This document shows positions 1 through 32,000 of a DNA stretch of 32,000 nucleotides, one piece after another. Origin of the DNA: Pirellula staleyi DSM 6068 (lineage in GTDB: Bacteria; Planctomycetota; Planctomycetia; Pirellulales; Pirellulaceae). The notes under the pieces are model-generated. The model saw only the letters and a list, made by a program, of their open reading frames with translations. It did not search any database and had not been told where the DNA came from. Position 1 is the stretch's first letter, and each line of letters begins with the position of its first letter. The DNA is taken from contig CP001848.1 of NCBI GenBank assembly GCA_000025185.1, forward strand, positions 150,001 through 182,000, written 5' to 3'. The translations under genes and the position numbers were made by a program.

Positions 1-1
1 G

Positions 2-679
2 ACCACCACCGGCCGGGCCCGCGTGCTGGGGCAAGAGATTCTGTCGCAGCAGCTGCTGGTGCAGATGGAAGATGGCCGGCGAATCATGATTCCGCTGACC
101 GATGTGGTGACGGTGCTCAAGGCGGGGACTGGCAAGCGGACACGCGAGCCGTTTGGTCCGCCGCAGCCCGAAGGTGACGCCCCTGCAGAAGGACGCCGCG
201 ATCAGCGGCGCGACTCGCGTCCGCCACGTGGCGACCGAAACCAGGCCGACCGACATTCAGCACCCACTGGCGAAAGTGAACCAGCGGCGAGCGATGCGCC
301 TCCGGCAGAATCGACCGGCGAGCGACCAGCAGGCGAGCAGCCGAGACCACAGCGTGATCAGCAGCGCTCGGGAGATCGTCGGCCTCCGCAGCGTGGCGCC
401 TATCAGCAGCGAGATTCGCAACAGCGCGATCCGCAACAGCGCGATCCGCAGCAGCGTGGTCCACAGCAGCGCGATGGCAATCGAGACGCCAATCGCGGCG
501 CTCGACAGCCGCGCGAATTTGCCCCGGAGCTACAGCCCTCGGCAGACATCCCCCCAGCGACGACAACTCCACCTGAATCGATGCCTCGCGCGAGCGATTC
601 GGAGAAACCTGCGGAGCTTCCGCCATCAGCCCCTCCAGCCCCAACTCCCGAGCCTGGAGCGGAAGACAAGTCCACCTGA
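2..679 (+). CDS. 3' portion of a CDS entering from the left edge. A short ordered segment is followed by a ~190 aa Arg/Gln/Asp/Pro-rich low-complexity tail. Product not identifiable.
   Basis: The frame is open from nt 2 to the TGA at 677-679. The GTG at 23 is only the first start-like codon inside the window. No catalytic motif is recognisable. The tail carries QQRDx pentapeptide repeats. Confidence 0.5.
   Translation, partial: TTTGRARVLGQEILSQQLLVQMEDGRRIMIPLTDVVTVLKAGTGKRTREPFGPPQPEGDAPAEGRRDQRRDSRPPRGDRNQADRHSAPTGESEPAASDAPPAESTGERPAGEQPRPQRDQQRSGDRRPPQRGAYQQRDSQQRDPQQRDPQQRGPQQRDGNRDANRGARQPREFAPELQPSADIPPATTTPPESMPRASDSEKPAELPPSAPPAPTPEPGAEDKST
404..478 (+). repeat. Five tandem, imperfect 15-bp units (consensus cagcagcgcgatccg) inside the CDS, encoding QQRDS/QQRDP/QQRDP/QQRGP/QQRDG
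   Basis: Read directly: cagcagcgagattcg caacagcgcgatccg caacagcgcgatccg cagcagcgtggtcca cagcagcgcgatggc. The repeats are in frame with the 2..679 CDS. Confidence 0.85.
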
Positions 680-735
680 GAGGTGGCAGCTGCCACTACC
701 CAATGAATCATGGTCCGCTGAATCGTGGTTCGGTA

Positions 736-766
736 TTGCACTGCCTGATGGTCAACAGCCTATAAT
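736..766 (+). promoter_or_regulatory. Candidate sigma70-like promoter upstream of the Minf_1886-like gene
   Basis: TTGCAC (736-741), 19-nt spacer, perfect TATAAT (761-766), about 90 nt upstream of the ATG at 857. The spacer is longer than optimal and the promoter consensus for this lineage is uncertain. Confidence 0.25.
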
Positions 767-856
767 TTGCGGTTTACGACGAATTTCATTCCCGATCTGT
801 CGCGCGATCGATGTCGGTGATCGACGCCCCTCCTTCCTTCAGTTATTGCCGCTCCT

Positions 857-1309
857 ATGTCGCAGGAAATTCATCCGCTCGTCAAGCTGCTGTGCGAAGA
901 TACCCGTTACAAGCTCGAGGCCTATCAATTTGTTCGCGCGGGGCTGAAATATGCCCAGGATGAGCTCGGTCTTGGAGCCGACGAACCTTCGTCCGAAGAA
1001 GAGGAAGCAGAAGCAGGAACCGAGCCGACGCTGTTTCAGCGGGGACCGGTGCGGCACGTGACCGGCCAAGATCTTTCGCGAGCGCTCAAAACATTTGCCC
1101 ACTCGCAGTATGGCTACATGGCCCGGCTGGTTCTCGCGTCGTGGGGCATTAAGAGCACCAGCGATTTTGGCGAGATTGTGTACAACCTGATCAAAATTGG
1201 CGAAATGACCAAATCGGCGCACGATCGCCGGGAAGACTTCGACGACGTCTACGATTTCCAGCAAGCACTGGAAGAAGAGTTCGAGATCACGCGCACCGCA
1301 GAAGAGTAG
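857..1309 (+). CDS. Minf_1886-family-like conserved protein (function unknown)
   Basis: 150 aa. The pattern YKLEAYQFVRAGLKYAQ ... RHVTGQDLSRAL..FA..QYGYMARLVLASWGI.STSDFGEIVYNLIK.G.M.K...D.REDFDDVYDF matches my recollection of the Minf_1886 family found in Planctomycetes and Verrucomicrobia. It contains an acidic SSEEEEAEA insert. Confidence 0.75.
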   Translation: MSQEIHPLVKLLCEDTRYKLEAYQFVRAGLKYAQDELGLGADEPSSEEEEAEAGTEPTLFQRGPVRHVTGQDLSRALKTFAHSQYGYMARLVLASWGIKSTSDFGEIVYNLIKIGEMTKSAHDRREDFDDVYDFQQALEEEFEITRTAEE

Positions 1310-1447
1310 CGTGGGGCCACTCCAGAAGTGGCCTGCTGCTTTGCGATGCGCTCGTTTCCGTCACGAATTAACGCAACTCCAACGTGCGTGGCTTGATCGT
1401 GTCGGTATGATGGGGTGGCAATCCACTTCTGCAGAAGGAACTTCACC

Positions 1448-2500
1448 ATGCATCCGCTCGGCTCACTCATCGCCACCGGCACCAAGCTCTACCTCGATTC
1501 GATCGATCCGCAGCTGGTGCTGCTCAATCGGAGCCTCGGAGCAAGCGGCGCCACTAGCAACCCAGTGATTGTTTCCGATCTGATCCGCACCGGAAGGTTC
1601 GATCAAGAGATTGTCGAACTCGTCAGCAGTGGGCTCTCCGACAGCGAAGTCGCTTGGAGCCTTACCGATAAACTTGTCACCAACGCCCAGCAAGTGTTTC
1701 AGCCTGTGTACGAAGCGACGAAGGCCGACGATGGCTATGTCAGCTTCGAACTCGATCCGCTGATTGAAGACCCTGCGGCCAACTTGCCCCATGCCGAGCG
1801 CGTTCGAATGTACGTCGAACTGGGGAAAAAATGGTCGGCCGGACATACCAACCGGATGATCAAAGTTCCAGCGACTCCGGCTGGCATCGAAGCGCTCGAG
1901 CCCCTCTGTGCGCTCGGCGTTTCGCTTAACGTCACTCTGATTTTCACGATGCGGCAGTACGAAGCGGCCCGCGATAGTGTGTGGCGCGGAGCGCAGCAGC
2001 GGGCGTCGCTCGAGAAGTTCAAAAGTGTCTACAGCATTTTTGTCTCGCGAGTCGACATCTACACCGAAAAGCAGGTCCCCGAGCTTTCGCCAGCTGCTCA
2101 AGGTCAAGTCGGCATCGTCAACTCGAAGTTAATTTGGAAAGCGAATCGCGAGTTTTGGGCCGATAAGCAGTGCCCTTTGGCGCAGGAGATGATTTTCGCG
2201 AGCACCGGCACCAAGAAGGCCGAGGATGCCCCGTGGAAGTATGTCGCCGCGCTCGCAGGGAGCGACATTCAAACGAATCCCCCCGGGACCAACGATGCGG
2301 TTGCCAGGTCGACCGAACTCTTCACGCGGCAAGTCGACGTCCTTCCTCCGGCCGAGGTGCTCGAGGAGATTCGCACGAAGGTCGATGCCGTGAAACTCGA
2401 AACCGTGCTGATGGACGAGGGGATCAAAAAGTTCGCCGATCCTCAGAAAGCGCTCCTCAAGCTGATCGCCGACAAGCGTGCTCAGCTCGTCTCGACGTAA
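1448..2500 (+). CDS. tal: Transaldolase family protein
   Basis: Motifs [21 protein letters not shown] and the Schiff-base lysine context [13 protein letters not shown], followed by NVTLIF. Start chosen at the ATG at 1448 (MHPLGS...), which follows GAAGGA. The ORF track start at 1415 is the alternative. Confidence 0.85.
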
Positions 2501-2617
2501 CGGTTCAGCGGGCGAGCGAGACCTGCTAGCGTGAGGCCTGGCGATCTGTTTTGCGCTGCGGGTTTTGTGGTTTGGTCTTGCTACATCCGCTGCGCCGTGT
2601 GACTATACTTCCACTCT

Positions 2618-4024
2618 ATGGAACCTCAGGCTGGGCAGCACGATTCGACGCTTCGGAACCCCTCCGATTCGCTTGCCCCACCCCCGAGCGCGGCCGCTCC
2701 CGCGAAGCGCCTCAGCGGCGAACTTTCCCCTGCGGAAACACACCCCGCCGAGCGCCGCAACTTCTTGCTGATGGTCACCTATCAGATCCTGATGCGCACC
2801 GGGTGGATCTTCAAAACCGAGAGCAGCATCATGCCCGCGGTGATCGATTCACTGGGCGGTACGGGATGGATGCGCGGTGCTCTGCCGCTGCTGAATCGGT
2901 TTGGCCAAAGTGTGCCGCCGATGTTGCTGGCTCGGCACATCAAAGGGCTCGCGCAGAAGAAGTGGGCCTTTGTCGGCACCACCACCTCGATGGTCGCGAT
3001 GTTCCTGGCGATCACCTCGATCTGGCTCATCCCGGGGCTGAAAGACTCCCCCTACGCCCGCTATATCTACCTGGCGATCTACGCCCTCTTCTTCGCCGCT
3101 ATCGGCGTGAATCAACTCGCCTACAACACGCTGCAAGGCAAACTGATCCGCGTTCGAAGTCGGGGCCGATTGCTGATGATCGCCGACACCATCGGCGCAG
3201 CCACTGCTATCGCCTGCGCGCTGCTCCTCTTGCCGCGCTGGCTCCACGAAGACCATGCCGACTTCGCCTGGATTTTCGGTTTCTCGACTGGCCTGTTCGC
3301 CGCCGCTTCCATCATTGCCTGGATGCTGGTCGAGAGTCCTGACAGCGCCGAGCAACGCGAGGAAAAACGAGAGCCGGTCTTCGCCGCCGCTTGGCAGGTT
3401 TTGAAAAGCGATCGCCCGTTTCGCCGACTTTGCATTGTCGCGGGACTCTTCAGCAGCAGCCTCGTGTTGTTCCCTCACTACCAGGCGATTGCAAGCGAGG
3501 AACTGAACCTGGGAACTCCCTACCTGATGTGGTGGGTGATTGCCCAGAATGTTGGGACGGCGATTTTCAGTGTACTCACGGGTCCATTAGCCGATCGTTT
3601 TGGAAATCGGCTGTCACTGCGGCTCCTCACCATCTTGATCTGCCTCGCTCCCCAAACCGCGCTGTGGCTTTCGTTTAATCCCGAGATCGGAAAAGTCGGG
3701 TTTTTCATGGTCTTTCTGCTCGTGGGGATGACTCCCGTCGCGCAAAAATCATTCAACAACTACACGCTCGAACTTACCACGCCCGAAAATCACCCGCGTT
3801 ATCTCAGCACGCTGTCGCTCTGCATGGCGCTGCCGATTTTCTTTTCGATCCTGGTGGGATACTTCGTCGATTGGCTGGGCTTTACGGCTGTCTATCATGC
3901 TGTGACTGTGCTGCTGGTCATCGGCGCGATCCTCAGTTTTCGGCTGATCGAGCCGCGTCATAAGCTCGAAGCTGCGAGCCTCGTAACTCCCTCCGCCATT
4001 CCCCCTGCCGACGATAGTCTGTAG
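2618..4024 (+). CDS. MFS-type transporter with a ~50 aa non-membrane N-terminal extension
   Basis: 468 aa with many hydrophobic helices. MFS motif-A-like GPLADRFGNRLSLR lies between helices in the second half. The start codon is uncertain. Confidence 0.7.
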   Translation: MEPQAGQHDSTLRNPSDSLAPPPSAAAPAKRLSGELSPAETHPAERRNFLLMVTYQILMRTGWIFKTESSIMPAVIDSLGGTGWMRGALPLLNRFGQSVPPMLLARHIKGLAQKKWAFVGTTTSMVAMFLAITSIWLIPGLKDSPYARYIYLAIYALFFAAIGVNQLAYNTLQGKLIRVRSRGRLLMIADTIGAATAIACALLLLPRWLHEDHADFAWIFGFSTGLFAAASIIAWMLVESPDSAEQREEKREPVFAAAWQVLKSDRPFRRLCIVAGLFSSSLVLFPHYQAIASEELNLGTPYLMWWVIAQNVGTAIFSVLTGPLADRFGNRLSLRLLTILICLAPQTALWLSFNPEIGKVGFFMVFLLVGMTPVAQKSFNNYTLELTTPENHPRYLSTLSLCMALPIFFSILVGYFVDWLGFTAVYHAVTVLLVIGAILSFRLIEPRHKLEAASLVTPSAIPPADDSL

Positions 4025-4047
4025 GTCTTCCGTGGTAAGTCTTCGCC

Positions 4048-4635
4048 ATGATCCAAGGTGTCATCTTCGATCTCGATGGAACGCTCGCCGATTCGCAGCT
4101 CGACTTCGAGGCGATGCGCGATGAAATGCAGCTTCCGGCGGGCCAACCTATTCTCGAAGCCGTTGCTGCACTCCCGGCCGAGCGGCAGCACGAGTGCCAT
4201 GCCATCTTGCGCCGGCACGAGCTCGAAGGAGCTGCTCGCGCGACACTCCTTCCTGGAGCTGGCGAGCTGCTGTCGCAGCTCGAGAGCCGCTCGATGCCGA
4301 TTTCGATCGTCACCCGCAACAGCCGCGAGGTGACAGCCGCGACACTGTCGAAGCTCGGCATTCGCTCCTCACTCGTCATCACGCGCGACGATGGCCCGGT
4401 GAAACCCGATCCGTGGGGAGCGCTCGAAATCATTCGTCACTGGAAATTCGATCCCCGCTCGCTCGTGATGATTGGCGACTGGGTCTTCGACATCGCATGT
4501 GGCCATGCGGCGGGAACATGGACCGTGCTGCTGACGTCGAGCGACGACGAGGCACGCTGCACGCCGCAGCCCGATTTGATCCTGCCGTCGCTGGCCCACT
4601 ACGACGAGCTGCTAGCGTGGATCGACGATCGCTAA
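4048..4635 (+). CDS. HAD-superfamily hydrolase (phosphatase-like, subfamily IA type)
   Basis: Motif I VIFDLDGTLADS at the N-terminus, motif II IVTRNS, motif III K in GPVKPDP, motif IV MIGDWVFDIACG. Confidence 0.85.
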   Translation: MIQGVIFDLDGTLADSQLDFEAMRDEMQLPAGQPILEAVAALPAERQHECHAILRRHELEGAARATLLPGAGELLSQLESRSMPISIVTRNSREVTAATLSKLGIRSSLVITRDDGPVKPDPWGALEIIRHWKFDPRSLVMIGDWVFDIACGHAAGTWTVLLTSSDDEARCTPQPDLILPSLAHYDELLAWIDDR

Positions 4636-4828
4636 AACGTTGGTCCTGCAGCTTCTACTCGCCGCTACAGGCCGTTTTCCGCTGAAAAAACGGACTTTGG
4701 CGAAATCGGCCTTTCAGCTATGCTCTGGGCCGGTTGAAATCCCGCTCAACCATCGTGCGCGCGACAAGTCAGGACGACACCTCGCTAGCAGCACGCTTTC
4801 GACAACCTGCCGCATAAGGCCCTCACGG

Positions 4829-6160
4829 ATGACTTGCACGGCCCTTCTCCGACTGGCATCGACGTTCACTTGCCATGCTTCGCGTTTTGCTCCGGTGGCT
4901 GCGCTGCTGCTGGGGACTAGCGCACTGGCACAAACCTACGTCGCTCCTTCCGGCGCTTCGCGCTATGCTCCTCAAACAGCAGCGCCTGCGCCAGTGCCGC
5001 AAACGGCTCCCCGCGCTGCTGGTCCGATGCAGCCAGCGATGCGACAAGGCCCCGCTCCAGCAGGCCCCGCACAACCCACCTACACGCAGCCAAATTACAC
5101 GCAGCCCGGACCGACACAGCAGAACCCTGTCCGTCAGGTCGATCTGCAGCAGCCGATTCGTCAGCCTCAGCCCGGCGCACAACCGGGCGCTCAACCAGCA
5201 ACACCTGCAGGCCCCCAGCCCGGTCGACCGATTGGTCCAGGCAATGTGCAGCTGATTCCACGCCCCGCTGAACCAGCTGCTCCGCAAGCGCCGGCCTGGT
5301 ATCCACTCGATGCCAAAGTGCAAGCTTGGGTCGATAACGTCCTGGGCTACTGGCAACAGCGGAGCTCGAAAGTCGAAACCTATCGCTGCAAGTTTCAGCG
5401 CTGGGACTACGACCCGATCTTTGGTCCTAAAGATCCTTCGGTTCCGAAAACGTTTGCCGAAGGTGTGATTCAGTACGCCCAGCCCGATAAAGGTTTGTTC
5501 CGACTCGAAAAGCTGAGCAACTACGTGGCTGCCACTCAAGCTGGCGAACAACCCTCGTACGTTCCACAAACGGGCGTGCTCGGTGAACACTGGATTTGCG
5601 ATGGTCAGCGCGTGTTCGAATTCGATGCGCGTCAGAAAAAAGTGATCGAGCGCATTTTGCCCGCCGAGATGCAAGGGAAAGCGATCGCCGATGGCCCCCT
5701 GCCGTTTCTGTTTGGAGCGGACGCCGCCAAGATCATGAGCCGCTATTGGCTTCGACCCCTCACCCCTCCTGAAGGCGTGAAGGGAGAATACTGGCTCGAA
5801 GCCGTTCCGAAATCGCGCGCCGATGCCGCCAACTTCAAGATGGTGCACATCATCATCGACGAGAAAGAATTCCTCCCCCAAGGGTTGCAGGTCTTTCCGC
5901 CGAACTACGACCCGAAGACCAATCCTGTGCGAACCGCGTACATCTTCAAAGAACGCGAAGTGAACAAGGTGAACCTGCTCAACAAACTCAATCCGTTTTT
6001 GAAAGAGTTCTTTGAGCCGCAAACACCGTCGGGCTGGGAACGGATTGTCGAGAACCTGAATGTGCCACCAGGACCAGGTCCGGCAGCGCAGCCCCAGCCT
6101 TCGCAGGCGACACGTCCGGCAGCTCCGGCACCGACCGGCCCCACGCCGATTCCGCGCTAA
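4829..6160 (+). CDS. Secreted protein with a signal peptide, a ~150 aa Pro/Gln-rich region and a C-terminal LolA-like domain that I tentatively recall as the Planctomycetes TIGR03009-type domain
   Basis: Start moved to the ATG at 4829 (MTCTALLRLAS...LLGTSALAQ has a signal-peptide look). The C-terminal half (WYPLDAKVQAWVDNVLGYWQQRSSKVETYRCKFQRWDYDPIFG...GLFRLEK...YWLEAVPK) resembles that family. A second P-rich tail lies at the C-terminus. Confidence 0.6.
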   Translation: MTCTALLRLASTFTCHASRFAPVAALLLGTSALAQTYVAPSGASRYAPQTAAPAPVPQTAPRAAGPMQPAMRQGPAPAGPAQPTYTQPNYTQPGPTQQNPVRQVDLQQPIRQPQPGAQPGAQPATPAGPQPGRPIGPGNVQLIPRPAEPAAPQAPAWYPLDAKVQAWVDNVLGYWQQRSSKVETYRCKFQRWDYDPIFGPKDPSVPKTFAEGVIQYAQPDKGLFRLEKLSNYVAATQAGEQPSYVPQTGVLGEHWICDGQRVFEFDARQKKVIERILPAEMQGKAIADGPLPFLFGADAAKIMSRYWLRPLTPPEGVKGEYWLEAVPKSRADAANFKMVHIIIDEKEFLPQGLQVFPPNYDPKTNPVRTAYIFKEREVNKVNLLNKLNPFLKEFFEPQTPSGWERIVENLNVPPGPGPAAQPQPSQATRPAAPAPTGPTPIPR

Positions 6161-6365
6161 GCGCCCGATCGATCGCGCGTGCATAACCGCTATAGATGCG
6201 ACACGCGCTCTGCAGCGAACGATTGCAAAGCTTTCGTTCCCAGGGCTACTTTCCACAGAACGAACAACCGGAGATCGATCCGGGTTGTCAAAGAATCGAC
6301 CCCCGCTGGTTCGATACCATCATAGCGGCTCACCGTGGCAGGACTGTGCCCAGGAGCACCTCACC

Positions 6366-6677
6366 ATGATGGAATTCAATCGCAATCAGTATCTGATGGC
6401 CGGGCTAGTAATCCTACTGCTCGGCATTCAACTCCGCTCAATCGATGCGGTGGTGCTCAACGAGCGCGCCACAAAGTTTCTTGCTCAGCGGATGCAAGAT
6501 ATCAAAGGGACCGAGATCGCCAGTACGAGCGATCTGGCGACGCACTACGCGGCCAATCAGCCTGTCGCAACGGTCAAACATCGCATGGAGCCACCAAAAT
6601 GGCTCGGCTGGGCACTCGTGTCGGTTGGCAGCGTGCTGGTGCTCCACAGCTTGGCGCTGAAAAAACCGGGGGGCTGA
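6366..6677 (+). CDS. Small two-helix membrane protein, hypothetical
   Basis: 103 aa starting at MMEFNRNQYLMAGLVILLLGIQL, with a second hydrophobic helix WLGWALVSVGSVLVLHSLAL. The longer ORF from 6060 has no plausible N-terminal sequence. Confidence 0.5.
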   Translation: MMEFNRNQYLMAGLVILLLGIQLRSIDAVVLNERATKFLAQRMQDIKGTEIASTSDLATHYAANQPVATVKHRMEPPKWLGWALVSVGSVLVLHSLALKKPGG

Positions 6678-6709
6678 TCGCCCGCTCGCTACCGGCCACT
6701 TTTCGCAGG

Positions 6710-7609
6710 TTACTGCGCGACGCCGATCCCGCGCAGCGATGTTTCACCTGGAAACAGCCGCGTTCCCGACTGCAGCTCGCGCACATCGCGGAGCGGGTTC
6801 CAAGGTCGCAGTCGAACCACTTCGGTGGTCGCTTCCCATTGACCATCTCCCGGCACGACCAACTTGGCGACGACCGTCCCTAGCGGTTTGAACTTCGTGC
6901 TCGTCGCGGGTCGAATCGCCCCTAGCGGTAAGCGAATCGCATAGCCGCGCGTTGTCCACGCACTCGGCTGGAGCTCGCGCGACCAACGTCCGATCGGCAC
7001 AATCGACTGGCCTGCTGCAAACGACGAGGCTTGTAGGTCGCGATACTCGAGTCCCCACAGCGTCACATCGATTCGACCACTCGTGCTAGTGAGTTCGCCA
7101 CGCGAATTGATCGGCTGAACGTAAACCAGCAGCCCGTCGGACTCGGCCGATCCGTTCCACGAAGCCATGTGCGCGTCGATCACTAGTTGCATGAGGCGTG
7201 GCGCTGGCAGAGCTCTCTCGACTTCGCTCACTTTTTCCTCTGCGCGCTGCGTTGCAACTTCCGCGCGATTGTCGAGCACAATCCGGATCGACTTCTTGAC
7301 CGGTGGACGATTCGTCCGGAGTTTCTCCGCCACAATACGGAGCTGATCGATCGAGATCTCTGCGCCGTCGAGCCGCGCGGAGACGAGCGAGGCGTAGTTC
7401 AGCTGACGAGTGATCGAGGTCGATTCGGTACCGAACTCGATAGCGAGTCGATCGGCTGAATGACTGGCGACGAGTTGACCTTGAAAGACTCGTCCACTGG
7501 CGAGTGCAACTTCTACCTCGGCGCCTCGCACATTTCCTTTGAGCGCAAAAATCACCAGGATCAGCGCCACGGCAAAGGCGACGCGCCGCAGCAGTCGGTT
7601 ACTTATCAT
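6710..7609 (-). CDS. Secreted hypothetical protein
   Basis: Start set at the ATG at 7609 (MISNRLLRRVAFAVALILVIFALKGNVRGAEV is signal-peptide-like) with GGGAGA upstream. No recognisable domain. Confidence 0.55.
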   Translation of the reverse strand: MISNRLLRRVAFAVALILVIFALKGNVRGAEVEVALASGRVFQGQLVASHSADRLAIEFGTESTSITRQLNYASLVSARLDGAEISIDQLRIVAEKLRTNRPPVKKSIRIVLDNRAEVATQRAEEKVSEVERALPAPRLMQLVIDAHMASWNGSAESDGLLVYVQPINSRGELTSTSGRIDVTLWGLEYRDLQASSFAAGQSIVPIGRWSRELQPSAWTTRGYAIRLPLGAIRPATSTKFKPLGTVVAKLVVPGDGQWEATTEVVRLRPWNPLRDVRELQSGTRLFPGETSLRGIGVAQ

Positions 7610-8026
7610 CGACGGTTCTCCCAGCGGCACCTGCGAATCCCGTTTTCCCGAGGTCACGACCTCCGAGGAAAGGGGCTCCTAGCGGTGCTCTGCCAGGTAG
7701 AAAGCAACTCCGAGGCCAGCGGCGCGAGAGTGAGCCTCGCGAGCCTTCAGCCACCTCTCAAACTGCTGTCTCGCAGGGACTTAGACGAAGAATTCCACTG
7801 GTTTTTAGTCACTTTCAGCAGGTTGCCTTTTCGCCACATGATGCCGGGACGCGTCAGCGGCGCTTCTGCGCTGGTGGCGTGCGGGCAACGTCCGGCAGAA
7901 TCTGTTTCTTCCTTACGTTCGCTACGTTCCGGCCTCGCCCCCTCGGACGACGAATTATGACCTAGAGTTGCAGCATCGATTTCACGATCGAGCTCTCGTT
8001 TCGTGCGCGTAAGAAGGATAGGCGGA

Positions 8027-8413
8027 ATGCTCAACCGACGGATCTGGCAATTGGGAATCGCAGCGGCGACAGCGCTTGCGTTTGCGCCAAAAGCGACAGC
8101 CGAAGAAGCTGGCCAGCCAGTCAGCACGAAGCGATTGGCCCGGCAAGAGGGAGCGGCCGGTCAGAGGCAGCGCGAAGGGTCGAAACTCGAAAGTGTCGAG
8201 GGGCACTTCGAGTTCTCGGGAGATCGCATCAGCTTCCAAACCATCGCAAGCCAAGAGAGTTTTCGCTTGCTCGAAAATCTCTCCCTCGAGCGCGTCAGCA
8301 AAGTGCTTGGCGAAGATCGCGAACCACAAACCTGGATCGTCAGTGGTCTGGTGACCGAGTATCGCGGCAGCAATTATCTGCTGATCAGCAAAGCGATTCT
8401 CAAGACGCTTTAA
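8027..8413 (+). CDS. Small secreted hypothetical protein
   Basis: The ATG at 8027 is preceded by AAGGA with 8-nt spacing. N-terminus MLNRRIWQLGIAAATALAFAPKATAEE is signal-peptide-like. The gene is convergent with the TadG-like gene. Confidence 0.5.
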   Translation: MLNRRIWQLGIAAATALAFAPKATAEEAGQPVSTKRLARQEGAAGQRQREGSKLESVEGHFEFSGDRISFQTIASQESFRLLENLSLERVSKVLGEDREPQTWIVSGLVTEYRGSNYLLISKAILKTL

Positions 8414-8470
8414 GCGTTCTGTTTTTTCAGCGCGCGATTCTGCGACTCTCCACAGGCAATCAAGCCGCAC

Positions 8471-9988
8471 TCACTCGACGAGAAACACATCTTCCGCTGG
8501 CGGCAACAACGTCGACGGATTGATGTCGAGATCCAAGATCGCCAGCATGCGCATCGTGCCGCAAACGAAGCGGGCATCGTAGTCGCCGAGTCCTGCCAGC
8601 AGCACATGCCCCCACTTGCTGTAAGTGGTGCCGCTGTACTGACCGTTTCCGAGCAGCGTTTCCTGCACCAGCACAATCGGGCGGCGATCGTGCCGGCGCT
8701 GAAAGATCAGCATGTCGTGATATGGACTTGCTGGATCGTTCAGCGGTTTGAAGCTGCTGCCAAGCAGGCCAATGTTGATCAGCGCGCTGGGGAGCAAGTT
8801 TCCGAGGTCCTGATGTGGCGGGTCTGTCTCGCCATCGGCTGAATCGGGAAACGTTCCGCCTGCGGGGTTATACGAACTGTTGTCGGTGATGTAGAACATC
8901 ACCCCCTCAGCGTCGACCTCTCCTGCCAGGACCTTCAGCGGGATTTGTGTAATCGGGCTTTTGCCCCGAATGATGTAGACACCCGGCCGAAACTCGACGC
9001 GACCACTCACGACATCAATCCACTCATAAACGCCTGGATTGAGCGTGATTTTCGGGCCGATCAGCGGGATGCCAATGATTGTGCGTCCCCCCTGCATTGT
9101 CGCCGACACATTCGCCGAGTCGATGCTGATCGAGGGTGGGGCAAGATGTTGAAGCGGATCGGGGACCGGCAATCGATTGGCGTGAAAAGGGACATCAGCC
9201 TCGGGATTCAGCGTGCCGAAGTGCTTGTAGTTACTCACCCCTCCGACGATCCGCAGATCTTCCGTTTGCAGTTTGGTGAGACCCACAATCGGCGTACAAG
9301 TGACCGCTTTTTTAAGTGGCTTCACGACACCGGCTGGCAAACCATACTCATCTTCGCCTCCCCACTCGGTGTTCACATGCATCGCGCCGTGGACTTGCAC
9401 CCGCCCAAGCCCGAGGACTTCCACACCACCGAGGAGCGCTGGTAGTGGTGGCAAAATCGGGGTGAGTGCACCGAGCGAAAAGTTATCGGGATTGGGATCG
9501 AGCACCACGATTGACGCTCCTTCCGTAACCGGTTCAAAACCGGCCACAGCGCGGCAGCGGATATCGTTCGACGTCGCTCCTCCGACAACATGCATAAAGA
9601 AGGTCGGGAGTTCGTAGTCGACAATCACCTCGACATGCTTGGCGCTACCGGCGTATGGTCCCGAAGTGGGTGGTGAATGAACCGTCACATTCGCGCTGCT
9701 GATCTGATTGTGAACTCGCACCGTTTCGGTCGCTTCCGCAAGCACCTCTGCCGTGGTCGAGCCCTGTTGTTTTTCCATCGCAGCAGCAGTAGCCGCCGCA
9801 TCAGCCGCATGCTGCGCTTGGCGATGTTCCGACAGCAGCATGCCGGTATCCATCACCAGGCCAATCATGCCGCATAGCGACGGAAGCAAGATCGCCAGCA
9901 GGACCAGCACTTTGCCTCGGCGCTGTTTTTCTCGTGTTTTTCGGGCGAATTTTGACGAAGAGATGTTTATCAGTTGCTGCGAGTGCAT
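8471..9988 (-). CDS. tadG: TadG-like pilus assembly protein (Tad N-terminal pseudopilin-like helix plus a large C-terminal region)
   Basis: The N-terminus RRGKVLVLLAILLPSLCGMIGLVMDTGMLLSEHRQAQHAADAAATAAA is typical of the TadG/Tad_N hydrophobic helix. It is the last gene of the tad operon, 21 nt after the upstream gene. Confidence 0.7.
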   Translation of the reverse strand: MHSQQLINISSSKFARKTREKQRRGKVLVLLAILLPSLCGMIGLVMDTGMLLSEHRQAQHAADAAATAAAMEKQQGSTTAEVLAEATETVRVHNQISSANVTVHSPPTSGPYAGSAKHVEVIVDYELPTFFMHVVGGATSNDIRCRAVAGFEPVTEGASIVVLDPNPDNFSLGALTPILPPLPALLGGVEVLGLGRVQVHGAMHVNTEWGGEDEYGLPAGVVKPLKKAVTCTPIVGLTKLQTEDLRIVGGVSNYKHFGTLNPEADVPFHANRLPVPDPLQHLAPPSISIDSANVSATMQGGRTIIGIPLIGPKITLNPGVYEWIDVVSGRVEFRPGVYIIRGKSPITQIPLKVLAGEVDAEGVMFYITDNSSYNPAGGTFPDSADGETDPPHQDLGNLLPSALINIGLLGSSFKPLNDPASPYHDMLIFQRRHDRRPIVLVQETLLGNGQYSGTTYSKWGHVLLAGLGDYDARFVCGTMRMLAILDLDINPSTLLPPAEDVFLVE

Positions 9989-10009
9989 CGCTCAATCTCC
10001 TTGCTGCTA

Positions 10010-10540
10010 TTAATGCGCAACGCGCATCACCGACTTACCACGGAGCGGAATCGAGACGTAATTCGAGATGAGCGGAACCACACTTTGATGCTGACAAGTG
10101 ACGGTCGCTTCGACTCGATCATCGACAGCATTCCCACCATCGGGCCACTCGATGCGAATCGTCACGAGATCGGGATCGATCGTCATCAAGATTGGCGCGA
10201 TCGCATCCGCCACGGGATGATCGTCTCCCCCTAGAACCTCGAGTTCAGCAGGTCCCCATGTTCCTAGAGCATTCGGCGCGTTCTCGCCACGCACAATCGC
10301 TGCGCGGGCTGCGCGGCGCGCTGCCTCGGCCATCACTTCACTACGCACAAGCGCTAGCGACAGCTCGAGCATTCCGAGTAGCAAGAGCGCCACCACCGAG
10401 AGGACAATCGCCGACTCGACCATCGTTCCTCCGCGTCGCAACCGCTTCGCAGCGCGATTTCCTCGGCGTTTTTTAGCAATTGGAAACTTTCGATGGATCA
10501 TGGGCAAACTCCTTCGCAGCATCATGTGCCACGTTCTCAA
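10010..10540 (-). CDS. TadE/TadF-like pseudopilin
   Basis: TadE-like N-terminal segment RRGGTMVESAIVLSVVALLLLGMLELSLAL. The start is uncertain: several in-frame ATGs lie between 10540 and 10501. Confidence 0.7.
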   Translation of the reverse strand: MRTWHMMLRRSLPMIHRKFPIAKKRRGNRAAKRLRRGGTMVESAIVLSVVALLLLGMLELSLALVRSEVMAEAARRAARAAIVRGENAPNALGTWGPAELEVLGGDDHPVADAIAPILMTIDPDLVTIRIEWPDGGNAVDDRVEATVTCQHQSVVPLISNYVSIPLRGKSVMRVAH

Positions 10541-10542
10541 CC

Positions 10543-11007
10543 TCAGCGAAAACGGCGAATACTTACTTGGCGAGTCAACGGAATATCGCGCGGGATACCG
10601 GGCCAGTCCATCACAAGCCGCAGCGGATAGGTCACGCGCACGGTGCCACGCGGCAAGTTGTGATCGTCGTTCTCGACATCGATTTCGATTACTACTAGGG
10701 TCGGATCAAACCCCTCTTCGGCTGTCATCTCCGCCTCGGCCGCAGCGCGCACCTCTGCCTCCCAAGTAGCGGCGGTCGTGGCGAGGTAGGCCCGTGTCGC
10801 TCCCCGCTCAGCGGCCACGCGCGCCGAGTTTCCGACCGCGATATACGCCTGTGCAAAGCGGCCGAGATCGACACTCACGAGGCAGAGCGCTACGAGCAGT
10901 GGCAAGCAAACGGCCAGTTCCGTCGCCGCTGCTGCGCGACGCTGTCGCACGATTGTGATGCGTGATATTCGAGTCATTGTCACCACTCCCCAGCGCTGCT
11001 GTGCCAT
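10543..11007 (-). CDS. TadE/TadF-like pseudopilin
   Basis: TadE-like N-terminal segment RRAAAATELAVCLPLLVALCLVSVDLGRFAQAY. It lies directly downstream of tadC. The alternative start is the ATG at 10977. Confidence 0.7.
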   Translation of the reverse strand: MAQQRWGVVTMTRISRITIVRQRRAAAATELAVCLPLLVALCLVSVDLGRFAQAYIAVGNSARVAAERGATRAYLATTAATWEAEVRAAAEAEMTAEEGFDPTLVVIEIDVENDDHNLPRGTVRVTYPLRLVMDWPGIPRDIPLTRQVSIRRFR

Positions 11008-11023
11008 GCGTTTGACTCTCGCG

Positions 11024-12004
11024 TTATTTCTTGTCCGCTGCCAAACCGCTGCCGCCGGTCTTCGCCAAACTCTCTTGAATCTGAATCGCAGCCGGACCTG
11101 CTAAAACGACGAAAACCGTGGGAAATATGAACAAAAGTGTCGGAATAAGAATCTTGACCGAAGCTTTCTGCGCACGCTCTTCAGCGCGCGTTTCGCGCTG
11201 CGTGCGAAGCATGTCACTCAGTTCACGCATGGCGTCGGCCATCGTCGAACCAAACCGCTGCGCCTGCTGTACGAAGGTCGCGAGCGAGCGGAGCTCTTCC
11301 AGCCCCGTGCGCTCCGCCAAGTGAGCCAGCGCCACTTCGATTGAGCGTCCCACTTCCACTTCACGTAGCACCACGAGCAACTCTGTTGCCAGAATCGGAT
11401 GAGGCGTGCGGAGTTCGTCGGCCACTTGCGAAATGGCGGCCTGCATCCCGACGCCCCCCTCGAGGCAGGTGACCATCAAATCCAAAAAGTCGGCTAGCGA
11501 TGTCCGGAGTTGACGCTGTCGCTTCGCGCGATAGTAGGCGAGCCACATGCTCGGCATCAGCATCCCAGCGCAACCTCCCGCACCTCCCAAAAGCATCGCA
11601 TAGGCTGGATCGAACCAACCGAACCAAGCCACCACCAAACCGACAACAGGTGGAATGGTCATCAGCACAAGTTTGGCGGTGAGGTAGAGCCCCATCGCGC
11701 TCGGCGCATAGATGCCCGCTTGAATCAGCTGCGCTTGCAGGCGTGTGCGGGTTGCTTCGTCGTTAGGGAGAATCACTTTCGCGAGTCGCGGAATCTGCGG
11801 CACCAGCAGTTGCATCATGCCGCGCGGCTTCGCGCGATAGCGATCATCGATCGCGTGGGAATCCCCTTCGGTCAGCGATTCCATGCGCGAATCGAGACGT
11901 GTATCGCTGCTCGACATCAGCCAGTGAAGTCCGAGCAGGAGCGAGCTCACACCGAGAAAAACCGCCACCTGAATCATGACCGGACTGGAGAACAGTTCCC
12001 ACAT
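11024..12004 (-). CDS. tadC: Type II secretion system F-family inner-membrane platform protein, TadC
   Basis: 326 aa with T2SS-F-like topology and a cytoplasmic helical domain (LPDFLDLMVTCLEGGVGMQAAISQVADEL...). It holds the fourth position of the tadZ-A-B-C order. Confidence 0.85.
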   Translation of the reverse strand: MWELFSSPVMIQVAVFLGVSSLLLGLHWLMSSSDTRLDSRMESLTEGDSHAIDDRYRAKPRGMMQLLVPQIPRLAKVILPNDEATRTRLQAQLIQAGIYAPSAMGLYLTAKLVLMTIPPVVGLVVAWFGWFDPAYAMLLGGAGGCAGMLMPSMWLAYYRAKRQRQLRTSLADFLDLMVTCLEGGVGMQAAISQVADELRTPHPILATELLVVLREVEVGRSIEVALAHLAERTGLEELRSLATFVQQAQRFGSTMADAMRELSDMLRTQRETRAEERAQKASVKILIPTLLFIFPTVFVVLAGPAAIQIQESLAKTGGSGLAADKK

Positions 12005-12071
12005 AAAACGTCCCTTCGCTGAGCAAGCGCGACCGATGCTTGTGAGCTTGAGCCTGTGAATTCGTATGGTT

Positions 12072-13028
12072 TTAGTATTCGATATCGATGATTTTGCGGA
12101 TGCAGAGCGCGCCGATCAGCTGCGAGATGCCGCAGCCGATCAGGAGCATCGGCCGATCGAGCAACACCTGGGCATATTCGCGATTCATGACGTACATCAC
12201 CCCAAAAATCACAGCCGGGAGTGCAATGAGCACGACCGCCTGCATGCGTCCTTCGCCAGTGAGGGCCCGAATACGATCGTGAAGCTTTCCCCGTTTGCGA
12301 AGCAGGAGCGCGAGATTGCCGAGTAGTTCGGCGAGATTGCCACCCGTTTTGCCATGCATGATGAGTGCGACGACAAAAATCTGCAGTTCCATCACGCTGG
12401 TCCGCCGCGCAAGATCGCGGAGCGCCACGTCGCGCTCAATCCCGAGATGCTGCTGTTCGTAACAGTGCGCAAACTCTTCTTTCAGAGGCGAATTGAAGTC
12501 GGTCGCAATCACTTGAAACGCAGCGGGAACCGTTTGACCGGCGCGCAGCGCGCGGCTCATCACATCAAAGGCATCGGGCAACTGTCGCGCGAGTGTATCG
12601 CGGCGCCGACGCCGGAGCTTCAGCACCACCCACAGCGGAAGAGGAATCGCGGCGATGGCCACCGGAATCGCAATCCACCATTTCAAAGTCGCAATGCCGG
12701 TCGCTAGTCCCAGAAGTATCGCAAGCCCGAGCGACATCGAGGTCAGCTGCGCTGAAGTAATCCGCAGACCGGCTTGATCGATGATCGTTTGCACGCGGCG
12801 CGACAATGTCGGCGTGTCGATCATCGTGCCAGCGGCCATTTGCTGCAGGTCTTTGAAGAGTGGCGAGGTCTTCGCGCGATCGCGCATCTCGTCGCCAAAC
12901 GCTTCTCGCAAACGATCATCGACGCGCGATTTGTCGCGAAAAAACAGGTCGAACGCGAGATTCGAGAAGCCGACGATGCAGAGCGAAACGCACGCAAACG
13001 TCAGGACCGTGATGAGTAAGCTCCCCAT
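12072..13028 (-). CDS. tadB: Type II secretion system F-family inner-membrane platform protein, TadB
   Basis: 318 aa. QLPDAFDVMSRALRAGQTVPAAFQVIATDF is typical of the GspF/TadB domain. It lies immediately downstream of the ATPase gene. Confidence 0.85.
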   Translation of the reverse strand: MGSLLITVLTFACVSLCIVGFSNLAFDLFFRDKSRVDDRLREAFGDEMRDRAKTSPLFKDLQQMAAGTMIDTPTLSRRVQTIIDQAGLRITSAQLTSMSLGLAILLGLATGIATLKWWIAIPVAIAAIPLPLWVVLKLRRRRRDTLARQLPDAFDVMSRALRAGQTVPAAFQVIATDFNSPLKEEFAHCYEQQHLGIERDVALRDLARRTSVMELQIFVVALIMHGKTGGNLAELLGNLALLLRKRGKLHDRIRALTGEGRMQAVVLIALPAVIFGVMYVMNREYAQVLLDRPMLLIGCGISQLIGALCIRKIIDIEY

Positions 13029-13041
13029 GCTACGAGCGCTC

Positions 13042-14463
13042 CTAGGCAGTCACTTCGGGGTTGAAACTGGCGGGGACAATGGCCGGCGCGCCGGGTGGTG
13101 TTGTTTTTCGTTCGAGTGGAATCTCCTCGCGCGGCATAGTCGGTGCGCCAGTGAGAAACAGCTCTTTGGGGAGCGGGACACCATAGCTTTTGAGTCGCGA
13201 GAAGCACTTCGGAAGCACGCCACACGCTTTGAAGATCCCAACCGCCTGACCGAGGCTATCGACGCCAGTCTGCTCGAACTGAAACAGATCGCGCGTAACG
13301 AGCTGCCCTTGCTGCACGCCACAAACCTCCGCAATTTGCGTGACACGTCGAACGCCGCCACACAGCCGCGCGGTTTGCACGACGAGCTGAATACCAGAGG
13401 CGATTTGCCGATCGATGTACCACATGGGAAGTTCAAAGCCACTCATCCCGACGAGCATCTCGAGTCGGCAGAGGGCATCGTGAGCCGTGTTGGCATGGAT
13501 TGTTGTGAGGCTCCCGTCGTGACCGGTGTTCATCGCTTGCAGCATGTCGAGAGCTTCTCCACCACGACATTCGCCGACGATGATGCGGTCGGGTCGCATC
13601 CGGAGTGCGTTGCGCAGTAGGTCGCGTGCCGAGACTTCGCCGCTTCCTTCGAGATTGGCGGGGCGGGTCTCCATCCGAGCGACGTGCGGCTGTTGCAGCT
13701 GAAGCTCGGCAGCATCTTCGATGGTCACGAGACGCTGATCGGGCTGAATGAAACTCGACAGAATATTGAGCAGCGTCGTCTTGCCACTCCCGGTTCCGCC
13801 CGACACCAAAATATTGAGGCGCGCCTGGACGGCGGCAGCCATAAAACACATCATTTCCCGAGAAATACTGCCACTTTGCACTAGCTGCTCGGGTCCCATG
13901 CGGGTTTGACCAAAGCGGCGAATCGAGACCAGCGCGCCATCGAGAGCGAGGGGCCGAATGATGGCGTTGACGCGGCTTCCATCGGGAAGACGGGCATCGA
14001 CCATCGGACTCGATTCATCGACGCGGCGTCCGACACGCGAGACAATTTTTTGTACCACCTGCAGCAAATGTTCGTCGCTATAAAACTGCAGGCTGCTCTT
14101 CACGAGCTTTCCCCCGCGTTCGACAAACACTTGCCGTGGCCCATTGATCAATATGTCGGAGACGGTCGGGTCGCGCAGTAGTGGCTCGAGCGGACCAAGT
14201 CCCAATGTTTCGTCGACCAGTTCCTCGATGATTCGTTTCCGCTCGGTCAGGCTGATTAGGTCGGGACGTTGGCGGCAGAGTTCTTCAGCGCCGCGGCGAA
14301 ATTCAATCCGCAGCTGCTGCTCGTCCATACTGCGAAACGCCGCCAGATCGATCCCTTGGATCAACCGATTGTGGAGTTCGCGTTTGAGCTGCGTCAGACG
14401 CTCTTCCACATCGGAGCGCTGATCGCCGCGTGGCGAACTATCGGGTTTTCCAGAGAGAGCCAT
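13042..14463 (-). CDS. tadA: CpaF/TadA family secretion ATPase
   Basis: Walker [26 protein letters not shown], Asp/His box region [36 protein letters not shown]. Confidence 0.95.
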
Positions 14464-14511
14464 CGAAATTCCTCTACAAACACGGGAGAGTTACGTGAGT
14501 CCTCGGTCGAG

Positions 14512-15618
14512 TTAAGCAGTAATCATGTCGGCCAGTTTTTGCATCGCTTTGGAGACCTTGCTCGCTGGTCGTTCGAGCACGGCCGGATTGCCGAGATTCA
14601 CGGCGGCCAGCATCGCTTCACTATCTTCGGGAAGGGCGTGAAAGATCGGCATACCGAGGGCTTCTTGCGCTTTTCGCTGCGGCAGTTCGGTGCTGTTACC
14701 AAAGCGATTGGCGACGACACGAATGCGCGACGGATCGATCTGCATCTCGCGCAAGTAAGCGAGCATGCGACGTGTTCGGAGGATGCAAGGGAAGTCGAGT
14801 CGCAAGACAACGATCAGCAGATCGCTCGAGGCAATCGCGCGCTGCTGTTCGCGATGAACGACATCCTCGAGATCGAGCACGACGTAAGGAAAATCGGTGG
14901 CAGCCAGCTTAAACACTTGGCTAATCGTTTCGACATCGACCCCCGCATGATCGGTCAGCAGCGTGGGAGCTGCGAGTAGTTTGACGCCGCTGGGATGCGG
15001 CAAGAGTGCGCTATCGAACATCGCATGATCGAGTCGTTCCCCCTGAAAACAGAGGTCGACGATGGTGTGGCGCGGTTTGAGGTTCATCAGTGTCGCGAGA
15101 TCGCCGCCGCGCAGTTTCAGGTCGATCAGGCACGCGCTTCCGCGCTGCTTAGCGAGCGAGATCGCCAGATTGGCAGCAATCGAACTTGCGCCACTTCCAC
15201 CACTGGCACTCAGCACGCAGATGGCTTGTCCTTTACCACGTCCTTGCGAGCTCATACGAAGTCGCGCGATGAGTGCATCGAGCTCTGCGTCGAGATCGCC
15301 ACCAGCATCTAAGTAGTCACTCGCGCCGGTGCGGATCAGCTCGAGGATGCGCGTCATCCCGAGTCCTTTGCCAATCGCGACGACGGTTCCACTACCTCCG
15401 GTGGTTTCGCGATAACGATGAATCAGATCGTCGACTCGGTCGGTTGGCGAGTTGCAATTGAGGAACAGCAGATCAGGATTCATGCCGGCATGCAGCAGCG
15501 CACGCGCCTGTTCGAGAGGAACACAGCTAGCGCGCGGGCACTCGATGCCAGCCTTGGATAGGCGCGTGGCAATCCGCGAGGCGAGCAAGTCGTCGTGACC
15601 TGCAACGAGCGCGAGCAT
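14512..15618 (-). CDS. tadZ: TadZ/CpaE-like protein with an N-terminal pseudo-receiver domain and a ParA/MinD-fold domain carrying a degenerate P-loop
   Basis: Receiver-like fold in which the acceptor position reads LLFLNCNSP (Asn instead of Asp). MinD-like core ICVLSASGGSGASSIAANLAISLA...CLIDLKLRGGDL. It is the first gene of the operon. Confidence 0.8.
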   Translation of the reverse strand: MLALVAGHDDLLASRIATRLSKAGIECPRASCVPLEQARALLHAGMNPDLLFLNCNSPTDRVDDLIHRYRETTGGSGTVVAIGKGLGMTRILELIRTGASDYLDAGGDLDAELDALIARLRMSSQGRGKGQAICVLSASGGSGASSIAANLAISLAKQRGSACLIDLKLRGGDLATLMNLKPRHTIVDLCFQGERLDHAMFDSALLPHPSGVKLLAAPTLLTDHAGVDVETISQVFKLAATDFPYVVLDLEDVVHREQQRAIASSDLLIVVLRLDFPCILRTRRMLAYLREMQIDPSRIRVVANRFGNSTELPQRKAQEALGMPIFHALPEDSEAMLAAVNLGNPAVLERPASKVSKAMQKLADMITA

Positions 15619-16032
15619 AATGCCATCGGTCGGTGGGAACCGGACCGCCCCTGCGAGTGTGTGGCGTGAATTGGTGTTGCTGTGATTGGGCAGGAGCCAC
15701 GAAATGGCAACACACGCGTAGAGGATGAGGTCTACGAACGTCGGCCAATTTCAGGACGCGCCGCACAACCATCAACAAACCAGGCAGGGGTTAGATGGAA
15801 GTTTGGAGGTGACGAAATTCGTTCACAAGCGGTTGCTTGGAGCGAAAACGCACACCTGCTACGAAACGGTAGGTTGAGATACCTGGTAGTCAAACGCCAT
15901 TGGCGGGGTGATACTGAGTCTGCTTAGTGCGATCGCTATAAAGCTTATTTTCCGCATCCTCTCCCCCTTCCCTTCTCCCGCTCGAGCGGATTAATCGCTA
16001 GAGATTGATCACGCGGCTTTGCGCAACTTTTT

Positions 16033-17448
16033 ATGACACCGGCGACTACGTCGACCCCGAGCGCGACTTCGGATGCGTGGCGCGATATCCTCCGCTCGAT
16101 GATGGCGCTTTCGCTTCCGGTGCTGGCTGAAGAAGCGCTCAACATGCTGGTCGGCTATACCGACTGGATTCTCACCGCACGCTTTCTCGCGGGGGATGAG
16201 CCGCTGGCAGCGATGACCCTGATGGCTTATCTGCTGTGGCTCTTGCCGGGGATGTTTTCGATTGTGTCGATCGGCGCGCATGCGCTCGTGGCCCGACTCG
16301 TCGGGAACAAGCAAAACGACGATGCCTCGTTTGTCGTCGCGCAGTCGCTTCTGCTGGGGCTCTTCTCGGCGGTCGTCACCATGCTGCTGATGGGGCTTGG
16401 TGGCGCGATGCTCACTAGCGCAATGCAGTCGAACGTCGAGGTGCAAACGCTCGCCAATCGCTACCTATGGATTCTGCTCCCGGTGGTGCCGATGGTGATG
16501 CTCGAGCAAGTTGGCTCCGCTTGTTTGCGGGCTGCTGGCGATACTGTCTCGGGAATGGTCGCGCGCGTCATCCTGAACATCACCAATCTGGTGGTCAGCT
16601 TTCTGCTCGTGACCGGCTATGGTCCGTTTCCCAAACTCGGCTGGGATGGACTCGCGATCGGAACGGCGACCGGGCATTTTCTCGGCGGGGCGATCATTCT
16701 GCTGATGCTGCTGCGAGGACGATCGCACATCCGACTGAAATGGGAACGTCCGCGACTCGACCTGGCAGTGCTGACACGTTTGGTCCGGGTCGGCATTCCT
16801 GGCGGGGCCGATATGCTCGCGATTATCAGCTGTCACATGGTGTATGTGGCGATCATCGGCAAGCTGGGAACGGTGGCGCAAGCAGCTCACGGCTTGGGTG
16901 TGCAGATCGAGGCGATGTCGTACCTGCCGGGGCACGCGTTTCAGGCCGCAGCGGCTACACTCGCAGGCCAAGCGATCGGGGCCGGAGATTTGCGACGTGC
17001 TACGCGGTCCGCACTCGCAGCTGCGATCACAGCGGTGATTGTGATGTCGCTCGCGGGGCTGGTGTTTGCGACGCAAGGGCTTGCGATCGCTGCAATGTTC
17101 ACCGGCAGCTGGGAGAGTGATACGGTGCTGCTGACAGCTCAGCTGCTGAAGATCGTGGCGGTCTCGTGCCCGTTTCTCGCCGTGCTGATGATCTTCAGCG
17201 GAGCGCTGCGCGGCAGTGGCGACACGCGCTGGCTGCTGGTGATCACGCTCGTTGGTCTGGTGGGAGTTCGCTTGCCCCTCGCCGCCTTGCTGGCGTGGGA
17301 TAGCGTGCCGATCGGCAGCTTCGTGATTGGCGGCTTTGGCTATGGAGTCGCTGGTGCGTGGTGGGCAATGGTGATCGACGTGGTGGTGCGCTGCGGCGTC
17401 ATCTCCTACCGCTTCTTCCAGGGTGGCTGGCGGCTGGTGAAGGTTTGA
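16033..17448 (+). CDS. MATE family efflux transporter
   Basis: 471 aa, about 12 TM helices. N-terminal LPVLAEEALNMLVGYTDWILTARFLG...LAAM and a duplicated half with RVGIPGGADML are characteristic of MATE/NorM-type proteins. Confidence 0.85.
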   Translation: MTPATTSTPSATSDAWRDILRSMMALSLPVLAEEALNMLVGYTDWILTARFLAGDEPLAAMTLMAYLLWLLPGMFSIVSIGAHALVARLVGNKQNDDASFVVAQSLLLGLFSAVVTMLLMGLGGAMLTSAMQSNVEVQTLANRYLWILLPVVPMVMLEQVGSACLRAAGDTVSGMVARVILNITNLVVSFLLVTGYGPFPKLGWDGLAIGTATGHFLGGAIILLMLLRGRSHIRLKWERPRLDLAVLTRLVRVGIPGGADMLAIISCHMVYVAIIGKLGTVAQAAHGLGVQIEAMSYLPGHAFQAAAATLAGQAIGAGDLRRATRSALAAAITAVIVMSLAGLVFATQGLAIAAMFTGSWESDTVLLTAQLLKIVAVSCPFLAVLMIFSGALRGSGDTRWLLVITLVGLVGVRLPLAALLAWDSVPIGSFVIGGFGYGVAGAWWAMVIDVVVRCGVISYRFFQGGWRLVKV

Positions 17449-17481
17449 AGCTCTTCACCAGCGGCATCAAAGCTTAGAGCA

Positions 17482-17513
17482 CAGCGTTCTTAAAAAACAG
17501 CGTTCTTAAAAAA
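17482..17513. repeat. Perfect 16-bp tandem duplication (cagcgttcttaaaaaa x2), AT-rich, at the convergent MATE/spoVG junction
   Basis: Read directly at 17482-17497 and 17498-17513. The second copy contains the spoVG stop codon (tta at 17506-17508 on the + strand). Confidence 0.9.
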
Positions 17514-18384
17514 CACCGTCGCCAAAACCGGTGGATGGTCGCTTCGGAGCCCGTGGATCAGCCGGGCGCTCGCGCCGCTCACTTTGCTCACGCGGAGCCC
17601 GATCTTTCGGCAATCGCGAGTGCCCTTCGCGCGATAGATGATGGGGTGGCGGAACGCTGCCACTCCCTTCATCGTCACTCTCTGCTGCGACCCGCTCGAC
17701 CTCGGAACTTGTGGATGCTTCGGTGGGGATCGTTCGCGCGCCGATGCCGGTTCCACTCACGGGCAAATGCGGAGGAGGAACGGCTGGATCGGCCGGCTCG
17801 AGATGCGTAGTGGGAGCGGGGGCAATCGAAGCGGGCATGATGATCGGTGGCGATCCCGGGAGTGGCGAGGAAGCCGAAACCGGCGCGGCTGGCGGCGCAG
17901 GAATATTTCCCGCCGAGGGTCGCGCGGCACGTTTGTCTTCGGACGGCATGTACAAGGGATCGAACTCGTCGTCGTAGTCTTCGTCGTAGCGGCTGACATA
18001 GCCGGGCTGCTTCGCGCGCTCGAGTTCGACGCGAAATTCCTGGATCACGCGCGACTGAATTGCCTCGCGACAGGCCGAGTTAATCGGATGAGCAATATCG
18101 GCATACAGCTTCGCTCGGCCATCTTGATCGCGCACCAAACGATCTTCGCGCTGCCGTGCGCCGCAATGGTTGCAGTAGCCAGCTTTCAAGTGATTTTTCG
18201 AGCCGCACTGATGGCAATGGCTCGTCAGTTTTCGACTCGGCATCGCTACGAACGGACCACTCGAGCCTTCGATGATCTTCAGATCGCGCACGACAAAAGC
18301 GTTGTCGAAGGTAATCGAACAGAAGGCTTGCAAACGATCGTCCGAATCCTCCATGAGCTTGATGCGTACCTCGGTGATCTCCAT
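17506..18384 (-). CDS. spoVG: SpoVG family protein with an inserted CxxC...CxxC zinc-ribbon and a ~190 aa acidic/Pro-rich C-terminal tail
   Basis: [10 protein letters not shown]...[35 protein letters not shown] ... [17 protein letters not shown] is the canonical SpoVG core. The ATG at 18384 is preceded by AGGAGG. The ORF track's 46-codon N-terminal extension has no support. Confidence 0.85.
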
Positions 18385-18690
18385 GGTGCCAGCCTCCTGA
18401 TGTTCGCAATCGATCGGTGCCAAGGTGCGCGTGTCGCCACTGGTCAGCCGGTCGGAATCGTTGCCCCGCATCGGTCGTCGTGAAATGTCTGCCTTCTCAT
18501 CGCGCACCAACTCGTCAGTCACTTACCAGCGCGATCTCGTTTGCTCAGTTCTCTTTTGCGGTTTCGTTGCTGCGTCCCTACTTCAACTAGTTGCCAACCA
18601 TCAGGTGTCGATCAAGGAGTGTTTTGTCGTTCGTTGCTCAAGCTCAGTGCTGTGAAAACTTGGTGTAGTGAATAGTCGGTGCTGTAAAAA

Positions 18691-19701
18691 TTATTGCTGT
18701 GCCGTCTCAGTGGTTGTCAAAGGGGAAAATCCGGAGGCTGTGGCGCTCGTGGCGGAGTAGACCAAGCCCATCTGCCGTGCGCGAAGCACGGCGGCGATGC
18801 GCCGGGCGTGGCGCGCCGATCGCGCCAAACCAAAGTAGCTCGAACCGCTCCCGGTCATTTGATGCTGCGCGACTCCGGCGCGATCCAAGGCGCTACTCAG
18901 CTCGCCGATCCAGGGGGTCAGCTCGCGCGCTGGTTGCTCGAGTCGGTTATGCAGCCGCCCATCGCGCGACGTCTTCTCGCCACTTGTTTTCTCCCCCAAA
19001 TACGTCGCTATATCCAGCGGATTTTGCGGAATCTTCAGCTTCGAGAAAACGCGTGGGGTGGACAGACCGACGGGAGGCCGCGCGACGACAAACTGCTGAC
19101 ACGCACGTTTCACCGGGGTTACGCGCTCGCCGCGCCCTCGGCAAATGGCGCGACCACCCGCGAGAAAAAAGACTGTGTCGCTTCCGACCGCCGCAGCCAC
19201 TTCGGCCAGCTCGGCGGAGGAGAAATGCAAGTTCCAGGCGATGTTGGCGGCCAGGATCGCAGCGACCGCGTCGCTCGAAGCGCCACCGAGTCCCGCGACC
19301 GAAGCGATTCGCTTGGTGAGATGCACTTCGCAGCCGAGCTGTTCGTTGCCCGCAAGCTCGCGCAGTTTCACAAGCGCTTTGGTGACAATGTTTTTCTCAG
19401 GCGGGGGGAGATCGCCGAAGGGTGAACTCGGCAAATCGTTCGCCGTGGTGGTGGAGCTTGCAGCTTGGGCATTGGTCGCCGCTGTTTCGCGCGCGAGGTA
19501 GCCAGTAGCCCAATGGCAACGGAGCGAAATCGATGCATCGCTCGACCGGCGTAAACGGAGTGTGTCGAAGATCGAGACACTGGTCATCAGTGTTTCGAGT
19601 TCGTGAAAGCCGTCGGGCCGTTTACCGAGCACTTCGAGAAACAGGTTCAGCTTGGCCGGAGCCTCGACTGTCACCCACCCCTGGTGTGCTGAGACGTACA
19701 T
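18691..19701 (-). CDS. ispE: 4-(cytidine 5'-diphospho)-2-C-methyl-D-erythritol kinase
   Basis: APAKLNLFLEVLGKRPDGFHELETL near the N-terminus and the GHMP-kinase motif VAGLGGASSDAVAAI. Start set at the ATG at 19701 (MYVSAHQGWVTVEAPAKLN). The longer ORF to 19851 is Arg-rich and implausible. Confidence 0.9.
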   Translation of the reverse strand: MYVSAHQGWVTVEAPAKLNLFLEVLGKRPDGFHELETLMTSVSIFDTLRLRRSSDASISLRCHWATGYLARETAATNAQAASSTTTANDLPSSPFGDLPPPEKNIVTKALVKLRELAGNEQLGCEVHLTKRIASVAGLGGASSDAVAAILAANIAWNLHFSSAELAEVAAAVGSDTVFFLAGGRAICRGRGERVTPVKRACQQFVVARPPVGLSTPRVFSKLKIPQNPLDIATYLGEKTSGEKTSRDGRLHNRLEQPARELTPWIGELSSALDRAGVAQHQMTGSGSSYFGLARSARHARRIAAVLRARQMGLVYSATSATASGFSPLTTTETAQQ

Positions 19702-19967
19702 CCGTGCTGCCGCTTGTTGGGAAAGAGAAAAGAATCCCAGCGCGACCGTTCTGAACAGGAGAAACGTTCGCGCCCACTTGCTCGTCAGCCGCTTGCACGA
19801 CGGTGGATGACGACAGAGGGGCCTCCTTGCTCCTCGCATGCGACGATGCATCGACCGGTGAAGATCGAACGATTGCAGGCGTTTACTGTCACCCTACCTC
19901 TGGCAAACTTCTTTTCGGATTGTACCGCTCTAGAAAGTAGGGTCAATCTTTCGCGGCGGGAAGTTGT

Positions 19968-19996
19968 GGTGACAGCGGAAATCTCGTGCTGTCACC
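19968..19996 (-). terminator. Perfect 9-bp stem hairpin downstream of the beta-propeller gene (no U-tract)
   Basis: ggtgacagc (19968-19976), 11-nt loop, gctgtcacc (19988-19996), 22 nt after the stop at 20019. No T-run on either strand, so terminator function is uncertain. Confidence 0.3.
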
Positions 19997-20018
19997 TGCT
20001 GCCGCAAGTTCGCCCAAA

Positions 20019-21326
20019 CTACTTCTTTTCCAGACTCACGCAGACCAATTCTTTATCGTTCCGCACGAACACATGCCGATTCGCAAAAGCGGGATGCGAC
20101 CAGCAAACGCCGCCACGTTGACGCAATTGCTCGGTCGTCGGTTCGAGAATCTTCGTGCGCGAAATCTCCGTGAAACCTTCCTTCGCCAGTTTACCAATGA
20201 TCAGCTCGCCGCGCTCGTTGAACATCCAGGTCTCGGCTCCACGCTGTACAAAATGGATGTTGCTCCAGCGCGCTTTGGGGGTGGCGGTGAGATCTTCCCA
20301 AATCCGCTCGCCAGTCGCCGCATCGAGGCAGCGGAGTTCGCCGTAGCTGTCGCAGCCATAGATATAGCCGCCACGCATCAGCGGCGTGCTGATGATGCTG
20401 TGCAGCGCTTCGGTGTTGCGTTCATCGCGTCCGGCTATTTGCCAAACTTTCTCGGCTGTCGGTTTCGCGGGATCGAGTTTGAGCATCAGCGAACCGTCGT
20501 AGAACGACGTGAAGAACACCATGTTGTTTTCGACAATCGGGGTCGCAATGCCGATCGGCATGTTGCGGGGCTTCCAAGGAAAGTTCCACACCACGTTGCC
20601 AGTTTTGGCATTGATGCCCGACGCGCTATCGCCGGTCCAGACGATCACGACATCGGTTTCCCCCTGTTTCACGAGGATGGGGGACGAATACTGCGCGCGA
20701 TCGCCGAGCGCTTTCCACACCTCTTCGCCGGTGCGCTTATCGAGCGCGACAACACAGGCCCCTTTGCCGCCGATATGCAGGATGATCAGATTTTCGTAGA
20801 GCAGCGGCGCGCCGGCGATGCCCCAAATCGGCATGTCGATTTCGTAAAGCTGCTCGCAATCTTTTTCCCAGATAACATCGCCACTCGCGACATCGAGCGC
20901 AAAAGCGCGCCCCGTTGCGCCGAGAGCATAAGCCACTTTCCCTTCGACCGTCACACTCGCGCGGGGACCAGCCTGGTAGCCGATTTTGCCATAGGGACAA
21001 TCGTAGGCTTTCACCCACAGCGGCTGTCCGGTCGCTTCGTCGAAGCACAAGATCCGTTCTTGCTCGACCGGTTTGGTCAACCGATCGGTGACGAAAACAC
21101 GACCATCGGCGATCGTGGGACCCGAGTATCCCGCGCCGATCTCCACGCGCCATTTCACCGGCATTTCTTTGGCAGGAAATTTCTCGAGCACCCCTTCTTC
21201 GCGCCACACGCCGTCGCGATTGGCTCCGCGCCACTGCGGCCAATCTTCTGCCTGCGAAGTGGAGAACGACAGCAGCGTGCCGATCAGTGCGCCGCTGGCT
21301 GCTGTCCGGAGGATCGATCGAAACAT
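20019..21326 (-). CDS. Secreted PQQ-like beta-propeller repeat protein (BamB/quinoprotein-like fold)
   Basis: Signal peptide MFRSILRTAASGALIGTLLSFSTSQAEDWPQWRGANRDGVW, then repeated propeller blades (G.VF...........CFD..TG...W). GGAGA lies 8 nt upstream of the ATG at 21326. Confidence 0.85.
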   Translation of the reverse strand: MFRSILRTAASGALIGTLLSFSTSQAEDWPQWRGANRDGVWREEGVLEKFPAKEMPVKWRVEIGAGYSGPTIADGRVFVTDRLTKPVEQERILCFDEATGQPLWVKAYDCPYGKIGYQAGPRASVTVEGKVAYALGATGRAFALDVASGDVIWEKDCEQLYEIDMPIWGIAGAPLLYENLIILHIGGKGACVVALDKRTGEEVWKALGDRAQYSSPILVKQGETDVVIVWTGDSASGINAKTGNVVWNFPWKPRNMPIGIATPIVENNMVFFTSFYDGSLMLKLDPAKPTAEKVWQIAGRDERNTEALHSIISTPLMRGGYIYGCDSYGELRCLDAATGERIWEDLTATPKARWSNIHFVQRGAETWMFNERGELIIGKLAKEGFTEISRTKILEPTTEQLRQRGGVCWSHPAFANRHVFVRNDKELVCVSLEKK

Positions 21327-21570
21327 GGCGTAATCTCCGAGAAAAATGCGATCGCTCGCGCTAGTGACAGGCGAAATTCCCAGCCACTAGAAAGTGTGTG
21401 GCTCGAGAGAAGTAATAGTCAATTGTCGAGCACCCAGCGAACCGGCACAAGCTACACTCCCCGATTCCGCGACGGTTCTCGATGTAAGTCTTGCAATTGA
21501 CCGAGGAATGATCGTAAATACGTCGAGCCTCGACGGACACGTTTGGTCACACCTTCTGCGGACTCTCTCC

Positions 21571-22575
21571 ATGAACCAACTTCCCAACACTTCCCGCCGC
21601 CAGTTTCTCGCGACCACGTCAGCCGCCCTCGCTGCTGCTTCGGTCGCACCTTACGCACTGGCCGAAGAAGCTCCGAAGAAAAAACAGCTGCCGATCATCG
21701 ATTGCCATCAGCATTTGTGGGACCTCTCGAAGTTCAAGCTTCCTTGGATCAAGGAAGGGACGCTGCTGGGTCGCAACTACGTGATGGACGACTACAACAA
21801 GGCGATCGAAGGGACCGGAATTTCGCACGCGGTTTACATGGAGGTCGACGTCGACCCTTCGCAGCAAAAGATGGAAGTGGATCATCTGTCCGAGATTTGC
21901 GAAAGCAAGAAGACTCCGACGATTGCGGCGGTGGTTTCAGGTCGCCCAGCAGCCGACGACTTCACCACCTATCTCGACTACTTCAAAGATAAGAGCGTGA
22001 TTCGTGGCGTTCGGCAGGTGCTGCATGGTGGGGGAACTCCCGGCGGCTATTGCCTGAGCAAAGAATTTGTACGCGGCATTCATGCCCTTGGCGAACGCGG
22101 TTTGTCGTTCGATCTCTGCATGCGTCCCTCGGATCTTGGAGACGGTGCCAAGCTGGCCACGGAGTGCAAAGGGACGCGCTTTATCGTCGATCACTGCGGC
22201 AATGCCGATCCCAAATGGTTCGCAACCGCAGGTGAAGGAAAAACTAGCGCCGACGGAGCCAAGATCGAGCAGTGGCGCAGCGATCTCGGCAAACTGGCTC
22301 GACTGCCGAACGTGGTTTGCAAAATTTCGGGGATCATCGCCAGCGTGCCGAAGGAGTGGTCGAGCGACGATCTGGCCCCGGTGATTAATCAGTGCCTCGA
22401 AGAGTTTGGCCCCGAGCGGGTGATTGTCGGGAGCGACTGGCCAGTCTGTCTGAATGGTGCTTCGCTCGCCGACTGGATCAAGTCGCTGCGCGAAATTGTC
22501 GCGAGCCGCCCAGTCGCCGAGCAAGAGCGGCTGTTCTCGAAAAACGCAATCGCGCTCTATCAGCTCAAGCTGTAG
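21571..22575 (+). CDS. Tat-exported amidohydrolase-2 family metal-dependent hydrolase
   Basis: Twin-arginine signal TSRRQFLATTSAALAAASVAPYALA. Metal-site motif IIDCHQHLWD, later VDHCGNAD and GSDWPV. Start moved to the ATG at 21571. Confidence 0.8.
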   Translation: MNQLPNTSRRQFLATTSAALAAASVAPYALAEEAPKKKQLPIIDCHQHLWDLSKFKLPWIKEGTLLGRNYVMDDYNKAIEGTGISHAVYMEVDVDPSQQKMEVDHLSEICESKKTPTIAAVVSGRPAADDFTTYLDYFKDKSVIRGVRQVLHGGGTPGGYCLSKEFVRGIHALGERGLSFDLCMRPSDLGDGAKLATECKGTRFIVDHCGNADPKWFATAGEGKTSADGAKIEQWRSDLGKLARLPNVVCKISGIIASVPKEWSSDDLAPVINQCLEEFGPERVIVGSDWPVCLNGASLADWIKSLREIVASRPVAEQERLFSKNAIALYQLKL

Positions 22576-22585
22576 CGCCGCATGT

Positions 22586-22614
22586 AAAAAACGCGCTGCT
22601 ACTGCCCGAGCGCG
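22586..22614 (-). terminator. Rho-independent terminator candidate for the toroid/DUF4159 gene
   Basis: On the minus strand: cgcgct, 11-nt loop containing the TAG stop, agcgcg, then TTTTTT (complement of 22586-22591). Confidence 0.45.
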
Positions 22615-25073
22615 TAGAGAATCACGTTCGACGCAATCCGTGCTGCGTCGGCTGAGATATAACCTTTGCACTCGAGCGATTGACCTTTCTCGAGTGCGCA
22701 GCTGATATCCCACGGTGAGAGAATCGCAACGATCCGCCCATCGACTTCGAGCGCTTCGAGCAGCGGCGTGGTGCTGACCAGTTTAGCGGTGAGAGGATCG
22801 GTTTCACTGCGGACCTGCGGATCGCGCAGCGTGACTGTCGTGATGCGAAACCCGAGATACTCTTCGGAGAAGACCGGGTGCGACGAAGGAAGCCGGTTCC
22901 AGGTCGCTTCGGGATAAATGGCGCGGAGTTCGTCGCGTACGGACTGCGCAAATTCGGGACTCGCACAGATCGCATCGGCAAACAAAAAGCCACCTCGATC
23001 GAGATAGGCTTTCAGCGCCTGGCGCTCAGCCGCCGTGTAGCGAAACGCCCGTCGACCATGCGCAAAGACAATCGGATAATCGAGCAGCTGCTGATCGGCT
23101 GGGCCGTAGATTCGTCGTTCGTAGTCGACCGTCATCTCGAGTTGCTTGTTCATCACGGTGAGCAAATTCGAGAGCGAATGAGGAGCGTCGTCGCTTCCAC
23201 CGCCGTGGCTCAGTTTAGGAACCACGAGTGCTCCGCGCGGCGTTTTGCCACCACTCACCGAGATCGCGAGTTGCGGCCGCTCGAGCTTTTCTTTCAGCTG
23301 ACGATTCGTGGCATAGGCCAAAATGTTTCCGCCCAGTTTCGTGCAAGCCTCGACACTCGCGCGGGCTTCGGGTGAGTAGCTTTCGAGTCGCGACGGCTGA
23401 TGTAATTCCCAGTAGCACGACAAACTTTTGGGGCAATAGACCACGCTGGTGCGACAGCAGGCATCAAGTCCCCAGAGCCAAAAATCGGGGTCTTTCGGCA
23501 TCTCTTTGGCATTCACCACTTCCTGCGCAAACCAAATCGCATGATCGGGAGGCAAACGCCGGAGCTCACTTTCGGGAAAGATCTCGCGCATCAAATTGCG
23601 GAAGTCGCGATCGAACGCAGCACCATCGCAGCCATTGCCATCGCAGGCTTCCGCAAACAGAAATCCACCCTGATCGACATACTCGCGCAGCACTTTCTTT
23701 TGACTCGCGGTGAGCTTCAGCGACTCGCGACCACTTAAGAACACCACCGGTGCTTCGAGCAAGTCGGCCGTGGTATAGGCGAGCTTATCGCTCGCTTTAT
23801 CCTCGAACAGATCGAGATTGATCGTCTGCCACGAAAGCTCTTTGCGCCACTGTTTTTCAACACGCGACACGAGCTGCTGGACGCTGCGACGATGCGAATT
23901 CCAGTCGCCATAGGAAGCGAGTGCTCCCGACCCATGCTTCAGCTGCGCAAGGACCACGGGGCGACGTCCCTTCGACAAAAACAAGAGCGCCAGGCAAGTT
24001 CCGATCGTGGCATCGTTTTCGATAATGCCGGTCCCTTGCCAACTTCCATTGAGCGACTGACGCTGGCGATCGACCAGGAACTCGCACCCTTCGCGATACC
24101 AGTCGTGTTCGCCGAGATAGCGATTGCCGGTCATACGACCGACACGCTCGACGCCGTAGAGATAGTACAGCAGCCACGGATGCGATTGGCCGACCCCTTT
24201 GAGCCCGAGCGTGTTGGGATTGGTCGAGACGCTGAAATGTTTGCCGAGCCACGCGAGCGCTGGCGCGACAGGGTCTTTCACTTCGGCCCCCTGACAACAT
24301 TGCACGCGTCCCTCGATCACCGAAGCATCGAGCGTGCGCAGGCGATCCATCGCAATGATCACCGACGCCACTCCTGCGCAGGTCATGCTGCCGGTTTCGG
24401 GATGTCCCTTTTCATAGCCCCACGCGCCATCTGGTTTTTGCATGCCGGGGCTGAGCCAGTAGTTGAGCGCGAGTTGCCAGGTCCGATCGCTGATCGAAAC
24501 GCCGCACTTCTCGGCCTCGTGCAGCGCGAGCATCGCAAACTGGGTGTTCGAGTTGTCGCTTCGTCCGGGACGACTGGAGTATGACCAGCCCCCTTTGGTT
24601 TCCCCTTCGGTCACTTGATGCGCTTCGAGCCAATGCGCGAGGCGCGTGATGCGCGGCTTGTACTTCACCGGGTCGGCGATGGCGAAGAGCATCACTTGCA
24701 GCGAAACGGCGTAGATCTGTCCCGGGTCGGGCTGCTCCTCGAGCCAGGCCATCGCTTTTTTGAGGTTCGGCCCATCGAGCTTCTCGCCACAATTCAGCAG
24801 CGCCAGCGCGCAGAGCGCTGTCGTGCCGGTCGGCTGTCCGTCGTACTCTTGCCAGCTCCCATCGGGCTTTTGCAATTTGTGCAGGAACGCAATGCCGCTG
24901 GTGATCGATTCGTTCACCTGAGCAGCTGTTACCTCGGCCTGAGCTGGACGCGAAATCGCCAGCGGCAGCACTACTACCAGCAGCCAACCGGCAAGCCCCG
25001 CGCTGCAGCGTCCAAGCAGCGGCGACGACGACCGGCGAGCGGGCGGGGAATCGACCAACAGCGGAACAGCCAT
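22599..25073 (-). CDS. Secreted multidomain protein: N-terminal prenyltransferase/squalene-cyclase-like alpha/alpha-toroid repeats plus two DUF4159-like (class I amidotransferase-like fold) domains
   Basis: Toroid repeats (DGSWQEY...TALCALALLNCG; GGWSYS...NTQFAMLALHEA; DGAWGYE...MTCAGVASVI; NGSWQG). Two copies of the DUF4159-type signature (VVFLSGRE..L...Q...LREYVDQGGFLFAEAC and IVFAHGRRAF......RQALKAYLDRGGFLFADAI). Start set at the ATG at 25073, ahead of a signal-like segment. Confidence 0.75.
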   Translation of the reverse strand: MAVPLLVDSPPARRSSSPLLGRCSAGLAGWLLVVVLPLAISRPAQAEVTAAQVNESITSGIAFLHKLQKPDGSWQEYDGQPTGTTALCALALLNCGEKLDGPNLKKAMAWLEEQPDPGQIYAVSLQVMLFAIADPVKYKPRITRLAHWLEAHQVTEGETKGGWSYSSRPGRSDNSNTQFAMLALHEAEKCGVSISDRTWQLALNYWLSPGMQKPDGAWGYEKGHPETGSMTCAGVASVIIAMDRLRTLDASVIEGRVQCCQGAEVKDPVAPALAWLGKHFSVSTNPNTLGLKGVGQSHPWLLYYLYGVERVGRMTGNRYLGEHDWYREGCEFLVDRQRQSLNGSWQGTGIIENDATIGTCLALLFLSKGRRPVVLAQLKHGSGALASYGDWNSHRRSVQQLVSRVEKQWRKELSWQTINLDLFEDKASDKLAYTTADLLEAPVVFLSGRESLKLTASQKKVLREYVDQGGFLFAEACDGNGCDGAAFDRDFRNLMREIFPESELRRLPPDHAIWFAQEVVNAKEMPKDPDFWLWGLDACCRTSVVYCPKSLSCYWELHQPSRLESYSPEARASVEACTKLGGNILAYATNRQLKEKLERPQLAISVSGGKTPRGALVVPKLSHGGGSDDAPHSLSNLLTVMNKQLEMTVDYERRIYGPADQQLLDYPIVFAHGRRAFRYTAAERQALKAYLDRGGFLFADAICASPEFAQSVRDELRAIYPEATWNRLPSSHPVFSEEYLGFRITTVTLRDPQVRSETDPLTAKLVSTTPLLEALEVDGRIVAILSPWDISCALEKGQSLECKGYISADAARIASNVILYALGQ

Positions 25074-25474
25074 GGGCAACCTTGCGTGGGCATGAGGCTG
25101 GCAAAGGAAAAAAGCTGGCAGCGCCACTCGGAGCCTCGAATCGGGCTGGCCCGACCCGTGGGCAGGTCGTCCGACGTAAACCAAGTGGCGGCTTCACTCT
25201 TGAATGTACGCCATAGCTAGTCCCCCTGTCACGCATTCCCGCCCCAGAGCCCGCTTGAAACCGGGCCATTTCATGGTAGATTTGCGGGTCTTGCCTGGAA
25301 CAAAATCGGCCTGCAGGTGCGAACAAAACGCTTCTGCCAGCGGTCTTTATCCCGGCTGATGGGACGCTAGCGAGTCGGCTGGATCGTCAGAAGGGCTGTT
25401 TCGGCCCTTCGCAAGATCGGACGACCCCTACGACCCATTTATTCGAGCGGCTCTTCCCCAAGAGCCGCCTGCAT

Positions 25475-25548
25475 GGCGAGGTAGCTCAGTCGGTTAGAGC
25501 AGCGGCTTCATAAGCCGCGTGTCGCGGGTTCGAGTCCCGCCCTCGCCA
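25475..25548 (+). tRNA. tRNA with CAU anticodon, elongator type (tRNA-Met; lysidine-modified tRNA-Ile2 cannot be excluded)
   Basis: Cloverleaf folded by hand: acceptor GGCGAGG/CCTCGCC, D arm GCTC/GAGC, anticodon stem GCGGC/GCCGC with loop TTCATAA, T arm GCGGG-TTCGAGT-CCCGC, discriminator A. No CCA is encoded. The G1:C72 pair and the lack of a GGG/CCC anticodon stem argue against initiator tRNA. Confidence 0.9.
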
Positions 25549-25589
25549 CTTGATTAGCAGGATTTCGATCCTCCGTAATGATCCAGACA

Positions 25590-25636
25590 GGCTCTTCGTA
25601 AGGTGTTACCCACAAACGCTTTACGAAGAGCCTTTT
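25590..25636 (+). terminator. Strong Rho-independent terminator after the tRNA
   Basis: ggctcttcgtaa (25590-25601) pairs with ttacgaagagcc (25621-25632). The stem extends by 6 more pairs (2 wobble) to a 7-nt loop and is followed by TTTT (25633-25636). The 3' arm overlaps the last codons of the minus-strand ATP-grasp gene. Confidence 0.6.
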
Positions 25637-26808
25637 GCGTTCTTGACGCAGATACTCGCGGCGAGATTGGTGGTGAGGCTGGAGGCGATAGCTTGCTGGT
25701 AGGTCGAGCGGCTGTGGTGCTCGACACCCGGCAGCAGATCGCCGAAAGCGTTCCCCTCGAGGATGACGGCGCGGCGAAATCCGGGGGTCACAAGCAGGTC
25801 CCAGCCGACATAAAGCGCTGCGGGGAAGGCGGCGGCAGCCTGCTCGCAAAGCTGGGGGACGATCTTCCACCTGGCACCTGCGGATTGACGGAGCGCTGCG
25901 AGGTCGCCTCGGCGATTTCCCAAGTGCAAGTTGGTGAGGGGCGAACGACTCGTCCGGACCACCATGTGACACGCCTGGCCAGCGAAGGTGACCACCCGCA
26001 GGTCGAAGTTGCGATCGGCTTGCGATGCTTTAGGGAGCCACTCTTCTACATGGGCCCCCTGGCCCAGTAGAAAATCGAGGATCGTCCGGAGGTCGTGCTC
26101 GCGGTCGTAGTGCCGCAAACGCAAATTGTTGTAGAACCGCGCGGTGCCGCGTTGGCGGACGAGTTCGAGCGATGTCAGGCCAAGTGGACGGGGACCCGTG
26201 GTCGACAAAGCGACCACCCCCGACGACGACGAACCACCGTTGAGCTTTACAAAAACGCGAGACAGCTGCGCTCCCCGCATCGACTCGAGCAGCTGGTCGT
26301 AGCTGTGGATCGATAGCAGCACGCGTGGGACCGCCACTCCTTGGGCCAGCAGATGTGCGTGGCAACGCGTTTTGTCGAACAGCGTGCGAATCGCGTCGGG
26401 ATGATTCTGGACGGCGAGCCCCGGCAGCAGCTGCAGCTGCGTTTGGATTTCGTCGAGCGCGTGGCTAAATCCTGCCAGCCATTGCCGCGGATAACGGATG
26501 CGCCCCGGATCGCTGCGAAGTCGCATCGCCGAGGGAGCTGCGATGTCGTCAGTCGCTGGTGCGCCGCGCGCGATGAGCAGCCGCTCGACTTCAAAATCTT
26601 CCCCCGGCGATTCGATGCGAAGTATGCCGCGATTCTGGGCCAAACGCTCGAGGAGGGGCACGAGATCGACCTGGCCCCGCAGAAAATCGACATACGACAC
26701 CATAGCAGCGCGCTGCTGTCCCGACGCGCGTAGCGCTGCCTGAAACAGCTTCACACGCCGGTTCTGAGGATTTCCGAGGATGAGCCACCGACGCTTGTGG
26801 TCACTCAC
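25621..26808 (-). CDS. ATP-grasp-like protein, STM4014-family type
   Basis: ATP-grasp-like strands VFVKLNGGSSSSGVVAL, NFDLRVVTFAGQACHMVVRTSRSPLTNLHLGNRRGD and YVGWDLLVTPG..RAVILEGNAFGD. GTG start within GTGAGTGA, overlapping the upstream stop by 8 nt. The family name is recalled, not searched. Confidence 0.7.
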   Translation of the reverse strand: MSDHKRRWLILGNPQNRRVKLFQAALRASGQQRAAMVSYVDFLRGQVDLVPLLERLAQNRGILRIESPGEDFEVERLLIARGAPATDDIAAPSAMRLRSDPGRIRYPRQWLAGFSHALDEIQTQLQLLPGLAVQNHPDAIRTLFDKTRCHAHLLAQGVAVPRVLLSIHSYDQLLESMRGAQLSRVFVKLNGGSSSSGVVALSTTGPRPLGLTSLELVRQRGTARFYNNLRLRHYDREHDLRTILDFLLGQGAHVEEWLPKASQADRNFDLRVVTFAGQACHMVVRTSRSPLTNLHLGNRRGDLAALRQSAGARWKIVPQLCEQAAAAFPAALYVGWDLLVTPGFRRAVILEGNAFGDLLPGVEHHSRSTYQQAIASSLTTNLAASICVKNAKGSS

Positions 26809-28042
26809 TGATGGCGATGAAGCGTCCCGACCATTCGTTGTCCTCGTCTACCGTTTTGGCATCGGAGAGATCGACCGGGAATGGCAGCTGCTTCAACTTT
26901 TTCTGCATCGGCTTGCTGATGTAATGATGATGCAAATCGAGCCGCGTGAGGTTCGTTTTCGACGCCAGTTGCAGCAGCGCACTGGCCCCCACATCACTCA
27001 GATTACCGAGCGACAGATCGAGCACCTCTAGTTGATCGATGATCGGCGAGGTGACGATCACCGCGGCGATGTCGTCGGCAATTTCAGCGTTGCGAAGTCC
27101 CAGGTACTTGAGCTTGGGAAACAACTTTCCTTTCAGCAGCGGCTGCAGATCGTTCACACGACAGTCGCCACTGTAGTTGGGTGTTCCGAGCCAAAGTTCG
27201 AGGTACTCCAGCTGCGGAAATTTGCCGCGACAAATCTTCCCCACGATCTCTGCCGGGAGACCTCCCGATTCAATTCCCAGCGCGCGAAGCTGCGGATGTT
27301 CGGCGCTGCTGAAATCGAGCCCAGTCGCCCCACGTACGCGGAGCATTTCCAGGCCGGGAAACGACTTGAGAATCAGCGACATATCGCTCTGCTGAATCCA
27401 CGAAATCTCCGCCTCCTCTTGCACAATATCCCCGAGAAAAAGGGCTTTGAGCTGAGGCAATCGATCCTTGTGATGGGCGATCATTTCGACAAACTGGCCT
27501 TCCGACGAGCCCCCTTCCAGGTCGTAGGCACCGATCACGAGCCCCTTGGTTCCGGCGGCTGAATCGCTCTCGAGGAACGCCTGCAAACGCTGGTTAAAAT
27601 CAGGCTCGCCATCGTCCCCTTCTTCGTCGTACGAAACACGAACCCGCACCACACTTTTCCCCTTCAGACTCTTGCCACGATAATCGGCAATCCGCTGACC
27701 GATGAAATTATGCATCAGCTCGAAGTTCTCGCTGGGTGTGGTGCTGAAAAGCATCGGCGAGAGATGCTCGTCCCCCGCAGCGGCAGTGGTTGTGGCGCCT
27801 GCGACTTCAGCAGAACCGGAGGCCGCAGCACTCCCCTTCTCCACATACCCCTTGGTTGTTTTCTCAGCCACCAGTTTGTCGTACGCCTTTTGCGCCTCGG
27901 CAGCCGTGGCGAAGCTTTTGGTCGACTCTTGTCCCTCGGAGCCGATCCGACCGTACTTGGTCACGACATTGGTCTCTTGTAAGTCGATCTTCCAAAACTT
28001 AAACGACTTACCATCGGCGTACTCAAATTCCCGGAAGCTCAC
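26801..28042 (-). CDS. WGR-domain protein fused to ribonuclease-inhibitor-like leucine-rich repeats, STM4015-family type
   Basis: N-terminal WGR domain (FEYADGKSFKFWKIDLQETNVVTKYGRIGSEGQ...AEAQKAYDKLVAEKTKGY). C-terminal ~28-aa LRRs (LKYLGLRNAEIADDIAAVIVTSPIIDQLEVLDLSLGNLSDVGASALLQLA). GTG start 7 nt after AAGGAG. Confidence 0.8.
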   Translation of the reverse strand: MSFREFEYADGKSFKFWKIDLQETNVVTKYGRIGSEGQESTKSFATAAEAQKAYDKLVAEKTTKGYVEKGSAAASGSAEVAGATTTAAAGDEHLSPMLFSTTPSENFELMHNFIGQRIADYRGKSLKGKSVVRVRVSYDEEGDDGEPDFNQRLQAFLESDSAAGTKGLVIGAYDLEGGSSEGQFVEMIAHHKDRLPQLKALFLGDIVQEEAEISWIQQSDMSLILKSFPGLEMLRVRGATGLDFSSAEHPQLRALGIESGGLPAEIVGKICRGKFPQLEYLELWLGTPNYSGDCRVNDLQPLLKGKLFPKLKYLGLRNAEIADDIAAVIVTSPIIDQLEVLDLSLGNLSDVGASALLQLASKTNLTRLDLHHHYISKPMQKKLKQLPFPVDLSDAKTVDEDNEWSGRFIAISE

Positions 28043-28063
28043 AATGATTCTCCTTGGTGGGCG

Positions 28064-29035
28064 TCAGGTTTCTTTAACGGGCTGATACTTCTCGGGATCG
28101 TCGAAGCCGGCCATCCAAGCAGCCGCTTGTCGGCAAGACTTCATGGTGGGTGGGACACGAAGCACATAGTGCCGACCGGTCGAGGGACAGCGGCACGAGA
28201 GACTAACGATCGCTTCGTCCCCCTGCATCGGGACACGGAGTAGTTCGCGCGGTCCGCCAGGGTCGCGATCGCGGTCGAGCGTTTCGGCGCCCGCTTCGAG
28301 CATGAAGCGGTCGAAGCCCATGCGCTCGATCATCACCCGACGACGCTCGGCATTACGCTCTTTCAAAATGATTTTGGCTTGCAGTTTTTCTGGCTCAAAC
28401 GCGGTGATCCGATCGATCTGCACCCCTCGCCAGCGAATGCCATGTTCCTCGAGATGCTGCGGAACACTCGTGAGGCCACTTCCGGCTATTTCGATCCACG
28501 ATGTTACTTGCAGCTGTGGCGGAAGCTCCTTGATTTGCGGACAATTTCCGACGTCGAGTGTTCCCAGATGCGTGAGGCTCTCGGGAAGCGATGTGAGCGC
28601 CGTACAGCCATTCACGCTGAGCCCACCATGCTCGATGCGCGTGCTCGCGGGAAACTTTTGAATCTGGTCGCAGCGGCTGATGTCGAGGAACCAAACTTCC
28701 AGCCCTTCGGGAAGTTCGGTCAGCGCGCGACAGCCCGACACATTCAGCGTGCCGACATGCAAATCGGGTGGAAGCGATTTCAGTTGCACGCAGTTAGCCA
28801 GCGTCAGCACGCACTCGACCTGCAAATCGCTCGGAAGCTCCACGAGGTCGGTGCCGGTCGCATCAAGCTCGTAGCACGAGAGTCCGGCTGGCAGCTGCGT
28901 CAGCCGCGGCAGCCCTGGCTCGAAAAAATTCAGTTTCCCATCAACGCGTAGTCCGGCTGGCGCAGTCCCTTCGAGGATCTGCTTCACCATCAGGGCTTCG
29001 TACGTTTCGCGAGCCACAGGCAACTCCTCCGCCAT
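28064..29035 (-). CDS. LRR protein (8 short LxxLPxxL-type repeats, several Cys-containing) with a conserved ~120 aa C-terminal module of unknown function
   Basis: Repeats LTQLPAGL, LVELPSDL, LKSLPPDL, LTELPEGL, IQKFPAST, LTSLPESL, IKELPPQL, LTSVPQHL at ~21-23 aa spacing. The C-terminal segment ERNAERRRVMIERMGFDRF...CRCPSTGRHYVLRVPPTMKSCRQAAAWMAGF resembles a recurrent bacterial domain whose name I cannot state with confidence. ATG at 29035, 21-nt gap to the next gene. Confidence 0.7.
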   Translation of the reverse strand: MAEELPVARETYEALMVKQILEGTAPAGLRVDGKLNFFEPGLPRLTQLPAGLSCYELDATGTDLVELPSDLQVECVLTLANCVQLKSLPPDLHVGTLNVSGCRALTELPEGLEVWFLDISRCDQIQKFPASTRIEHGGLSVNGCTALTSLPESLTHLGTLDVGNCPQIKELPPQLQVTSWIEIAGSGLTSVPQHLEEHGIRWRGVQIDRITAFEPEKLQAKIILKERNAERRRVMIERMGFDRFMLEAGAETLDRDRDPGGPRELLRVPMQGDEAIVSLSCRCPSTGRHYVLRVPPTMKSCRQAAAWMAGFDDPEKYQPVKET

Positions 29036-29076
29036 GTGTGATTGGCTGGCACACCGGTTCCAACCGAAGCGCGCGT

Positions 29077-29376
29077 CTAGTCGCGGACCACAACGATGCG
29101 CTCGGGCGTATACTCACGCTGCCGCCAGACCCGATATTTCCCTTGCGGGAGCTCGATTTCTGCATGTTCCTGATGCACGACCGTGGCCCGCGGCGCGGCA
29201 ATTTCGAGGAACAGCTCGGGACCCGCTTCCCAGAGCAAAACATTGTCTTGCTCGCGAATCTGATGGCTATGGCCCGTCAGCTCGCCATGCGCCAGGGTCC
29301 GGTGGTTCAGCGACTTGGCCCCTGGCGGAATCTCGTTGACCTTTTGAATCAACACGTCGCCGTGACGAAATAGCAT
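29077..29376 (-). CDS. Small (99 aa) HxH/cupin-like protein of a family recurrent in phage and bacterial genomes; function unknown
   Basis: MLFRHGDVLIQKV..IP.GAK......LAHGELTGHSH......V.L......FLEI.....VVHQEHAEIELPQGKYRVWRQREYTP. The GDVL, GE.TGH.H, H.EH and QREY.P pattern matches a family I recognise without a name. AAGGA lies upstream of the ATG at 29376. Confidence 0.65.
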   Translation of the reverse strand: MLFRHGDVLIQKVNEIPPGAKSLNHRTLAHGELTGHSHQIREQDNVLLWEAGPELFLEIAAPRATVVHQEHAEIELPQGKYRVWRQREYTPERIVVVRD

Positions 29377-29425
29377 GATGGCGATCCTTGCATGGGGGGA
29401 GTAGATTGCTCCGAGGCGGTAGGAT

Positions 29426-29457
29426 TATACCAACTCTTTCAGGTTGGTATAGTTTTT
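29426..29457. promoter_or_regulatory. Perfect 9-bp inverted repeat (tataccaac N8 gttggtata) followed by gTTTTT, in the divergent control region of the cassette
   Basis: Read directly at 29426-29434 and 29443-29451. It is AT-rich relative to its surroundings and is the only strong symmetry element in the 136-bp divergent intergenic region 29377-29512. Confidence 0.35.
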
Positions 29458-29512
29458 CAAAACAGTTTTCAGCAGGACCAAGATTCACGCGCGACAAGCT
29501 GTGTAGGTTTTA

Positions 29513-30313
29513 ATGCGGGACATGAACGCCATCGTCGGAAGGTGCGATCTCCTTCTGCTCACGCTCGACACGCTGCGCTACGATGTGGCCCAGCAAGCGT
29601 GGGAGGCAGGTGAGCTGCCGGTGCTCGGTCAGCATCTTCCCGCGACTGGCTGGGAGCGAAGGCATACGCCCGCGAATTTTACGTACGCCGCGCATCACGC
29701 TTTTTTCGCCGGTTTTTTACCGACTCCCATCGCGCCGGGGCTCCATCCGCGCCTCTTCGCAGCCGAGTTTGCCGGAAGCGAAACCACCACATCCACCACC
29801 CACACTTTTCGCGAGCCCAATATCGTTGCGGGACTCGCAGCACGTGGCTATCACACCCTGTGCATCGGTGGCGTCGGATTCTTTAACATGCGGACAGCGC
29901 TCGGCTCGGTTCTCCCGGCGATGTTTGAGGAGAGCCACTGGTCGGAAGATTTTGGAGTCACTTGCGCCGCGTCGACCGAGCATCAAGTGCAACTGGCCAA
30001 CCAGCGTCTGCGCGAAATTCCTGCGACGGAGCGAGTGTTTCTGTTCATCAATATTGCGGCCATCCATCAGCCGAACTGCGGCTATGTGCCGGGGGCCACG
30101 GCCGATTCGCTGGCGACCCACCGGGCAGCGCTGCGCTACGTCGATCGCTCGCTCGCGCCGCTGCTGGCGACCCTGAAACGTCGCGCCCCCTTCTTTGCCA
30201 TCGTCTGCAGCGATCACGGCACAGCTTATGGCGAAGATGGCTATCATGGTCATCGCCTCAATCACCCGGTGGTGGGTGAGGTCCCGTACTTCGATTTCCT
30301 CTGGGAGAGTTAA
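29513..30313 (+). CDS. Alkaline-phosphatase-superfamily metallohydrolase, STM4013/SEN3800-family type
   Basis: N-terminal metal-site motif LLLLTLDTLRYD and C-terminal IVCSDHGTAYGEDGYHGH, typical of sulfatase/phosphodiesterase-type alkaline-phosphatase-fold enzymes. The ATG at 29522 is an alternative start. Confidence 0.75.
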   Translation: MRDMNAIVGRCDLLLLTLDTLRYDVAQQAWEAGELPVLGQHLPATGWERRHTPANFTYAAHHAFFAGFLPTPIAPGLHPRLFAAEFAGSETTTSTTHTFREPNIVAGLAARGYHTLCIGGVGFFNMRTALGSVLPAMFEESHWSEDFGVTCAASTEHQVQLANQRLREIPATERVFLFINIAAIHQPNCGYVPGATADSLATHRAALRYVDRSLAPLLATLKRRAPFFAIVCSDHGTAYGEDGYHGHRLNHPVVGEVPYFDFLWES

Positions 30314-30321
30314 ACGCTGCT

Positions 30322-30519
30322 AGTACTCCGCCTATCGATCCATGTCATTTTTGAGGGTGCCACTGGCATCTTGTCAGTGCAGAAGTTGGAAGGGGATGTT
30401 TTGGGCGAAAGCTGCCTCTAACACAGAGTCCATTGACACTTCTCACTGGGCAGAGCCCAGTGGCACACTCGATTGCAGTCTACTCATGTTTCCTGACATT
30501 GATCGATAGACGGAGTACT
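30322..30519. repeat. ~198-bp element bounded by 26-bp imperfect inverted repeats (24/26), with nested competing stems; MITE-like or a structured RNA
   Basis: Left arm agtactccgcctatcgatccatgtca (30322-30347). Right arm tgacattgatcgatagacggagtact (30494-30519). Inner stem gtgccactgg (30357-30366) pairs with ccagtggcac (30457-30466), which competes with the local hairpin cactggg-cagag-cccagtg (30444-30462). Confidence 0.55.
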
Positions 30520-30601
30520 GGCGCGCGACATCCGAGCGCACAGCACTCCATCAGCCGCACTTCCAAAGTGATCTCTCGTTCGAACACGTTCCGCCGAACC
30601 T

Positions 30602-31942
30602 ATGCTCGCAACTCCACCCCACACCTTGCTCGATCAGCTGCACGGCGATCCATATGTCGGCTATGCCTATTCGTATCCGCATAAAACGGCCTATCGCGCG
30701 CTCGAGCCACGCACTCTTGGCGAGGTGTGGGAGCACGAATCGCGCTCGGCCCTGTCGCTCTACATTCACATTCCGTTTTGCGAAATGCGTTGCGGTTTTT
30801 GTAACCTCTTCACCTACTCGCAGCCGGCCGACGACTGGGTGGCAAACTACCTGAGCGCTCTGGGGCGTCAGATGGAAGTGGTCGCCGAGCAGATTCCAGC
30901 AGCCCAGTTTGCGCAGCTGGCGCTTGGTGGCGGAACTCCCACCTTTCTGCAAACGGCGGAACTCGCCCAGTTGCTCGAGCAGCTGAAGCGAGTGCTCGAC
31001 GTTCCGCTGGGAAACCTGCCGATCTCGGTCGAAGCTTCCCCCGCCACCACCGACGACGAAAAATTCGCGCTGCTGCGGCACTATGGCGTCACGCGGCTGA
31101 GCCTCGGGATTCAGAGCTTCGATGCCGACGATCTTGGTGCCATCGGGCGTCCTCAGAAGCACGACGATGTAACCCGCGCCATCGAGCGCATCCGTCGCGC
31201 CGGTTTTCCGATCCTCAATCTCGACCTGATCTACGGCGGGGAAGCGCAAACGCGCCGAGGGTGGCTCGAGTCGCTCCGCGCAGCCGCGCAGTACGAACCC
31301 GAAGAACTCTATCTCTATCCGCTGTATGTTCGGCCACTTACCGGACTCGGATCGCGCCCCGCGAAAGCTCCCTCCGATCAGCGGCTCGAGCGCTACCGCG
31401 AAGCGCGCGACTGGCTCCTCGCGAATCAGTACGAGCAAGTTTCGATGCGGATGTTCCGCCGCATGGGCCCATGCGAACAGACGACAACCCGCTACGCTTG
31501 TCAGTCCGATGGGATGATTGGACTCGGCGTCGGAGCACGTTCCTATACACGTCAGCTGCACTACGCCTCGCGCTTTGCCGTGCGACAAAAATCGATCCTC
31601 GGCATCATTCGGAACTACATCGAGCAATCGCCCGCCGAGATGGGGACTGTCGCGCATGGCATCGAGCTCCACAACGAGGAGCAGCGCCGCCGCTACCTGC
31701 TCCTCTCGTTGCTGCAAGTCGAGGGGCTTGATGCGCGGGCTTATCAGCAGCATTTCGCCTCCGATCTCTGGAACGATTTTCCACAGCTGCGCGGGCTGGT
31801 CGATCACCACCTGGCCACCTTCGAAGGCGAGTTGCTAGCGCTCACTCCGGCAGGGCTCGAGCTTTCCGACGCGATCGGGCCGTGGCTCTACTCCAGCGAA
31901 ATCCGCGAGCGCATGGAGGGGTATGCATGGACCGATGCTTAA
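30602..31942 (+). CDS. HemN-like radical SAM protein, STM4012-family type
   Basis: LYIHIPFCEMRCGFCNLF (CX3CX2C), LALGGGTPTFL, RLSLGIQSF and a HemN-like C-terminal domain. The N-terminal YAYSYPHKTAYR is typical of HemN-like proteins. Confidence 0.9.
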   Translation: MLATPPHTLLDQLHGDPYVGYAYSYPHKTAYRALEPRTLGEVWEHESRSALSLYIHIPFCEMRCGFCNLFTYSQPADDWVANYLSALGRQMEVVAEQIPAAQFAQLALGGGTPTFLQTAELAQLLEQLKRVLDVPLGNLPISVEASPATTDDEKFALLRHYGVTRLSLGIQSFDADDLGAIGRPQKHDDVTRAIERIRRAGFPILNLDLIYGGEAQTRRGWLESLRAAAQYEPEELYLYPLYVRPLTGLGSRPAKAPSDQRLERYREARDWLLANQYEQVSMRMFRRMGPCEQTTTRYACQSDGMIGLGVGARSYTRQLHYASRFAVRQKSILGIIRNYIEQSPAEMGTVAHGIELHNEEQRRRYLLLSLLQVEGLDARAYQQHFASDLWNDFPQLRGLVDHHLATFEGELLALTPAGLELSDAIGPWLYSSEIRERMEGYAWTDA

Positions 31943-32000
31943 CCATCCTCTATCGCGGGCCACTGTCGAGTTGCAACTACGGCTGCGACTACTGCCCCTT
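31927..32000 (+). CDS. 5' end of a second radical SAM protein, STM4011-family type (runs off the right edge)
   Basis: My own translation of a frame absent from the ORF track: MDRCLTILYRGPLSSCNYGCDYCP, with CX3CX2C. The ATG at 31927 is preceded by GGAGG (31915-31919) and overlaps the upstream stop by 16 nt. Confidence 0.75.
   Translation, partial: MDRCLTILYRGPLSSCNYGCDYCP

Follow-up and report, generated by a model that had tools for sequence, protein, structure and literature searches.

A terminal glutamate carboxylate is the site of ligation for ATP-grasp ligases of the LysX/ArgX, RimK, PsnB, MdnC, MptN and CofF types alike. An ATP-grasp enzyme is paired with a SPASM radical SAM enzyme in the grasp-with-SPASM systems of NCBIfam, and PqqE cross-links an aromatic residue type and Glu in PqqA. 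Genes of the STM4011-4015 type are located at positions 25621-32000 of a 32,000-nt stretch of DNA from Pirellula staleyi, analysed here as a whole and called the window. In agreement with a sequence-only reading of the window, which knew of no functional assignment, we found no functional study of STM4011-4015; three papers name the genes, in tables only. The locus comprises the following features.

25589-25633, no strand: hairpin with a 19-bp stem and a T-run (terminator-like scan)
25621-26808, minus: STM4014 family ATP-grasp ligase, 395 aa (NF038074, 382 bits, cut-off 175)
26801-28042, minus: STM4015 family protein, 413 aa (NF038076, 324 bits, cut-off 275)
26804-26824, minus: tail codons R-F-I-A-I-S-E of STM4015 with the stop codon directly after, the proposed recognition motif
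26804-27646, minus: RNI-type leucine-rich-repeat (LRR) domain, the STM4015 core (the NCBIfam model covers aa 133-413 only)
27830-28018, minus: WGR domain, N-terminal in the STM4015 protein, aa 9-71 (Pfam, 67 bits)
28064-29035, minus: LD, 323 aa, with N-terminal effector-type LRRs and C-terminal DUF6745 (74 bits)
28067-28435, minus: DUF6745 domain of LD (Pfam)
29077-29376, minus: s99, an accessory 99-aa protein (phrog_27831, E 9e-13)
29377-29512, no strand: divergent intergenic region between both operons, 136 bp (from the sequence)
29513-30313, plus: STM4013/SEN3800 alkaline-phosphatase-superfamily enzyme, 266 aa (NF038075, 410 bits, cut-off 250)
30315-30527, no strand: imperfect palindrome of ~205 nt between STM4013 and STM4012 (nested inverted repeats)
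30602-31942, plus: STM4012 HemN-like radical SAM enzyme, 446 aa (NF006067, 555 bits, cut-off 380)
31927-32000, plus: first 24 codons of the STM4011 radical SAM gene, which runs past the window end (NCBIfam)

Curated NCBIfam models, judged family by family against their own cut-offs, assigned the five proteins to the STM4014, STM4015, STM4013, STM4012 and STM4011 families, upholding both the assignments and the gene positions of the sequence-only reading. The motifs it quoted (PFCEMRCGFCNLF, GGGTPTFL, LDTLRYD, SDHG..GYHGH and SSCNYGCDYCP) are all present in the translations, and the layout of two divergent operons is genuine. Its GGAGG Shine-Dalgarno sequence lies at 31915-31919, and its 16-nt overlap between STM4012 and STM4011 is formed by an ATG at 31927 and a TAA at 31940-31942. 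The cassette had been called complete; all five gene types are there, but STM4011 ends after 24 codons at the window edge. Those first 24 residues match model positions 1-20 (E 4e-8), and the closest relatives carry an uncut STM4011.

The co-conserved cassette occurs in more than 10 phyla and at least 551 species, and this association of the gene types across phyla supports the sequence-only reading. Salmonella also has it, as do 158 of 5,426 complete E. coli genomes. Among the 50 STM4014-centred loci with at least 6 kb on each side of STM4014, a tail-bearing STM4015 is found in 46, STM4013 in 43, STM4012 in 42 and STM4011 in 43, with all four partners alongside STM4014 in 38. STM4015 followed by STM4014 is the tightest gene pair, kept in three loci (L011, L071 and L075) that have no STM4013, STM4012 or STM4011; a few others (L009 and L049) have STM4014 and no STM4015 nearby. 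STM4011-4015 is a genuine, broadly conserved, uncharacterised bacterial gene cassette.

The STM4015 protein consists of the WGR domain, a disordered linker, the LRR domain, an acidic stretch and a conserved C-terminal tail. Both domains of the "WGR+LRR protein" described earlier are present, but the STM4015 family is defined without WGR; its N-terminal domain differs by lineage, being WGR, HEAT-like or absent. The tail is the most conserved STM4015 segment, almost always ending R-[Y/F]-x-[A/S]-[V/I/L]-x-Glu-COOH. A terminal E was found in 120 of 120 database homologues, with R[YF]xxxxE$ in 118, and in 65 of 70 copies adjoining STM4014 from many phyla, with the full pattern in 62; only 56 of 1404 control ORFs (4%) end in E. 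The aromatic position is Phe in 112 of 120 sequences of the Pirellula clade. Elsewhere the terminal Glu is retained while the remainder of the tail diverges, as in Salmonella (...YMNAMYTE), E. coli LF82 (...YMNPMFTE) and the Bacteroides structure 2RA8 in the PDB (...YSYPMITE), which is homologous to the STM4015 protein (E 3e-59). In Nostocales loci, up to 8 tail-bearing paralogues, only ~40% identical, share one enzyme set. The AlphaFold model has an overall pLDDT of 85.6, with values above 90 for the LRR and below 50 for residues 405-413. Because the tail is the most conserved segment and yet has a pLDDT below 50, its predicted behaviour is that of an unpacked, conserved linear motif read by another protein. 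The low pLDDT of the tail could stem from the limits of the 38-sequence alignment. Tail conservation could alternatively reflect binding of STM4011, STM4012 or another partner.

STM4014 is translated downstream of STM4015 and coupled to it, with 8 nt shared between its GTG start and the STM4015 stop. Its catalytic residues as an ATP-grasp enzyme (K146, K188, E255, D337, E351 and N353) are invariant. When the AlphaFold model (pLDDT 92.5) was compared with the PDB using Foldseek, the best match was ArgX/LysX with LysW, followed by RimK with RpsF, peptide-bound PsnB and MdnC; the E-values of LysX/ArgX, PsnB, RimK and Ddl lie so close together, spanning about three orders of magnitude, that the ranking by itself cannot settle the relationship of STM4014. 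The secondary sequence matches of 24 family members included RimK (15/24), MptN (9/24), LysX (3/24) and also CofF, the RimK-family matches lying far under the family cut-offs. By structure and sequence together, LysX/ArgX, RimK and MptN are the nearest relatives of STM4014. In the enteric and Bacteroides clades, the subtype of the STM4014 N-terminal domain and that of the tail change together. The tail hypothesis predated the structural comparison, and the Foldseek relatives emerged afterwards.

The remaining enzymes also have intact active sites. STM4013 retains its metal site (D19, D234-H235 and H247), and an invariant T-Y-A-A-H stands at the position of the sulfatase C/S-x-P-x-R; a profile-to-PDB alignment with choline sulfatase pairs T57 with the catalytic Cys and H61 with the CxPxR Arg. 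Since the invariant Thr57 occupies the position of the sulfatase Cys/formylglycine nucleophile, the sequence suggests that STM4013 transfers phosphoryl groups and is not a sulfatase, and the STM4013 profile also matches NPP phosphodiesterases. STM4012 has the CxxxCxxC and GGGTP motifs and a HemN_C domain (Pfam), and among solved structures HemN (1OLT, 1e-27) and NocN, a methyltransferase (9P2U, 5e-20), come closest to it. A full-length STM4011 from a related locus (L010) scored 398 bits with NF038073 and 23 bits with SPASM (PF13186). Full-length relatives conserve C207, C225, C249, C254 and C256 in a partial SPASM/twitch-like C-terminal domain, and STM4011 is weakly similar to the peptide- or protein-modifying radical SAM enzymes AlbA, SkfB, anSME and DynA. 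In many lineages a HAD phosphatase accompanies the cassette, the optional HAD-IA type resembling YjjG-type nucleotidases, and gene fusions occur as STM4014::HAD-IA in P0359 and STM4011::Cof-HAD in B. finegoldii.

We tentatively favour, with somewhat less than even confidence, the explanation that the cassette is a system dedicated to chemical modification, at the C-terminus, of the leucine-rich-repeat protein or proteins that it encodes. STM4015, with its folded LRR, acidic flexible stretch and Glu-ended tail, would be the substrate or carrier. We infer that STM4014 would bind the tail, activate a carboxylate of the terminal Glu as an acyl-phosphate and join it to an amine, either an amino acid or an amino compound carrying a phosphate. 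STM4011, of the peptide-modifying type, and STM4012, which is class-C methyltransferase-like, could then remodel the tail or the tethered group, whereas STM4013, with its putative Thr nucleophile, and the HAD phosphatase could transfer or remove a phosphoryl group. That phosphatases were recruited repeatedly, twice as gene fusions, speaks for a phosphorylated intermediate. Also in favour of this explanation are the near-invariant terminal Glu, the tight STM4015-STM4014 pairing, the kinship of STM4014 with terminal-glutamate ligases, the many tails served per enzyme set, the joint change of tail and STM4014 subtypes and the SPASM-like domain of STM4011. Weighing against it are the narrow spread of the Foldseek E-values, the RimK-family matches far under the cut-offs, the loci with STM4014 and no STM4015 nearby, and the fact that neither an amidase or peptidase for product release nor a transporter or regulator is conserved. 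Given the Glu tail and the ligase pairing, the function of the cassette is now directly testable.

The sequence-only reading had taken the WGR/LRR protein for a sensor or scaffold. In that model, a free small molecule or nucleotide would be made or altered by the enzymes under the control of the LRR protein as sensor, regulator or scaffold, possibly in signalling or anti-phage defence, which we consider rather unlikely. The likeness of STM4013 to nucleotide phosphodiesterases and of HAD-IA to nucleotidases, the two radical SAM enzymes, the arrays of LRR paralogues resembling a receptor repertoire, the many phage homologues of the s99 and DUF6745 accessory module, and the accessory distribution in E. 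coli would suit such a system, as would the marginal signal of positive selection reported for STM4015 in S. Typhi (q=0.069; PMC2784778). However, a sensor would not need an invariant, unpacked Glu at its end, nor does it account for an adjacent ATP-grasp of the terminal-glutamate ligase clade; for these two reasons a substrate or carrier fits STM4015 better. The suggestion of a defence system also fared poorly: PADLOC matched only the generic WGR domain and no cassette enzyme, STM4014 is absent from IMG/VR viral contigs, the cassette has no conserved effector-type domain (nuclease, pore or NADase), and its flanks in the window are ordinary genes for a PQQ-propeller protein, an amidohydrolase and a DUF4159 protein.

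A RiPP-like route to a peptide-derived cofactor, modelled on PQQ and mycofactocin biogenesis, appears improbable. Here, the radical SAM and ATP-grasp enzymes would cross-link or modify the tail, which would be cut off as a small molecule, the LRR being an oversized leader. The SPASM-type domain of STM4011 with its weak similarity to AlbA, SkfB and DynA, the aromatic residue and Glu at the conserved tail positions, the many precursor paralogues per enzyme set typical of RiPP clusters, and the grasp-with-SPASM pairing favour it, but 160 loci share no conserved peptidase, RRE/PqqD-like domain or exporter. The supposed precursors are folded proteins of 280-520 aa with lineage-specific WGR or HEAT domains, which suggests that the STM4015 protein itself is functional, and the Phe at the aromatic position excludes quinone chemistry of the PQQ type. 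An ordinary cofactor or maturation role is very improbable, be it anaerobic heme biosynthesis or handling (HemN/HemW) or anSME-like maturation of STM4013 as a sulfatase by STM4011. STM4012 does have HemN-family domains and was historically annotated as coproporphyrinogen oxidase, STM4013 matches the Pfam Sulfatase family, and STM4011 weakly matches the anaerobic sulfatase maturase model. Against this, STM4012 scores 143 bits with HemN (cut-off 325) and 177 with HemW (cut-off 205), falling under the ChuW and HemZ cut-offs as well, so this is not bona fide heme biosynthesis; nor is STM4012 linked to any further heme genes. The T-Y-A-A-H of STM4013 provides no formylglycine target, and both ideas leave STM4014, STM4015 and the tail unexplained. 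Motif and cut-off tests on STM4012 and STM4013 thus disfavoured the heme and sulfatase-maturation roles.

In the Pirellula staleyi lineage, LD and s99 belong to the cassette system. Every aligned LD copy ends ...AAW.AGFD.P..Y.P..ET, and most LD-seeded metagenome loci with sufficient flanking sequence have the cassette next to LD. From its invariant HGD, GExTGHxH and HEEH motifs, s99 may be a small metal-binding protein. Its gene is always directly upstream of LD and always paired with a DUF6745 gene, forming a conserved two-gene accessory module that is common in phages, with s99 on at least 493 viral contigs; the "extra LRR and phage-like genes" noticed earlier are therefore real.

Among the non-coding elements, the 19-bp-stem hairpin separates tRNA-Met (25475-25549) from the STM4014 3' end, and probably serves as a bidirectional terminator closing the minus-strand operon. 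The tRNA adjacency pointed out earlier exists in this genome but is no general trait of the cassette, a tRNA being nearby in 1 of 11 close relatives. The 136-bp intergenic region contains a palindrome with 9-bp arms, TATACCAAC-N8-GTTGGTATA, at 29426-29451, and showed no conservation among relatives sharing the divergent layout. The ~205-nt palindrome (fold dG -105 kcal/mol, z = -8.2) is an insertion outside the conserved cassette, STM4013 and STM4012 being 0-100 nt apart in relatives; it may represent a MITE-like element or else a hairpin for processing or attenuation, and occurs as a single copy within the window. The GC content is flat across the window.

The product of 25621-26808 is identical to a database protein assigned to Pirellula staleyi. 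The region at 25621-32000 carries seven genes in two divergent operons with 136 bp between them, listed below in window positions and, for the core proteins, with the NCBIfam model, its score and its curated cut-off.

29077-29376, minus strand: s99, a 99-aa accessory protein, first transcribed gene of the minus-strand operon
28064-29035, minus strand: LD, a 323-aa accessory protein with LRR and DUF6745 domains, second transcribed
26801-28042, minus strand: STM4015, a 413-aa LRR protein, third transcribed; NF038076, 324 bits against 275
25621-26808, minus strand: STM4014, a 395-aa ATP-grasp protein, last transcribed; NF038074, 382 bits against 175
29513-30313, plus strand: STM4013, a protein of the alkaline-phosphatase fold; NF038075, 410 bits against 250
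30602-31942, plus strand: STM4012, a HemN-like radical SAM protein; NF006067, 555 bits against 380
31927 onward, plus strand: STM4011, a second radical SAM protein, of which the window holds the first 24 codons; NF038073, 32.7 bits (E 4e-8) at the model start, against 200

All four complete core proteins exceed the curated cut-offs of their own models, and the short STM4011 fragment aligns with the beginning of its own; full-length STM4011 copies lie 3' of STM4012 in close relatives, for example in locus L010 at 398 bits. These scores confirm four of the five family assignments of the sequence-only reading and make the fifth, STM4011, probable; the motifs that it quoted, its Shine-Dalgarno sequence and the overlap of STM4012 and STM4011 by 16 nt all proved correct. 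Its description of the cassette as complete does not hold inside the window, whose end cuts off the remainder of STM4011. The claim that these genes have no assigned function also stands. Our literature search found no functional work on STM4011-4015, SEN3800 or DUF6745, nor on combinations of ATP-grasp, HemN, SPASM, LRR and WGR, and the three papers that name any cassette gene do so in tables only. The NCBIfam families to which the window proteins belong, and the structural-genomics entry PDB 2RA8, carry names and assign no function. The cassette is real, correctly identified and already catalogued, whereas the mechanistic reading developed here is new. A gene set that annotation pipelines name without a function is present in hundreds of species from at least ten phyla, including Salmonella enterica.

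A relative of STM4014 is encoded in at least 551 species in a scan of one genome per species, and the family comprises 622 clusters at 50% identity (E <= 1e-30). The 80 loci that we retrieved come from Planctomycetota, Cyanobacteria, Chloroflexota, Acidobacteriota, Myxococcota, Bacteroidota, Actinomycetota, Armatimonadota and Proteobacteria, and their commonest arrangement is 15-14-13-12-11 (STM4015 to STM4011) on a single strand. Where STM4014 was flanked by 6 kb or more on each side (50 loci), an STM4015 bearing the C-terminal tail described below was found in 46, STM4013 in 43, STM4012 in 42 and STM4011 in 43; all four other genes were present in 38. The gene types therefore do travel together outside P. 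staleyi, as had been supposed from the sequence. The STM4015-STM4014 pair also occurs without the rest of the cassette (L011, L071 and L075). In Salmonella and E. coli LF82, the genes overlap in a six-gene operon, in which 15-14-13-12-11 are joined by a Cof-type HAD phosphatase, adjoining typA-glnA; in LF82 (L164), the cassette has the yih sulfoquinovose genes on one side and typA on the other. It was found in 158 of 5,426 complete E. coli genomes (about 3%), chromosomal every time, including LF82 and NRG857c, which are adherent-invasive, Crohn's-associated strains. The 'plasmid 3' record of Salmonella Senftenberg (L161) contains typA, glnA and ompL and hence appears to be chromosomal.

The main new finding concerns the C-terminus of STM4015. 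In this family, an acidic stretch leads into R-[Y/F]-x-[A/S]-[V/I/L]-x-Glu directly before the stop codon, RFIAISE in the 413-aa WGR-LRR protein of the window, and an example tail peptide is DEDNEWSGRFIAISE. Among the STM4015 copies directly upstream of STM4014, 65 of 70 terminate in Glu and 62 of 70 fit R[YF]xxxxE$, compared with 56 of 1,404 control ORFs terminating in Glu; the five copies without the terminal Glu look like decayed genes. Database homologues of the window protein terminate in Glu without exception (120/120), and 118 of the 120 fit the motif. The first locus set comprises 4,296 ORFs; 133 of them bear the motif, and 128 of these are STM4015 proteins. The number of terminal Glu residues encoded in a tail is always one. 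Distant versions retain this Glu and a nearby aromatic residue while the Arg is absent, as in B. fragilis 2RA8 (...YSYPMITE), B. finegoldii (...YYPMITE), Salmonella (...YMNAMYTE) and E. coli (...YMNPMFTE).

In the AlphaFold model of STM4015 (38 sequences; mean pLDDT 85.6), the WGR domain and the LRR solenoid are confidently predicted, and residues 405-413, the invariant tail, have pLDDT below 50, as has the linker 72-90. Because the tail is invariant yet does not pack on its own protein in the model, it is best read as a putative linear motif recognised in trans. The crystal structure of the WGR+STM4015 homologue from B. fragilis (2RA8, Q64V53) is uninformative on the tail chemistry, since the protein was crystallised with LEHHHHHH directly after the terminal Glu, which would mask any tail-dependent biology.

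The sequence-only reading had explained the WGR/LRR protein as a sensor or scaffold. In Nostocales, up to eight tail-bearing STM4015 paralogues surround a single enzyme set; paralogues within one genome are about 40% identical and keep the tail, and the N-terminal domain differs by lineage, being WGR, HEAT-like or missing. A family of functional proteins sharing one modification fits these paralogues and the variable N-terminus better than a single regulatory sensor. Tandem arrays of 5-8 paralogues with a common N-terminal HEAT-like domain were observed in L034, L038, L054, L055, L080 and other Nostocales loci, interspersed with WD40-repeat proteins that have the identical N-terminal domain and no Glu tail. 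A triad of Hsp70-like, GrpE-like and DUF2997 genes adjoins the STM4015 array in about 15 loci.

The gene next to this tail, STM4014, overlaps the STM4015 stop codon by 8 nt. A Foldseek search of the PDB with its AlphaFold model (pLDDT 92.5) returned as best matches ArgX and LysX crystallised with LysW (3VPB, 3VPD and 5K2M), followed by PsnB bound to its precursor peptide, RimK (the RimK-RpsF complex among the entries), Ddl and MdnC; these rival ATP-grasp families differ little in E-value. Among 24 family members, weak sequence matches were to the RimK family (15), MptN (9) and LysX (3), and others to CofF and RimK proper. By score, STM4014 lies outside rimK_fam (16 bits for the window protein against a cut-off of 143; best E among the 24 members 2e-7), and as judged from sequence it is a separate family closest to the RimK/LysX/MptN clade. 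The ATP- and Mg-binding residues K146, K188, E255, D337, E351 and N353 do not vary within the family, and the enteric and Bacteroides versions are no exception, so that STM4014 combines an ATP-grasp fold with intact ATP/Mg residues, as in this clade. LysX/ArgX, RimK, MptN and CofF all act on a protein or cofactor tail that ends in glutamate, activating the carboxylate of this residue and attaching an amine to it. As the tail hypothesis predated the fold search, the structural result with LysX/ArgX is an independent check on it. A further weak hint comes from the enteric and Bacteroides STM4014 proteins, which lack a segment of about 40 residues and two signature motifs of the N-terminal domain; these are also the clades whose STM4015 tails have no Arg, and the N-terminal domain and the tail might co-vary. 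A 528-aa STM4014 call (P0085, L245) resembles a fusion of ATP-grasp and M3 peptidase, its N-terminus being a C-terminal fragment of an M3 peptidyl-dipeptidase. This is almost certainly an artefact of gene calling, which merged the 3' end of the disrupted peptidase gene next door, and no true fusion.

The remaining enzymes would act after such a ligation. Full-length STM4011 relatives have CxxxCxxC and five further conserved Cys in a partial SPASM domain, which is marginal by score (23 bits against a cut-off of 21.5), and are weakly similar to AlbA, SkfB, anSME and DynA, all of which act on peptides or proteins. The nearest solved structures to STM4012 are HemN and the class-C methyltransferase NocN. 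A role in heme biosynthesis, which the likeness to HemN would suggest, is contradicted by scores below the cut-offs of HemN (143 bits; 325), HemW (177; 205) and ChuW/HutW (141; 400). STM4013 has a complete metal site of the alkaline-phosphatase superfamily, and its invariant T57-Y-A-A-H61 occupies the position of the sulfatase formylglycine motif C/S-x-P-x-R. The presence of Thr at the Cys/formylglycine nucleophile position points to phosphoryl transfer rather than sulfatase chemistry and rules out a pairing of a sulfatase with an anaerobic maturase. PDB sequence searches with STM4013, STM4011 and s99 gave distant matches only, or none. HAD phosphatases have been recruited to the cassette at least twice: a type IA enzyme is encoded between STM4014 and STM4013 at some loci and forms a single protein with STM4014 in P0359 (601 aa), and a Cof-type HAD-IIB enzyme follows STM4011 in enterics, the two being fused in B. 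finegoldii (521 aa, L162:8142-9707). This repeated recruitment argues for a phosphorylated intermediate. In the reduced cassette of B. finegoldii, STM4015 and STM4014 accompany the STM4011::Cof-HAD fusion; STM4013 persists as a remnant of 60 residues, and STM4012 is absent.

What is documented here is the conservation of the cassette, the STM4015 tail, and the folds and active sites of the enzymes; each reaction step and the biological role are inferred. Our tentative proposal, to which we give somewhat less than an even chance, is that the cassette acts on its own LRR protein or proteins and modifies the Glu tail at the C-terminus, beginning with a ligation by STM4014 onto the terminal Glu of STM4015 in the fashion of RimK or LysX. 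A more elaborate version, which we consider rather unlikely in its entirety, is a hitherto undescribed form of protein-templated chemistry in which the RimK/LysX-like ligase would charge the invariant C-terminal Glu of cytoplasmic LRR proteins, whose up to eight divergent paralogues per genome might resemble a receptor repertoire. The two radical SAM enzymes and the phosphoesterases would then rebuild the tethered group into a new protein-bound adduct, which could serve as a cofactor, a signal or a conflict-related effector, and the phage-related s99 and DUF6745 proteins would be ancillary, as an accessory or a countermeasure. If STM4014 does add a group to the C-terminus of STM4015, carrier-protein and C-terminal-tagging chemistry, known from LysW, RimK and the tubulin ligases, would be extended to LRR proteins and to radical SAM tailoring, and there would be a first handle on why bacteria maintain arrays of LRR proteins of the STM4015 kind. 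With the Glu tail beside a ligase of the terminal-glutamate type, the function can be put to a direct test in Salmonella or E. coli LF82.

Three known types of system resemble this arrangement in part. In the LysW system of Thermus, Sulfolobus and Thermococcus, LysX (or ArgX) acts on the C-terminal Glu of LysW, and later enzymes work on the tethered group. The ligase is of the same fold clade as STM4014, and its partner is encoded adjacently, has an invariant C-terminal Glu and, like STM4015, is acidic near the tail. However, LysW is a zinc-ribbon protein of about 55 aa ending EDWGE, whereas STM4015 proteins are LRR proteins of 280-520 aa, and STM4014 is about 110 aa longer than LysX and far below the cut-off of the LysX model. 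In place of LysZ, LysY, LysJ and LysK, homologues of which were found in none of 160 loci, the cassette has two radical SAM enzymes and phosphoesterases, and it has no release hydrolase. RimK, MptN and CofF form the nearest characterised sequence clade, and RimK-RpsF is among the top structural matches. [quoted passage not shown] STM4015 is unrelated to the substrate protein of RimK, and these systems work without radical SAM enzymes and phosphoesterases. The maturation of PQQ, mycofactocin, sactipeptides and grasp-with-SPASM RiPPs likewise places a radical SAM enzyme with auxiliary clusters, as STM4011 would be, beside a product with a conserved C-terminal motif, and shares multiple precursor paralogues and an ATP-grasp partner. 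In contrast to these, the cassette has no short leader-core precursor, its precursor candidate is a folded repeat protein of large size, SPASM is matched in part, and RRE or chaperone and protease or exporter genes were not conserved across the 160 loci.

As to the two accessory genes, a metagenome scan seeded on LD identified at least 338 relatives, with s99 always directly upstream. The cassette adjoins s99-LD in most loci with enough flank, often as one operon of the order s99-LD-15-14-(HAD)-13-12-11; since five long loci (L085, L106, L118, L145 and L154; 5-10 kb flank) carry s99-LD without a nearby cassette, the pairing is strong and not obligatory. Relatives of s99 occur in at least 493 viral contigs, and a DUF6745 gene is adjacent to s99 in 48 of 80 s99 loci retrieved (L165-L244); gp175-gp174 of Microcystis phage Ma-LMM01 (L163) are such a pair, located among replication genes. 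From these viral pairs and the adjacency to the cassette, s99 with DUF6745 is a phage-related two-gene module recruited by one subtype of the cassette, with an LRR domain added. The invariant motifs of s99, HGD, GExTGHxH and HEEH, might bind metal. The ...ET end of LD could be taken for a mimic of the STM4015 tail, but all DUF6745 proteins, those of phages included, end in [E/Q][T/S].

The recruited module bears out the remark on phage-like genes made from the sequence, and, given the paralogue arrays as well, a role of the cassette in conflict is possible. The PADLOC-DB v2 models gave no defence-system match, with only a domain-level hit to WGR_XIII (35 bits) and a chance-level match of 15 bits, and STM4014 was not found in IMG/VR viral contigs, which speaks against a known anti-phage defence system. 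An integration island next to the tRNA gene is rejected, the adjacency being specific to the P. staleyi genome and missing in 10 of 11 relatives. Together with flat GC content and ordinary genes upstream of the cassette, these results leave the defence or island reading without direct support.

A search for riboswitches and other RNA elements with Rfam yielded the tRNA alone in the window, which holds three further non-coding features:

30315-30527: imperfect palindrome of about 205 nt between STM4013 and STM4012, with nested inverted repeats of 29 and 27 nt
29426-29451: palindrome with perfect 9-bp arms in the divergent promoter region, TATACCAAC-N8-GTTGGTATA
25589-25633: hairpin with a 19-bp stem followed by a T-run, overlapping the STM4014 stop codon, 40 nt after tRNA-Met

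The palindrome in the divergent promoter region is a candidate operator; a conserved one is not indicated, as the region fails to align between relatives of like layout. The large palindrome (predicted dG -105 kcal/mol, z = -8.2; single copy in the window) accounts for the gap of 288 bp between STM4013 and STM4012, against 0-100 nt in relatives, and could be a MITE-like insertion or a hairpin for mRNA processing or attenuation. The hairpin at the end of STM4014 is likely a bidirectional terminator.
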